NCBI GenBank assembly: GCA_037443035.1
Contig: JBBIPC010000012.1
Location: forward strand, 36,417-100,416
Length of the DNA stretch: 64,000 nt
Origin: Chthonomonadales bacterium
GTDB taxonomy: Bacteria > Armatimonadota > Chthonomonadetes > Chthonomonadales > CAJBBX01
Direction: 5' to 3'
Below, in pieces: positions 1 to 64,000 of this stretch. The notes under the pieces were generated by a model. The model was not told where the DNA came from. It saw only the letters and a program-made list of their open reading frames with translations, and ran no database searches. How positions within the stretch are numbered: the first letter of the stretch is position 1; each line of letters opens with the position of its first letter. The translations under genes and the position numbers were made by a program.

Positions 1-369
1 CACGGTGGCTATCATGGACCGCACGGTCGTCTTCCCTACGCTACCCGTCACAGCCACGCGAGCTGCCTGCAGGCGCCCGATATACGCCCGGGCCAGATCG
101 CCCAGCGCCTTCAAGGTGTCCTGCACAACGAGTTGCGGCAACTTCGTGGCGCCGACGGGATGGTCTACGACGACTGCCGCCGCCCCGTTCTCTTCCGCCT
201 GTCGGACGTAGAGATGTCCGTCCGTGCGTTCTCCCCGTAGCGCAAAGAAGACGCGTCTTCGGCACTCGCTCCTCGTATCCGTGCACACCCCTTCAACCAA
301 GGGGTTCTCGCTCGGCACGACGGCCACACTTAGAGCGGCCGCTATATCGCGCAAGGTCATCGGTTCCAT
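1..369 (-). CDS. murF: UDP-N-acetylmuramoyl-tripeptide--D-Ala-D-Ala ligase, N-terminal part (runs off the window edge)
   Basis: Manual translation from ATG 369: MEPMTLRDIA...VCTDTR...FFALRGERTDGH...AVTGSVGKTTVRSMIA. Mur ligase N-terminal motifs and P-loop. Not in the ORF track. Confidence 0.9.
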   Translation of the reverse strand, partial: MEPMTLRDIAAALSVAVVPSENPLVEGVCTDTRSECRRRVFFALRGERTDGHLYVRQAEENGAAAVVVDHPVGATKLPQLVVQDTLKALGDLARAYIGRLQAARVAVTGSVGKTTVRSMIATV

Positions 370-447
370 GGGCGGCCTTCGAGTGCTACCATGAGAAAGG
401 CACCAGCAGGCAAGTCCTCGGTGCCAGCGAGTTTCCTCGGAGGAAGT

Positions 448-1458
448 ATGTTGCCAAAGCTACGCGTAGCAGTGCTCATGGGTGGGATTTCCGGCGAGCG
501 GCAGATCTCTATCTCGACGGGTCGTCAGATTCTGGCCGCCCTCGATCCCGATAAGTATATCACGGTGGCAGCGGACCCGGCATCTCTCCAGGTCAGTGGT
601 CGCAGCCTTCTGCCTCAGGACGACGATGCCATTCCACCTCTTCACATCGAGGACTGGATATCCGGCGCCAATCGGCCGGACGTAGTCTTCATTGCTCTTC
701 ATGGTCGCGGAGGAGAGGATGGAGCGATCCAGGGGCTTCTCGAGCTCCTGGGAATCCCCTACACCGGCTCGGGAGTTCTCGCCAGCGCCATGGCGATGGA
801 CAAGGTCATGACGAAGCGTGTACTGCGCAGCGACGGCATACCTGTACCAGAGGATCTGGTCATTGGCCCCGGGCAGCAGCACCCCGTACAACTGACGCAA
901 CGTGTAGGTGACACGCTGGGGTACCCGGTAATCGTCAAACCAAGTCGCGAAGGAAGTACCATCGGCTGCTCCATTGTCCGTGCTCCCGACGAGCTTGCGC
1001 CTGCTGTGGACGAAGCTTTGCGATACGACAGCGACGTAATCATCGAGACCTACCTGCGCGGCGTGGAGATCACCGCCGGCCTCATCGGCAACAGGAATCC
1101 CGAAGTGCTTCCGCTCATCGAGATCGTGCCAAAGGGTGGCTTCTATGACTTCGAGGCCAAGTACGCCCCAGGTGGCAGCCAACACATCATCCCTGCGCGG
1201 ATCTCCGGCCAAGCCGCGGAGTTAGCTCGCGATTACGCCAGACGGACGCATTGCCTCTTGGGTTGCCATGGCATGTCTCGCGTAGACATGATCGTCGTCG
1301 GCGATCAGCCCTATGTGCTGGAGACGAATACCATCCCTGGCATGACACCCACGAGCCTCCTGCCAGATGCAGCACGTGCCGCGGGTATCACGTTTCCCGA
1401 GCTCCTCGACAGGATCATTCAACTGGCCATCGAGAACTGCGTGTCGGATGCAGGCTAG
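448..1458 (+). CDS. ddl: D-alanine--D-alanine ligase
   Basis: VAVLMGGISGER, ALHGRGGEDG, YTGSG, GSTIG, YDFEAKY and ETNTIPGMT motifs; GGAGGA SD before ATG 448. Confidence 0.95.
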   Translation: MLPKLRVAVLMGGISGERQISISTGRQILAALDPDKYITVAADPASLQVSGRSLLPQDDDAIPPLHIEDWISGANRPDVVFIALHGRGGEDGAIQGLLELLGIPYTGSGVLASAMAMDKVMTKRVLRSDGIPVPEDLVIGPGQQHPVQLTQRVGDTLGYPVIVKPSREGSTIGCSIVRAPDELAPAVDEALRYDSDVIIETYLRGVEITAGLIGNRNPEVLPLIEIVPKGGFYDFEAKYAPGGSQHIIPARISGQAAELARDYARRTHCLLGCHGMSRVDMIVVGDQPYVLETNTIPGMTPTSLLPDAARAAGITFPELLDRIIQLAIENCVSDAG

Positions 1459-4412
1459 GGCGCGACGCGCCACAGTGCTATCCAGTCCACCGTGAGTCGC
1501 CCATGGCCGGACCACTGTACGCGCGTCTCGACTGGGCCGCCAGGATGAGTGAACACGAGCGGGATGACCCTATAGCCGTTACCAGCAAGCTCCTCCTCGC
1601 GCACCTCGCGGCTCGAAGTGATGGGGTGCCCCCCTCCCACGCACGTATCCACTAGACCGAGAACCCCGGCACCTTCCCCTTTCAGACGGTATAACGCGAC
1701 GTACTTGCCTGCGGGGAGAGACGCGTAGGGCCCGAAAACGATGTAACCAGCTTTCGCGCACGTGGCATCGGCCTTCCAGGCCACGGAACCCGCGGCCCCT
1801 GTGTCTGCCAACGCAGCTCCTGACCCATGGGGAAGAGTCTCGGCCTCATAGCGCCGGACAAAGCGCAACACGCCGTCGGGGAGCACGGCGTCGCCGAGTT
1901 CCACCCCCGGAACGCGGCGGATGGGCAAGGCGTATCGTCTTTCTCCGAAGGGTGCCTGCACGAGAAACGCGACCTCGTCGGCGTCGGGACTGCCGGTGAG
2001 AGTCACTTCCGCGGACTCGGATGGTTCCAGCAAGACCGTGGAAGGTGTCAGGCTCGCGTCCTGCATCCCGCTTAGCGGCTTGAGTTGGACGCTCATCGGT
2101 TGGCGAGTGACGTTCTGGAGCATCAGGCCCACACTCACGGGACGTCCCTCGATGGCCATCGTCTGTGTCGGCATGCGCACGAGCAACTGCCGCCAACCAA
2201 GGTCCTGCCGATACAAGGCTGCCAGGTGGTCGGGACGAACTGCCACGTACCCAGGACCCAACCGTTTCATTACCTCCGGGTACACGCTCATGTCGGCACC
2301 CCAGTTCCAGATGAACGCATGCATGAAGGCAGGGCGCTCTGAGGGCGTCATGGAGCGGATTTCCTCCACCATCTGCTTGATCTTCTGCTCTCGTGTGGCA
2401 TTCTCCGTCCAACCTGACACCGCATGAAAGACCGGGACGTTCCTAGCTGAAGGATACGTCGCCTCGCCATAGTCCGAAACGCGCTTGCCGTAGTCCGGGA
2501 ACAGCGCCTCCAGCGGGCCGATGCGTTCTGCATAGCGTCGGATCTTCTCTGGCTGAGTTGCGTTCATGATCCAGAGGCTGCGCAAGCCCGCTCGGTTCAT
2601 GTACGTCTCTGTCTGGGTAAGGAAACCGTCGAACACCGCCTGTCGCTGCTCGGCTTTGTATCGTAGGCCATACGAGTCCGGGTACGTGTAACCTACGCCG
2701 GACACGGCCCCCAGAAAGGCGTCGTTCGGAGTCGCCGTACTGTAGTAATACTGGACGACCGCCGGAATGAGCAGACTCGCCGAAGGGGATAGGGTCCAGC
2801 CCATCGGCACCTTCCCTCGGTTTGGATCGGTCCATAGTTGTGGGAAGTTGCTGATCGTCAGCACCGGCAGATTGTCGCCGTCTGACATGATGAACGACAG
2901 GTAGACCTTGTTCTTGTCGAGGCGCGGCACCGGCGCCGATCGCGGCTTCATGAGCGACACCTTGAATCCCGAATGGACGCTCAGGTTCGTGCAGTTGATG
3001 GACCCAACCAGGTACTTACCAAACTCGGCAAAGAGCGTCACGCCAGGGCCCTCGCCTATGCCAACATCCTTGGCGGCCCACGGGTAGCTCATGATCGGGC
3101 TGTTGGGCGGCATGCGGGCAAGCAATTCCTCAGCTACCCTTGCCTCTGCAGTCGGATTCGCATACGGCGCCGCGCCGTCAATGGGACCGGAGATCCAGAA
3201 GATGAACGCCCGATGCTGAGTGAGGTAGTCGCGAAGACCAAGGTGTTCCGGGTACGAGCACGCCGCCAGATGATGGTTCAGTTTCGGCCACAAGTGCTCC
3301 AGCGCCCACTTGTAGGCATCAGCGCTGGTCTGCCACCGTCCGCGCAGGTCCGCCTTGATGGCCAGGCCCGCCCACTCCTTGGCGAACGTCCGGAGCATCC
3401 TGGGTGACACGACAAGGCAGTCCTCCACAGACGCCACCATGTTCGCTATGTTCTTCGTAGCCGGGAGCGCAGGGTCTGTGACAACCAGCCCCCGATACCT
3501 GCTCCGAAACATGGGCAGTAGCGCGGTCCACCTAGCCACGCTCCGTGTGGACTTGATGTAGCCGTTGCGACGTATCCAGTTGAGCCACATGGTATCCGTC
3601 GAGTTGTACAGGCAGTACAGAGCCGGTCGCTTCCGATTGGCCAACCCTTGCAGGACGAACACACAGAGCTGCACGTCCGGCGTCTCCCGTGTGATGTCGC
3701 AGACGAGCAACGGATCGGTGGGCGGATTCGAGACGGGGAAGATGTCCGGATACGGGCGTCTCTCCGCGGGAGGATCTAGATCCGCAGGTCTGCCACTCGG
3801 GACAGCCTCCGGCGCCCTTCGCACGCCGGACCCCACGGAACCGCCCACGAGCCGGTAGAGTTCCACAGTGTCTACCAGCAGCGGCGTGTAGCCCGACCAG
3901 TGCACGCGAATCTCCAGCTTGCCACCCGGGCAGCGGAAGGCCAGAGGAACACGCCGGTACTTCCCCACACGGAGCTCGTACCCCGGCAGCTCCATTGCCG
4001 TGCAGACGGTCTGACCGTAGTCTACAACCGCGTCGAGGTCGGCGACACGTTCTGCACCCACATCTTCCGTTACCTTCATGCGGACGAACGCCACGTAATC
4101 GCCAGAAGGAACCTCCAAGTAAGGACCATACACCAGGGCTTTGCCCACGACTGCTCTGCCTGGCCGAGCCTCCCAAGCGCGCTGACCGGCAGCATCCAAG
4201 TCGGTCACCGCACGGCCGGTCGTGTGTTGAGCCCCAGTTACGACGCTCCACCGACGGACCAGCTCGTACGTTCCAGCAGGCAGCGCCGTCGGTTCGCGCA
4301 CTTCCTGCAGCACCGTCGCCGGAAGGCCGACGGTACGGTCTCCTTGAAGAGCGAAAGGTGTAGCTCCGTATGCAAGGGCCAGATATACAAGAAGCGCTCG
4401 TAGCACGGTCAT
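1455..4412 (-). CDS. Secreted GxGYxYP-family putative glycoside hydrolase with related N- and C-terminal beta-sandwich-like domains
   Basis: Signal peptide; LQGLANR, SFIMSDGDN, PMGWT and SGVGYTYP motifs; repeated (Y/F)GPY..(V/L)P.G.YVA..R.K domain at both ends. Confidence 0.8.
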   Translation of the reverse strand: MTVLRALLVYLALAYGATPFALQGDRTVGLPATVLQEVREPTALPAGTYELVRRWSVVTGAQHTTGRAVTDLDAAGQRAWEARPGRAVVGKALVYGPYLEVPSGDYVAFVRMKVTEDVGAERVADLDAVVDYGQTVCTAMELPGYELRVGKYRRVPLAFRCPGGKLEIRVHWSGYTPLLVDTVELYRLVGGSVGSGVRRAPEAVPSGRPADLDPPAERRPYPDIFPVSNPPTDPLLVCDITRETPDVQLCVFVLQGLANRKRPALYCLYNSTDTMWLNWIRRNGYIKSTRSVARWTALLPMFRSRYRGLVVTDPALPATKNIANMVASVEDCLVVSPRMLRTFAKEWAGLAIKADLRGRWQTSADAYKWALEHLWPKLNHHLAACSYPEHLGLRDYLTQHRAFIFWISGPIDGAAPYANPTAEARVAEELLARMPPNSPIMSYPWAAKDVGIGEGPGVTLFAEFGKYLVGSINCTNLSVHSGFKVSLMKPRSAPVPRLDKNKVYLSFIMSDGDNLPVLTISNFPQLWTDPNRGKVPMGWTLSPSASLLIPAVVQYYYSTATPNDAFLGAVSGVGYTYPDSYGLRYKAEQRQAVFDGFLTQTETYMNRAGLRSLWIMNATQPEKIRRYAERIGPLEALFPDYGKRVSDYGEATYPSARNVPVFHAVSGWTENATREQKIKQMVEEIRSMTPSERPAFMHAFIWNWGADMSVYPEVMKRLGPGYVAVRPDHLAALYRQDLGWRQLLVRMPTQTMAIEGRPVSVGLMLQNVTRQPMSVQLKPLSGMQDASLTPSTVLLEPSESAEVTLTGSPDADEVAFLVQAPFGERRYALPIRRVPGVELGDAVLPDGVLRFVRRYEAETLPHGSGAALADTGAAGSVAWKADATCAKAGYIVFGPYASLPAGKYVALYRLKGEGAGVLGLVDTCVGGGHPITSSREVREEELAGNGYRVIPLVFTHPGGPVETRVQWSGHGRLTVDWIALWRVAP

Positions 4413-4622
4413 AGACCTCCTAGTGCTGCTGGACTACCTGAAACGAAAGACGCCGAAAGCCGTCTAATCAAAGCGAAAGGAGTGGTGTTCATTATGTACC
4501 GCCGCGAGGAATCCAGTGTCTTCTACCGTGCTGTAGCGCGCAGCGTATGGGAGCGCTATCGGCCCCGCGCGCTCGAGCTGCCGGTGGGGCTATCGCTGCT
4601 TCGCGATCCGGAGGTTGGTGTC

Positions 4623-4880
4623 ATGGCGAAGGCGAAAGCGGTCATCAGGGGTCTAGCCATGGTCGCCTTGCTCTTCGGACTGCAAGGGGTCCTCGCGCAC
4701 GTCTTCGGCGTCCGCGCTCCGCATACGTCCACGCCACTTACCATGACGGTGGCAGTCGCGACGCTCGTCATCGTTGTACCTCTTGCGCTACTTCGCATCG
4801 CTGAGCCGGAGCACGTTGTTCGAGCGCGGTTGCGCAGAATGGCCGTGATCCCCCTGCGACGGAGAGACGAAGGCAGCTAG
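4623..4880 (+). CDS. Small two-TM hypothetical membrane protein (alternative upstream starts at 4482 and 4494)
   Basis: GGAGGT SD before ATG 4623; two hydrophobic segments. Confidence 0.5.
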   Translation: MAKAKAVIRGLAMVALLFGLQGVLAHVFGVRAPHTSTPLTMTVAVATLVIVVPLALLRIAEPEHVVRARLRRMAVIPLRRRDEGS

Positions 4881-4992
4881 AGGTACTCCGGCGCAACGAC
4901 ACGGACCTGAGACATAGCCGGCGCCTTCGATCCATCGGGGCGCCGGCTGTGTTTCCTGGTGACCTTCGTTCGCCTCGAGCCGCTCCTACGCT

Positions 4993-5568
4993 TCAGGCAG
5001 GACGCCCCTTGCTGCGCTGCGGTCGCGCTTTGCTTGGCGGTGCTCCCTTCGGGGCCGGTGTTCGCAGTCTCTCTTTCTGTTCCGGTGTCAGCAATGCCTC
5101 GATGCGCGTCCGGACGCTCCGCCGGATCTCTGCGAGCTTGGCCAGTCGCTCGTGAGGCTTCAGGTTCGGGTCGGTCATCAGCATCACCCGGTCTCGAACC
5201 GCTGATGCCAGGATCTCCGCCAGTTCCTTCCGCTGCGCCTCGGAAAGTCCGAGTCTGGCGAGCGGAACGCGCGGCCACATGCCCGGTGCCGGAACCGGCA
5301 TGCGACGAAGCCACGGGCGTGGCATACGCGGAGCGTACCATACAGACGGGCCACGGCCAGCCTGGGGACCAAACCAGAACGCACCTCCCCAGCCGTACAA
5401 TCGTCCTTGACCGAGCACGCCTCGCTGCCGCAAGTTCTGCAGCACACGATTCGCTACTGCTCCGGGATCGGGGACCCGCGCCGAGGGTGCAGGCTGACCC
5501 AGTGCGCTCGTTGGCATCATGACTAGGAGCGCAGCCCCAGCCGGTATCCATCCAACTCGTGGGTTCAC
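4993..5568 (-). CDS. Exported Spy/CpxP-like (LTxxQ motif) protein
   Basis: GGAGGTG SD; signal peptide; Gly/Pro-rich linker; LGLSEAQ and LLTPEQKERL motifs. Confidence 0.65.
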   Translation of the reverse strand: MNPRVGWIPAGAALLVMMPTSALGQPAPSARVPDPGAVANRVLQNLRQRGVLGQGRLYGWGGAFWFGPQAGRGPSVWYAPRMPRPWLRRMPVPAPGMWPRVPLARLGLSEAQRKELAEILASAVRDRVMLMTDPNLKPHERLAKLAEIRRSVRTRIEALLTPEQKERLRTPAPKGAPPSKARPQRSKGRPA

Positions 5569-5619
5569 TTGTCACCTCCGTGCATCGTACTTGTGCGGCG
5601 CATTGTCCATCGCCACTAG

Positions 5620-5649
5620 ATACGACGCAGCGAGCCGTCGAACGTTCAC
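5620..5649 (-). promoter_or_regulatory. Candidate ECF-sigma promoter for the Spy/CpxP-like gene
   Basis: Minus strand GTGAAC-N16-CGTCGTAT, similar to SigW-type AAC-N16-CGT promoters. Confidence 0.45.
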
Positions 5650-5686
5650 GGTAAGGCGGCCCGAGGAGCTACCTCGACAGGCGGTG

Positions 5687-6712
5687 TCAGGTCTCTGCGA
5701 ACCGGTCCGCTGTAGGCGATGTGAGGGTGGCAGGGAACCGCTCGGAACTGCGGATCTTCTCCTCGATCTCGTCCAAGACCTCGGGATTCGACTCGAGGAA
5801 CGCCCGTGCGTTTTCCCTGCCCTGGCCGAGGCGGGTCTCGCCGTAGCTGAAGTGTGAACCACTACGCGTGACGATATCCATCTCGACTGCCAAGTCCAGA
5901 ACCCCACCAGCGCGGGAGATGCCCTTGCCGAAGATGATGTCGAACTCGGCTACACGGAATGGTGGAGCCACCTTGTTCTTCACAACCTTGACGCGGGTCC
6001 TGGCTCCGACAGCCTCCGTGCCAGACTTGACTGTCTCCACACGGCGTACATCGAGACGCACACTGGCCCAGAACTTCAGAGCGCGCCCACCGGGCGTCGT
6101 TTCGGGATTGCCGAACATGACACCGATCTTCTCGCGGATCTGGTTGATGAAGATGGCGCAGCAACTCGCCCTGCTGAGGTTCCCGGCTATCTTGCGCAAT
6201 GCCTGAGACATGAGGCGCGCCTGCAGTCCGACGTGGGAGTCGCCCATCTCTCCCTCGATCTCCGCTTTCGGGACTAGAGCGGCCACGGAGTCCAACACCA
6301 CAACGTCCACGGCGCTCGAGCGTACGAGCGAGTCCATGATCTCCAGGGCTTCTTCGCCAGTGCCGGGTTGAGAGACGAGCAGCTCGTTGATGTTGACGCC
6401 TATGGCTGCAGCGTAGTCAGGGTCAAGGGCATGTTCCGCGTCCACGAACGCGCACGTGCCCCCTTGGCGCTGGGCCTGCGCCACCACCGAGAGAGCGAGG
6501 GTTGTCTTGCCAGACGATTCCGTGCCGAATATCTCCACGATCCGACCTCGCGGCACCCCTCCGACACCGAGCGCCATATCGAGCGCGATACTGCCCGTCG
6601 GTATCGCCTCCACCGCAAGCTTCGTGGTGTCGCCCAGGCGCATGATGGCACCTTTGCCGAACTGCTTCTCGATGGTCGTCAGCGCCATCTCGAGCGCGCG
6701 CTGCTTGTCCAT
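5687..6712 (-). CDS. recA: Recombinase A
   Basis: [21 protein letters not shown]-loop, [22 protein letters not shown] and KNKVAPPF motifs; SD AGGAGG. Confidence 0.99.
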
Positions 6713-6857
6713 GTTCGTGACCCCTCCTCCTGCCGTGCCCGACGAGATCCTCTGCACCTCTTACTATGATAGCCCAGCCCGCGCCGGTTTGCTGCAGCCC
6801 GTCGCTCGAGCGACAGCAGATTCTAGGCACGACAAGTTAGCGTAACTACCATCGCTC

Positions 6858-7540
6858 TTGTCGCCGCAGGGTACACGATACGCTAGTGTGCTTGGGCATC
6901 GTCGCCATCCTCCCAGCCCTTTCTCCCTACGATCCATGGTGTTGGCTGCTCTGCTAGCCCCAGGAGTTGCCTGGTTCAATATCTTGGTCGTTGCTATTCG
7001 ATATGCGGGCCAGCCCAACACAGTCTCTGTCTTTCCACACATCCTCTTCCTGCTACTGCTTCTGATTGTCGGTGGGAACTTGGCCGGCGGTCTACGTCCT
7101 GCTTGGCGTCTGGCTCCAAGAGAAAGACTCGCCACCTACTTCCTGAAGCTCATGGTGGCAGTGATGTCGTCCCATGACCTGATCGAAGTGCTCGTACCGA
7201 TTCTCAGCTACCCCCATCGCTATGCGACACCAGCAAGCAAATGGACCGTGCAGATCACACCGCACTTGCCGAATTGGCTCGTGGTGAGCAACCCACAAGC
7301 CGTGGAACGCTGCTGGATCGGCGGCTCGGACTTCTGGCGGTCGGGTGATTGGCGTTGATGGCTGCGGCCAGCTGTTTGCTGGACTCTCTTCCTTGGCTGC
7401 CTGGTGGTTTGCGAGCCTATCCCTAGTCCCTTCCCCTTTTTCTTGGGATAATGCTGGGCGGATGCTCTGGTGGGACTGATTGGATGCTCGTGAGCGCCAT
7501 CCTGGGCACCAAGACATTCATCGTATGGCCCTATGGCTAG
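6858..7540 (+). pseudogene. Degraded DUF6785/DUF6784-type membrane protein (paralog of 15340-17328)
   Basis: N-terminal region aligns by eye with the paralog. In-frame TGA at 7356-7358 followed by WLRPAVCWTLF. Then a jump to C-terminal PFFLG, a 1-nt frameshift, and IMLG...IVWPYG* ending at 7540. Confidence 0.7.
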
Positions 7541-7552
7541 GGGGTTGCCTCG

Positions 7553-8683
7553 TTACCTTACGGTCTGCTCGAAAGTCGTCTTCAGTTCCTGAACTTGGCC
7601 AGTCTCCGCTGCACGATAGCCAGCTTCGATAATCTCGATGACATGGCGAGCATGTTCCGCAGTCGCAACCGACGGAGTTCCGTAGAGCACCCGGTCCACG
7701 AGCTGCATGACATCTTCGAATACGTGGGCCTCTTCCAGCTCCCGATGCGCGCCGGTTACGTGGGGCAGCAGCGCAGTCTCGCCTATGGGAGACGAGGCGG
7801 CAACGTCGCGTCCCTCATAGGGGATCGGCTCGCCATTCAGCATGTCCCCCTCGATGGACCCCTTCTCGCCGAAGTAGCTCGGCGCGCCGAACCTCGTTAC
7901 CATGCCCGCGAACGTACCGTGGACAAACGCGTAGAGATCGTTCCCGAAGTCGAGCAGGAGGACGGTATTGTCGTCGGCATCGCACAGGTAGGTTGTGCCA
8001 CGAAAGTGCCGTTCTTTGATTGCCGTACCGGAGAAACCTGTAACACGTTTCGCAGGACCCAACACCCCCGTAAGGCTGTGAAGACCGTAGACGGTCATAT
8101 CGTACATCGGACCTCCGCCAGGTTTCTTCCAGTACCAGGCCGGATTCACGTTCGATAGAACATCGTCACCCTGGCGGACGGTCTCGTGCTCGTGATATGC
8201 GCCGAAGGCAGCGCCCGTTGCTGCCCAGGAGATTCGACCGATGGCGCCCTCTTGAATCAGACGCCGTATTGCCCGGTTGGATGGCCGGAGCATCTGTCCG
8301 GGGCTTGCCACAAGCTCGACGCCGCGTCGAGAAGCCTCTTCGATAAGGTGCGTGGCCTCGGCCGTCGTGGTTGTCATCGTCTTGTTGAAGTGCACATGCT
8401 TGCCAGCGCGGATCGCCGCTAGCCCTTGCTCATAGTGTAGGCCAATGGGCGAACACAGCGTCACAGCGTCTACAGCGTCGTCCCCCAACATCTCTTCGAA
8501 CGTCTCGTAGGCGCGTGCCACACCGTAAGCCTCGGCAGCAGCCTTCGCCCTTCCCGGCACTGGATCGCAGACGGCAGCCAGATACACGCGATCCTGGACG
8601 TCGGCCAGACTCAGGTGTCGTAAGGCCCCACGGATGCCGATGCTGCCTGCACCCACGACTCCAACACCCAGGCGTTCTTTCAT
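7553..8683 (-). CDS. Gfo/Idh/MocA family oxidoreductase
   Basis: VGVVGAGSIG, AGKHVHFNK (EKP variant) and GGGPMYDM motifs. Confidence 0.9.
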   Translation of the reverse strand: MKERLGVGVVGAGSIGIRGALRHLSLADVQDRVYLAAVCDPVPGRAKAAAEAYGVARAYETFEEMLGDDAVDAVTLCSPIGLHYEQGLAAIRAGKHVHFNKTMTTTTAEATHLIEEASRRGVELVASPGQMLRPSNRAIRRLIQEGAIGRISWAATGAAFGAYHEHETVRQGDDVLSNVNPAWYWKKPGGGPMYDMTVYGLHSLTGVLGPAKRVTGFSGTAIKERHFRGTTYLCDADDNTVLLLDFGNDLYAFVHGTFAGMVTRFGAPSYFGEKGSIEGDMLNGEPIPYEGRDVAASSPIGETALLPHVTGAHRELEEAHVFEDVMQLVDRVLYGTPSVATAEHARHVIEIIEAGYRAAETGQVQELKTTFEQTVR

Positions 8684-8686
8684 AGC

Positions 8687-9442
8687 CTATGCTCCCATCT
8701 GCGTGATGCGGCCGCCCGTGACAGGTAGGTACGCACCCGTAACGTATTCAGCAAGGTCACTCAGGAAGAACACACAGGCCTTGCCGATCTCCTCCGCACT
8801 ACCGTGACGACGTAGAGGCAGGCTCTTGCCGAAGTTCAGGGACGCCTCCGACTCTGTGTTCACCTTCTCGTCTGCCATCCAACCCGGCGCTACCATGTTG
8901 ACGGTTATGCCGTCCGGCCCGAGCTCGCAGGCCATACTGCGAGAAAGGCCCACCATGGCACCTTTGCCTGCCAGGTAGGGTGCCCAGCCTGCTGGCGCCA
9001 TGTTCCACAGCTCGGTGACGATGTTCACGATGCGACCTCCGCCTTGGGCGCGCATGTAGGGGAGGGCCGCGCGTGTCGTATTCAGCACGGCATGGCAGCC
9101 GAAGTCGAACATGTTGTCGAAGTCGGCGACGGGCGATTCCGCCGCGGTGCCTGGTTGGCTGCCGGCGATGGCATTGTTGACGATTCCATCTATCCTACCG
9201 TAGTCCCCCACGATGGCAGCCACCATGGCCTCCACCTGTGCGGCATCCCGAACGTCGGCACAGTAGGCAGTCACCCGGCCACCTGCCTTGTGCATCTCTT
9301 GCGCAAGTGCCTCCGCCCGCTGCGCGCTGGCTGAGTAGTTGATGGCTACGGTTGCGTCATGCCGGACCAGTACGCGAGTAATACAGGCACCTATACCTCG
9401 CGCACCGCCAGTGACAAGCACGACTTTCCCGTCGAGCAGCAT
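8687..9442 (-). CDS. SDR family oxidoreductase
   Basis: TGGARGIG, VNNA, YLAGK (YxxxK) and VNMVAPG motifs. Confidence 0.9.
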   Translation of the reverse strand: MLLDGKVVLVTGGARGIGACITRVLVRHDATVAINYSASAQRAEALAQEMHKAGGRVTAYCADVRDAAQVEAMVAAIVGDYGRIDGIVNNAIAGSQPGTAAESPVADFDNMFDFGCHAVLNTTRAALPYMRAQGGGRIVNIVTELWNMAPAGWAPYLAGKGAMVGLSRSMACELGPDGITVNMVAPGWMADEKVNTESEASLNFGKSLPLRRHGSAEEIGKACVFFLSDLAEYVTGAYLPVTGGRITQMGA

Positions 9443-9563
9443 CGTTCAATCTCCTTCTCCACCACAAGCCCACCGCTGATCCGACACAGCGATACTTGCG
9501 GTCGTTGTGAACCACGTATTCCGTTGGAGACGCGGCGATTCCTGTCTGTCTGTCGCGGTGCGG

Positions 9564-10814
9564 CTAGCCCTGCATCTCCTTCAGATACGCTGCCGCAGCC
9601 CACCCGGCAACCGCACCGGTGGAAAACGCTGCTTGCAGGTTGAACCCTCCTGTCACGGCGTCGAGATCGAGTACTTCCCCCGCGAAGAAGAGACCGCGGA
9701 CAAGGCGGGACATCATCGTGCGAGAGTCCACCTCACCCGGAGCTATGCCACCCGCCGTGACGATCGCCTCTTCCACCGGCGCCACACCGGCAACCGAGAG
9801 ACGGAGCCCCTTGAGCACCTCGATTAGCCTGGCCCGCTGGGTAGCGGTGATATTGCTCAGTCGCATCTCCGCCGGAATACTGCACAGTACCGGAAGCAGG
9901 GCTGCAAGGCTCCTGGGAACGAGTTCGCGCGCGTATGTGGCGAACTGACACGGTCGCCGGAACTCACGCAGGAACCGCAGCCGCAATTCCTCCGGGGTCA
10001 GCGCCGGCTTCAGATCCACCAGCAAGTCTACTGCCCCCTGCACGAAACGTAGCTTCCGGCTCAATGTGAGGATGATCGGCCCGGAGGCACCTTTGTGGGT
10101 GAAGAGCATCTCCCCGCGTTCGGATGCCAAGACCCTCCCAGTGCTCCGGTCGGCGAGCTTCGCTTCGACGTTCTTCAATGTCAGCCCACTGAGATCTGCA
10201 ACCCATGCTTCATCCGTAAGGATTGGCGCGAGCGCAGGCGCCGTTGGCACGATCGTATGGCCCACTGCCGCCGCAAGGCTGTAACCGTCACCGGTGCTTC
10301 CAGTCCGCGGGTACGACAGACCGCCCGTTGCTACCACCACTGCTCCGGCGTCCATACGACCGTAGTACAGGTCCACCGCCGCGATGCGATCGTTTTCCGT
10401 CACCAAGCCCCGAGCCCTCGTGTTCACGCGGATCTCGACGCCGCAGTCCCGCATCCAGTGCTCCAACGCTGCGGCGACTTCCAGCGCTGAGTCCGAAACC
10501 GGAAAGATCCTTCCGCCACGTTCGGTCTTGGTCTGCACGCCATACTGTGCGAGAAGCGCGAGTAAGTCATCCCGGAAAAACCGGGAGAACGCGCCATAGA
10601 GGAAGCGCCCGTTCGGTTCGAAGGCCTGGATGAAGACGTCGAGGTCGGCGGCGTTGGTGAGGTTGCAGCGGCCCTTCCCTGTCAGCCGGAGTTTCCGCCC
10701 GGTCCTGGGGCCACGCTCCAACAGCGTCACCTTCGCGCCAGCCGTAGCTGCCATTCCCGCGGCCAGCATGCCGGCTGGACCACCACCGATGACGACGACG
10801 CGGCGTCGCGACAC
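9564..10814 (-). CDS. HI0933/YhiN-family NAD(P)/FAD-dependent oxidoreductase
   Basis: IGGGPAG, GKGRCNLTN, ATGGLSYPRTGSTGDG, GEMLFTH and TGGFNLQ.A motifs; start approximate (GTG). Confidence 0.92.
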   Translation of the reverse strand: MSRRRVVVIGGGPAGMLAAGMAATAGAKVTLLERGPRTGRKLRLTGKGRCNLTNAADLDVFIQAFEPNGRFLYGAFSRFFRDDLLALLAQYGVQTKTERGGRIFPVSDSALEVAAALEHWMRDCGVEIRVNTRARGLVTENDRIAAVDLYYGRMDAGAVVVATGGLSYPRTGSTGDGYSLAAAVGHTIVPTAPALAPILTDEAWVADLSGLTLKNVEAKLADRSTGRVLASERGEMLFTHKGASGPIILTLSRKLRFVQGAVDLLVDLKPALTPEELRLRFLREFRRPCQFATYARELVPRSLAALLPVLCSIPAEMRLSNITATQRARLIEVLKGLRLSVAGVAPVEEAIVTAGGIAPGEVDSRTMMSRLVRGLFFAGEVLDLDAVTGGFNLQAAFSTGAVAGWAAAAYLKEMQG

Positions 10815-10848
10815 TAGCGGGCCGTTCCCGCCGGTACACAGCGGGCTA

Positions 10849-12138
10849 TCACTGCGGTTCGATGCGCTCCAATCCACCCAGATAGGGTCGAAGGACCGCT
10901 GGTACGGTCACCGAGCCATCCTCATTCTGGTAGTTTTCGAGGACCGCAATGAGCGTTCTGGGCAGGGCAAGTCCGGAACCGTTCAGGGTATGGACGAATT
11001 CGGGCTTCGCTCCGGGGGATGGACGATAGCGAATGTTGGCCCGCCGCGCCTGGAAATCTGTGAAGCAGCCGCACGAAGAGACTTCGAGCCACTCTCCCCC
11101 GTTCTCGCCGCAAGCTGGCGCCCACAGCTCCAGGTCGAACTTGATAGCCGACACGAAGGAAAGATCCCCCGTGCACATTTGCACCACTCGATACGGGATC
11201 TCCAAAGACCGACAGACGTCCTCGGCATTGTCCACAAGGCCGTCCAACTCAGCTCGAGAGGTTTCTGGGGTGCATATCTTCACCATCTCCACCTTGTCGA
11301 ACTGATGTCCACGCTTGATGCCGCGGACGTCCCGTCCTGCCGACATCTTCTCCCGCCTGAAGCAAGGCGTGTAGGCGACGTACTTCAGAGGCAACTGGGA
11401 CGCCTCCAATATCTCGTCCCGGTGCAGGTTCGTCACAGGAACCTCGGCAGTCGGAATAAGCCAGAGGTCATCCTCGACGTCACGGTACAGATTGTCGCCG
11501 AACTTCGGTAGGTTGCCGGTGCCGACAAGACAATGCTCGCGGACAAGTGCCGGAGGATAGACCTCCGTATAGCCGTGCTGTCGGATGTGGAGATCCAGCA
11601 TGAACGTGATCAGCGCCCTCTGCAACGCTGCTCCCGCTCCACGCAGAACGTAGAATCGGGAGCCGCTCAGCTTCACACCTCGCTCGATGTCCAGGATCCC
11701 GAGTTGGGCGCCAATCTCCCAGTGAGGTTTGGGTTCGAACGTGAAGCGACGCGGCTCGCCAACGGTCTTCACCACAACGTTATCGCGTTCGTCCACGCCA
11801 TAGGGCACGTCCTCTGCCGGCAGATTGGGGATGTTGAGGAGTAGGTCGTGCCGCTGGTTCTCCAGCTCGGTGAGCTGCGCCTGAAGTAACGCAATCCGGT
11901 CGCCAATCTCTCGCATCTCCGCCTGCAGCTTTTCACGCTCAGCCTGATCGCGCGTGCGACCGATCGCTTTGGAGCCGGCGTTCCGCTGGGATCGCAGTGT
12001 CGTGACCTCGGTCTCTACTGCCCTGCACCGTTCGTCCAGTTCCAGGACCTGATCCGCGAGACCTGGGTCTGCTCCCACCTTACGTAGCCCCTGCCTAACG
12101 AAGTCCGGCTCTTGCCGAATCAGGCGTATGTCGAGCAC
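10849..12138 (-). CDS. serS: Seryl-tRNA synthetase
   Basis: [28 protein letters not shown] and HTLNGSGLA motifs. Confidence 0.99.
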
Positions 12139-12288
12139 GTGCCCATCCTCCCCAGCTAAGCGTTATGATACGTATAGCACACCTGGCGCCATCCGGAAGA
12201 ACGGCTTCGGCACAGGTCTGCGCGGCCACGCAAGTCGGCACGCGCCCATGATGATTGCGATTGCCTCGGGCGATTCACAGCCAACCTA

Positions 12289-12317
12289 TTGACAAGTCGT
12301 CAGGACGTGGCTATAAT
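12289..12317 (+). promoter_or_regulatory. Perfect sigma70 promoter for the LacI operon
   Basis: TTGACA-17 nt-TATAAT. Confidence 0.9.
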
Positions 12318-12318
12318 A

Positions 12319-12344
12319 AAAGTACTTTACTGATGTACTTTACT
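12319..12344 (+). promoter_or_regulatory. Candidate tandem operator at the transcription start
   Basis: Palindrome AAAGTACTTT (12319-12328); direct repeat GTACTTTACT at 12322 and 12335. Confidence 0.6.
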
Positions 12345-12348
12345 AGCC

Positions 12349-13425
12349 ATGCGTAAGAGAGCGACCGCACGAGACGTAGCCGAGAAGGCTGGGGTGTCCT
12401 TGACCACGGTCTCCTTCGTGCTCAACCGCCGCCGGAACGTCTCGATCCCGGAAGCAACACGTCAGCGTGTGCTTCAAGCCGCCCGCGAGCTTGGTTACAG
12501 GCCCAACAGCCTCGTGCGAGGTCTCGTGCGAGGGAGAACCCAGACGGTTGGCGTCATTGTTCCGCGGCTGGATAGCAGCTTCCACGCGTCCATCGTCCAC
12601 GGGATTCAGGAGGTGCTCAACGAGCGAGGCTACCGAATCCTTCTTGCGGACTCCGAGCACCGCTTTGCAGACGAGGAGCACGAGGTCGAGTTGCTCCTGC
12701 AACATCGAGTGGATGGTCTCATCTCCGTGGCGCTTCCCGACGACGTCCCTGAGGAGACGCTCTTGAACTGGGTCGGATGCCTTGTGGCCGACGGCATAGC
12801 GATGGTGGTCGTGGACGATCACACGGCTGTGCACCTAGCGGATTGCGTCACGGCGGATGACGCTCTGGGAGCGAAAACTGTGGTCGAGCATCTACTCGCG
12901 TTGGGTCACCAGAGGATCGCGCATTTGAGCGCAGGTCACGCCATGAGCACATCGAGAAGCAGGAGGGAGGGGTACGAACACGCCATGCGATCGGCAGGAA
13001 TGAGCGTGGATCCACGCATGATCGCTGGCTCGTCCTACTTCATGCCGCCAGACCATGTCCGCAGCATCTTCGCGACTTTGATGCAGATAGACCCACCGCC
13101 GACCGCCCTTTTCGCCGCCAACGACGACCTGGCAGCAGAGTGCCTCGCGGCAGCGCGAGAAGCCGGCATCCGAGTGCCCGACGAGCTATCCGTGGCAGGA
13201 TTCGGCGACACAGCAGCCGGGCACTATCTCGATATCACCACCATCCACCAGGACCCGGTTTCCATGGGACGTCGGGCCGCTGCAAGGTTGTTGGAGCGAC
13301 TCGACAACCCAGATCTTGAACCGAGGCACATCGTTCTACCCGTGCAGCTTGTCGTGCGGGGTTCCACCGCTGCACCGCGATCCGCCTCTGACGACGTCAC
13401 CGCTTCACGAAAGTCAACGCGCTAG
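12349..13425 (+). CDS. LacI family transcriptional regulator
   Basis: TARDVAEKAGVSLTTVSFVLN HTH, LGYRPN hinge, and sugar-binding domain (PTALFAAND, VPDELSVAGFGD). Confidence 0.97.
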   Translation: MRKRATARDVAEKAGVSLTTVSFVLNRRRNVSIPEATRQRVLQAARELGYRPNSLVRGLVRGRTQTVGVIVPRLDSSFHASIVHGIQEVLNERGYRILLADSEHRFADEEHEVELLLQHRVDGLISVALPDDVPEETLLNWVGCLVADGIAMVVVDDHTAVHLADCVTADDALGAKTVVEHLLALGHQRIAHLSAGHAMSTSRSRREGYEHAMRSAGMSVDPRMIAGSSYFMPPDHVRSIFATLMQIDPPPTALFAANDDLAAECLAAAREAGIRVPDELSVAGFGDTAAGHYLDITTIHQDPVSMGRRAAARLLERLDNPDLEPRHIVLPVQLVVRGSTAAPRSASDDVTASRKSTR

Positions 13426-13450
13426 ACACCACGCAAGGAGGTAACCACCC

Positions 13451-14233
13451 ATGCAAGCGCGCAAGTATGGCTTCACCCTCATCGAACTGCTGGTCGTCAT
13501 CGCCATCATTGCGATTCTGGCGGCCATCCTGTTCCCTGTGTTCGCCCAGGCTCGCGAAAAGGCCCGGGCGATCTCCTGTGTGAGCAACATGAAACAGATC
13601 AACCTCGCCATGCTCATGTATGCCCAGGACTACGACGAAACCTTCCCCATCAACCGCCGCTTCGGTTTCGACACGGAGCTGTATTACTACACGTGGCGGT
13701 GGGCCGTCCAACCCTACATCAAGAACGAGGGTGTGTGGTTGTGCCAATCGGCGCCCCGCCATCTGAACGAGTTCTGGTGGCCAGAGGTCATGGGTTCGCC
13801 GTTCATTGGCGGACGTGGGTGCATCGCTGATGTGACCATGACACTCGACGACTTCAATGCCAATCCCCGGCGCTGGAAGGGACTTGCCAACTACGCGTCG
13901 AATGGTCATTGGAACTGGTATGACGACCGCCTGAGTCTCGCCTACTTCCAGAAGCCCGCTTCCATCATTTCGCTCCTGGAGACGCGTGACCCGTGGCCGG
14001 ACATGGAGGCCTGGACCATCCCATGGGACTTCGGCGACGGTTACGGCGGCATCGGTTGTTTCCACAACAAGGCAGGCAACTGGGGATTCGTGGATGGCCA
14101 TGTGAAGTGGCTCCGCATTCAGGCGACCCTGGCACCTGAGTTCTTGTGGGACAATGATGCAACCGTTCCACCTGGACAGCCCGCGTTCACTGTGGAGGGC
14201 CTATTGAGCTCCATACCGCCTTGTTTCCGCTAG
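13451..14233 (+). CDS. Prepilin-type N-terminal cleavage/methylation protein with H-X9-DG motif (DUF1559-like)
   Basis: [41 protein letters not shown]-terminal [15 protein letters not shown]. Confidence 0.95.
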
Positions 14234-14240
14234 GGTGGTA

Positions 14241-14269
14241 CGGGGTGGGCGTGCTGCACGCCCACCCCG
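14241..14269. repeat. Perfect intercistronic inverted repeat (14-bp arms)
   Basis: CGGGGTGGGCGTGC-T-GCACGCCCACCCCG; no U-tract. Confidence 0.85.
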
Positions 14270-14287
14270 ACACGCAAGGAGAGCCAT

Positions 14288-14500
14288 ATGCGAAGAGAGA
14301 TCCCGCCTGCTGTGCTCATCGTTGTGCTTGTCATCGTCATCGGCATCGTCGGCTACCTCTTCTATCGGTCCGGCAGGAGCGTCGAGGGGGCCGGCGTCAC
14401 TCGCGACGAGCTGAGGCGTGAGTTCCTCAAGCGAGCGCAGTCCGGCCAGCTGCCTGCCTCGCCGGAACAGCTCCAAAGGCTCAAGCAACAACCTCGATGA
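14288..14500 (+). CDS. Small single-TM protein (70 aa), probable pilin partner
   Basis: AAGGAG SD; one N-terminal TM helix followed by a charged tail. Confidence 0.8.
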   Translation: MRREIPPAVLIVVLVIVIGIVGYLFYRSGRSVEGAGVTRDELRREFLKRAQSGQLPASPEQLQRLKQQPR

Positions 14501-14516
14501 GGATGAGGTAACACCA

Positions 14517-15425
14517 GTGACCCCTACCTATGTCGCGCAGGCTATACCCGTCGTGTTGACAACGGACTGCGGAACGGAGATGGACGACCAGTGGGCGCTC
14601 GCCCATCTGCACCTGAGTCCGTCACTGGACTTGCGGGCGGTGGTCAGCACACATGCACCGAACCTCACTCCGCCTGCCGCGGATTCCTCTGCTGCCGCGT
14701 GCCGCGAAGTGCTTGGCAGACTGCCTGGCGGCGACGCGGTGCCGGTCCTCCCTGGATCCAGTGAGCCGTTGCCGGACTGCCGAACACCGCTACCGAATGC
14801 CGGCGTGGAGCGCATCTTGGAGGAGGCACGCCGTGTGGCGCCGTCGGAGACTGCCGACGGCGGCCCACGGGCGAGGCTGATCGTTCTCGCCATCGGAGCG
14901 GCGACGGACCTCGCCTCGGCGCTGCTTCTGGCGCCAGACATCGCCGCATCCATCGAGATTGTCGCCATGGGCTTTCAAAGCCGCGAGCATGGAGGCGACG
15001 AATGGAACGTTAAGAACGATCCGTGCGCCTGGCGTGTCCTTCTGTCGTCGTCCGCACCGCTCACTGTCGGTTCTGCCGCCGTCTGCAAGGAACACCTGTG
15101 CTTGACTGCAGCGGCGGCCGCGGCCATGCTGTCGTCGGCGGGTCGCGCCGGACGATACCTAAGCGACCTCATGGCCGGATGGCTCGCAGCCAACGCTGAG
15201 ATTGCTCGTGTGGTGACAGGCCGGCCGGACCTTTGGCCAGTCTGGGATGAGATTGTCGTCGCCCACTTGCTAGGATTGACGCAGTGGGCCGAGACCCCCC
15301 GCCCGATACTGCAAGACGACTTGGCTTTCGCCGAATCGCATGACGGCGCGAGTATGCGATGGATTACGCAGGTGGATGCCCGTGCTCTGTGGCAGGACCT
15401 CGTCGTCAGGTGCCTCGGCACCTGA
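14517..15425 (+). CDS. Nucleoside hydrolase (IU-NH) family protein, atypical motifs
   Basis: TDCGTEMDD, IGAATDLA, EWNV.ND and PVWDEI motifs; GAGGT SD before GTG 14517. Confidence 0.8.
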   Translation: MTPTYVAQAIPVVLTTDCGTEMDDQWALAHLHLSPSLDLRAVVSTHAPNLTPPAADSSAAACREVLGRLPGGDAVPVLPGSSEPLPDCRTPLPNAGVERILEEARRVAPSETADGGPRARLIVLAIGAATDLASALLLAPDIAASIEIVAMGFQSREHGGDEWNVKNDPCAWRVLLSSSAPLTVGSAAVCKEHLCLTAAAAAAMLSSAGRAGRYLSDLMAGWLAANAEIARVVTGRPDLWPVWDEIVVAHLLGLTQWAETPRPILQDDLAFAESHDGASMRWITQVDARALWQDLVVRCLGT

Positions 15426-17328
15426 CGAGCGGTCTCCTCGGACTTTGGCATCGCCCGACGACGGGCCACACGCGGCTGGGGGTCCGCGTCCGAGCCTCTA
15501 CCTTGGCGCAATCACCGGTATCGTGTTGGCTCCGCTCGTCTGTATCTGGGTCTTTCGGAGTGAGATTCTCTACCATTCGGCGGATCTAGCATCCAACGCC
15601 CTCAGTCTCGCAGCCGTCGGCACGCTGCTGGGTCTGGTACTTGTTCGCAGCGTTCTCCCTCGCGTGAGCCAACGCTTCGTGCTTCTTGTGTACGCCGCCG
15701 TGGCCGGCACGGTGGGCATTTCCACGATGGGTATGGTGCAGTTTCTCATCACCACCTTGGTGGCGCCCTTTTGGTTCCGGAATGCCGGCAATCGGTGGGA
15801 TGAGTTCCTCCCAAGCATTCCATCGTGGGCTGCCCCTCGGTCGCCTGATATTGTACGTGGCTTCTTTCTTGGTCGCTCCAGCCTCTACGCGCCTGAGGTG
15901 TGGCATGCATGGATCGCACCGGTTGCAGTATGGAGCACGTTCATCGTTCTGCTTCTGGCTGCGCAGTACTGCCTCGCCCATATCTTCTACCCGAGGTGGG
16001 CGCATCAGGAACGCCTGGCTTTTCCTATTGTTCAACTTCCGCTCATGGTCGCTTCGCACCGGAGCGAAGGACGCGGGGTTCTGCTTAGCGGAGCCGCCCT
16101 CGCCGTAGCCGTTCAGACGCTCAATGCAGTCCACTACGCGTACCCTTCGGTGCCAGAGCTTCGCGTACTCCCCACTGAGCTGGGCAGCATGTTTCCACCA
16201 CCGTGGAACGCCATCGGCAGTTTCTGGATCACTCTCTATCCGTGTGCCATTGGCGTCGCGGCGCTTGTCCCGACGAATATCCTTGTCTCTTGCATCGCCT
16301 TCTTCTGCCTATCGAAGCTGGAGCTAGTGGCGGCACAGGCGTGGGGGTTGCGAAGTACGGGATCCACGGGAGGCTTCCCTTATCCTGGCGAGCAGGCACA
16401 AGGAGCTGTCTTGGCCCTTGTGGCAACAGTGCTGTGGGGCGCCAGGTATTGGCTGCGTGCCTCGTGGCGGCGTCGAGAGGATCTTGCGGCCTGGCTGGGC
16501 CTTGGTCTCGCTGGCCTTGGTCTATGTACCTTCGGCGTCGCGTTGGGCATGCGCGCTGATGTGGCCGTTCTCTTCTTCGCGCTGTTCCTCCTCTTCATGA
16601 TCGGCTTGGGATGGCTTCGAGCGGCCGTCGGGCCACTCTGGAATCCCGGGAATGATGTCGCCTGGTGGGCACGAGCTGTCGCCGGGGATGCGGTACCCAC
16701 CGGTGAGGCCGTAGGTCTGGCCTATCTCCGGTGGTTTTCGTTCGGCGACTTTCGTGCCCATGCCCTCCCCACCTACGTAGACACCATGCGCATCGCCGAC
16801 GTGGCTAGGATCCCACGTCGCACGCTCCTCGTGACACTGGCCGTCGGTTCGCTACTGAGCATTGTGGCGAGTCTGTGGGTCGCATTGGATGTGTACTACC
16901 GCTACGGCGCAGCTACGGCTCTTACCGACCAATGGCGCACCTACCAAGGACGGCTGGCTTTCGACAATCTCCGTTCGCTCCTGGACGGTACGATACCGAG
17001 ACCCCGTGTGCCCGAGTTGAGCGCGGCGGGCTTTGGCTTCCTGCTCGTCGTCGTCTTGTCCACGGCCAATCGCAGGCTTCTGGGATGGCCACTTCATCCG
17101 GCCGGTTACGTCATGGCGCAGACCTGGTCCCTGGAGTGGTTCTGGTTGCCTATGCTCATCGCCCTCGTTCTGAAGTCCATCATCCTGCGTGCTGGCGGCC
17201 TCCGGCTTTACGAGCGATCGCGGCCATTCTTCGTAGGGCTGATCCTAGGAGACTACACCATGTCTGTCGTGCTCGCGCTCTTAGGTACCCTGTTCCGTGT
17301 GCCCATGTACAAACCATTCCCCGTCTAG
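15340..17328 (+). CDS. DUF6785/DUF6784-type multi-pass membrane protein (putative transporter); start uncertain
   Basis: Many TM segments; W...ERLAFP, WPLHPAGY and LK..ILR.GG..LY...RPFF.GLILG motifs. Confidence 0.75.
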   Translation: MTARVCDGLRRWMPVLCGRTSSSGASAPDERSPRTLASPDDGPHAAGGPRPSLYLGAITGIVLAPLVCIWVFRSEILYHSADLASNALSLAAVGTLLGLVLVRSVLPRVSQRFVLLVYAAVAGTVGISTMGMVQFLITTLVAPFWFRNAGNRWDEFLPSIPSWAAPRSPDIVRGFFLGRSSLYAPEVWHAWIAPVAVWSTFIVLLLAAQYCLAHIFYPRWAHQERLAFPIVQLPLMVASHRSEGRGVLLSGAALAVAVQTLNAVHYAYPSVPELRVLPTELGSMFPPPWNAIGSFWITLYPCAIGVAALVPTNILVSCIAFFCLSKLELVAAQAWGLRSTGSTGGFPYPGEQAQGAVLALVATVLWGARYWLRASWRRREDLAAWLGLGLAGLGLCTFGVALGMRADVAVLFFALFLLFMIGLGWLRAAVGPLWNPGNDVAWWARAVAGDAVPTGEAVGLAYLRWFSFGDFRAHALPTYVDTMRIADVARIPRRTLLVTLAVGSLLSIVASLWVALDVYYRYGAATALTDQWRTYQGRLAFDNLRSLLDGTIPRPRVPELSAAGFGFLLVVVLSTANRRLLGWPLHPAGYVMAQTWSLEWFWLPMLIALVLKSIILRAGGLRLYERSRPFFVGLILGDYTMSVVLALLGTLFRVPMYKPFPV

Positions 17329-17329
17329 C

Positions 17330-18451
17330 GTGTCCAGGAGCGTGTTATTCCTCATGGCGCTATTGGTGTCACCGACCCTCTTTTCTGCATACCTCTCCCC
17401 GAACGAGCGGCTCGAGCCGGCCTTCCAGCCACCACAGAGAGTCTACAACTACACTCCGTGCCTGGTGCAGACGCGTGGCGTCCTGCACGCATGGTACTGC
17501 GCCAATCGAATGCCCGGGGATGTCACCGATTATCTATGCCACCGAACGGCGAGAAGGCGCGGCGGGTCGTGGGTCTGGAGCGATGAGAACGTCGCTCTCG
17601 AACCAGCTCCACGAGGCAAGTGGGACAGTCGGCACGTGTGCGACCCTGAAGTGGTAGCAGGTAGCTTCCGATACCAGTCCAGGGAGTGGCAATACGCCAT
17701 GCTCTACCTGGGCTGCGACGCCGAACGTTCTACGCATAACCAGATCGGCGTGGCATTCGCCAATTCCCTGGAGGGTCCCTGGCACCGATACCCAGATCCG
17801 ATCGTACGCTACACTGCCGATCCCCAAGCCGGCATTGCAGCGGAGCACCTGGGTTGGCCGGTGTACAGATTCTGGGGCGTCGGCCAGCCGGCAGCTATCT
17901 CCCTCGATCGCCGTGGGAAGCTCCTCCTTCTCTTCTCCCGAGGCGAACAAACGTGGGGAGAGCAAATGGTAGAGCTGAATCTCTCCAACATGGATCGAGG
18001 ACCACAAGCGAGCGTGCCCCGACCCGTGCCGACCATCGGTCTGCACGGGAAGGATGGGCGGACCGACGTCACCATCGTGAATGTCGGCGTAGCCCTGAAC
18101 GAGAAGCAGGACCGGCTATACATGGTCCGCGAGGAGCTGCCGCCCGCAGATAACAGGTTTCCTGGCTTCATCTCGGCTTCCGTGCAGGTGGCCAGGATTT
18201 CATGGTCGGCTCTACGGAGCGGACAGGGTCGGTGGACAGTTCTCGGCCACGTGGATAGCACCCTCACAGGCTGGCCACGGAACCACAATGCCTCTATCGT
18301 CAAGGACCCGTTCGGCCGGATCACCGACGCGAGCAGCCTGACCCTTGGCGTTTCGGTGGCCGAGTCCTTCGCAGTACCGCCACCCGATTTCGCATGGCTC
18401 TGGACCTATCGCATCGGCCTTTTGCGATTCCCGTTGCCTCGCACGGAGTAG
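17330..18451 (+). CDS. Secreted five-bladed beta-propeller glycoside hydrolase (GH43/32/68-like clan)
   Basis: Signal peptide; WDSRHVCDPEVV, YAMLYLG, NQIGVAFA..LEGPW and WGVGQP motifs. Confidence 0.7.
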   Translation: MSRSVLFLMALLVSPTLFSAYLSPNERLEPAFQPPQRVYNYTPCLVQTRGVLHAWYCANRMPGDVTDYLCHRTARRRGGSWVWSDENVALEPAPRGKWDSRHVCDPEVVAGSFRYQSREWQYAMLYLGCDAERSTHNQIGVAFANSLEGPWHRYPDPIVRYTADPQAGIAAEHLGWPVYRFWGVGQPAAISLDRRGKLLLLFSRGEQTWGEQMVELNLSNMDRGPQASVPRPVPTIGLHGKDGRTDVTIVNVGVALNEKQDRLYMVREELPPADNRFPGFISASVQVARISWSALRSGQGRWTVLGHVDSTLTGWPRNHNASIVKDPFGRITDASSLTLGVSVAESFAVPPPDFAWLWTYRIGLLRFPLPRTE

Positions 18452-18523
18452 AGACGTCACCACCCTTGGTGCCGCAAGGTCAGACGTGGCATGTCCGTGG
18501 TGCGGGCGGACTACTCTCGCATG

Positions 18524-20017
18524 CTACTCGATCTTGCGATAGACGCCACCTCCGAACACGAACCCCTCGACTTGCTGCAGCCATCTGCCGTCCTGGTCGC
18601 GGCGCAAGCGTAGCCGAAACGCACTGGCTTCCGGGTCACCGGCCTTGAAGTACGGGCAGTCTGGCCCGGTCCGCAGCAAGCCGACCGAGAGATCGGGGCG
18701 CAGCAGCCAAGACACACCGGCCTTGTTGGTCCACCGGAGTGCCGGATGTCCGTCCGCAGTCTCCCGAGTGAGCCTGCCCACGTGCCAGTCATTCTGCATC
18801 GGCTCGTGGCGGTACTCGCCTAGGAGATCGTCGAGCCTCAACCGGCGGAGGAGGCGGGCCGGCGGCGGCACGTACTTCAAGGCGATGTGCAGAGGTCGCT
18901 CCGCTTGCACCTGAATGCGCTTCCGGATGGCCTCGTCGTAGTAGTCCGGTTCGATGAACCCTACGAAGTCACCGGGCCAACTTTTCCTGTCGAACCACTG
19001 GTGATCTTTGGCTTCAAGACCGAACTCCGGGTAGATGCGAAAGATGTGATGCATGAACTCGTGCTGCAGCCACTGGGGCAGGTACGCCCGGCGCTCGATG
19101 TCGGTATACCGTCCTTTGCCCAGGTGAGGCGGCTTCCTGGTGAGCCAGCGATCGTCAATGATGAAGCAGGGCGAATCCCCATCGGGACCGGTGCCCATGC
19201 CACCTGTGATGAATTCGGACCGGGCGAAGTCGGGATACTGCTCGGGCACACAGGAGGGATAGAGGATCCACCACCAGTCTGTGGACGATCGAACGGCATC
19301 CGGCACTGCGTTCCAGATGCGCTGCCAGGCATCGCCAGCGAGTCCGGCGAAATGCCCATGCACGGCTACTGGTACCTCGAGCATCGGCATATGGAGGACC
19401 TTGACCTGCACACCCAGCGTGCCGCCCGAGGCAGCCCGTACCCATTCCGTGAAGAGCCACAGGGAGTCCCGGATAATGGCCTTGCCTGCTGTTACCAGCG
19501 ACGGTTCGAGGACGTGCAGCGACTTCTGCCCTGAGCCAGCATCCAGCTCCTTCGCGGTGGTCGGCTCGATGCCACTGGACCTGCCGACAAGGATCACTCG
19601 CAGCGTTGCAGTTGCCAGAGGCCGTAACCGGCGATTGGAGGAGGTGCGCCAACGGACGCATTCCGTCAGCATGCGCAGAGCGTAGTAGCATGGCGGCGTG
19701 CCCACGTTGATGCCGTGGCTGCGTCCAAGATCCCACGCCTGCCGGTAAGCTCTGGCCCATTCCTCCGTAGCAGGCGGATGCGCGGCCCAGAGCCTATCCA
19801 ATGCCTGTTTCGCGCTCGCGTAGTTGCCCTTGCGATATGCCGCCTCGGCCGTCATGAACGTGTCGAGAGCGTCTCGAAAAAGCGCTGACGGGGAGTCCAA
19901 CCCCTGCGATGCGTAGAATCGTTCGGCCGGTGTGCTCGCGCCCGGAGGCGCTGCAAGCACACTGTTGCTCAGAGCAACCGACAGCAGTCCCAAGCTCGTG
20001 AGTGCCGCGAAACGCAT
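18524..20017 (-). CDS. Secreted hypothetical protein with HExxH zincin motif
   Basis: AGGAG SD; signal peptide MRFAALTSLGLLSVA; QHEFMHH. Confidence 0.7.
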   Translation of the reverse strand: MRFAALTSLGLLSVALSNSVLAAPPGASTPAERFYASQGLDSPSALFRDALDTFMTAEAAYRKGNYASAKQALDRLWAAHPPATEEWARAYRQAWDLGRSHGINVGTPPCYYALRMLTECVRWRTSSNRRLRPLATATLRVILVGRSSGIEPTTAKELDAGSGQKSLHVLEPSLVTAGKAIIRDSLWLFTEWVRAASGGTLGVQVKVLHMPMLEVPVAVHGHFAGLAGDAWQRIWNAVPDAVRSSTDWWWILYPSCVPEQYPDFARSEFITGGMGTGPDGDSPCFIIDDRWLTRKPPHLGKGRYTDIERRAYLPQWLQHEFMHHIFRIYPEFGLEAKDHQWFDRKSWPGDFVGFIEPDYYDEAIRKRIQVQAERPLHIALKYVPPPARLLRRLRLDDLLGEYRHEPMQNDWHVGRLTRETADGHPALRWTNKAGVSWLLRPDLSVGLLRTGPDCPYFKAGDPEASAFRLRLRRDQDGRWLQQVEGFVFGGGVYRKIE

Positions 20018-20120
20018 AGGACGATTCTCCTGGAGTGGACTCTCCGCCAGCATGAACCTGCGGCCGCGGCGCGCGTCTATGCCTGTGAAACCCTGCCTCG
20101 GTGCAGGCCGACGGAGGTTG

Positions 20121-21116
20121 ATGATGATAGCACCGCGCTCCGCACTGCTGCTGACCGCGTTCACTGCTCTGAGTGTAGCATGGCTGTCCGGACATCGGCC
20201 TGCAGACTACGATCCTCTGAATGTCCCCAAGGAGCTGACGATCCGCAAGGTGGATCTCGTCGTACACGATGGGGCGCGACGAAGGGACCTACCTGTGCTC
20301 GTATACATGCCCGCGCGCGAGACTCCTCAGCCTGTCGTGCTATTCAGTCACGGACTTGGGGGATCTCGTCACGGGAGCTCCTACCTTGGCGAACACTGGG
20401 CGAAACGTGGATACGTTGCGGTTTTCCTGCAGCACCCTGGTAGCGACACCCAAGTCTGGCGGGGTGTTCCTCTTGCGCAGCGCCGAGAGGCCATGAACCG
20501 AGCCGCGTCGCCGGAGAATCTGCGCTTGCGGGCAGAGGATGTCCACGCAGTGCTCGATGCATTGGGCCGCTGGAACAAGGAGAAAAGCCAGCTCTTGTAT
20601 GAACGTTTGGACATGAGCGCAGTCGGCATGTCGGGACATTCCTTCGGAGCCCGAACGACGCAGATCGTCAGTGGTGAAGTGCACAGACTGTGGGGAACGA
20701 AGTTCCTGGATACGAGGATTCGGGCTGCCGTGATTTTCAGTCCCAGTAGCCCGCTGGGCATGGCTCCAGCCGAGGCATTCGGAAGTGTCCGTATTCCGTG
20801 GCTTCTCATGACCGGCACTCGCGACGTTGCACCCATCGGCGGTCAGGATGTGGAGTCGAGGCTCCGTGTCTTCCCTGCGTTGCCACCGGGAGATAAGTAC
20901 GAACTCGTGCTCCACGACGCCCAGCATTCCGCCTTCACCGACGCATCGCGCCTGGATCGTGGCTTCCGCAACCCGAACCATCATCGGGCGATCCTTGCCA
21001 TCTCGACTGCGTTCTGGGACGCGTACCTCCGCCATGACACGCAGGCTCAGCAGTGGCTCCGGGGAGATGTGTGGCGAGGTGTTCTGGAGAAAAAGGACCG
21101 CTGGCAGAAGAAGTGA
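20121..21116 (+). CDS. Secreted alpha/beta hydrolase (dienelactone/PAF-acetylhydrolase-like)
   Basis: FSHGLGG, QHPGS, GHSFG nucleophile, TGTRD and AQHSAFTD motifs; GGAGG SD. Confidence 0.88.
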   Translation: MMIAPRSALLLTAFTALSVAWLSGHRPADYDPLNVPKELTIRKVDLVVHDGARRRDLPVLVYMPARETPQPVVLFSHGLGGSRHGSSYLGEHWAKRGYVAVFLQHPGSDTQVWRGVPLAQRREAMNRAASPENLRLRAEDVHAVLDALGRWNKEKSQLLYERLDMSAVGMSGHSFGARTTQIVSGEVHRLWGTKFLDTRIRAAVIFSPSSPLGMAPAEAFGSVRIPWLLMTGTRDVAPIGGQDVESRLRVFPALPPGDKYELVLHDAQHSAFTDASRLDRGFRNPNHHRAILAISTAFWDAYLRHDTQAQQWLRGDVWRGVLEKKDRWQKK

Positions 21117-21192
21117 GGTGCCACGCCCCATGGGAATGTCGAGGGTAGAATGAAAGCGTCCTCCTTGCTCGCACAGACCGGCATTCGTGCTG

Positions 21193-21220
21193 GGAACTCC
21201 CTGTGCGTGCCTGAGCGTAA
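21193..21220 (+). promoter_or_regulatory. Candidate autoregulatory ECF promoter
   Basis: GGAACT-N17-CGTAA directly upstream of the ECF sigma gene. Confidence 0.6.
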
Positions 21221-21226
21221 CCTCAG

Positions 21227-21850
21227 GTGTATGATGAGGACGTCATGGAAGCGGGGTTGAGAGCCTCAGCGACGTCGCGATGGTGCGATGCTGAAGAGTT
21301 CGATCAGTATGTCCGGCGCTATCACCGGCAAGCTTACAACATCGCCTATCGTTTGGCCGGGAACCACGCAGACGCCGAAGACATCACGCAGGAGGCCTTC
21401 ATCCGTGCGTTCCGGTTCTTCGACCGCTACAACCGCTCCATGCCGTTCGAGAATTGGCTGTACCGCATCATATCCAACGTATTCATTGACGAAGTTCGAC
21501 GGCGGCCGAAGCTCAAGATGCAGTCGCTGGATCAAGCTGTGACAGCCAGGAGCACCTCGAGCGAGATGTCCTTCGAAGTGCCCGACCTTGCCTCGAACCC
21601 CGAAATGATGATGATGGAAACCACGCTGGATGAACCGTTGCAGCGGGTGCTGGACTCGCTGCCGCGGGACTTCCGCCAAGCCGTCATCCTCGCGGACGTC
21701 GAGGGGCTGTCCTACGAGGAAATCGCTGAGGTCATGGGCTGTTCGCTGGGTACGGTGCGATCCCGACTGCACAGAGGGCGGAAACTCATGCGCAACCGTC
21801 TACTGGGCGAGAGCTACGTCCCTCCGGGTCGCCAGGGAGGAGCAGAGTGA
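21227..21850 (+). CDS. ECF sigma-70 factor
   Basis: DAEDITQEAFIRA, NWLYRI and GLSYEEIAEVMGCSLGTVRSRLHRGR motifs; alternative start ATG 21245. Confidence 0.95.
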   Translation: MYDEDVMEAGLRASATSRWCDAEEFDQYVRRYHRQAYNIAYRLAGNHADAEDITQEAFIRAFRFFDRYNRSMPFENWLYRIISNVFIDEVRRRPKLKMQSLDQAVTARSTSSEMSFEVPDLASNPEMMMMETTLDEPLQRVLDSLPRDFRQAVILADVEGLSYEEIAEVMGCSLGTVRSRLHRGRKLMRNRLLGESYVPPGRQGGAE

Positions 21851-22425
21851 GTTGTAGGCGAGCTGCTTCTCTGATCAGCGCACTCATAGATGGTGAGCTG
21901 TGCGGCAACGAGGCACTTCGGGTACGTGACCATCTTGAACGTTGCGAGTGCTGCCGGCGCGAATACGAGTCGTTGCTGCGGACGAAGCGCCTGCTTTCCA
22001 GCCTGAAACCGGTGGAACCTCGACCGGAGTTCGAACGGGATATAGTCCTTAGAGTCCGGCAGGCATGCCAGGAACCGGAGTGGCGCAGGAGAATCGGGGC
22101 ATGGTGGGCGACGACGGACGCAGGCACACGTGTGCGTGCGGCGGCTCTGCTCGCCGCGTTCTCTTTGATAGTCCTGGCCCTCTCCATCCGGTTTACGCTC
22201 ACCAGCAGCTCTACGCTACCCCCTCGAGCATCAACCGGTACGCTCGCCAACGCCGATGCCCTGCCGCTGCCGGAGCAAGACATCGCCTTTGCGCACGAGA
22301 CATTCGATCGGCCGCAACCTGTGAGTTACCTGCCTAGTCCGGAGCCCCAGGTCAAGGGCGAAGGTGCTCGGCTGCAGCCGCTCCAGCCCTGGCAGACGTA
22401 CAGGCCGGTTGCCTCGGCTCCCTGA
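21847..22425 (+). CDS. Zinc-binding (zf-HC2) transmembrane anti-sigma factor
   Basis: ISALIDGEL...HLERCECC (HxxxCxxC) plus one TM helix; overlaps the sigma stop codon. Confidence 0.9.
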   Translation: MSCRRAASLISALIDGELCGNEALRVRDHLERCECCRREYESLLRTKRLLSSLKPVEPRPEFERDIVLRVRQACQEPEWRRRIGAWWATTDAGTRVRAAALLAAFSLIVLALSIRFTLTSSSTLPPRASTGTLANADALPLPEQDIAFAHETFDRPQPVSYLPSPEPQVKGEGARLQPLQPWQTYRPVASAP

Positions 22426-22430
22426 GGAGC

Positions 22431-23705
22431 GTGGAGGTGGACTACGCCATCCTCCGGCAGGGGTGCCTACGCCTGATTGCCGGCGCAACCATCCTCGGTC
22501 TGACGTGCATAGGGTTTGCTGCTCCGTTGCCAGACGATGTCGTGGAGCTGTACGTTCGCGCCTCGAGAGGCGTCAATCTTCGCGGCAAGGTCCTGACCGT
22601 ACACCCTACACCCAATGCAGTCCGAACCACAACCCGGCGCGTCGTAAGACGAAGCGACGGCAGGAGCCTCACCGTGTTCGAGGCGCCGGCATCGCAAAGA
22701 GGTGTGATCCTTGCCGATGATGGTGTCTGGACCTGCCGTTACGACCCAGCCGAGCACATCGTTCGGCGCAAGCGCTCCCTGGAGTTGCTCGATCGCGACG
22801 CCGACCGCCGATTGACGCGCCTCATTCTACGTAACTATGTACCCCGGCTCGAGGGAATGGAGACGATTGCGGGACGCGCTTGCTACCGCTTGTGCCTCGA
22901 ACCCCGATCTCGCTCCGGCCTGACGATCCGGCTGTGGGTGGACAAAACCACCGGTGCGGAGCTGCGGCGCGATGAGTTGGACGCCTGCGGGAGTACTGTC
23001 TGTATGACGCTCTACATGTCCGTCTCTTTTCCCGCCAGCATCAGTCTGGCCGAGGTGACCCCTCGGTATCCCCGCAAGGCGCGTGTCGTCACGCTGAGTC
23101 GTTCCGCCGTGCATGTCGACATAGCTCAACTAAGCAAGGCCGCTGGCTTTCCTGTACGTGCCCCACTCATGACACCGGCGGGCTTCGAGTTCGTCGCGGG
23201 CACGGCAGCCACTGTGGCAGGTCGGCCGTCGGCGTTCCTACGCTATACCGACGGTCTCTCGGACCTCACTGTCATCGAAACGCGAAGGTCTAACCGTGGC
23301 AACCTTCCCTCGCGTGCGGCCCGTGTCCTCGCTAGGCCTTATGGGGAGACGGAAGTGGATTACGTCCTGGACGATCTCCAGGTTGTTGTTGTAGGACGCG
23401 GCGATCCCCGCGAGCTGCTGGCAACAGCCGAGACCATGGACGGCAATCTCGAACGGCGATGGCGGCAGGACGTCGAGCGTGTCTTCAACGGCCGATCACA
23501 GGCCGTGGGAACCATGCGCAACAGGGGCCTAACAGGCGACGTCGTCGTTGCCCTGTTATCCGTATCTGCGCAGGCCGGGAAGCCCCCGCAGACCGCCGTT
23601 GATTCCTACCTTCAAGGGTCATGCTGGCGAGATCTCGCCAGAAGGTGGCGCGTGCCGGAGACGACTGTGTTGCGCCAGATCCAGACGCTCTGCGGATCGC
23701 GGTAG
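22431..23705 (+). CDS. MucB/RseB-like periplasmic regulator with extra C-terminal helical domain
   Basis: Signal peptide; E.IAGRACY, RLWVD..TG..LR and LRYTDGL motifs; third gene of the sigma/anti-sigma operon. Confidence 0.75.
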   Translation: MEVDYAILRQGCLRLIAGATILGLTCIGFAAPLPDDVVELYVRASRGVNLRGKVLTVHPTPNAVRTTTRRVVRRSDGRSLTVFEAPASQRGVILADDGVWTCRYDPAEHIVRRKRSLELLDRDADRRLTRLILRNYVPRLEGMETIAGRACYRLCLEPRSRSGLTIRLWVDKTTGAELRRDELDACGSTVCMTLYMSVSFPASISLAEVTPRYPRKARVVTLSRSAVHVDIAQLSKAAGFPVRAPLMTPAGFEFVAGTAATVAGRPSAFLRYTDGLSDLTVIETRRSNRGNLPSRAARVLARPYGETEVDYVLDDLQVVVVGRGDPRELLATAETMDGNLERRWRQDVERVFNGRSQAVGTMRNRGLTGDVVVALLSVSAQAGKPPQTAVDSYLQGSCWRDLARRWRVPETTVLRQIQTLCGSR

Positions 23706-23901
23706 CATCGCGTCTCGGCTCGAAGCGGCATTCCACCACCCCAGACGTCTGACATCTCCGCGACCCGACGGCCTGTGCTCCCCACACCGCGCTAACTCAG
23801 CGGCCCAGTGCTAGCTACGTCCCCATGCGCTTTCCTCCAACTTCCGACCTGTCCGATCCATGCGTCAGACAAGAATCTTTGTCGAATGTAGGAGAAACTA
23901 C

Positions 23902-23931
23902 TTGCAACTGTAGGACGTACGGTGTTATAAT
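23902..23931 (+). promoter_or_regulatory. Sigma70 promoter for the 24012 gene
   Basis: TTGCAA-18 nt-TATAAT with extended TGn; TGTAGGA direct repeat at 23887 and 23909. Confidence 0.7.
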
Positions 23932-24011
23932 GCCTAGGTTCGCAGGCAGCGAGCAGATCATACAGCAAGCCTCTATCACACGTCCGTGGCCTATGCCACA
24001 TTAGGAGAACA

Positions 24012-25217
24012 ATGCCAATGAGAACCCTGCTTCGAGGGACCGTCGCCGCTGTGGCTGTGCTGGTCCTCTCCGTCAGCACCTTCGCCCAGACGTACTACAA
24101 CACCATCGAGAAACCCCTATACGCCGGTCAGAGCATTCTCATCGGCAAGCTCGTTGTCCAGCAGCTCAAGGAGAACGGCCAGAAGTACTTCGTCATCACC
24201 TACGACACTACCAGCGCACCTGCAGGATATGATGGCTACGTGCCGGGTTGGACCATGCAGACAACCCACCTGTACGTCGGTACGGCGCCCCCAAAGAAGT
24301 CCGCGCCCGGCCGCTTCCCGTTCAAGCATGAGGGGCTGGACAACGTTACGGTAGATACGTACAAGATTCCCTACAGTCAGTTCTTCGGCACGCAATGCAG
24401 CGGTAGCAAGAAGCTCTACATCGCTGCTCATGCCGATACGTGCGAAGCAGGCGAGTGCGTGCCGGACTTCGCCAGCTTGGCGGCAAGTCTGGCCGCCGCT
24501 AACGGCTCGACCGCTAGCCTCGATCAGAATACACCCGCGGCGTTCGCCGAGCTACTCTCCAGCGTGTTCGGTCCGATCCTCGCATGGTGCGTTCAGGAAG
24601 ATGCACCCCTCTACATAACGAACTACACAACCCAGTTCCTGCTAACGTACAACGCCGACGGAACGTCGAATACCGCCGCCCTAGCGTGGATGGGTACCGG
24701 CGCACAGGCCATGGGCGTCACGGCCATCAACTACCTGAACTTCCTGATCAACCAGCCGTACGTGGTCAATTGCGGAAGCGGGGTACCATTCCATTTCGGC
24801 GTAATCCCGAATGTCGCGTTCGATCAGGGTGGTCCTCCCACGGACTACGGCGATCTGGTCATCACGAAGGACGATATTCAGGTTGCCATCTGGCACATCA
24901 CGAACAATACGCCTCTGGACGAGTATGGGAATCCGGGCAATGGCTCAGGCATGTACGCTCCCGCATTCCATGTTCAGGCTATCGTGGCGCACGTCGCCGC
25001 CAACGGAGCGAACTTCGTGCCAGGCTGTGGTGACTACGTTCTGGCGCTAGTCGATCCGACGTACGCGCCGAAGCCGACGCTTGTTATCCAGAACTTGGGC
25101 TTCGCACTGCCACTCTCCGGCACGACTGGCACAGGCAACTGTGAGACGGCGTGGGCCAAGGGAACCACCCGGTTCTGCACAGGCTGGGGATCCTACTTCG
25201 TGTACAATGTCAAGTAG
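24012..25217 (+). CDS. Secreted protein with a putative thioester-domain-like (TED/TQXA) insert
   Basis: AGGAG SD; signal peptide ending TFA|Q; AWCVQ, DIQVAIWHIT and VIQNL motifs. Confidence 0.8.
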   Translation: MPMRTLLRGTVAAVAVLVLSVSTFAQTYYNTIEKPLYAGQSILIGKLVVQQLKENGQKYFVITYDTTSAPAGYDGYVPGWTMQTTHLYVGTAPPKKSAPGRFPFKHEGLDNVTVDTYKIPYSQFFGTQCSGSKKLYIAAHADTCEAGECVPDFASLAASLAAANGSTASLDQNTPAAFAELLSSVFGPILAWCVQEDAPLYITNYTTQFLLTYNADGTSNTAALAWMGTGAQAMGVTAINYLNFLINQPYVVNCGSGVPFHFGVIPNVAFDQGGPPTDYGDLVITKDDIQVAIWHITNNTPLDEYGNPGNGSGMYAPAFHVQAIVAHVAANGANFVPGCGDYVLALVDPTYAPKPTLVIQNLGFALPLSGTTGTGNCETAWAKGTTRFCTGWGSYFVYNVK

Positions 25218-25243
25218 CTGTCATACACCCGGAGGTGATCGCA

Positions 25244-25384
25244 ATGTCCAATGACGGCAAGAGGACTCCATACCAGCGGCCCCAAGCACGTCTCGTGATG
25301 GTCAGACCTGAGGAGCGCCTCATGAGCTGCAAGAAGACGTCGACAGACGCGCCGCCGTGCGCGAGCCCTCAGGAACTGAGCTAG
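25244..25384 (+). CDS. RiPP-precursor-like peptide 1 (46 aa)
   Basis: GGAGGTG SD; MSNDGKRTPYQRPQARLVMVRPEERLMSCKKTSTDAPPCASPQELS. Confidence 0.85.
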   Translation: MSNDGKRTPYQRPQARLVMVRPEERLMSCKKTSTDAPPCASPQELS

Positions 25385-25413
25385 GGGTTTCTGCGTATCC
25401 GAATACACTACGT

Positions 25414-25453
25414 GCCATCCCCGCGGTAGGAGAGATCCTACTGCGGGGGTGGT
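25414..25453 (+). terminator. 18-bp stem-loop with GAGA (GNRA) tetraloop between the two peptide genes
   Basis: GCCATCCCCGCGGTAGGA-GAGA-TCCTACTGCGGGGGTGGT; three G-U pairs on the + strand; weak U-tract. Confidence 0.7.
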
Positions 25454-25551
25454 TGTTGGTTGTGCGTGGGGGAAGGAGGCACGAGGATTCGTCAGCGGTC
25501 CCAAAGGGCAGTCCTCAATAGGCAACTACCTTCTATTAGGAGGCGAGCGCA

Positions 25552-25692
25552 ATGATGAGTACAGGTAACAGGCTTCCGTATCAGCGTCCACAAGCTCGTC
25601 TCGTGAAGCTCAAGCCTGACGAACGCCTCATGGCGTGTGGAAAGCACCCCGCTGGGGGCGGGGCTTGCGTAGGTAAACCTCACTATAGCTAG
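25552..25692 (+). CDS. RiPP-precursor-like peptide 2 (46 aa; not in ORF track)
   Basis: AGGAGG SD; manual translation MMSTGNRLPYQRPQARLVKLKPDERLMACGKHPAGGGACVGKPHYS; paralog of 25244. Confidence 0.85.
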   Translation: MMSTGNRLPYQRPQARLVKLKPDERLMACGKHPAGGGACVGKPHYS

Positions 25693-25831
25693 TTGGTGCG
25701 GGGCCGCGAGACGTACTGGCCTTTCCCCTCCGAGAGCGACGCAGATCGGCGACTTGGCGGTTAGTTCAGTTCAGCCGGCGCTGGATATGCGTCGTTGATC
25801 CAGACTTGCGGTTCAGCCTTCCGAGCCAACG

Positions 25832-27424
25832 CTACGTCGCGGTTGTTTCTCCCGTGTCTGTTTCTGACGGCTGGCTGTCCTGGTCGCTTCCCATACCCGG
25901 AACGCGGCGGACGAGGTCCTGGAGCTTGATGCCGGTCATGGCTTCGAGTACGGGTGGTACCTGCGCCATGATGCCCGTCACCTCGGAGGTTATCTTGCTG
26001 GCGCCCACTCCGTCTCCGCCGCTGTTGATCATGACGATCTTGTCCACCTTTGCCAGTGGCGCAGCGATCGCCTGGGCGATCTCCGGCAGACGCTCGATGA
26101 TCATCTGCGCCACCGCCGCCTCGTTGTAGGCTTTGAACGCTTCGGCCCGCTTCATCATCGCCTCTGCCTCGGCGAGACCCTTGGCGCGAACGGCTTCGGC
26201 CTCGGCAAGACCGCGTGCCTCGATGCCAGCAGCCTCCGCCAGCGCCTTGGCTTTGGCCACCTCAGCGTCGGCCAGGCCACGCATCTTATTGGCCTCAGCC
26301 TCGGCCTCGCCAGTCTTCTGCACGACGTCAGCCTGTGCGAACCCGGTCATCTTGGCGGCCTCGGCCTGGCCGCTCGCTGTTGTCCGGAGGCGGTACTGCT
26401 CGGCTTCCGCGATGGTCTGAATGCGGTTCCGCTCAGCCTCGGCGGGCTTCTGCACCGTCGCGATGAGTTCTTTCTCCTTGCGCAGGATTTCCTGCTGTTC
26501 CAGCTCGGTCTGTTTCAGTTTCTCGACGATCTGGACCTGGACTTCTTGCTCCTTCACCTTCTGAGCAGTGGTGAACTTCTGCAGATCGTAGGCCAGATCC
26601 GACTCGGCCTTCTTCTGGTTCACGGCCGCGGCGTATTCCGCTAGTTTGAGCTTGTAGTCGCGGTCCGCTTCCGCGATCTTTGTATCGGCCAGATACTTCG
26701 CTGTGGATGCCTCCTGGGCCGCCTCGGCAGCTCGTATGGTGGCATCGCGGTTGGCCTCGGCCTCACCGATCTGCGCGTCTCTCTTCACCTGGGCGATTCG
26801 CGTCTTGCCAATGGCCTCCAGGTAGCCGCGGCTGTCGCTGATCTCCCGGATGGTGAAACTCACGACTTCGAGGCCCATGTTCGCCAGGTCACCGGCGGAG
26901 ACTTCCGCCACGCGCTGCGCGAAGGCCTCATGGGCCGCGTAGACCTCCTCCACGGTCAATGTGCCCAGAATCGCGCGCAGATGCCCGGCTACCGTCTGGT
27001 AGGCGATCTGCTTGATCTCTTCCCGACTCTTGTTCAGGAACTGCTCAGCCGCGGTGCGGATAGAGACTTCGTCACCCTTGACCTTGATCTGCGCTACGCC
27101 ATCCACTTTGATGGGCACACCCAGCTTCGTATACATTTCCGGCGTTACGATGTCCAGGGTGATTAGCTCCAGGGACATGACTTCGACCCGCTCCAGTACC
27201 GGATTGATGAGCGAGCCGCCGCCCTTCACGATGCGGAAGCCCAGGCGTCGGCGAGTACCATCCTCTTCGACTACTGTCTCGCCACGGCCGCCAGAGATGA
27301 CGAGGACTTCATTGGGCCCAACCTTGCGATACAGCTTGCTGTAGATCAGAACGATGACGACGCCGAGACCAACCACCGCGGCGGCAATCGAGCCCAGATA
27401 GGTAAGCAATCCCGATTCCAACAT
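25832..27424 (-). CDS. Flotillin (SPFH/FloT-like)
   Basis: N-terminal TM, YRKVGPNEVLVISG, AAEQFL and GHLRAILG motifs; AE-rich coiled coil. Confidence 0.95.
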   Translation of the reverse strand: MLESGLLTYLGSIAAAVVGLGVVIVLIYSKLYRKVGPNEVLVISGGRGETVVEEDGTRRRLGFRIVKGGGSLINPVLERVEVMSLELITLDIVTPEMYTKLGVPIKVDGVAQIKVKGDEVSIRTAAEQFLNKSREEIKQIAYQTVAGHLRAILGTLTVEEVYAAHEAFAQRVAEVSAGDLANMGLEVVSFTIREISDSRGYLEAIGKTRIAQVKRDAQIGEAEANRDATIRAAEAAQEASTAKYLADTKIAEADRDYKLKLAEYAAAVNQKKAESDLAYDLQKFTTAQKVKEQEVQVQIVEKLKQTELEQQEILRKEKELIATVQKPAEAERNRIQTIAEAEQYRLRTTASGQAEAAKMTGFAQADVVQKTGEAEAEANKMRGLADAEVAKAKALAEAAGIEARGLAEAEAVRAKGLAEAEAMMKRAEAFKAYNEAAVAQMIIERLPEIAQAIAAPLAKVDKIVMINSGGDGVGASKITSEVTGIMAQVPPVLEAMTGIKLQDLVRRVPGMGSDQDSQPSETDTGETTAT

Positions 27425-27447
27425 GTGTCCGTTCCTCCAGTGTTCCG

Positions 27448-28371
27448 TCAGAGCGTGTTTCGTTGAGAAGTTGCAGGCGGCCCCTGACGCGAGCTCGAGA
27501 AGGCATCTACTCGCGAGACGATCACCGCGTCCCGTGAAGCATGGCGTATCCGCACCGCGCTGCCCACGGGTATTGCCATCCCATCACTGCTGACCGCACG
27601 GAAGGTCTGGCGGCTCCCAGCGATGATGAGAGTGATCATTCCTGGACGTGAACCTTCGATGGGCGCTATCACTGTACCGCAGAGTCCCACCAGATCCGCG
27701 CGACGGGTGTGACTGGACGCCTGGGCAGCACCGAAGACTCGTACGATCAGCCAGCGCGCGTACCAATAAAGGAGGCTGCCACTGACACCGGCGCATGCCA
27801 TACTGGGCAGCACACCGGCCCCGGAGACACGGCTGAGGACGCCGCCGCCCCCAAAGCCGATGAGGAAGCTGCTAGCCATCGTGGGATTCAGGAATGCGAG
27901 CAGGTTGAAGTGCTGCCCATGACCGTGGTCCGTCGTATGGGCATGGTCCACGGCGCCGCCCATGTCGTGCCCAGGAGTGACATGCGTGGCTTCACCAGTT
28001 GCGACACCGCCATGTACCTGGCCAGGGACATCGCCTCCCGCATCGCCAAGGTCGGCGCTCCCACCGTCGGCATGACCGAAACCCATGGGGCCGTGATCGA
28101 GCTCCACGTGCCCGAAGTCGGAATGCCCCAGGTCAGCGGGTCCGGCATCCACATGTCCCACGTCCGCCTGGACCGAGTCCACGTGGCCGAAGTCGCCATG
28201 GCTCGCATCGAGCTGGCCGACATCGCCCACTGACGCGGCGTCGCCACCAGCGTCCAGCGCGTGATGGACACTGCCGATGACGTGCGATAGCCCTCCCAGT
28301 GCCAGGGTCAGTCCGATGTAGGACAGCCCTAGGAACAGTGCGAGCCAGTACAGAACATCCAGAGCGTACAC
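27448..28371 (-). CDS. NfeD/YuaF-like membrane protein with long His/Asp/Gly-rich linker
   Basis: TM, then D(F/V/L)GH repeats, more TMs and a C-terminal OB-fold-like region (LVG..GTV..PI); directly upstream of flotillin. Confidence 0.8.
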   Translation of the reverse strand: MYALDVLYWLALFLGLSYIGLTLALGGLSHVIGSVHHALDAGGDAASVGDVGQLDASHGDFGHVDSVQADVGHVDAGPADLGHSDFGHVELDHGPMGFGHADGGSADLGDAGGDVPGQVHGGVATGEATHVTPGHDMGGAVDHAHTTDHGHGQHFNLLAFLNPTMASSFLIGFGGGGVLSRVSGAGVLPSMACAGVSGSLLYWYARWLIVRVFGAAQASSHTRRADLVGLCGTVIAPIEGSRPGMITLIIAGSRQTFRAVSSDGMAIPVGSAVRIRHASRDAVIVSRVDAFSSSRQGPPATSQRNTL

Positions 28372-28410
28372 AATGTGCCTCTGTTGCGTAAGCCACGCCC
28401 ATTCTAGTAC

Positions 28411-28441
28411 AAACGACGGAAGACTGCAAGGGGAGGTTTCG
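28411..28441 (-). promoter_or_regulatory. Candidate SigW-type ECF promoter of the nfeD-flotillin operon
   Basis: Minus strand CGAAAC-N17-CGTCGTTT. Confidence 0.5.
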
Positions 28442-28448
28442 AGTACTC

Positions 28449-29420
28449 ATGGAACGCCCGATCCTTGGCGTTGACATTGGCGGTACGAAGTGCGCCGTCG
28501 CCCTGGGCACAGACCGTGGGCGCATCCTGCACCGCGAGCAGATGCTCACTTACGCAGAGAAGGGTCCGGAAGATATCATGCGCAGGCTTGTGGATCTGGC
28601 AGGGGCGTTCGCCGCTCGGCACGTGTGTGACGACACACGTCTGCGCGGGGTTGGCATCTCCTGCGGAGGACCGCTGGACACGCGAACCGGCCTTGTCTAC
28701 AATCCGCCGAACCTGCCTGGCTGGAACGGCATCCCGGTACGCACGATGTTCGAGCAGGCCTTCCGTGGCGTCCGCGTCGTGCTGGAGAACGACGCCAATG
28801 CGACCGCCCTAGCAGAATGGCGCTGGGGTGCCGGGCGTGGTGCGCGGAATATGGTCTATCTAACGCAAGGCACTGGCATCGGGGGTGGTCTCATTCTCGA
28901 TGGCCGTCTCTATCGCGGAACCAATGACCTAGCAGGAGAGGTAGGCCATCAGACAATCCTCCCGGACGGGCCACTCTGTGGTTGTGGGAAACGGGGCTGC
29001 CTCGAAGCGCTCGCGTCGGGCCCGGCAATCGCACGCTCTGCCCGGATGCGGCTGGAGCGTGGCGAGGCGAGTGCCCTGCTGCCGCCAGACAACGTCTCGC
29101 TGGAGGATCTCACGGGGCGGCATGTGGTGGATGCTGCTCGAGCCGGCGACCCACTTGCCAGGGATGTTCTGGCTGAGGCCGGAACTTACATGGGGATCGG
29201 ACTCGCAAATATCATCCAGATACTGAATCCCGAGCGAATCATCCTCGGCACTATCACGGTGCACGCTGGTGATCTCATCCTCGAACCCATCCGCCGCACC
29301 GTTGCGGAGCGGGCATGGGCGCGAGCCGTGAACGTCTGCACGATCGTTCCTGCCGCTCTCGGGGATCGAGCTCAGGACCTGGCTGCCATAGCCCTCATCG
29401 CCGCGGAGGAAGCTGTGTAG
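28449..29420 (+). CDS. ROK family sugar kinase (glucokinase-like)
   Basis: GVDIGGT, ENDANA, GTGIGGG, GEVGH and CGCGKRGCLE motifs. Confidence 0.95.
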   Translation: MERPILGVDIGGTKCAVALGTDRGRILHREQMLTYAEKGPEDIMRRLVDLAGAFAARHVCDDTRLRGVGISCGGPLDTRTGLVYNPPNLPGWNGIPVRTMFEQAFRGVRVVLENDANATALAEWRWGAGRGARNMVYLTQGTGIGGGLILDGRLYRGTNDLAGEVGHQTILPDGPLCGCGKRGCLEALASGPAIARSARMRLERGEASALLPPDNVSLEDLTGRHVVDAARAGDPLARDVLAEAGTYMGIGLANIIQILNPERIILGTITVHAGDLILEPIRRTVAERAWARAVNVCTIVPAALGDRAQDLAAIALIAAEEAV

Positions 29421-29421
29421 A

Positions 29422-30747
29422 TCACCGCCGCCGCATCATCCGCTCGATGGAGGGTATATCGCTTGGCAGCGCAGCGCTCAGTCGCTCGACGCCAGCTTCC
29501 GTGATCAAGTAATCGTCCTCGATGCGAACACCGATGTGCTCCGACGCGATGTACAGCCCTGGCTCGATGGTGATGACACTTCCCACCGGAATGGGTCCCG
29601 ACATCGCCCCGACGTCGTGCACATCCATGCCTAGCCAGTGTCCGATGCCGTGGTTGAAGAACCGATCCATGGTGCGCATCTCGCCTGAGCCATCAGCCGC
29701 CCGAAGGGGGCTCTGTAGAAACTGATCCCGGGCGAACCGCTGGAGGTCGGACCAAGTTGTCTTTCCAGGCTGGATGTGGCGCTCGCACGCCTGTTGGACC
29801 TGCCGGACTAGTTCGTAGATTGCCCTCGCTCGAGGCGTGAATCGTCCGCCCACAGGAAAGGTACGGGTGAGATCTGCCGTATAGTAGTTGATCTCAGCAC
29901 CGATGTCCACGACCACAGTCTCGCCTTTCTCCATGGGGCGGTTCGTCGGATCGTTGTGGAGGATGATGGAATTGGGGCCGGAGCCAATGACGGCCGGGAA
30001 ACCTTCGCGAGGCGCTCCCGCTTCACGGAAGCCAGCCAGAATCTGTCCCTCTACCGTCAATTCCGTCACGCCAGCCCGAATGGACGGCGCTGCTCGTTCG
30101 AAGCCCCTGACCGTCGCACCAACGGCAGCGCGCAGATTCGCAATCTCACCCGGTGATTTCTTCACACGGAGATCGGCCAGCAGCGGCAAGAGCGGGCGAA
30201 GAGTGGCGCTGGGATTGATGCTGCGGACCCGATCCGCGAGCGTGGTGCTGGTTCCGAAACGTTCACGACCAACCGCACCACCCTGGACGTAGACCGTCTC
30301 AGCGCGCTCCAGCGATGGCCTCAGCTTCTCCCACATGTCTCGCTGGTCGAGTACCGATTCCACCCCGGTCTGGTTCCTCACATCTTCCGGGTTGAAGCTG
30401 CTACCCCATCCGCGCCGGAGGAACACAGCGCACGGAACCCCGAGCGGATCCCCCTCGGGCAGCAACGCGACGACTGCCCCAGGGATCTCTACGCCCGTCA
30501 GGTAGACCACGGCATTGTCGGCACGATACCGCTCGCGGTCGCTCTGTTCGTCGGAGGCAGCGATGAGCACCACTGCGCCATGCGCGGCCTGCCGAAGGTT
30601 CTGCCGGCGCGCCGCGAACTCCTCGAGCGACTGTCCTAGGAGCGTTCGCGGCGGGGCTGCGTGGCACAAAAGTGCCAGGCTCGCCACCGGAGCAAGGGCG
30701 CCTAGAAGTGCTCTCCACGCCAAGCCCGAGCGTCTCAGGCCGTGCAT
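29422..30747 (-). CDS. Xaa-Pro aminopeptidase (M24B) with N-terminal signal peptide
   Basis: [33 protein letters not shown] and GVRIEDD motifs. Confidence 0.92.
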
Positions 30748-31529
30748 TGCGCTACACCTCCATCCACCAGGAGCGACACGCCAGTGATGTAAGAGGCTCG
30801 CTCCGATGCTAGGAACGCCACGGCGCTGGCGATCTCACCCGGGTCAGCAAGACGGCGTACTGGCACCGCCATGGCGCGTCGTTCCAGGGCCTCGTCCATG
30901 CTAATCCCCTGCCCTTCTGCCTGAAGCTTCGCCAGTTGTCGTGCGCGGTCCGTCAGCGTGTGTCCCGGAAGCACAGCATTGACGAGAACGCCATATGGAG
31001 CCAGTTGATTGGATTGCGTGCGAGTGAGCGCGGAAAGCCCAGCCCGGAGCGTCGTCGAGATCGTCAGTTCATCCGACGGCTGCCTGGCCACCAGCGAGGT
31101 GAGGTGGATAATCCGCCCCCATCGGCGTCGCTGCATGTCGGGGATCACTAGCCTACAGAGCCGGACGACATTCATGACCGTGCTCTGGAAGCCAGCCTCC
31201 CACTGGGCATCGGACAACTCCATGAACCTTGCGGCAGGCGGTCCCCCGGTGTTCGTGACAAGGATATCCACAGGGCCGAACGTTTCCACTGTAGTGCGGT
31301 GCCATCGCTCCAAGTCCTCTGCCTTGCTCACGTCGCATGTGCACGCATGAACGCGGCCCAATCCGGCTACTGCTTCGAGCTCCGCTCGGGCTCCTTCCAG
31401 GGCATCCTCGCCTCGAGCGCACACGGACACCCTGCACCCCTCCGTGGCTAGCTCGCGAGCCACCGCTAGGCCGATGCCCTTGCTTGCGGCTGCCACCATG
31501 GCCACCCTATCATGAATGCCGAGGTCCAT
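30735..31529 (-). CDS. SDR family oxidoreductase
   Basis: [29 protein letters not shown] and YITG..L.VDGG motifs; the ORF-track N-terminal extension overlaps dsbA and was discarded. Confidence 0.92.
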
Positions 31530-31531
31530 TC

Positions 31532-32230
31532 CTACTTGATGTTCCCCGGTTTCTCGCACCAGTTGAGAAGATCCCGAAGCGCTCCCACACGTATCGTCTT
31601 GCCGTCCGGAGGGATAATGTAGAACGTCGGCGTAACCTGGACGTTGGCACCTGCTGCCGCCTTGCTGGACCGCTCTAGTCCCTTGGCGATCTTGGGGTCC
31701 TTCAGGTCCGCCCCGAAGCGCAGCATGTCCAGCCCAATCTCCCGCGCCAACCCCTCGATGATGGCCAGAGCATCTTCCTCGGGTACGCCCTGGAACAGCC
31801 TCTGGTTCTTGAACAGCCGCTCGTGCATCTCCCAGAACTTGCCCTGGGCGCCCGCTGCTTCCGCCGCCTGGGCCATGAGCATGGTGTTCTGATGGGTGCG
31901 CTGTATCTCGATACCATGGAAGACGAAGCAGAACTTCCCCTTGTGTTTCTGCAGGAGCTTCTTCACTTCCTCGACTGACGTTGCACACAGGGGACACTGG
32001 TAGTCGGCGAACTCCACCAGCAGGTAAGGGGCTTTCGGGTCGCCCTTGTACCAGGAGCCCTCGGGAAAGAGGTCCTGTCGCGTGACTTTTTCCTTCACCG
32101 GATCCTGGATGACGACAGGACCGGCAGGACGGCGACGCGCTTCGACAAACGAGGGGTAGATCGCGATGCCGGCCAGGATCACCGCCACGACCAGCACGCC
32201 GATGAATAACTTGATCTCGCCAGAGTTCAT
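31532..32230 (-). CDS. Membrane-anchored DsbA-family thiol-disulfide oxidoreductase
   Basis: N-terminal [20 protein letters not shown] and VTPTF (cis-Pro) motifs. Confidence 0.9.
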
Positions 32231-32697
32231 GGAGCTTCGGTCTCCGATCGGACAGGTTTCGTCAGCAAGAGCGTCGGTAGCATGAGCACGGTCACCAGCG
32301 ACGACGCGATGCACCATTGGCACCACGCACGGATTACAAACGCTTCCAGATACGTCAAGTAGGCAAAGACAAGTACCGCGAGCAGTACCAGTATGAGTTG
32401 TATTCTCGCCGCCAAACTCGCAGCATGTTTGCCTGCCGCGGCAGCGCGCACGAAGCTGAGCGCGGCCAAGGTTAGGTAATTGAGCACTCCGAATAGGGCC
32501 GTCGGCACGTACTCCAAGCCTGGTATGCCGAATCCGCGGGAACTAGGATGTGCTGCCACCTCCTCGCACCCGCGTATCTCCCCGCAGGTGAGCGAGAGAT
32601 AGTTCCAGTGAGCTAGTGTCAGGTAGAGCGCGATCGCCGCACCCAGAAGCGCTAGGAGGAACATGATGCGATTAGCGGTTGTCTCCGACAATCTCAC
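32227..32697 (-). CDS. Vitamin K epoxide reductase (VKOR) family protein
   Basis: Four TMs; C-x5-C loop pair, [12 protein letters not shown]. Confidence 0.92.
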
Positions 32698-32742
32698 AGA
32701 AGAACCAGTATACCGTCCCGCGATGCGCCTCGCCGCCTGATG

Positions 32743-33663
32743 TCACGAGGAGCCGCGGCCGGATTCCTTCCTCTCTGGCGGGGTTGGACGCTCGGCTGGA
32801 CTGGCCGAGGGTCCCTCGTTTTCCTCCACAGGCATGGAGTACACGCCTTTCTTCAGCCGGATACCCTCTTTGCCTTCTCGCGTGAACACCTCCACATCCT
32901 CGGGCGACTCCCCTTTCCGCCCCTTCGTATCCTCCAGTTTCACAGGACCTTTGAGCACGACGCGTTCCTCTCGCCCGAACCACTCGGCTCGTTCGGCCAG
33001 CAAAGTACGCGTGTAGTCCTTGAGCTTCTGGACCGCACGGAAGTTGCCTGTGAGGACTGCGTGCCGCTTGTCCCGAGCATACTCGTATTCCACACGATCG
33101 CAGGTGACCTCGATGGGATAGTCCCGAAGGTGAGCAGAGTCTTCCGACGCATCGCCCGAACCAGCTACCGTCTGGCTGTCCGTCGCGGTTGATTTCGAGA
33201 ACGCACCACCTTGGCCCGCGTTCTCCTTACCCGCACTGGTGGCTTCCCCACTCTTCTTAGGCTTCAAGGTCAGCTTCACATTGCCAGTGAGAACCATCAA
33301 GCGCTTGTCCCGCTGGTACTCGATGTCCACCCGATCGGCAGTTCCCTCGGTCCTGTCATCGGACATGTGCAGGTTCCCGGTCGCATGCGCGATCTTCGTC
33401 TTGTCGTTCCACGCGAAGCGGTCGGCACGGATCACCGTGTCCTGGTCCGAAGTTGCCACCACCATAGTCGCTTCGCCCTCCCCAGTGGCGTCGTTGTGGA
33501 CCAACTCGTCAAAGGTAATCTTCCACGGACGACTCCGAGAGGTCTCTTGCGCGGGCGGTGCCGATGCGGTTTTCGTGCCATTCCCAGACTGGCGCGCGCC
33601 GGCCCATGGCAGCAATGCCGTTGCCGCGAGTACGACCCACGCTATGAAGAAAGACGCTCGCAT
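32743..33663 (-). CDS. LptA/OstA-like beta-jellyroll protein
   Basis: Signal peptide; repeated (A/C)DR.....A.LTGN(V/F) strands; adjacent to LptC-like gene. Confidence 0.7.
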   Translation of the reverse strand: MRASFFIAWVVLAATALLPWAGARQSGNGTKTASAPPAQETSRSRPWKITFDELVHNDATGEGEATMVVATSDQDTVIRADRFAWNDKTKIAHATGNLHMSDDRTEGTADRVDIEYQRDKRLMVLTGNVKLTLKPKKSGEATSAGKENAGQGGAFSKSTATDSQTVAGSGDASEDSAHLRDYPIEVTCDRVEYEYARDKRHAVLTGNFRAVQKLKDYTRTLLAERAEWFGREERVVLKGPVKLEDTKGRKGESPEDVEVFTREGKEGIRLKKGVYSMPVEENEGPSASPAERPTPPERKESGRGSS

Positions 33664-33697
33664 CCTTGATGGCTTACGCTCGGTGGCTTGGTCATGT

Positions 33698-34456
33698 CTA
33701 CTGGGAATCCATACGGAGTTCCAGCGCCCCCTTGTTCACGTGAATGGTCCGCGCGCGCAGATCCAGCTCGGCCCGCTCCGCAACGAACTCGATGTCACCT
33801 CGAGTACCCGTGACCGGACCGGAGCACTGAATGCGCTTGTCTTCCACATCCCAGACCAGCGTTGCCGCCCTGACTGTCTGCCTGCGGAAGCTCGCCACTG
33901 CACCCCGTGGACACTGGACAACACGCAGCCGCGTAGAGAAGAGCATTTCAGGAGCAGTCAACGTATCGCCATTCAAGACCGCCTTCGCACCGTGGGGGAA
34001 CCGCGCGAACTCGTCCTGCTCGGTCCAGACGCACTCCTCGCTCTCGAATCTCTCCCCCTCGGGCGTTTCCAGCTCGATGTGCCCCGCCACCTCGAGCCGT
34101 CGCGGAACGCGTTCGTACGTCGCCCGATCCGCAGCGAAGGTGGCTCGCGCCCGACCGCCGCTGAAGAAGACTCCCTGTTTCACTCCGTCGAACACAGCCG
34201 TGTGGTATTCCGTCAGATCGGCCTCTGGAGATCGTCGGAGGTCTATACGGCCGACATGCACAGTCCATTGGGTTACTCCGCGAAGCCGGCACGTCATCCA
34301 TGCTTCTTCGGCGCTCAGCGCACTGTCCTCCATTTCAACCTGAGCGCTCACCGCGGCAGGATCGTAACGGCGCACGACCTGGAAAACGACTAGCAGCACG
34401 CCCAGCACCGTGAGCGCTGTGACAACCGCCAACGCGCGGCGTGCCGCTGTCAGCAC
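33698..34456 (-). CDS. LptC-like LPS export protein
   Basis: N-terminal TM anchor; ADRATY, LVWD..DKRI...GPV jellyroll repeats. Confidence 0.65.
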   Translation of the reverse strand: MLTAARRALAVVTALTVLGVLLVVFQVVRRYDPAAVSAQVEMEDSALSAEEAWMTCRLRGVTQWTVHVGRIDLRRSPEADLTEYHTAVFDGVKQGVFFSGGRARATFAADRATYERVPRRLEVAGHIELETPEGERFESEECVWTEQDEFARFPHGAKAVLNGDTLTAPEMLFSTRLRVVQCPRGAVASFRRQTVRAATLVWDVEDKRIQCSGPVTGTRGDIEFVAERAELDLRARTIHVNKGALELRMDSQ

Positions 34457-34570
34457 GTGTCAGGTCTCCTGCCGCCACGATACGGCGATCCAGAAGGCAA
34501 GGGATGTTCGAGAAACCAGCCCCCTCGCCCGGCGGTCGCTCTTGCGAAGGGGCTGGACAACAAGCGGAGA

Positions 34571-35113
34571 TTACCGCGGGCAACCACCTGCCGGTGGCGG
34601 AGGCGGACTGGAGTTGGGGAACACGTACAGGACACCGATATAACGGTCACCCGCTGTGACGCCTGTTCCGATAAGACACTTACCCGTACCGGCCTTGTTC
34701 GGCAGGTCGAAATCGTAGATACGGCCCTCGTACCGAACCATGGAGGTCGCGTACTCCGCCGGAGAAGGACTGACTTCGAGTTGGGTGCCATTCGTTGCCG
34801 GCGCGAACTTGAACGAGCCATCGGCAAGGCTGGTCGTCCGCTTCAGCTCATTGCCGGCATTGTCGCGCAAGATGACCTCGACCCCCGCTGCAGGGTTCGA
34901 TGTGAGATCGACCATCACCTTGCCGCAGACGACTGGCGTCGTCGAACCCTCCGGGCTTCCACATGGGCCAAGTGTGCCACCGCCGCCACCACCGCCGTTG
35001 CCACCACCTCCCCCACCGCATCCTACCAACGCAGCGGCAACGCCGATGAGCCCCACGGCCATGTAGATAGCGCCTCTACCGCTACCATGGCCGGACCATG
35101 TCCTACGAGTCAT
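34571..35113 (-). CDS. Lipoprotein with poly-Gly tether and prealbumin/carboxypeptidase-regulatory-like domain
   Basis: AGGAGG SD; lipobox LVG|C followed by GGGGGGNGGGGGG; C-terminal PPPPP. Confidence 0.75.
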   Translation of the reverse strand: MTRRTWSGHGSGRGAIYMAVGLIGVAAALVGCGGGGGGNGGGGGGGTLGPCGSPEGSTTPVVCGKVMVDLTSNPAAGVEVILRDNAGNELKRTTSLADGSFKFAPATNGTQLEVSPSPAEYATSMVRYEGRIYDFDLPNKAGTGKCLIGTGVTAGDRYIGVLYVFPNSSPPPPPAGGCPR

Positions 35114-35251
35114 AAAGGTTCCTCCTGATGGTCGCGAACCTGCCGGCGGGACCACGCGGGCGACCCGCTCTTCTGGACCGACATTATACATATCTCGCGC
35201 GCAGAACGCAAGCCGTCTACAACCGGAAGTACCCAGCGCAAGCGTTCTGAG

Positions 35252-36229
35252 TTACCTTCGGCAGACCGACCTGCTCAGCTCGTACACCGTGTCGAACGCG
35301 AACAGCAGTTCTTGAATGCTGCAGTGCTCCTGCACGAAGTGACTTGTACAGAAGATCAAGCCTCCGTCTGCGCCGAGCCTGAGGACCCGCTCGATCTCGG
35401 CACGCAAATAGTCCAGCTTGCCGAAGCCGATGGTCGTTTGGACGTCCAGACCGCCCATGACGGTGAACTGGGACCGCCACCGTTCGTGGTGTTCCGCCAG
35501 GCTCATGCCAGCCGATTCCTGCCAGGGGTGCACGACGTCGTATCCCAGCTCGACAATTCCCTCGATGACGGCGCTGATGTTGCCGTCGCTGTGGAGGCTG
35601 AGATATGCATTTCGAGACTTCACTGCCTGGCAGGTAACCAAGTGTGCGGGGTATATGAGCTGTCGCCACGTCCGGGGAGAGAACAGAAGGCCGTTCTGCG
35701 ATCCCCAGTCGTCGGATACATGCACCATGTCCACGCCGAGGTCGAGGCAGTTCATTGCGAAGCGTCGATTCCATTTGGCCTGCCGAGCATAGACTTCGGC
35801 GAGTTCCTCAGGATACAGGCCGAGCCACGTCAGGTGGTTCTCGATACCGAACACACCATTGAGACATTCGAAGATGCCGGGCGTCTGAACGTACACGAAA
35901 CGGCCCCGCTGTCTCTGATGGTGCTCGATACCTGCCACGATGTCGGCATAGGCCGTCATGTCGTCTGGGTCCGTCATGGGCAAGCTCAGCGCTGCCTTCG
36001 GCTCGATGGGTCCTCGAGCGAGAGCTTGCTCTAGCGCGCTCTGGACATAGGGCTGCGGGCCGCCGAAGAGGTGAGCCAGATCGAACTCGTAGTGATCCTC
36101 GAAGGCGTCGCAGGACCCAAAGGCCTCACGAATAGGCTCATCCAGATTGGCCCGAACCCAGCCGTAGATAGGCACCCTGTCCGGCTTGCCCCCATCTATG
36201 ACGTGCTGGACTCGTTCTCTCGAGGTCAT
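35252..36229 (-). CDS. Uroporphyrinogen decarboxylase/MtaA-CmuA superfamily protein
   Basis: MTSRERV...PDRVP, SDDWGSQ, LHSDGN and MGGLDVQ motifs. Confidence 0.88.
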   Translation of the reverse strand: MTSRERVQHVIDGGKPDRVPIYGWVRANLDEPIREAFGSCDAFEDHYEFDLAHLFGGPQPYVQSALEQALARGPIEPKAALSLPMTDPDDMTAYADIVAGIEHHQRQRGRFVYVQTPGIFECLNGVFGIENHLTWLGLYPEELAEVYARQAKWNRRFAMNCLDLGVDMVHVSDDWGSQNGLLFSPRTWRQLIYPAHLVTCQAVKSRNAYLSLHSDGNISAVIEGIVELGYDVVHPWQESAGMSLAEHHERWRSQFTVMGGLDVQTTIGFGKLDYLRAEIERVLRLGADGGLIFCTSHFVQEHCSIQELLFAFDTVYELSRSVCRR

Positions 36230-36239
36230 CGAGCTTCCC

Positions 36240-37457
36240 TCATGCTTCCGCAGCCGCCTCGTACATGGCGATGATCTTCTCTGGGGGCACTTCGGCCAGA
36301 AGGTTGTGGATATTGCAGAAGACGTAACCTCCACCCTGCTTCAAAGTCCGGACTACCTCGCGAACCTCGCGCCGCACGTCGTCCAACGTGCCGTGCGGTA
36401 ACGTGTGTTGTGTATCCAGACCACCGCCCCAAAGAGCGAGCCTGCCCGCCACGCGCTCCTTCCATTCCTTGTAACTATGTCCCCCTGCCGGCCATTGGAC
36501 GGGGTTCAGAATGTCGAAGCCGCTCTCTGCGATCAAGTCTAGGATGTCGTAGATGGCCCCACAGTTGTGCATGAAGATCTTGACTTCGGGGAGGATACTG
36601 TGGATGACGTCGTTGAGCCGCTTGTAGTAGGGCAGGAACAGATCTCGATAGGTTGCGCGAGAGGCGATCAGAGTGTTCTGAGTGCCCCAATCGTCAGCAG
36701 TGGTCATGATGATGTCCACACAGCCGCGGATCTCTGGTAAGAGAGCCCGGACATTGTAGATGGCGTGCTCGATGGTCATGTCGTGCAGCTCATGAACGTA
36801 ATCCGGCTCTAGCTTGCAGATGATGGGGAAGATGCCGATCCCGCAGTGCCCCCCGATACCGATGCCAGCACTGCAGTAGTCGGTGAAGAACACAGCCCGA
36901 TCCGTAGACGCGCGCACGCGCTGGGCGAGCTCGGCCGTTCGTCGAACCTGTTCGTCGGTGATGCGCGCGGCGTCCAGGCGCTTGCGATGCTCTTTCAGGT
37001 CCAGAAGCGGCAGATGTTGGTCCAGATCGAGCAGAGGCTGCCCGCTGTGATCGGCGTTGAAGACGTAGGACGTCGGCGGCATCCGAGTGCTTTTCCACTG
37101 GACAAGGGTGCCGTCAGGCTCCCGCTCGAATGCTTCTGGATGCTGTACTCGCGCGGGCAAACGTCCGCCGAAATCGTACTCGTGCCACTTCGCCGGCTCT
37201 TCGAACGCATTCGTCACGCCACCATCTATCGTAACGATATCGCATCCCAACGCATCCAGGACATCCAGATCCGGCAAGGCCAGCATCTGACCGGTATCAT
37301 GAACGCGTGGTCGCCGCGGCGGTAGACCGAGCGCATCCACCAGCCGTGGGTACGCGAACGCACTGATACCTGTGGACTTCATTGCGCCAAGATCACGAGG
37401 CACCATGCTGGTCTCGCTGAACGACAGGGATGCTAGTACGCGGTCGCGAGGCGTCAT
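36240..37457 (-). CDS. Uroporphyrinogen decarboxylase/MtaA-CmuA superfamily protein
   Basis: MTPRDRV, ADDWGTQ, MHNCG, DILNPVQ, WGGGLDTQ and GGGYVFCNIHN motifs. Confidence 0.9.
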   Translation of the reverse strand: MTPRDRVLASLSFSETSMVPRDLGAMKSTGISAFAYPRLVDALGLPPRRPRVHDTGQMLALPDLDVLDALGCDIVTIDGGVTNAFEEPAKWHEYDFGGRLPARVQHPEAFEREPDGTLVQWKSTRMPPTSYVFNADHSGQPLLDLDQHLPLLDLKEHRKRLDAARITDEQVRRTAELAQRVRASTDRAVFFTDYCSAGIGIGGHCGIGIFPIICKLEPDYVHELHDMTIEHAIYNVRALLPEIRGCVDIIMTTADDWGTQNTLIASRATYRDLFLPYYKRLNDVIHSILPEVKIFMHNCGAIYDILDLIAESGFDILNPVQWPAGGHSYKEWKERVAGRLALWGGGLDTQHTLPHGTLDDVRREVREVVRTLKQGGGYVFCNIHNLLAEVPPEKIIAMYEAAAEA

Positions 37458-37599
37458 GCCGTTCCTCCCAGGGTCTTACCATAGCAGCCGGATCAGTGTA
37501 CCCGGGTCATCATGAGCCGGAAACGGCCACATCACTCGTGCAGTATAATCATCTGTATTCGGGATCCTGACGCTTCACCCTCGGGACCTAGGAGGATGG

Positions 37600-38481
37600 A
37601 TGACGACCCTCACGCAACTGCAGCCAGCAAAGCTCGATAAGAGCGTGGAGGCACGCTACGAGCGTCTTCGCGACATTCTGGCCGAGATGGGCTCGGTGGC
37701 CATTGGATACTCTGGCGGCGTGGACAGCACCGTTCTAGTAGCCGTTGCCAGGGACGTTCTTGGTAACCGCGCGCTGGCGGTCATTGGTAACTCGCAGGCT
37801 TTCCCCCAGGGCGAGGTCGAGAGCGCTCTCCGCGTGGCAGAAGAGATCGGCATCGAGGTCGTTCAGATACCAACCCATGAGATGTCCAATCCCCTCTTCC
37901 GCGTCAACGCACCTGACCGGTGCTACCACTGCAAGACCGAACTGTTCAGTGTCTTGCGCAGGGTGGCCAACGAGCGAGGACTTGCGTGGGTCGCCGACGG
38001 TTCCAATGCTGACGACGTGGGTGACTATCGTCCCGGTATGCGTGCCGCACAGGAGCTGCAGGTGAGGAGCCCCCTCCGCGAAGCTGGCCTTGCGAAGTCG
38101 GACGTTCGCGCGATCGCCCGGGCCATGGCACTGCCCAACTGGGATAAGCCATCCTTCGCGTGTCTATCTTCGCGTTTCCCCTATGGGACAGAGATCACGC
38201 CAGAGCTCTTGGCCCGCGTGGATGGGTGCGAGAAGTACCTCCGAGAGCTGGGCTTCCGCCAGTTCCGGGTGCGTCACCACGACACCGTGTGCCGCCTAGA
38301 GGTGGACCCATCGGACTTCGGGGGCGTCTTGCAGGCACGCGAGGATATCCTCCGACGGTTCCGCGAACTGGGGTATCTCTACGTCGCACTCGACATCGAG
38401 GGATTCCGCTCCGGAAAGATGAACGACGGCCTAAAGCTCGGCCAAGCGCCACGCAAGACAGGTTCCAGCGGTGGAGGCTGA
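37600..38481 (+). CDS. larE: ATP-dependent sacrificial sulfur transferase
   Basis: YSGGVDS PP-loop, RCYHCK, DYRPG, ACLSSRFPYG, RVRHH and GFRSG motifs. Confidence 0.93.
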   Translation: MTTLTQLQPAKLDKSVEARYERLRDILAEMGSVAIGYSGGVDSTVLVAVARDVLGNRALAVIGNSQAFPQGEVESALRVAEEIGIEVVQIPTHEMSNPLFRVNAPDRCYHCKTELFSVLRRVANERGLAWVADGSNADDVGDYRPGMRAAQELQVRSPLREAGLAKSDVRAIARAMALPNWDKPSFACLSSRFPYGTEITPELLARVDGCEKYLRELGFRQFRVRHHDTVCRLEVDPSDFGGVLQAREDILRRFRELGYLYVALDIEGFRSGKMNDGLKLGQAPRKTGSSGGG

Positions 38482-39265
38482 GCGTCTGCGGGCGTTGCTG
38501 GAGGGAGTACGCCGAGGCGAGACCTCGGTGGACGACGCTCTCGATCAGCTTCGGGATCTCCCCTACGAGGATCTAGGCTTCGCGCGTGTCGACCACCATC
38601 GGTCGCTGCGCACGGGTGCGCCAGAGGTCATCTATTGCCCCGGCAAGTCAGTGGAACAGATTGTGGCCATCGCCGAGAGAATGCATTTGCGCGGAGCCAA
38701 GGTCCTTGCAACGCGTGTCGGGGCTGATGCAATTGATGCCCTGCGCCGGCGTTTCCCTAAGGCGCGCCATCATGAAACAGCTCGCATGGTTGTGGTTCCG
38801 GCCGAGCAGAGTCAGACGGGCGACACACCTGGTCCGTCTCGCATGGAAGGCAAGATCCTGGTCCTATCTGCTGGCACAGCAGACATCCCCGTGGCCGAGG
38901 AAGCGGCGGTCACCGCTTCCGAGCTCGGCTCGCCTGTCGAGCGCCTCTATGATGTTGGTGTAGCGGGTCTCCATCGTCTTCTGGACAGGCTGGACCTGCT
39001 GTTCGCTGCAAACGTCCTTGTGGTGGTGGCCGGCATGGAGGGAGCGCTCGCTTCGGTGGTAGGTGGTCTCGTGCGCCGTCCGGTTATCGCAGTTCCCACC
39101 AGCGTGGGCTACGGTGCGAACTTCGGCGGCTTGTCGGCGCTCCTCACGATGTTGAACTCATGCGCTGCGGGCGTGGCCGTGGTCAACATTGACAACGGTT
39201 TCGGCGCAGGTTATTTCGCACATCTTGTGAATTCAGAGACGCCGGACCATGGCGGAAGAACCTAG
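38471..39265 (+). CDS. larB: Nickel-pincer cofactor biosynthesis protein (AIR carboxylase-like)
   Basis: AGTADIPVAEEA, DVGVAGLHRL, AGMEGAL, PTSVGYGA and VVNIDNGFGA motifs. Confidence 0.95.
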   Translation: MEAERLRALLEGVRRGETSVDDALDQLRDLPYEDLGFARVDHHRSLRTGAPEVIYCPGKSVEQIVAIAERMHLRGAKVLATRVGADAIDALRRRFPKARHHETARMVVVPAEQSQTGDTPGPSRMEGKILVLSAGTADIPVAEEAAVTASELGSPVERLYDVGVAGLHRLLDRLDLLFAANVLVVVAGMEGALASVVGGLVRRPVIAVPTSVGYGANFGGLSALLTMLNSCAAGVAVVNIDNGFGAGYFAHLVNSETPDHGGRT

Positions 39266-40229
39266 CACACCTCGGCCGGGCGACGGCACTGAGACGCATG
39301 CGGTATCGCCACAGAACGGGGATACCGCTCGTTGTGCCTCAAGAAGTACCTCCAAGCTGAGCCGGTGGCAGATCCTCGTGGTGCTGGTGGGTATTGGCGC
39401 CCTGGCGTTCCTAGCATATCGTGCACTTGCTCCGGGCGACTGCGGTTGCGGTGGAGATCGGCGATTGACAAGGGACGTCCAAGCTCTGACACTGACCTCT
39501 AAGTTCGCCGTGCTCGTTCTCAGGTATGCGACAGATGACATTCAGGACGGCCAGGACAGCGACAGGAACGGCCAAGCCGCGGACCGAGCGGACCTTCTCA
39601 GCGAGCACATCACGTCCTTGAAGACCGGCGGCTATGCCTTCGTTTCGCCGTCGCAGGTCGTGGCGGCCGTGGCCCGAAAGGAGCGGCTTCCGTCTCGGGC
39701 TGTCGTCATCACGTTCGATGAGGATCGCAAGGCCGTGTTGGCGCCCTTCCTGCAGACCGTGGTCGCGCATCGTGTAGCGGCGGCCGTCTTCGTCGATCCC
39801 GACGGGGTGGGTCGTCCTGGTAACCTAACCTGGCAGGACCTCGAGGGCTATTGGAAGCTCGGCGTCGAAGTACATTGCCGTTTGGGCGCCGGCGAGCGTC
39901 ATTTAGCGAGACCACGTGAACTTCGCCAACTACTGCATCGGTTTTCACAACGTCTCGACGACCCGAGCGCTCCTTCTGTCGCCATCACAGGAAAGATTCC
40001 GTCGGGCAGCGCACGGCAGCTCCTTGCATCAGGTGCTGCGGCAGTGTGGCTGTCATCGGATCAGGCCGTGACGCCCCGGTCTGCGCTGTTCGCGTTGCCG
40101 CGTTGGGATGTGCCGCTCGGCCTCTCGGGCGTTACGTTACCGCCCATGGTTGCCCAGATGATCGCGACGGCGCAAGCGAAACTAGAGGCGCCCCGGACGG
40201 AGGCGCGAGGACAAGAACACCCCCGGTAA
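39249..40229 (+). CDS. Membrane-anchored polysaccharide deacetylase-like (NodB/CE4) protein, degenerate active site
   Basis: LPSRAVVITFDE, LTWQDL and LPR motifs; lacks TFDD and H(S/T)xxH. Confidence 0.6.
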   Translation: MAEEPSTPRPGDGTETHAVSPQNGDTARCASRSTSKLSRWQILVVLVGIGALAFLAYRALAPGDCGCGGDRRLTRDVQALTLTSKFAVLVLRYATDDIQDGQDSDRNGQAADRADLLSEHITSLKTGGYAFVSPSQVVAAVARKERLPSRAVVITFDEDRKAVLAPFLQTVVAHRVAAAVFVDPDGVGRPGNLTWQDLEGYWKLGVEVHCRLGAGERHLARPRELRQLLHRFSQRLDDPSAPSVAITGKIPSGSARQLLASGAAAVWLSSDQAVTPRSALFALPRWDVPLGLSGVTLPPMVAQMIATAQAKLEAPRTEARGQEHPR

Positions 40230-40248
40230 TGGGTACAGGGAGAATAAG

Positions 40249-41229
40249 ATGAGCAAGGACGTGCGCTGGGTGGTTGTCGGCTACGGGATGGGCTGGCACC
40301 ACGCTCGCTTCCTGGACGCCGTGGAAGGTCTCGCACTGCACGGCGTATGTGACATTGCCGACGACCGGCGCGACAAAGCACTGCGAGAACATCCAGGCAT
40401 AGAGACCTATGCGCGTTACGATGATGTGCTGGCAGACCCCGACGTGGACGGTGTCGTCATCGTGACCCCGCACAACACCCATGCTTCCATGGCCATCCAA
40501 GGCATGAACTCCGGAAAGCACGTTATCACCGACAAGGCCATGTGCCTCTCCGTCGCTGAGGCTACAGCCATGATCGAGGCACGGGACCGGAATGGAGTTC
40601 TGTTGACCGTGTTCCACAACCGCCGGTGGGATGGCGATTTCCTCTCTGTGAGGAAGATTCTGAGCGACTTCGAGCTCGGCAGGCTTTACCATATCCAGTC
40701 GTGCGTCACATACTGGGGCAGACCGGGAGGATGGCGCCAGGACCGCACAGCCATGGGAGGCTGGCTCTTCGACTGGGGAGCCCACACCCTGGACCAGATT
40801 CTGCTCCTCGTGAACTCGACGCCGCGAAACGTGCACGCTTTCGTCCACTATCGCTATGACGAACCGTCTAGTGTCGAGGACTTTGTCCAATGCACCATCA
40901 CCTTCGAAAACGGCGTGACAGCGACTACCGTGATCGGCTACCTGAACATGCTGCCCATGCCGCGCTGGTACATCACGGGCGAGTTCGGTGCGCTCGAGTG
41001 CAAGGGATTCGAGACGCCCGTCAAGGTGCGCAAGCTCTGGAACGGAGAAGAGACAGAGCGCGAGGTTGCTCCCATCGCGTCAGATTGGCAGGCGTTCTAC
41101 CAGAACATCGCGGACTACCTTTCCGGAAAAGCGGATCTTGCCGTCCGCCCTGAGCAGATCGTGCCGCAGATCGCCATAGCCGAGGCTGCGTACAAGAGTG
41201 TGGATACTCGCCAAGTCGTCTCCCTGTAG
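40249..41229 (+). CDS. Gfo/Idh/MocA family oxidoreductase
   Basis: VVGYGMG, GKHVITDKA, VFHNRRWD and GGWLFDWGAH motifs. Confidence 0.93.
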   Translation: MSKDVRWVVVGYGMGWHHARFLDAVEGLALHGVCDIADDRRDKALREHPGIETYARYDDVLADPDVDGVVIVTPHNTHASMAIQGMNSGKHVITDKAMCLSVAEATAMIEARDRNGVLLTVFHNRRWDGDFLSVRKILSDFELGRLYHIQSCVTYWGRPGGWRQDRTAMGGWLFDWGAHTLDQILLLVNSTPRNVHAFVHYRYDEPSSVEDFVQCTITFENGVTATTVIGYLNMLPMPRWYITGEFGALECKGFETPVKVRKLWNGEETEREVAPIASDWQAFYQNIADYLSGKADLAVRPEQIVPQIAIAEAAYKSVDTRQVVSL

Positions 41230-41397
41230 CCAGCTCCACGCGCTCCAGTCCTCGGGCAAGAAATCTGCATTCGGCGCACCGTTCTTCGAGAAGAACGCGT
41301 CTCGACGCGCTTCTGCCCAGACCACGAGTCTAGCGATCGGCCCACGGTCAGCAGTCTACAGGTGCTGGCTGCGAGATGGGTACGATGGCCACGCGCA

Positions 41398-41427
41398 TTG
41401 ACATCGAGGAGCTTGATGCGCTACTAT
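41398..41427 (+). promoter_or_regulatory. Sigma70 promoter of the lysA-S2P-trpS operon
   Basis: TTGACA-18 nt-TACTAT. Confidence 0.7.
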
Positions 41428-41535
41428 GAACTAGCTGCGGGCCCGCCGCTCTTGCGGTGTGGCTCGCTTCTTCTATCGGGCCGTTGCAGTGTCCCCGACC
41501 ATCGGTCGTGCTGCAGGCCCCACGAGGCTTGAACC

Positions 41536-42891
41536 TTGATGCTTCTTGGAACCCAGCGGATCAATGACAGTGGCCATCTCGAGATCGGCGGATGCGATGC
41601 GGTGGATCTCGCCAGAGCGTTCGGTACACCGCTCTACGTCATGGACGAAACTGCCATCCGAGGAGCCTGTCGAGCTTATCGCGCTGCCTTCGAGGGACGT
41701 TACTCGCGCAACGTCATCCACTACGCCGGGAAGGCGTTCCTCTGCCTCGCCATGTGTCGCATTGCACAGCAGGAAGGACTGGGTCTGGACGTCGCCTCAG
41801 GGGGCGAGCTCTATACTGCCTTGCACGCTGGCTTTCCCATGGAACGAGTCAACCTCCACGGGAACAACAAGTCTGTCGAAGAGCTGGAGATGGCCGTGCG
41901 GCATTCCGTCGGCCACATAACGCTCGACAACTTCGAAGAGATAGACTTGCTCGCCGCCATCGCGGCATCCTGCCGCCGGCAGCGCCCTCAGAACGTGCTC
42001 GTCCGGTGCGCTCCCGGGGTCGATCCCGAAACGCACCGTTTCATGCGCACCGGCCAGGCAGATACGAAGTTTGGATTCAACATCGCCGACGGCTCGGCGC
42101 TGGAGGCAGTACAGCGCGTTCTCGATCAGGCCGGGCTGCGGTTCCGGGGTATTCATTTCCACGTCGGATCCCAGCTCAGTGACACAGAAGCCCATGAGGG
42201 CGGCATCGAAGCGGCGGTGGAGCTCATGGCCTCTATACGTGAGCGGACCGGCACTATCTGCGAGGTGCTGAATATCGGTGGCGGGCTCGGCGTACGCTAT
42301 GTAACCGGCTCACCGTATCTCGCGGTGGACGAGTTCGCTGAGCGCATTGTCGCCAAGCTCCGGGACGCCCTCGCTACTCACGGGCTACCGGAACCCATCC
42401 TCGCTCAGGAGCCCGGCCGCGCCATCGTCGGCGAGGCAGGCACCACACTCTACACAGTGGGGGCCGTGAAAACCGTGCCGATATTCGGTGACGACGGTCG
42501 CCGCACCTATGCGTCCGTAGATGGAGGACTTTCCGACAACCCGCGGCCACAGCTTTATGACGCCGTGTACGAGGCTATCTGTGCCAACCGCGCCGCAGAA
42601 CCTCACGACACCGCTGTTGCCATCGCAGGCAAGCATTGCGAAACAGACGTGCTCGTATGGAGAGCCCTCTGCCCACCCCTGCGGCGCGGCGACATCGTGG
42701 CGGTTCAGACGACGGGCGCCTACAACTATTCCATGGCCAGCAACTACAACCGGGTGCCGCGTCCGGCCGTAGTTCTTGTAGCAGATGGACGGGCCGAACT
42801 GATCGTCCGACGCGAGACGCTTCGGGATATGATCCGGCGTGACATACGTCCGGCGCGTCTCTTTGCAGAGAGCGAGGTAGTGGCCACCTGA
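41536..42891 (+). CDS. lysA: Diaminopimelate decarboxylase
   Basis: FGTPLYV, YAGKA, HFHVGSQ, EPGRAIV, GKHCE and GAYNYSMASNYN motifs. Confidence 0.97.
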   Translation: MMLLGTQRINDSGHLEIGGCDAVDLARAFGTPLYVMDETAIRGACRAYRAAFEGRYSRNVIHYAGKAFLCLAMCRIAQQEGLGLDVASGGELYTALHAGFPMERVNLHGNNKSVEELEMAVRHSVGHITLDNFEEIDLLAAIAASCRRQRPQNVLVRCAPGVDPETHRFMRTGQADTKFGFNIADGSALEAVQRVLDQAGLRFRGIHFHVGSQLSDTEAHEGGIEAAVELMASIRERTGTICEVLNIGGGLGVRYVTGSPYLAVDEFAERIVAKLRDALATHGLPEPILAQEPGRAIVGEAGTTLYTVGAVKTVPIFGDDGRRTYASVDGGLSDNPRPQLYDAVYEAICANRAAEPHDTAVAIAGKHCETDVLVWRALCPPLRRGDIVAVQTTGAYNYSMASNYNRVPRPAVVLVADGRAELIVRRETLRDMIRRDIRPARLFAESEVVAT

Positions 42892-42920
42892 ACGGCAGAA
42901 TCGAGGAGTTCATCATCACG

Positions 42921-43532
42921 ATGGCGGTACTCATCATCGCCATCACCATTCACGAGTTCGCGCATGCATTCACCGCGGACCGGCTTGGCGACGATACGCC
43001 GCGGCGTCAGGGCCGGATATCCCTGCTGCCGCCCGACCATCTGGACCCACTGGGCACGATCATGATGGCGATCACGGCATGGTTCGGCTTCGGCATTGGT
43101 TGGGGCAAGCCCGTCATGACGAACCCCGCCAACTTCCGAAGCCCCAGGCGAGACCAGGGCATCGTGGCAGCAGCAGGTCCGCTATCCAATCTGCTGCAGG
43201 CTGTCGTGTTCGCGGGTGTTGTGCGACTGACGGGAAACGAACCTTTCAGTGGCACCATCACGCCGTTTGGCCTGTTTCTCGTTACGGGCGTGATCGTGAA
43301 TCTGGCCCTCATGGTCTTCAATCTACTGCCGCTCAAGCCCCTGGACGGCTCGTGGATTGTGACGGCCATGTTGCCCGGGCAGATGGCCTACCGCTACGAA
43401 GTCTGGATGCTCCGGTACGGCCCCATGGTGTTCTTGCTCCTGGTCGTCGTGTTCCGTGGTGCCCTCGGCGCCATCATAGGGCCACCAGTACGCTTCTTGA
43501 GCAGTCTGCTGCTCGGAACTCCCGGAATGTGA
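42921..43532 (+). CDS. Site-2 protease (M50) family
   Basis: HEFAH, AAGPLSN and FNLLPLKPLDG motifs. Confidence 0.93.
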   Translation: MAVLIIAITIHEFAHAFTADRLGDDTPRRQGRISLLPPDHLDPLGTIMMAITAWFGFGIGWGKPVMTNPANFRSPRRDQGIVAAAGPLSNLLQAVVFAGVVRLTGNEPFSGTITPFGLFLVTGVIVNLALMVFNLLPLKPLDGSWIVTAMLPGQMAYRYEVWMLRYGPMVFLLLVVVFRGALGAIIGPPVRFLSSLLLGTPGM

Positions 43533-43549
43533 CTATCTCGGAGGTCGAC

Positions 43550-44536
43550 ATGGAAGAGAAACGCATCTTGAGCGGAATGCAGCCCACTGGGGCGCTCCAC
43601 CTGGGAAACCTCGAGGTACTCAGGACATGGGCCAGGCTCCAGTACGCGTACCGCATGTTCTGCTGCATCGTGGACTGGCATGCGTTGACGACACTCTTCA
43701 ACAGAACCGAAGAGATAGGCCCCGCGGCACGTGCAGTCGCCGCCGACTACGTCGCTGCCGGGCTAGATCCGAACCGCTGCAGTATCTTCATCCAGTCGCA
43801 TGTGAAGGAACACGCCGAGCTTCACCTCCTCTTCTCTATGATCACGCCACTCGGCTGGCTGGAGAGGGTACCAACCTACAAGGAGAAACGAGAGAACCTC
43901 AAGCTCAACGAGGAAGCGACTTCTTACGGCCTCCTGGGTTATCCTGTCCTACAGGCCGCCGACATTCTCGTCTACCGTGCCCATGCCGTACCCGTTGGCA
44001 AGGATCAGCTTCCTCACCTGGAACTGACGCGAGAGATCGCACGTCGATTCAACTACCTCTACGGTGAGACGTTCCCAGAACCGGAGTCGATCGTCAACGA
44101 AGCAACGGCTGTCATACCCGGCCTCGACGGAAGGAAAATGAGCAAGTCCTACGACAACGCCATTTACCTGTCGGACGACGCCGACACCGTGGCGCGAAAA
44201 GTCATGGACGCATTCACGTGCCCGACGAAGATCCGCAAGACCGATCCCGGCATCCCCGAGGAATGCGTGGTTTGCCAGTTGAGGAAGGTCTATGATCCTG
44301 AGAACTACAGGATATCGTGGGAGGAGGACCGGCGGGGCGAGCGTGGATGCGTGCAGAACAAGCGGGAGCTCATAGACATTCTCAACTCCGTCCTGGAACC
44401 GCTCCGACAGAGACGCAAGGAGCTGCTCAGCGATCCTGGGCAGATAGAGCGTTACCTGCGCGAGGGTGCCGACCGAGCCCGAGCGGTGGCATCCGAGACG
44501 ATGCGGATGGTCCGCGCTGCCATGCACCTGGACTGA
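43550..44536 (+). CDS. trpS: Tryptophanyl-tRNA synthetase
   Basis: SGMQPTGALHLGN, YPVLQAADIL, VPVGKDQ and KMSKS motifs. Confidence 0.98.
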   Translation: MEEKRILSGMQPTGALHLGNLEVLRTWARLQYAYRMFCCIVDWHALTTLFNRTEEIGPAARAVAADYVAAGLDPNRCSIFIQSHVKEHAELHLLFSMITPLGWLERVPTYKEKRENLKLNEEATSYGLLGYPVLQAADILVYRAHAVPVGKDQLPHLELTREIARRFNYLYGETFPEPESIVNEATAVIPGLDGRKMSKSYDNAIYLSDDADTVARKVMDAFTCPTKIRKTDPGIPEECVVCQLRKVYDPENYRISWEEDRRGERGCVQNKRELIDILNSVLEPLRQRRKELLSDPGQIERYLREGADRARAVASETMRMVRAAMHLD

Positions 44537-44539
44537 CTG

Positions 44540-46336
44540 CTATAATCGCGTAGTATCTGCATTGCCCATGCGGGCTGCCTCACGCCACATGCGGGTCGCT
44601 TCTGCGAAGCGACCCTCCCGCTCATAGACCTGCGCAAGAAGCTGGTAGCGCTCGGCTGTGGGGGCTATCTGGATTGCCCTGACCAGGTGTGGCTCCGCAA
44701 GCGCATAGGAGCGCTGGCTTGCGTAGCACCAACCGAGACCATGATGGATATCCGCCTGGTCCGGATGCCACACGAGGGCGGTTCTGAAGGCCCGGATCGC
44801 CTCGGCTGTATGCCCCTCGTTCATCAGAGCGAACCCAAGATGACGGAATAGCGTCCCCACGAAGCTTCCTGGATCCCCCCTGGTACCTTGGTTCTGCATG
44901 GCTCGCATCCGCACCAGCCTGTCGGTCCGGAGACGAGCTACGGCTGTCTCAGGATCGCGCCAGTCCGCTGAACCATACAGATAGTCCAGGATGCGTGAGA
45001 GCTGTTCGGCAGCCGTACCGTGATCTCCCACATCGGTAGCGATCTTGGCCAGCATGTAGCGCGCAATCACGGAGTCCGTGTCGTACCGAACGACGGTGCC
45101 GAAGAGAGCCGACTCACTTTCGAACGTCGGTATTCCCATCAGGGTCTGCATGCAGCACCACGTTGTAATGCACGCTAGAGCTGCTGCCGCAGGAGCGCTG
45201 CGGAAACCTCCCAATCTCCAGCGAAGGTTAGCGAGCTTGCTCGCAAGAATGGCGGCGAGACCGATGGATGCCACAGCGGCTCGGTACGGTGCATAGAGAA
45301 GGAATGGCATGGGGAGAATGTTGCTGACTGGAAGCACGGCAAGCAGCGTCGAGGCTAGCATCCACGCAAGTCGCCGATCGCGACGGTACCACCGGCACAA
45401 GACCCAGGTCAAGGTCAGCACTACGCAGTAGCCGGCCACCACTGCCCAATTTCCTAGTCGTTCCCACGGACCGAGGCTCAGAGCATGCATGGCGCGCTGG
45501 TTGGGAACCATGAGCAGCTCAGCATAGGCGAGTGTCGCTAGACCGACCCGGCTGAGTTGCTCCCATACCGTGACTCCCATGGGCTGGGGCCCCGGCATGC
45601 CGAGGAAAACACCAATGGCAAGATAGAAGGCTGCCACCACAACGAACGGCAGAAGCGCATACCACCGATCGCCGGGCAGCGCAATGCCTCGACGCGGCTC
45701 GAAGCAGACGAACGCCAGAGGCACGAGCGGAAGCAGGAACAGCGTCTGCTCCTTTGTGAAGACGGAAAGCGCATACGTAACGACGCTGCACACGAGCCAC
45801 ATGGCACGGGCATGTCCAACGCGGTGAGATGCTGACACCAGACCTAGCATGAACAGTCCCGTCCACAGGCATCCCAGTGCATCTGTTCGCCCGCCGATCC
45901 AAGCAACGGCACCCACATGTACAGGGTGCACGGCAAACACCAGCGCACCAATCGCCCCCAGCGCCCTGGACGCGAACGCCTCCCGTACCAGCAGCCCGAC
46001 GACGATCGTTGCCAACGCATGAAGAGTGATGTTGACCCAGTGGTAGGCCCAGGGGTTGTTGGGCCAGAGAAGACGATCGACATAGAACGACGCCGACACG
46101 AGCGGCCGGTAGAAGTGGTCGAGGAACGGGCTACGGAAGCACGCCGCCAGGCTTCTTCCGCCACCGATGCCGCTACCATCCACGAGCACCGCATCGTCCC
46201 ACACGAAGCCACCCCGCAGTGCGCCGAGATAGAGTCCGATGGATATCGCAGCGGGAGCGAAGAGCGCCAGCGCAGTTCGATGCCACGACGCCAACGTCCA
46301 TCCGCCGCGTGGTGGGCCTGACACGGCTACATCCAT
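44540..46336 (-). CDS. TMTC-like GT-C membrane glycosyltransferase with TPR repeats
   Basis: FVWDD, FYRPL, HPVH..AV.WI.GR.D and TKE motifs; multiple TMs; C-terminal TPR helices. Confidence 0.8.
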   Translation of the reverse strand: MDVAVSGPPRGGWTLASWHRTALALFAPAAISIGLYLGALRGGFVWDDAVLVDGSGIGGGRSLAACFRSPFLDHFYRPLVSASFYVDRLLWPNNPWAYHWVNITLHALATIVVGLLVREAFASRALGAIGALVFAVHPVHVGAVAWIGGRTDALGCLWTGLFMLGLVSASHRVGHARAMWLVCSVVTYALSVFTKEQTLFLLPLVPLAFVCFEPRRGIALPGDRWYALLPFVVVAAFYLAIGVFLGMPGPQPMGVTVWEQLSRVGLATLAYAELLMVPNQRAMHALSLGPWERLGNWAVVAGYCVVLTLTWVLCRWYRRDRRLAWMLASTLLAVLPVSNILPMPFLLYAPYRAAVASIGLAAILASKLANLRWRLGGFRSAPAAAALACITTWCCMQTLMGIPTFESESALFGTVVRYDTDSVIARYMLAKIATDVGDHGTAAEQLSRILDYLYGSADWRDPETAVARLRTDRLVRMRAMQNQGTRGDPGSFVGTLFRHLGFALMNEGHTAEAIRAFRTALVWHPDQADIHHGLGWCYASQRSYALAEPHLVRAIQIAPTAERYQLLAQVYEREGRFAEATRMWREAARMGNADTTRL

Positions 46337-46380
46337 AGAATCATCTGGAGAACTCTTATTGTTAAATCTCTGTAAAGGGC

Positions 46381-46409
46381 TTGACATGGTCGTCGGGACA
46401 GGTCATAAT
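46381..46409 (+). promoter_or_regulatory. Sigma70 promoter of tetR
   Basis: TTGACA-17 nt-CATAAT. Confidence 0.8.
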
Positions 46410-46418
46410 ACGAACAGA

Positions 46419-46438
46419 TTAGGACTGACTGGTAATAA
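46419..46438 (+). promoter_or_regulatory. Candidate TetR operator 1
   Basis: TTAGGACTGACTGGTAATAA; core ACTGACTGGT recurs inverted at 47084-47093. Confidence 0.65.
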
Positions 46439-46448
46439 CATATTGGCA

Positions 46449-47048
46449 ATGGCGACACGTAGACTGAACAACCGAGAGCGCATTTTGCACACTGCCGGCG
46501 AGTTGCTCTATCGGAGGGGCTACAACGGTACTAGCGTTGACGACATCGTCGAAGCCTCAGGTGTCAGCAAGAGCAACTTCTACTACCACTTCCCGAGCAA
46601 GGAAGACCTCGGCATTGCCGTCCTCTCCATTCGGCGGGAGGAGCTGGAACGCATGCTGCGCGAGACCCTGGGTGACCCGAGTCGTTCGCCTGCATCGCGC
46701 CTTGCAGCGTTCGTGGCGGCCGTCCTCGACCACCAGGAAACGGAGCTGGACCGCTGCGGCTGTCCGTTCGGGAACCTCGTCGCCGAGATGACAGAGCACA
46801 GTGAGCGCATCCGGTGCTTTCTCAGTGGCCTGTTCGCCGATATTACCAGAGAGCTGGCGGAAGTCATCCGCATTGGCCAGGCGTCGGGTGAACTGCGCCG
46901 CGACGCAGATGCTGACGAGCTCGCCACGCTCATTCTGCAGACGCTCCAGGGTATGCAGCTCATCATCAAGTGCGACAAGGACCCCCGGCCAGCCCGCATG
47001 ACTGGGGCCCTGCTCGTGGATCTGATGAAATCGCCGCGCCACCTATGA
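46449..47048 (+). CDS. TetR/AcrR family regulator, NemR-like
   Basis: RGYNGTSVDDIV..SGVSKSNFYYHFPSKEDL HTH; CGCPFGNL..EM motif. Confidence 0.93.
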   Translation: MATRRLNNRERILHTAGELLYRRGYNGTSVDDIVEASGVSKSNFYYHFPSKEDLGIAVLSIRREELERMLRETLGDPSRSPASRLAAFVAAVLDHQETELDRCGCPFGNLVAEMTEHSERIRCFLSGLFADITRELAEVIRIGQASGELRRDADADELATLILQTLQGMQLIIKCDKDPRPARMTGALLVDLMKSPRHL

Positions 47049-47071
47049 AACGCGCAGGCAGCCATGACGTC
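47046..47071 (+). promoter_or_regulatory. SigW-type ECF promoter upstream of the second ECF sigma
   Basis: TGAAAC-N16-CGTC. Confidence 0.7.
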
Positions 47072-47078
47072 TGATACA

Positions 47079-47098
47079 GTAGGACCAGTCAGTACAAC
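47079..47098 (+). promoter_or_regulatory. Candidate TetR operator 2
   Basis: GTAGGACCAGTCAGTACAAC; reverse complement shares ACTGACTGGT with operator 1. Confidence 0.65.
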
Positions 47099-47135
47099 AG
47101 CTCGTACCATCGCTCTGAAAGGAGACACTACCGAC

Positions 47136-47753
47136 ATGAGCGCAACCGGAACAAGCAGAAGCACGACCACAACGCGCAACGATCACGCCGAGTTCGAAGC
47201 CCTCATGGCTCGCACGAAGCGTCAAGCATACAATCTCGCCTACCGCATGACCGGAAACCGTGAAGCCGCGGAGGACTTGACACAGGAAGCGTACCTTAGA
47301 GCCTACCGATCCTTCGACCGCTATAACCGGTCGCTCCCGTTCGAGAACTGGCTGTTCCGCATCCTCACGAACTTGTTCGTGGATAGCCTGCGCCGCCGAC
47401 CGAAGCAACAGCCGCTGTCGCTCGACCGTGCTCTGGCATCAGCAGAGGGCGAGGACGAGTACGCGTTCGAGATAGCTGATTACGACGCGGACCCGGAGCA
47501 GATCGTCATGCGCGAAGTCATGGATGAACGCCTGCAGAAGGCCCTTGAGGCGCTGCCGACGCATTTCCGCACCGCGGTTCTCCTCTGCGACGTGGAGGGT
47601 TTGAGCTACGAGGAAATCGCACGCGTGATGAATACCAGCGTAGGTACGGTACGATCGCGCATACACCGCGGGCGTCGCATGCTCCGCAAGCATATGGACG
47701 CTGCGCGGACCAAGCCCGCCATGAGTAGTCTGAACCCCGTCATGGCAGCCTGA
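47136..47753 (+). CDS. ECF sigma-70 factor (paralog of 21227; no adjacent anti-sigma)
   Basis: AEDLTQEAYLRA, FENWLFRI and GLSYEEIA...GTVRSRIHRGR motifs; AAAGGAG SD. Confidence 0.95.
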   Translation: MSATGTSRSTTTTRNDHAEFEALMARTKRQAYNLAYRMTGNREAAEDLTQEAYLRAYRSFDRYNRSLPFENWLFRILTNLFVDSLRRRPKQQPLSLDRALASAEGEDEYAFEIADYDADPEQIVMREVMDERLQKALEALPTHFRTAVLLCDVEGLSYEEIARVMNTSVGTVRSRIHRGRRMLRKHMDAARTKPAMSSLNPVMAA

Positions 47754-47859
47754 CCGGCGTCATGCACCGGGCGTGCCTAGGAACCATCAGCGCCGTGTAG
47801 GAGCGTAATGGAATCGTCCCGCGATCGGGGTGCGTCGCCGCTGCGAGGAGGTGCTGTCC

Positions 47860-48405
47860 ATGCGTCACCCGCCGGACGTCAGCATTACCACGGCTACGCC
47901 GGACGATGTCGCTGTAATCGCGGATATCGTCCGGCACGCCTATGACTCCCTGCCGCCAACGCAGGTCCCCGCTGACATGCCTATCTACCACCCGGACTAC
48001 CACGCAGAGGCCATGGCGGACCCCACCACACGATGGCGGCTGCTTGTGGACCGCGAGGGGCCAGGCGGGATTGCCATGTGGCGAATGCTTGGCGACCTCG
48101 CTCACCTGCACCTCCTTTTCGTGTCCGCTGAACGGCAGGGGCGCGGCCTTGGCTCTCTACTCCTCAGGCACTTTCATGACTCTGCACTCGAGGAGCGTCC
48201 GTCGCTCCGCCTGCTGACACTTCATTGCCTCGCCTCATCCGCAGGTGCCCTCCGCTTCTATCGCCGCCACGGTTACAGCCTGTACGAACCGGGTCTGGAA
48301 GGGCGGATACCAGACCTCTACCTTTGGATTGACGCTAGTCGCAGGGAGGACACGGCCTGGCCCCTAAAGAAGGATAAGCTGTTATTCTTCAAGTGTGTCC
48401 GATAG
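47860..48405 (+). CDS. GNAT family acetyltransferase
   Basis: LFV..ERQGRGLGSLLL and A.RFYRRHGY motifs; GGAGGTG SD. Confidence 0.9.
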   Translation: MRHPPDVSITTATPDDVAVIADIVRHAYDSLPPTQVPADMPIYHPDYHAEAMADPTTRWRLLVDREGPGGIAMWRMLGDLAHLHLLFVSAERQGRGLGSLLLRHFHDSALEERPSLRLLTLHCLASSAGALRFYRRHGYSLYEPGLEGRIPDLYLWIDASRREDTAWPLKKDKLLFFKCVR

Positions 48406-48429
48406 TGCACAGGGGGCCGAATTGCTCTC

Positions 48430-49350
48430 ATGGCCGACGAGAGTTGGCAAAGCGGTTGCCTAATCGCCGAAACGTGTGTCACGCGGCGACACCTTCTCGC
48501 CTGCGCAGTTGCCAGCCCTGTACTTGGACACTCCGGCGATAGTACGTCTATCGCGCAGCAAGCCGCGTCAAGAAAGGCCAGCACCATGCACCTGGGACTA
48601 GTGACTTACAATGTCGCTCGCGACTGGGACCTTGAGACCATCCTCCGGATATGCAAGGAGGCGGGTCTCGAAGGCGTCGAGTTCCGGACAACGCACCGTC
48701 ACGGTGTGGAGCCCAGCCTTGGAGCCGCGGAACGCGCCCAAGTCCGGGCCCGATGCCAAGACTCCGGCCTGAAACAGTGGAGTCTGGGCACCACGTGCGA
48801 GTTTCACTCGCCCGATCGAGCTGTCGTTCAGCGCAACATCGAAGAATGCCGCGCGTTCGTGTCCTTGGCTAAGGACATCGGTGCGCGCGGTGTCAAGGTG
48901 CGACCGAACGGTCTCCCGCAAGATGTTCCGGTCGAGCGCACCCTGGAGCAGATTGGTAAGGCGCTTGCTGTATGTGGTCAAATCGGTGCCGATCATGGGG
49001 TGGAGATCTGGATGGAAGTGCACGGAGGCGGCACATCCATCCCTACCAACGCGCGAAAGATCATGGACGCATGTGGCCATCCGAATGTGGGCGTCACATG
49101 GAACTCGAACGGCACGGACGTGGAGAACGGCTCCGTGAGGCATGCGTTCGAGCTGCTCAAACCCTTCATCCGGTGTTGCCACATCACGGATCTTTGGAGT
49201 GATTATCCGTACCGCGAGTTGTTCGCCCTTCTCAAGGCTGCTGGATACGACCGGTTCACTCTTTGCGAGGTCGGCACAGCGATCCCACCTGAGGCCGGTG
49301 CAGCGTTCTTGCGCTGCTATCGAGGCCTATGGAAGGAGCTACAGCGATGA
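48430..49350 (+). CDS. Sugar-phosphate isomerase/epimerase (AP endonuclease 2 TIM barrel), Tat-like signal
   Basis: GVEFRTTH.HGVE and MEVHG motifs; TRRHLL; start uncertain. Confidence 0.85.
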   Translation: MADESWQSGCLIAETCVTRRHLLACAVASPVLGHSGDSTSIAQQAASRKASTMHLGLVTYNVARDWDLETILRICKEAGLEGVEFRTTHRHGVEPSLGAAERAQVRARCQDSGLKQWSLGTTCEFHSPDRAVVQRNIEECRAFVSLAKDIGARGVKVRPNGLPQDVPVERTLEQIGKALAVCGQIGADHGVEIWMEVHGGGTSIPTNARKIMDACGHPNVGVTWNSNGTDVENGSVRHAFELLKPFIRCCHITDLWSDYPYRELFALLKAAGYDRFTLCEVGTAIPPEAGAAFLRCYRGLWKELQR

Positions 49351-50258
49351 CGCATGCTACACGCCGTGAAGTTCTGGGGGCAGCCCTCGCAGCCAGGGTG
49401 ACATCGATGGTCCCACGCGAATCCATGGCCGCGGACCCACCACAACGGCACGGGCGTCCGGTGATCAAGGCGGGAATCGCAGCGTATTCCTATCGGGATC
49501 GCCTGACTGGCAAGAAAGCCCCGGCCATGACGATCACGGAGTTCGTGCGTGTGGCCGCAGAGACTGGTTGGGACGGCGTCGAGCTTACCTCGTACTACTT
49601 CCCCAATCCCATAACCGCGTCCTTCCTAGCTGACCTAAAGCGTTTGTGCTTTGTCAATGGCCTTCAGGTGGCGGGGGCTTCAGTAGGCAACGTTTTCACG
49701 CATCCGTCTGGTCCAGCACGAGATGCTGAGATCGAGCGGGTTCGCACTTGGTTACACCACGCGGCAGCCCTCGGTGCGCCGGTTCTGCGTGTCTTTGCAG
49801 GAGCGCCGCAAGCGGGACAGCGCTCGGAGGATGCGGAACGGTGCTGCATCGAGTGCCTCGAAGCGTGTGCTCATACTGCCGCAGAAACGGGCGTCATGCT
49901 GGCGCTGGAGAACCACGGTGGGATTGTGGCGGAAGCCGAGGGCATCCTTCGGATCATCAAGGCCGTCCGTTCTCCCTGGTGTGCCGTGAACCTCGATACG
50001 GGTAACTTCCGAACCCCCGATCCTTACCGCGACATTGCACTGTGCGCACCGTACGCAGTAACGACCCATCTCAAGACGGAGGTGCAGCCTAGAGGTGGCG
50101 CGCGTGCACCTGCGGACATCCCACGCATCGTGAAGATCCTCGCCGACGCTGGTTACCGCGGCTATCTAACCCTCGAATACGAAGCCGCGGCGCCCATCGA
50201 GGAGGAGGCGCCTCGCATCTTGTCGGCCATCCACAGAGCAACAGCAAGCCTGCGTTAA
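49347..50258 (+). CDS. Sugar-phosphate isomerase/epimerase (TIM barrel), Tat-like signal
   Basis: TRREVLG; LENHGG, NLDTGNF, THLK and YRGYLTLEYE motifs. Confidence 0.9.
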   Translation: MTHATRREVLGAALAARVTSMVPRESMAADPPQRHGRPVIKAGIAAYSYRDRLTGKKAPAMTITEFVRVAAETGWDGVELTSYYFPNPITASFLADLKRLCFVNGLQVAGASVGNVFTHPSGPARDAEIERVRTWLHHAAALGAPVLRVFAGAPQAGQRSEDAERCCIECLEACAHTAAETGVMLALENHGGIVAEAEGILRIIKAVRSPWCAVNLDTGNFRTPDPYRDIALCAPYAVTTHLKTEVQPRGGARAPADIPRIVKILADAGYRGYLTLEYEAAAPIEEEAPRILSAIHRATASLR

Positions 50259-50337
50259 TAGCAGTTGTACTGCCAGCTCCAGCGACGCTCGGCATGGCGC
50301 TCTTGGTCGGCTCCGGGCTGGCTATCTGTCTCGGTGT

Positions 50338-50718
50338 CTATCGGTCTGGCACCAAGCACATGCGATCGCCCAGCATGACTACGGCTTTGGCCAACGTCTC
50401 GGGCAGCAGTTCGATCGTTACGTACCCGCATCTCACCGGACAGACCAGACGATTGGGCTGGACCTTCCCGTGAATGGCTAGGACCGTCAGATCACGTCCG
50501 AGGACCATCACGGCGATGGGATAGCGCACCAAGAAGGTGTGAACACCATTGCATGGTTCCAGCCACAGAGCCTCGTCTGCCTGCAGGGGCTTCCTTCCCA
50601 TCAAGCCGACCATACGCTCCCACAAGCTGCGAGCGACATGCACACGCCTGCAGATCGTGGCACCTGTGCGGCGGTTCACGAGCTCAGAGGTGTGCGCGCT
50701 GGGTCTGTGGCTTGACAC
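50338..50718 (-). CDS. DUF192 family protein
   Basis: A.S.WER..GLMGR, PCNGVHTF..RYPI and IEL motifs. Confidence 0.85.
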   Translation of the reverse strand: MSSHRPSAHTSELVNRRTGATICRRVHVARSLWERMVGLMGRKPLQADEALWLEPCNGVHTFLVRYPIAVMVLGRDLTVLAIHGKVQPNRLVCPVRCGYVTIELLPETLAKAVVMLGDRMCLVPDR

Positions 50719-50740
50719 GTGGTCTGTCCTCTATCATAAT
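50712..50740 (+). promoter_or_regulatory. Sigma70 promoter of rpoZ(-dnaK) operon
   Basis: TTGACA-17 nt-CATAAT; overlaps the start of the divergent DUF192 gene. Confidence 0.75.
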
Positions 50741-50850
50741 ATGCGATTGCGGTCGCCGAGGTGCGATGCCGGAGGCGGGTTTTCTCGCGACATCCACCTA
50801 GGCGACATCGGTCCACAGCCCCACTACCAGAGAGGAACAGAGTACCAAAG

Positions 50851-51360
50851 ATGAGCAAGATATATCCCCTGCCCGACAAACTCGACAGGGTCAGCGGCAA
50901 GTACGAACTGGTCATCGTTGCGGCGAAGCGTGCGAGGCAACTGGCGCACAGGGCCGAGAGCTTCGTCAGCTCCGAGTCGAGCAATCCCCTGACAGTAGCC
51001 TTGGAGGAGATTGCTCAGGGTAAGGTCATCCCGATTCAGACTGCTCCTCCGGAAACGCTCATCGAGGCTCCGCGACCGATCACCGTGGCAGCCAGCGTTG
51101 CCTTGGTCCCCTCCTCCGCGGTGCCCACAGGCGAAGCGACGGACTTTGCCAGCGATGAGCACGACGAGATACTGCATGGAGACGAGGCAGAGAAAGAGGA
51201 GGTCGAGACCCTCGACAAGGAGATCGCCAGGCACTTTCTTGGGGAACCGGAGGAAGGTACTGCTGACGGCGAGTTGGGTGAAGACGTACTGACCGATGGT
51301 GTCGGCATGGCCGACGACACCGATGATGCCATTCTCGATCTGAACGGCGAAGCCTTCTGA
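50851..51360 (+). CDS. rpoZ: RNA polymerase omega subunit with long acidic tail
   Basis: KYELVIVAAKRARQL and NPLTVALEEI.QG motifs. Confidence 0.92.
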   Translation: MSKIYPLPDKLDRVSGKYELVIVAAKRARQLAHRAESFVSSESSNPLTVALEEIAQGKVIPIQTAPPETLIEAPRPITVAASVALVPSSAVPTGEATDFASDEHDEILHGDEAEKEEVETLDKEIARHFLGEPEEGTADGELGEDVLTDGVGMADDTDDAILDLNGEAF

Positions 51361-51463
51361 TCGGCCAGCAGTCAGGGGCGCATCCGACGGAGCTTCACTG
51401 TAGAGGGAGTGGACCGGTCGCACCGCTCGGGCGCGCGACGAATGGAGCAAAGCACACAAGAGC

Positions 51464-53311
51464 ATGGGACGCGTAGTCGGTATTGACCTAGGGACGACGA
51501 ACTCCGTCATAGCCGTGATGGAGGGTGGCGAACCAACCGTCATACCTCTGTCGGACGGCAGCCGGCTATGCCCGTCGGTGGTCGGCTTCAGCAAGACGGG
51601 AGAGCGCCTCGTCGGTCACCTTGCCAAACGGCAGATGGTGTCCAATCCCGACCGCACGGTTGCGAGCATCAAGCGACAGATGGGTAAGCAGTATGAAGTC
51701 GCAATAGATGGTCGTGTCTACACGCCCCAGCAGCTCTCAGCCATGATACTCGAGCGTTTGCGGGACGATGCTGCTGCGTATCTTGGCGAAGAAGTGACCA
51801 AGGCCGTGATCACGGTCCCGGCCTACTTCTCGGACGCCCAGCGTCAGGCTACGAAGGATGCAGGCGCTATCGCTGGCTTGGAAGTGCTCCGGATCATCAA
51901 CGAACCGACGGCTGCGGCTTTGGCTTACGGCGCTCACAAAGAGCAACTGCACACGGTGCTCGTGTGGGATCTCGGCGGCGGAACCTTCGACGTCAGCATC
52001 CTCGAACTGGATAACGGTGTGTTCGAGGTCAAGTCTACAAATGGCGATACTATGCTCGGCGGTGACGATTGGGATGCCGCCATTGTCGAATGGTTGTGCC
52101 GCCAGTTCGAGACGGAGCATGGCGTGGACCTTCGCCGTGATCGGATGGCCATGCAGCGGCTCCGGGAAGCAGCCGAGAGAGCCAAGATCGAACTCTCCTC
52201 TGTCGTGTCAACGAACATCAATCTTCCATTCCTCTCGTCTTCTCCCGAGGGACCGTTGCACCTGGATGTGAACTTGACGCGAGCTCAGATGGATGCTCTG
52301 ACGACCGATCTGCTAGAGCGCATGAAAGGTCCCACCGAGCAAGCCCTGGCGGACGCGAATCTCACACCCGCGGACATCGATCGCATCCTGCTCGTTGGTG
52401 GCATGACGCGAACACCGGCAGTGCAGGCGCTCGTCGAGTCCATGTTCGGCCAGGAGCCGTTCAAGGGAATCAATCCGGATGAGGTCGTAGCCCTCGGGGC
52501 TGCTATCCAGGCGGGTGTTCTGGCTGGTGATGTGCGCGATATTGTCCTCTTGGATGTCACGCCACTCTCCCTTGGAGTGGAAACGCTGGGCGGCGTCATG
52601 ACGCGCCTTATCCAGCGCAACACGACGATACCCACCAGCCAGACGATGACATTCACCACTGCAGCAGACAACCAGAAGACTGTAGAGATCAAGGTCTACC
52701 AAGGAGAACGGGAACTGGTCGCCTACAACAAGTTCCTCGGGAACTTCGAGCTAACTGGCATCCCCAGCGCTCCGCGGGGCACGCCAAAGATAGACGTGAC
52801 GTTCGATATCGACGTCAATGGCATTGTCCACGTCTCGGCCAAGGACCGTGCAACGGGCAAGGAACAGGGCATTACCATCACCGGTACTGGTGCACTCTCC
52901 AAGGACGAGATCGCCCGGATGGTGCGAGAGGCAGAGGCACATCGCGCTGAGGATGCCAGGCGGCGCGAGCTGCTGGAGGTCCGGAACCGGGCGGATGCAA
53001 CCATGGATCGAGCTGAGCGTGCCCTCCGCGACTGCTCGGAAGCACCAGCGGCAAGCAAGGACGCGCTTCGGGATGCCCTGCGAGAGCTTCGCGCGACTGC
53101 CCACGGCGAGGAACTCGCAGCCATCCGCAATCTCACAGATACGGTGGCCGCAAGGACGCGGGAGTTGCAGGAGTTAGCCATGCAGGCAGCAGCGCAGACA
53201 GGGACGACGGAGACCAGCTCGGACAACGAGGGCACAGGGGAGACCTCGACCGAGACGGAGAGGACCACACCGAACGATGCCGAGGACGTGGGAGCCGATG
53301 CGCATGGCTGA
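51464..53311 (+). CDS. dnaK: Hsp70 chaperone
   Basis: [44 protein letters not shown] and DVTPLSLG motifs. Confidence 0.97.
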
Positions 53312-54416
53312 GAAACGCGACTACTATGAAGTCCTCGGCGTTTCGCGTGACGCAAGCCCAGATGATATCAAGCGGGCCTTTCGGTCCCTGGCGCGCCGCT
53401 ATCATCCCGACGTCAACAAAGATCCCGATGCTGAAGCGCGATTCAAGGAGATCAACGAGGCCTATGATGTCCTGAGCGACGAGGAACGCCGTCGCACCTA
53501 TGACAGATTCGGTCATGACGGCTTGAATGGTAGCGCCAGCGCCGGAGCGCCGGACTTCGGCGGATTCACCGACATTTTCGATATGTTCTTCGGTACGCGC
53601 TCAGGACCGTTCCATCCTGCGGCCACGGCAGTTCGCGGCGATGACCTTCGCCAGGACGTCGAGATCACGCTGGAGGAAGCTGCCGCCGGCATCAACAAGC
53701 GCATACGTTACACGCACCTCGAGACTTGCGACATCTGTGACGGCCACGGAGCGGCTCCAGGCAGCCGAGCGCAGGTTTGCCCGGTGTGCCGGGGAACAGG
53801 CTACGTCAGACACACCCAGAACACCTTGCTGGGCACATTCCAGACAACGGCGCCGTGCGGCCGATGCCGTGGCGAAGGACGCATCGTCACCGAACCGTGC
53901 CCTCAGTGCGCTGGCGCGGGACGCGTGAGGAAGACACGGGAACGGACTGTACGAATTCCAGCCGGCGTGGACACAGGCACCCGCATTCGTCTTTCCGGCG
54001 AAGGTGATGCCGGACTCAGAGACGGGCCAGCGGGCGACTTGTACCTGGTCGTTCATGTCAAGCCGCACGAGTTCTTCGAACGTAGAGACAATGATCTCTA
54101 CTGCGAGGTGCCAATCTCCTTCACCGTAGCTGCACTTGGCGGCCAAGTGGAAGTCCCGGTTATCGGCGGCGCCGAGAAGGTCGAGATACCTGAGGGCACC
54201 CAATCGGGGACATCCTTCGTCCTCCGTGGGAAGGGCATGCCGGATATGAATGGCGATGGCCGCGGCAATCAGTACGTCATCGTACGCGTCGAAGTACCAC
54301 GCAAGCTTAGCGCCGAACAGCGCCAGGCGCTGCGAGCCTTTGCCCAGGCGATGGGCGAAACAGTGCCAGAGGAAGAACGGGGCTTTCTGGGCCGCATCTT
54401 CAAGGGTGAACGCTGA
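53304..54416 (+). CDS. dnaJ: Chaperone DnaJ
   Basis: [14 protein letters not shown]; four CxxCxGxG repeats. Confidence 0.97.
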
Positions 54417-54425
54417 GGTCCAGCC

Positions 54426-55313
54426 GTGAAATGGGCTGAGATCTCGGTCACTTGTCCAGTCGCTTCGGAGGATGCCGTGGTCGAGTGCATGAACCGCCAC
54501 GGTTGCAGTGGCTGCGCATCGAAGCCCGCTCAGGATACATGGGATGTTGTCGTGGTCCAGGGCTGGCTGCCACTCGACGGTGGGCTGCAAGAGCGCCTTC
54601 AAGCCCTGCGCGAGGAACTGACCGGGGTGGGCGCATGCGGGCTGGCTACGCCGCAGGATTTCTCCGTCCGCGAAGTCGAGGACACAGGATGGCTTGACGA
54701 ATGGCGGAAGTACCATCGGCCGCATGCTGTGGGTCGCAGGCTGTGGATCGCTCCGCTGACAGACGCCACCAAACCTCCTGAGGGACGAATCCCTGTCATG
54801 ATCGATCCGGGCATGGCCTTCGGCACCGGCTCGCATCCTACGACCAGGCTCACGCTCACTTACCTCGACAGACTTCTCCAGCCGGGACAGACGGTAGCGG
54901 ACGTTGGAACCGGCTCTGGCATCCTGGCCATCGCCGCCGCCAAGCTCGGGGCAAGCGTTGTCTACGCTTCGGAGTGCGATGCTCTCCCACGCCAGGTCGC
55001 CGCCGACAACGCACGTCGCAACAGAGTTGCGGAGCGCGTCCGTATCATGGGCCCGCAGGAATTCGAAGGGCTCTGCCCACCTTGCGATCTTGTTCTCTGC
55101 AACATCATCGCCGAGACCATCGCTGAGTTGGCACCCACGCTGGCCCGAATCCTCGCACCTGATGGCTTCCTGGTCTGCTCCGGCATCGTGGCAGAACGCC
55201 TCACCATGGCCCTGCACGCTCTGCGGAACCAGCGCTTGATGCCCATCGAGATCGCCAGCGAGGACGTCTGGCGGACGGTTCTCCTCAGGAACCTAAGGGG
55301 GCCTTCATCATAG
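54426..55313 (+). CDS. prmA: Ribosomal protein L11 methyltransferase
   Basis: IDPGMAFGTGSHPTT and DVGTGSGILA motifs; follows dnaJ. Confidence 0.96.
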   Translation: MKWAEISVTCPVASEDAVVECMNRHGCSGCASKPAQDTWDVVVVQGWLPLDGGLQERLQALREELTGVGACGLATPQDFSVREVEDTGWLDEWRKYHRPHAVGRRLWIAPLTDATKPPEGRIPVMIDPGMAFGTGSHPTTRLTLTYLDRLLQPGQTVADVGTGSGILAIAAAKLGASVVYASECDALPRQVAADNARRNRVAERVRIMGPQEFEGLCPPCDLVLCNIIAETIAELAPTLARILAPDGFLVCSGIVAERLTMALHALRNQRLMPIEIASEDVWRTVLLRNLRGPSS

Positions 55314-55339
55314 AGCCTTCGCGTCTTCGGCACCTGCTC

Positions 55340-56053
55340 GTGCCCTGCGTGCTTCCAACCGCGGGCTACCTGCGTCTCGACGGTGACGTGCATCACCGCC
55401 TCGCCAATGTGCTCAGGCTCCGCATTGGCGAACAGCTCATTCTACGCGATCCTCGAGGTTCCTCACGGCTGGCGGAAGCTGTGGAGATTACCGGTCGCTA
55501 CACGGCTTTCCGCATACACCATTCTGTGCCCTCGCCTCCACCGCCTCCGGCTCACGTCACTGTCGTTCAGGCACTTGGAAAGGGTGATCGGTTCGAGCAG
55601 GTACTCCAGCATGGCACCGAGCTCGGCGTATCGGCCTTTGTGCCAATCATCACGCTTCGGACCATTCGCCGTCATTCCAGGGACGAGACTGCTACGAAGC
55701 TCGTGCGCTGGCGGCGGATACTGGAGGCCGCTGCTGAGCAGTCGGAGCGGGACCGCGTACCGGAAATCACAGCGCCGTGCACACTGGAGGAGGCCGTCGG
55801 GATCACGAACGCATCGCTCCGCTACGCACTGGAGCCCTCTGCGGTCTATCCTCTCCAGTGGTCCCCCTTCGGAGACCCAACGCCAAGCATCGCTGTCTTC
55901 GTGGGTCCGGAAGGTGGGTTCACCACCGACGAGTTGGATCTCCTCACGGACGCGGGTGTACAGCCGCGGAGCCTCGGACCTTACGTGCTTCGCACGGAGA
56001 CCGCCGCGCTGGCGGCCGTCTCCATCCTCCTTTGGTCAGCACCACAAGGTTGA
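55340..56053 (+). CDS. rsmE: 16S rRNA m3U1498 methyltransferase
   Basis: HH...VLRL, TELGV, AAEQS.R, VGPEGGF and LRTETA motifs. Confidence 0.95.
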   Translation: MPCVLPTAGYLRLDGDVHHRLANVLRLRIGEQLILRDPRGSSRLAEAVEITGRYTAFRIHHSVPSPPPPPAHVTVVQALGKGDRFEQVLQHGTELGVSAFVPIITLRTIRRHSRDETATKLVRWRRILEAAAEQSERDRVPEITAPCTLEEAVGITNASLRYALEPSAVYPLQWSPFGDPTPSIAVFVGPEGGFTTDELDLLTDAGVQPRSLGPYVLRTETAALAAVSILLWSAPQG

Positions 56054-56078
56054 CCCTCCACACAGCTTGTGCTATTCT
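56050..56078 (+). promoter_or_regulatory. Sigma70 promoter of der
   Basis: TTGACC-17 nt-TATTCT with extended TG. Confidence 0.6.
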
Positions 56079-56107
56079 CTCCGCACACAACGGAGGATAG
56101 CACCACC

Positions 56108-57478
56108 ATGGCGAGCCCTCTCGTCGCTGTTGTCGGCCGCCCCAATGTCGGCAAGTCCACACTGTTCAACCGCCTCGTGCGCCAGCGTCTGGCGATCGTC
56201 GAGGACACACCTGGGGTTACGCGCGACCGACTGTACGCCAACGCTGAGTGGTGCGGCAGAACGTTCACTCTCATTGACACGGGAGGCATCGTTCTCGACA
56301 CTCAGGATCCCCTTGTCGCCCAGGTCCGGCGCCAAGCGGACATTGCCATAGCTGAAGCCGACGCTGTACTCTTCCTCACGGACGCCGAGACCGGCTTGCT
56401 GGCGGCAGACTGGGAGATCGCCGACGTGCTCAGGCGCGCGTCGTGCCCCGTGCTAGTCGTTGCCAACAAGGCCGACACCCGCACGTTGGAGACCGACGCC
56501 ATGGAGTTCCATGCCCTTGGGCTGGGGACGGTTCACCCAGTATCCGCCATCCATGGTCATGGAGTTGCCGATATGCTGGATGCCCTTCTCCAGGTGCTGC
56601 CACCTGTACAGGACGAGGAGTACTCCGACGAAACAGCGCGACTCGCAATTGTCGGTCGCCCCAATGTGGGCAAGTCCTCGCTGACCAATGCTATCGTGGG
56701 CGAGGAGCGCGTCATCGTCAGCCCACTGCCGGGCACAACGCGCGATGCAGTGGACACAGCGCTGGAGCGCGACGGCCAGAAGGCTGTGCTTGTGGACACG
56801 GCTGGCATTCGGCGTGCCGGGAAGATCCAGGGCAGCGTGGAGTACTACACGTTTCTGCGTGCCAGCAGTGCTATCGAACGTGCCAATGTCGGCATCGTCG
56901 TCATTGATGCCACGGCGGGTCTCCTGGACGGCGACAAACGTGTCGCCGGCATGGTGAACGAGGCAGGCAAAGGACTTGTCATCGCCGTGAATAAGTGGGA
57001 CCTTGTGGATCTTCGGTGCGGCGAACACGGCAGGCCGACAAGCTCCGTCGTGCGCCAGTTCTCGGCGCACCTTTCCAGAGAGATGCCGTTCCTGTCGTAT
57101 GCTCCTCAGGTCTACTGCTCGGCGCTTACCGGCATGGGCGTGCTCGACGTGCTCGATACGGCGCTCGAAGCGGCTGCGAACCACTCCTTTCGAATACCCA
57201 CTGGAGAACTGAACCGCATCATCCATGCCGCGGTCGAGGAACGCCCCCGAACCTTTCACGGGCGGCAACTGCGCGTCTATTACGCCACCATGCCACGAGT
57301 CCAGCCCCCGACGGTGGTCCTCTTTGTGAACGATCCGGACCTACTCCATTTCTCCTATCTGCGCTATCTGCAGAACCGTGTGAGGGAAGCGTATCCGTTG
57401 CCCGGCACTCCGATAGTCTTTCGCGCCCGACGTGCCACCGGCACCCTCGACCCCGACGCACCACCCAAGCGAAGATGA
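56108..57478 (+). CDS. der: Ribosome biogenesis GTPase Der/EngA
   Basis: Two GRPNVGKS P-loops, DTGG/DTAG and NKWD motifs. Confidence 0.98.
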   Translation: MASPLVAVVGRPNVGKSTLFNRLVRQRLAIVEDTPGVTRDRLYANAEWCGRTFTLIDTGGIVLDTQDPLVAQVRRQADIAIAEADAVLFLTDAETGLLAADWEIADVLRRASCPVLVVANKADTRTLETDAMEFHALGLGTVHPVSAIHGHGVADMLDALLQVLPPVQDEEYSDETARLAIVGRPNVGKSSLTNAIVGEERVIVSPLPGTTRDAVDTALERDGQKAVLVDTAGIRRAGKIQGSVEYYTFLRASSAIERANVGIVVIDATAGLLDGDKRVAGMVNEAGKGLVIAVNKWDLVDLRCGEHGRPTSSVVRQFSAHLSREMPFLSYAPQVYCSALTGMGVLDVLDTALEAAANHSFRIPTGELNRIIHAAVEERPRTFHGRQLRVYYATMPRVQPPTVVLFVNDPDLLHFSYLRYLQNRVREAYPLPGTPIVFRARRATGTLDPDAPPKRR

Positions 57479-60400
57479 CCGAGCCGTACCGACCCGCGGA
57501 TCAGCTTACCAATGACGAACTCGAGCGAGCGGGCTTCGCAGATCCAATGCGGGCAAGACGCCTCTTCCTGGGCCTCGCGGGGCAGGGTGTCACGGACGAC
57601 GACGTCGCCCAGCTTCTGCCGTCTCTGCTCTCGGCGCTGACCGAGTGTCCCGATCCCGACCGATCGCTTGCCAACTTCGCCCGCTGGTTCGATGCTCTAG
57701 GCAATCGAGCCACTTATGTCCGCTACCTACGGCATCATCCGGCTGGCGTTCGCATTCTGATCCACATCGGAGCCACCAGCCAGTTTCTGGCGGACATCCT
57801 CGCCCGCAACCCCGAGTACGCCGAGATCCTCGTCAATCCTAGCGTCCGGAGTGGTGCCAAACCAGCGGACCAGCTCCATCGCGAGCTTTCGGCCCTCGTG
57901 GGTCGCATCAGCCAACTCGAGCTGAAGCTGGAAGCCATGCGGCGATTCCGGCAACGGGAGGTCCTCCGCATCGCCTCACGGGACTTGCTGGGTCTTGCCG
58001 ACATGCCGACGACCGCCGAGGAGTTCTCCAACCTCGCGGACACGTGTGTCCAGATATGCCTGCAGCTTGCCGAGGCTGACGTGCACGAGAAGCGCCCCGA
58101 TCTTCCACATGCGCGGCTGGCCGTCATCGCTCTGGGTAAGCTCGGAGGCTGGGAACTCAACTACTCGAGCGACATTGACCTCGTATTCGTCTGCGAGGAT
58201 ACGCAGGACACGGGCCCGAACTCGGTTCTGGAGACCGCCACGCGCACCGCCGAACGAGCGATCGCCTTCTTGGCTCGAGAGGGGCAGAGCGGACACTTGT
58301 TCCGGGTTGATACACGTCTCCGTCCCGAAGGACGCTTCGGGCCTCTCGTGCGCACACTGTCATCGTACCGCACCTACTACGAGAACTGGGCGGAGACCTG
58401 GGAGCGACAGGCGCTCCTGAAAGCGCGCTTCGTCGCTGGGGATAGCAGGCTTGGAGAAGCGTTTCTGGACATGCTCGTTCCCTACGCGTTTCCGCGGCTT
58501 CTGACCGAAGCATTACTCACCGATATTCGCCATAACAAGCGACGAATGGAGGAGCCCCATCGCCGGTCCCACAATCCATCCTCGAACGTCAAGACGGGGC
58601 TGGGCGGCATTCGGGACATTGAGTTCACGGTACAGCTTCTGCAGATGCGGACAGGCGCTCGCGATCCACTGGTTCGCACACCGAATACGCTTACGGCGAT
58701 CTCTCGTCTGCGCCAGGCGGGACTGCTCACCCACACCGATGCCACTGCCTTGACAGACGCCTACATCTTTCTCCGTAACGTCGAGCACCGACTTCAGCTC
58801 CTGTACGACCGCCAGACCCAGGAACTGCCGGCCAATGCCCACGAGATCACACTGCTCGGTCGCAAGCTCGGCTTCCCTGACGGCGACGCGTTCCTCGCGC
58901 AGTATCACGGCACAGCGACGGTTGTGCGCGAGATTCACGAGCGGATCTTCTACGGAGCCCCTGAGAGAGATACACCCGCCGATGATGATTGGCGCGCCGA
59001 ACTCCTGGCGCTGGGAGCACCAGATGACGAGCTGGCGCCCAGAGCGGCACGTGATGCTGCGGCGTTGGCTGCGAAGCTCCAGGCGGAGGGCTTCCTGGAA
59101 CCAGAACGTGCGGTCCAGTTCATCGGCGCTGCCCTGTTCGGCACGGACCACGGTCGCGAGGCACCTGATGCAGTCCAAGCCTTTCGTGCACTCGCCCCAC
59201 GTCTGTTACAGGAATGCGCTCACTCTCCAGACCCCGACTCGGCTCTCATGGGCATGAGCCTGCTGGCCGATACCAGCCCCAACCGAGCGGAGTGGTATCG
59301 TGCCCTTACCGCAGCGCCCGATCTTCTCCGGCGTCTCGTGAGACTGGCTGCCGGTAGCCGCACTCTCATCCAGACCGTTGTCCGACACCCGGAGTGGATC
59401 GATTTGCTGGCCAGCGAAGAGATCGCCGCCAGAGAAGCCAAGCCCCGCTCGGCCTTCTTCGAGGAGCTGACAGAACGCCTCGCTTCTCGCGGTTCGTCAC
59501 GCGTTCGCGGGGCGCAGCCTATCGCTGGTAACCACGCACGCGCCTCGCAGGATGAGTCTGTTACCGAGCGAATACTGGATACGTTGGCCCTCTACTGTCA
59601 ACGAGAACGCTTGCGTATCGGTGCCAGGGATATGTGGGGCGAGACATCGGCAGCGGCCGTGTCTGCCGAACTATCCTATCTCTCGGATGCTGCGTTGGAC
59701 GTTCTCTTGCATCACGCGGCTCGCACCACCGCGAGCCGTCTCAGCGCCGATGCCGCGACCATTATGGATAACCTCGCAGTGTTCGGCCTCGGCAAACTAG
59801 GCGGTCTGGAGTTATCGTTCTACTCTGACCTGGACGTGCTCTTCGTCTGCAGCGATGCGGTTCTCACACATGACCGGAGTAGCGCCAGCACCGTGTCACT
59901 CTACGATCTCGTGACTGCGACGGCGGAGCAGATGCTCGAAATGACCCATCTCCTCAAGCAGCGTGGCCTGCCGTTCGACGTAGACGTTCGCCTGCGTCCC
60001 GAAGGCCGCTTCGGACCGCTGGTGGCGTCGCTTTCGCAGTTCGAGTCCTACTTCGGCACTCGGGCGGAGACATGGGAGCGGCAGACGCTGGTGAAGGCAC
60101 GGTTCGTTGCTGGAAGCGCCGGTGTTGGCGCTAGGTTCCTGACGCTGTGCCATGGGTTCGTCTTCGACAGCCAGTTCGGCGAACAGGACCGCGATGCCAT
60201 GCGTAGCATGAAGCAGCGACTCGAGAACGAACGTCTCCGTCCGGATGACCGCTGGGTGGACATCAAGCTGGGCCACGGTGGACTGAGCGACATCGAGTTC
60301 TTGACGCAGCTCTGGCAACTCCGCTTCGGTCGGACATATACGGATGTTCGAGCAACACGAACCATAGATGCACTGGACGCACTCGCTTCCGTTGGGGCGA

Positions 60401-60678
60401 TAGCGGCTCCGGATGCCGAACGGTTGAGCAGCAACTACAGGTTCCTGTCACGCCTAAGAAGCCGCCTGGCGCTCTTGTCCGGGCAAGCTGTCGACAAGTT
60501 TCCCGACGACGCACGACGTGCCCGTGCCCTGGCCATCGGCTTCGGAGCGACGGACACGCGAACGGAGAAAGCCGAAGACGTCTTCCGCCGGAGGTTCTTG
60601 GCTCGCATGGAGGAGTCCCGCCGGATCTTCGAGCGGCTTTTCTACGGGGAGTCTCGGGGAAAGGGGGCACGAGGGTGA
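57475..60678 (+). CDS. glnE: Bifunctional glutamine synthetase adenylyltransferase/deadenylase
   Basis: Duplicated GKLGG.EL...SD.D, D.RLRPEG, WERQ and K.G.GG..DIEF motifs; ATGA overlap with der. Confidence 0.95.
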   Translation: MTEPYRPADQLTNDELERAGFADPMRARRLFLGLAGQGVTDDDVAQLLPSLLSALTECPDPDRSLANFARWFDALGNRATYVRYLRHHPAGVRILIHIGATSQFLADILARNPEYAEILVNPSVRSGAKPADQLHRELSALVGRISQLELKLEAMRRFRQREVLRIASRDLLGLADMPTTAEEFSNLADTCVQICLQLAEADVHEKRPDLPHARLAVIALGKLGGWELNYSSDIDLVFVCEDTQDTGPNSVLETATRTAERAIAFLAREGQSGHLFRVDTRLRPEGRFGPLVRTLSSYRTYYENWAETWERQALLKARFVAGDSRLGEAFLDMLVPYAFPRLLTEALLTDIRHNKRRMEEPHRRSHNPSSNVKTGLGGIRDIEFTVQLLQMRTGARDPLVRTPNTLTAISRLRQAGLLTHTDATALTDAYIFLRNVEHRLQLLYDRQTQELPANAHEITLLGRKLGFPDGDAFLAQYHGTATVVREIHERIFYGAPERDTPADDDWRAELLALGAPDDELAPRAARDAAALAAKLQAEGFLEPERAVQFIGAALFGTDHGREAPDAVQAFRALAPRLLQECAHSPDPDSALMGMSLLADTSPNRAEWYRALTAAPDLLRRLVRLAAGSRTLIQTVVRHPEWIDLLASEEIAAREAKPRSAFFEELTERLASRGSSRVRGAQPIAGNHARASQDESVTERILDTLALYCQRERLRIGARDMWGETSAAAVSAELSYLSDAALDVLLHHAARTTASRLSADAATIMDNLAVFGLGKLGGLELSFYSDLDVLFVCSDAVLTHDRSSASTVSLYDLVTATAEQMLEMTHLLKQRGLPFDVDVRLRPEGRFGPLVASLSQFESYFGTRAETWERQTLVKARFVAGSAGVGARFLTLCHGFVFDSQFGEQDRDAMRSMKQRLENERLRPDDRWVDIKLGHGGLSDIEFLTQLWQLRFGRTYTDVRATRTIDALDALASVGAIAAPDAERLSSNYRFLSRLRSRLALLSGQAVDKFPDDARRARALAIGFGATDTRTEKAEDVFRRRFLARMEESRRIFERLFYGESRGKGARG

Positions 60679-61298
60679 GCACTGTCTCGCTCGGCACAAT
60701 CGCTTGCCTCATCGGTTACTTCTTGGGGGGAATCCCATTCGGACTTCTCATCGCACGGCGAGTGGCCGGCATTGACGTCCGCGAACACGGGAGCGGCAAC
60801 ATCGGCGCGACCAATGTCTATCGTGTCGTCGGTTGGAAAGCCGGTTTGATAGTATGGATTCTCGACGTGGGCAAGGGCGTCTTGCCCGTAGTCCTGGCTC
60901 GCTGGTTCGGTGCGGGGTTGGCGTGGCAGGTCGGTAGCGGCCTCGCAGCAGTCGTCGGCCACAGTTTTTCACCCTTCCTGAGGTTCAGGGGCGGCAAGGG
61001 CGCAGCCACAAGCCTTGGCGTCATGCTTGGCATCATGTGGAAAGTGGGCGTCGCCGCATTCGGTGTCTGGGCGGTTGTCCTGTTGCTCTGGGGTTATGTG
61101 TCCCTGGGAACGATTATAGGAGCTGCCGCCCTGACACCACTCACGCTGTGGCTCTACCCCGCTGACTCCGGCCGTCTAGCCTTCGCGATCGCTGCAGGTG
61201 CCCTGACCATCGCGAGGCACCACGGGAACATTCGCAGACTGCTCAGTGGCACGGAAAACCGCTTCGGAAAGCTTGGGCTACTGCGCCGGCGTACGTAG
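60675..61298 (+). CDS. plsY: Glycerol-3-phosphate acyltransferase
   Basis: GSGNIGATN, GHSFSPFL.FRGGKG and RH..NI.RL..GTE motifs. Confidence 0.96.
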   Translation: MSTVSLGTIACLIGYFLGGIPFGLLIARRVAGIDVREHGSGNIGATNVYRVVGWKAGLIVWILDVGKGVLPVVLARWFGAGLAWQVGSGLAAVVGHSFSPFLRFRGGKGAATSLGVMLGIMWKVGVAAFGVWAVVLLLWGYVSLGTIIGAAALTPLTLWLYPADSGRLAFAIAAGALTIARHHGNIRRLLSGTENRFGKLGLLRRRT

Positions 61299-61368
61299 GC
61301 GCGGACAGTCAGGCCACGTTGCCGCTGGGACTCGGATGCTCATTCTCTCGGCCTGCCCGAGAAACACT

Positions 61369-61402
61369 GGAGGGCCGCCTCCCTCTATGGGTGCGACCCT
61401 CC
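61369..61402 (-). terminator. Stem-loop downstream of groEL
   Basis: Minus strand GGAGGGTCGC...GCGGCCCTCC followed by AGTGTTTC. Confidence 0.55.
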
Positions 61403-61425
61403 GTTGCTACGGCCTCGAGCGAATC

Positions 61426-63054
<1,629 letters not shown>

Positions 63055-63062
63055 TCAGCCTC

Positions 63063-63353
63063 CTATTTCTCGAGAACGGCGAGCACGTCGTCCTGCCGCA
63101 GGATTACGTACTCCTCTGCGCCGATCTTGATCTCGGTTCCGCCATACTTGGCGTAGTAGATCGTGTCACCGACTTTCACATTCATTGGCTCCACCTTGCC
63201 GCTGTCCAACAGCTTCCCGGGGCCGACCGCGATGACCTCACCCTTCTGGGGCTTCTCTTTCGCGGTGTCGGGGAGCACGATGCCACCGGCCGTCGTTTCC
63301 TCAGCCTCCATGGGCTTGACAACCAGACGATCTGCCAGAGGTTTCAGCGTCAT
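63063..63353 (-). CDS. groS: Co-chaperonin GroES
   Basis: [23 protein letters not shown] and KYGGTEI motifs. Confidence 0.99.
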
Positions 63354-63423
63354 CCTTGTACCTCCCTTGAACGATGTGATAGGATCTGGGGTAGTTTCCC
63401 CGTCTTCTTGCCCGCCGGGCCGG

Positions 63424-63450
63424 TTAGCACTCCCGGCTGGCGAGTGCTAA
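63424..63450. promoter_or_regulatory. CIRCE element (HrcA operator)
   Basis: Perfect TTAGCACTC-N9-GAGTGCTAA upstream of groES. Confidence 0.98.
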
Positions 63451-63459
63451 TCGGTGCGC

Positions 63460-63489
63460 AGTATACACCCCTGCTGCCAACTATTGCAA
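63460..63489 (-). promoter_or_regulatory. Sigma70 promoter of groESL
   Basis: Minus strand TTGCAA-18 nt-TATACT immediately upstream of CIRCE. Confidence 0.75.
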
Positions 63490-63580
63490 GGGGGTGGACG
63501 GGTGCGTCCGCATCTTACTACGCAGACCGGTGAGACCTAGTGCCTGAGCGATATGGCCCGCGCCAGTTGCGTAATTGCTA

Positions 63581-63610
63581 TTGACACACCATCGTGCCCT
63601 GTGCTATAGT
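63581..63610 (+). promoter_or_regulatory. Sigma70 promoter of tRNA-tuf operon
   Basis: TTGACA-18 nt-TATAGT with extended TG. Confidence 0.8.
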
Positions 63611-63680
63611 TGCCGCGATACTCGGTGGTGCATGTTCCCACCGAGTGTCAGTTTGTATGAGCGCCCGTGGCGCCCACTGT

Positions 63681-63762
63681 GCCGGGTTTCCCGAGTGGCC
63701 AAAGGGGGCTGACTGTAAATCAGCTGCGGAACGCTTCGGTGGTTCGAATCCATCACCCGGCA
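63681..63762 (+). tRNA. tRNA-Tyr(GTA)
   Basis: Acceptor GCCGGGT/ACCCGGC, loop CTGTAAA, long variable arm, GGTTCGAATCC; CCA not encoded. Confidence 0.95.
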
Positions 63763-63809
63763 CTGTCCAACAAGGAACCAGTCCTACCACGCAGAGGGGG
63801 ACTGTGCAG

Positions 63810-63881
63810 GCCCACGTAGCTCAGAGGCAGAGCACTTCTTTGGTAAAGAAGAGGTCATGGGTCCGATTCCCATCGTGGGCT
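63810..63881 (+). tRNA. tRNA-Thr(GGT)
   Basis: Acceptor GCCCACG/CGTGGGC, anticodon stem CTTCT/AGAAG, loop TTGGTAA; sits upstream of tuf. Confidence 0.92.
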
Positions 63882-63958
63882 CGCGAGCCGGTTTACGAAC
63901 GCAATAATCGAGAGGGATGGCGGCTGAGGGACAGGGTGCCGCACTCGGAGGTTAAGGA

Positions 63959-64000
63959 ATGGGAAAGCAGAAGTTCGAGCGCAAGAAGCCGCATGTGAAC
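63959..64000 (+). CDS. tuf: Elongation factor Tu, first 14 codons
   Basis: GGAGGT SD; MGKQKFERKKPHVN. Confidence 0.93.
   Translation, partial: MGKQKFERKKPHVN

Follow-up and report, generated by a model that had tools for sequence, protein, structure and literature searches.

This locus raises the question of what two short tandem genes encode, and where the enzymes acting on their products might be found. A first-pass annotation of the 64,000-nucleotide stretch of DNA analysed here (the window) had interpreted them as precursors of a Cys-crosslinked RiPP family matured in trans.

Two related precursor genes in tandem

Both genes, P1 and P2, were confirmed as a tandem pair encoding 46-residue peptides, with a common start context (GGAGG, four bases, CGCAATG) and a common AGC TAG ending (Table 1). 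The P1 leader reads Y10-x-x-P13...E24-R-L-M-S28 and its core C29-x-K31...C39...S46. From the first Cys onward, identity between the two peptides is limited to C29, K31, C39 and S46, in agreement with the annotated picture of variable cores sharing two Cys, one Lys and a terminal Ser. A tblastn search of the genome matched P1 to P2 at E 5e-13, so their resemblance is not due to chance. The annotation had also counted five synonymous changes in ten leader codons, and all five differing sites in codons 9-18 are indeed synonymous (5/5). As that interval had been picked for its identity, the count was repeated over the full leader, and codons 9-29 gave a concordant pN of 0.13 and pS of 0.60 (core: pN 0.57, pS 0.80; all uncorrected).

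Neither P1 nor P2 matched a Pfam or NCBIfam model, and P2 used as a single query in a protein search retrieved itself alone, relatives surfacing with profiles. A near-identical copy of P1 is present in another strain (P0002). No maturation-related genes were detected by Pfam near P1 and P2 (21 ORFs, 14.4-36.3 kb of the window), and no radical SAM motif (CxxxCxxC) was found in window ORFs longer than 200 aa. PqqD domains occur in the genome on contigs C2 and C8 and nowhere else, confirming that the window holds no maturase.

Table 1. Features of the precursor locus and of associated genes elsewhere in the genome (positions refer to the window unless a contig is given)
Feature	Position	Strand	Remarks
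Sigma-70-like promoter consensus	23902-23931	+	10/12, extended -10; ahead of TED gene
TED protein, 401 aa	24012-25217	+	secreted-type (signal peptide by eye); ends 26 nt before P1
GGAGG Shine-Dalgarno for P1	25231-25235	+	read from sequence
P1 precursor, 46 aa	25244-25384	+	46 codons + TAG
Terminator-like hairpin	25414-25453	+	18 pairs and U-rich tail; between P1 and P2
GGAGG Shine-Dalgarno for P2	25539-25543	+	read from sequence
P2 precursor, 46 aa	25552-25692	+	46 codons + TAG; P1-type leader, core differs
C2 cassette	G000:C2:288816-293190	-	operon headed by third precursor
Stand-alone second NTP_transf_5-like gene	G000:C32:14906-16228	+	homologue of nucleotidyltransferase behind TED-precursor pairs

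P1 and P2 belong to a family with a near-invariant terminal serine

A family HMM built from 12 peptides retrieved 232 clusters at 50% identity (E<=1e-3) and matched P1 at E 7.7e-15 and P2 at E 2.6e-17. The family consensus is YExPxATFVxLKxEERLMxCxK. Among the best 150 of the 232, the C-terminal residue is Ser in 135 and Thr in 8; 19 of these sequences fell outside the core pattern, and the 131 cores that could be parsed begin with C-x-K in 121 cases and contain exactly two Cys in 116. The spacing between the Cys residues is variable, mostly ~5-11 residues. In an extended set that includes some training sequences, the terminal Ser is found in 214 of 231 members. Because 101 of the 113 members whose HMM match stops at least three residues short of the end are still Ser-terminal, against a background Ser frequency of 7.6%, the terminal Ser is not an artefact of the profile. 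Conserved core residues are the two Cys, the Lys and the terminal Ser, and no others. Upstream of the first Cys, Leu is found at -3 in 222 of 229 members and a small residue at -1 in 190; the position of P1 Ser28 is occupied by Ala in 113 of the 229, P2 having Ala, and by Ser in 30. The highly variable cores carried by one leader suggest tolerant enzymes, which may be useful in peptide engineering.

Named relatives are Armatimonadota, Chthonomonadales in the majority; source names in the search also include Deltaproteobacteria and Ca. Electrothrix, and a Bryobacterales locus carries a full cassette of the kind described below. All named members are annotated as hypothetical proteins, seven further members matched no NCBIfam model at E<=1, and the family profile found no credible match in the PDB. 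For locus scanning alignment A1 was used, the broad alignment A2 being too variable. Four candidates (L037, L084-L086) were dropped as members since the start and the YxxP motif are absent, as were five weak places (L017-L021) containing no family peptide. No description of the family was found in the literature searched, a body that excludes most subscription papers; the large supplements of PMC10036551 might list the RRE family, and word searches found no description in the accessible text of PMC7470986 and PMC4289311. At one locus (L128, G072:C154, 2409-2711, minus strand) a Cys-less leader-like peptide lies directly upstream of a related kinase and is possibly a variant without the cross-link.

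A third precursor heads a cassette of modification enzymes on contig C2

A weak tblastn match at the end of contig C2 revealed a third family gene, which heads a cassette in the order precursor, PqqD/RRE, radical SAM/SPASM, HPr-kinase-like, SipW-type peptidase and NTP_transf_5 (Table 1). The RRE (PqqD PF05402, 63 bits), the 355-aa radical SAM enzyme (PF04055, 72 bits) and the NTP_transf_5 protein (120 bits) score over their cut-offs. The SPASM domain is recognised by TIGR04085 (28.2 vs a cut-off of 27) and missed by PF13186, while the kinase (TIGR04355, E 2.6e-10) and the S24/S26 peptidase (TIGR02228, E 1.5e-8) remain under cut-off. The kinase aligns weakly with HPrK (E 0.03), and no PDB sequence match was obtained for the nucleotidyltransferase. 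All five enzyme genes are full-length and retain their catalytic residues: among orthologues, 3+7 Cys are invariant in the radical SAM enzyme (18/18), H181, the Walker A motif and D221 in the kinase (11/11, D220 nearly so), and S30 and H69 in the peptidase (14/14, D84 nearly so). Homologues of the kinase, peptidase and nucleotidyltransferase all lie outside the window.

A search of the assembly with a 105-sequence profile identified three family genes and no more, namely P1, P2 and the C2 copy. The C2 precursor has an in-frame TAG (C2:293053-293055) just before its second Cys, beyond which the frame runs on through that Cys to a Ser at the end. At this position GCA (Ala) is found in contigs of two other metagenomes, which match the stretch at ~93% identity, and relatives carry Ala, Ile or Glu. 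Read as it stands, the C2 precursor is truncated in this assembly, through mutation or assembly error, and P1 and P2 are therefore the sole intact family precursors found there. Cluster-based mining would misread this genome: next to the enzymes it would meet a broken precursor, the intact pair being on a different contig, behind a thioester-domain gene.

No exporter was found among the scanned neighbours of the C2 cassette, ~430 nt upstream of which the contig ends; an MsbA-like exporter adjoins the cassette of genome G358. At the end of C2 (L005, 13459-13620), high-depth short contigs pile up in run X2, which suggests that a repeat breaks the assembly upstream of the cassette. Elsewhere in the genome, the C8 PqqD protein (L002, G000:C8:114745-117939, 175 aa) was rejected as a partner, being situated in an ABC-permease-like operon that contains no family peptide, and PF13186 SPASM genes on C1 and C16 were set aside, with no family precursor nearby.

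Precursors and enzymes co-occur in related genomes

Precursors were detected in 15 of 401 genomes of the phylum. These genomes are kin and not independent, so the following co-occurrence counts are overstated and descriptive: 13 of the 15 have at least one precursor adjoining a radical SAM gene, the kinase is present at E<=1e-20 in 40 genomes that include all 15, and a precursor accompanies the kinase in all 12 genomes where the latter is matched at E<1e-80. The proposal that homologues might lie beside RiPP enzymes was thus borne out, both in these 13 genomes and in the C2 cassette, where an RRE, a radical SAM/SPASM enzyme and an S24/S26 peptidase accompany the third family member.

The layout varies, and remote arrangements recur. 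Precursors and enzymes lie on different contigs in G124 and G129, the kinase is separate from the rest in G015, G020 and G022, and some cassettes gain a sulfotransferase, a GNAT or an ABC transporter. True family members were found at 9 of 13 metagenome loci, seven in cassettes and two behind a thioester-domain gene. The Arg three residues past the Pro in P1 and P2 also occurs in the leaders of two complete cassettes (L078, L079).

Several individual loci depart from the common arrangement. In L131 (G205:C70, 322-3736) both profiles, radical SAM and kinase, match a single 700-aa frame, a fusion that is preceded by an RRE and followed by a second radical SAM gene. In L062 (G100:C189, 3714-9654) the cassette contains a sulfotransferase and a peptidase-nucleotidyltransferase fusion, and its radical SAM gene has one stop near the start. 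L063 (G100:C20, 6527-9107) has one precursor flanked by two radical SAM paralogues, with no adjacent RRE or kinase. Large secreted-type genes often adjoin precursors or cassettes, among them Peptidase_C25, DUF11/FlgD and NHL repeat genes (L071, G129:C21; L064, G101:C77; L070, G325:C16).

P1 and P2 lie behind a gene for a thioester-domain protein

The gene upstream of P1 encodes a protein with a predicted thioester domain (TED) inserted in an Ig-like domain. Its residues C193, Q290 and W294, of the Cys-Gln thioester type, are the same in all 37 homologues aligned. Near-full-length homologues of the protein also include P0234-P0249 (16 sequences). In comparisons using the AlphaFold model (pLDDT 91.7), the top eight VIA-align matches were all thioester domains (Z 11.9-7.8; for the best of them, rmsd 3.6 and 175 aligned) and Foldseek retrieved Cpa at E 8e-5. 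The protein itself has no Pfam match; one homologue exceeds the PF08341 cut-off. On the strength of the model the gene is assigned to the thioester-domain proteins, the thioester itself being predicted.

The TED protein was matched in 10 of the 401 genomes, five in its own family and five more distant and partial, the latter without a precursor within ~1.5 kb. A precursor is located directly behind the TED gene in four of the five own-family orthologues (G000, G001, G021 and G023); in G023 the TED gene is broken and the peptide retained, and in G017 the TED gene runs off the contig. The same pairing is seen on two metagenome contigs. Behind the TED-precursor pair in G021 and L082 lies a second nucleotidyltransferase, whose closest homologue in this genome stands alone on C32 and is 43% identical to the L030 protein (C2 enzyme, 26%). 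Two NTP_transf_5-like genes are likewise present in G001, G017, G021 and G023.

The hairpin between P1 and P2 is highly stable (-36.9 kcal/mol, z -7.0, 0/200 shuffles), and no such signal follows P2 (z 0.4). The promoter-like site is weak when taken alone, one being found where 0.7 is expected in shuffles. From the placing of the promoter-like site ahead of the TED gene and of the hairpin between the two precursor genes, it is likely that this site also drives P1, co-transcribed with the TED gene, and that the hairpin lowers transcription of P2 relative to P1, so that P2 would be either attenuated or driven separately.

Directly upstream of the TED gene are genes for an ECF sigma factor, a zf-HC2 anti-sigma factor and a MucB/RseB-like protein (21227-23705, plus strand), a possible regulatory link. 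In G001 (L072) an ECF sigma gene with 50% identity is found on the opposite strand, just downstream of the satellite precursor. A flotillin gene (Band_7 and Flot; 25832-27424, minus strand) converges on P2, and in relatives no link with the peptides was seen.

A proposed maturation route and its alternatives

We consider it quite likely that P1 and P2 are matured in trans by the C2 cassette. The earlier suggestion of maturation by off-window enzymes is supported by this cassette being headed by a family member, although it is still something we infer. The stand-alone RRE would very probably bind the leader at Y10-x-x-P13. A predicted complex of P2, RRE and peptidase scored 0.87 (best control 0.01, including one with the RRE replaced), a mark that 116 of 157 solved pairs attained, as did 2 of 215 mismatched ones, although this calibration is rough for a three-chain job with custom alignments. 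At least 84% of contacts agreed across runs and partner pLDDT was at least 90. The prediction supports RRE-leader-peptidase binding; it may reflect likeness to solved RRE-leader complexes, and it does not tell cognate from related leaders.

The 3+4 Cys SPASM pattern of the radical SAM enzyme would leave one iron free, to which a core Cys could bind, and the enzyme would then form one or two Cys-to-carbon thioethers in the core. Our first choice, to which we give close to an even chance, is a thioether from Cys to a carbon of the invariant Lys two residues past the first Cys, because conservation in the core is confined to Cys, Lys, Cys and the terminal Ser and the SPASM spacing is CteB-like; the conserved C-x-K thus points toward a Cys-Lys cross-link. 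We know of no precedent for such a cross-link, and a seven-Cys SPASM domain is not, to our knowledge, diagnostic of thioether chemistry. Of the Cys-crosslinked RiPP first envisaged, the cassette supplies a radical SAM/SPASM enzyme, and the cross-link itself is what we infer.

The kinase would plausibly, with the balance leaning that way, phosphorylate or polyphosphorylate the terminal Ser, and a nucleotidyltransferase, either that of C2 or the second on C32, may add a sugar or nucleotide to the Ser phosphate, a step to which we give somewhat less than an even chance. Leader removal would probably fall to the SipW-type peptidase, docked on the complex of RRE and leader. In the predicted complex, P2 residues 18-30 contact the peptidase stretches containing S30 and H69, an interface that fits a cut after R25 or before C29. 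Cleavage before the first Cys, releasing an 18-residue core, would be the most likely, as Leu at -3 and a small residue at -1 fit the signal-peptidase rule for these positions. The satellite locus would supply extra cores, which in this assembly are the sole full-length ones. The likely product, as read from the genes, is a leaderless Cys-cross-linked peptide phosphorylated at its terminal Ser. As to its role, we would guess that the small decorated peptide is produced along with a surface protein that binds covalently, and serves at the cell surface or in signalling.

The same trans-acting cassette may instead perform other radical chemistry, with the Cys residues serving as a disulfide or anchor and the enzyme installing a C-C cross-link at Lys or oxidatively decarboxylating the C-terminal Ser, an outcome we regard as distinctly possible but short of probable. 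The radical SAM enzyme has the decarboxylases AhbD (E 2.8e-32), NirJ2 and MftC as its best NCBIfam models and the decarboxylase BlsE as its best PDB sequence match; the terminal residue is conserved, as would suit an enzyme that, like MftC, acts there, and the variable Cys spacing would be equally tolerated by a disulfide. However, the decarboxylase-type matches are far below their cut-offs (112 vs 500 and 93 vs 265 bits), the open-site enzymes CteB, PapB and Tte1186 show the same 3+4 Cys pattern, and kinase precedent already accounts for the terminal Ser. A different register, that of the linear polyphosphorylated peptides (LPP), would place the cut after R25 (Y-16...E-2, as in LppA) and the kinase on the +3 residue, Ser28 in P1, rather than on the terminal Ser. 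LPP and the family share a Y-to-E offset of 14 and the modelled interface is compatible with either cut, but the +3 position is more often Ala than Ser, including in P2, the residues at -3 and -1 favour cleavage before Cys, and the conserved hydroxyl is that of the terminal Ser, making the LPP register unlikely.

A broken cognate precursor could also be a sign of a decaying system, in which the cassette has lost its precursor and P1 and P2 are unprocessed remnants. The in-frame TAG, the broken TED gene of G023 and the detachment of the second nucleotidyltransferase from the satellite in this genome are consistent with decay; against it, the five enzyme genes are intact, P1 and P2 keep their Shine-Dalgarno sequences, Cys, Lys and Ser, and a leader under purifying selection, and the TAG may have arisen recently or come from misassembly, GCA being found in two close strains, so that we hold decay to be improbable. 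Were the TAG read as pyrrolysine, the cassette would have its own substrate and the satellites would be extras. The frame does reach the second Cys and terminal Ser, but no PylS scored over cut-off (best 22 vs 178 bits), a CTA-anticodon tRNA is absent among 48 tRNAs and relatives carry ordinary residues at this position; this barely credible reading was rejected for want of PylS and an amber tRNA. Maturation of P1 and P2 in trans by the C2 cassette remains the preferred explanation.

A more speculative extension is that the matured, phospho-decorated peptide is captured by the TED thioester through the invariant Lys or the new N-terminal Cys, forming a covalent display module. It is suggested by the precursor lying directly behind the TED gene in four of five own-family orthologues and on two metagenome contigs, twice with its own nucleotidyltransferase. 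Most family members, however, have no TED neighbour, the TED genomes are close kin and the G023 TED gene is broken, and we give the idea little chance. If true, a RiPP pathway would tag a surface protein with a variable moiety tipped by a sugar-phosphate, and RiPP biosynthesis would for the first time be linked to thioester adhesins.

Comparison with known systems

The picture first drawn for this locus was borne out in outline, but it did not include the kinase, the nucleotidyltransferase, the near-invariance of C-x-K and the terminal Ser, the TED gene or the fact that the C2 precursor is broken. As far as the accessible text of the LPP report goes, the closest known system is LPP of Bacillota (LppA/K/B/S/D/N; Popov et al. 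2026, PMC13381572). Both systems have a stand-alone RRE, an HprK-like kinase, a SipW-type Ser/His peptidase and an NTP_transf_5-type protein, together with a YxxP leader that has E at Y+14; the cores vary in both, and neither has a lasso cyclase. The C2 RRE profile matches LppB (9X8Z) at E 2.4e-7, and the peptidase has the Ser/His/Asp of the LPP SpI-like peptidase, the S30/H69 spacing equalling that of S29/H68 in LppS. SpI cleavage in LPP is described there as RRE-dependent, LppK as modifying the internal core Ser3 rather than a terminal Ser, and LppN as giving no detectable product. YxxP-RRE leader complexes have been solved for lasso and LPP systems.

The differences from LPP, within the same accessible text, lie in both substrate and enzymes. 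The LPP motif YxxPxVLxHQxIxFETxxS, with Ser3 as kinase site, is absent from the family consensus (Ser in 30/229); the leader here ends EERL[ML]x|C rather than FET|xxS, and the core of ~18 aa combines C-x-K with another Cys and ends in Ser. A radical SAM/SPASM gene of cross-linking type separates the RRE gene from the kinase gene, whereas the LPP product is linear and made without one; the main text of the report does not contain the words radical, rSAM or SPASM, and one Radical_SAM column appears in a supplementary matrix (PMC13381572). LPP clusters have an MsbA-like exporter, whose counterpart was not found among the scanned neighbours of the C2 cassette, close to a contig end, and satellites behind a TED gene are found here and not in LPP.

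A terminal-Ser kinase followed by hexose addition has precedent in lasso peptides, according to the accessible parts of PMC8498205 and PMC6993621. The paeninodin (PadeK) and pseudomycoidin (PsmK, PsmN) systems described in them resemble the present one in a YxxP-type leader, a stand-alone RRE, a kinase of the HprK type with a DD motif, an NTP transferase and a conserved C-terminal Ser; in addition, a sulfotransferase or GNAT occurs in some related clusters here. Those phosphorylated lasso clusters, in contrast, include a macrolactam cyclase and a B2 cysteine protease. Neither was found in the C2 cassette, whose five genes are otherwise assigned, and which instead has a radical SAM enzyme, a signal-peptidase-type protease and a Cys-bearing core.

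The radical SAM enzyme recalls CteB, PapB and Tte1186 of the ranthipeptides and sactipeptides, which, in the accessible text of PMC10177961, share a 3+4 Cys SPASM arrangement, Cys-containing cores and RRE dependence. The first auxiliary cluster of CteB has three Cys ligands, and the SPASM Cys spacing is 18/35/3/6/3/19 in the C2 enzyme and 18/38/3/6/4/19 in CteB (PMC10177961). By sequence alone, the C2 enzyme thus has the radical SAM/SPASM architecture and predicted open auxiliary site of these synthases. Unlike them, it is a 355-aa enzyme with a separate RRE protein and a substrate without an Asp/Thr acceptor motif, and its thioether is predicted; a PDB search gave no CteB match at E<=1e-3 and SkfB at E 2e-12. 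SynChlorMet clusters (TIGR04248-TIGR04251) likewise bring together PqqD-like, HprK-like (ScmC) and radical SAM/SPASM genes, but with two radical SAM genes where the C2 cassette has one, and none of their cut-offs was reached (bits scored/cut-off: ScmC 28.8/125, ScmD 24.2/100, ScmE 78.3/400, ScmF 92/400). The TED protein shares with the TED/TIE adhesins Cpa and SfbI the fold and the conserved Cys...Gln-x-x-x-Trp, and differs from them in its Armatimonadota host, its insertion in an Ig-like domain, the lack of a sortase tail by eye and the RiPP precursor genes behind it.

By analogy, then, the system would be an RRE-dependent RiPP pathway of LPP-like accessory enzymes plus a radical SAM step. 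A widespread family is thereby given a defined and testable set of substrates and enzymes, one that unites the accessory enzymes of LPP with a putative radical SAM cross-linker.
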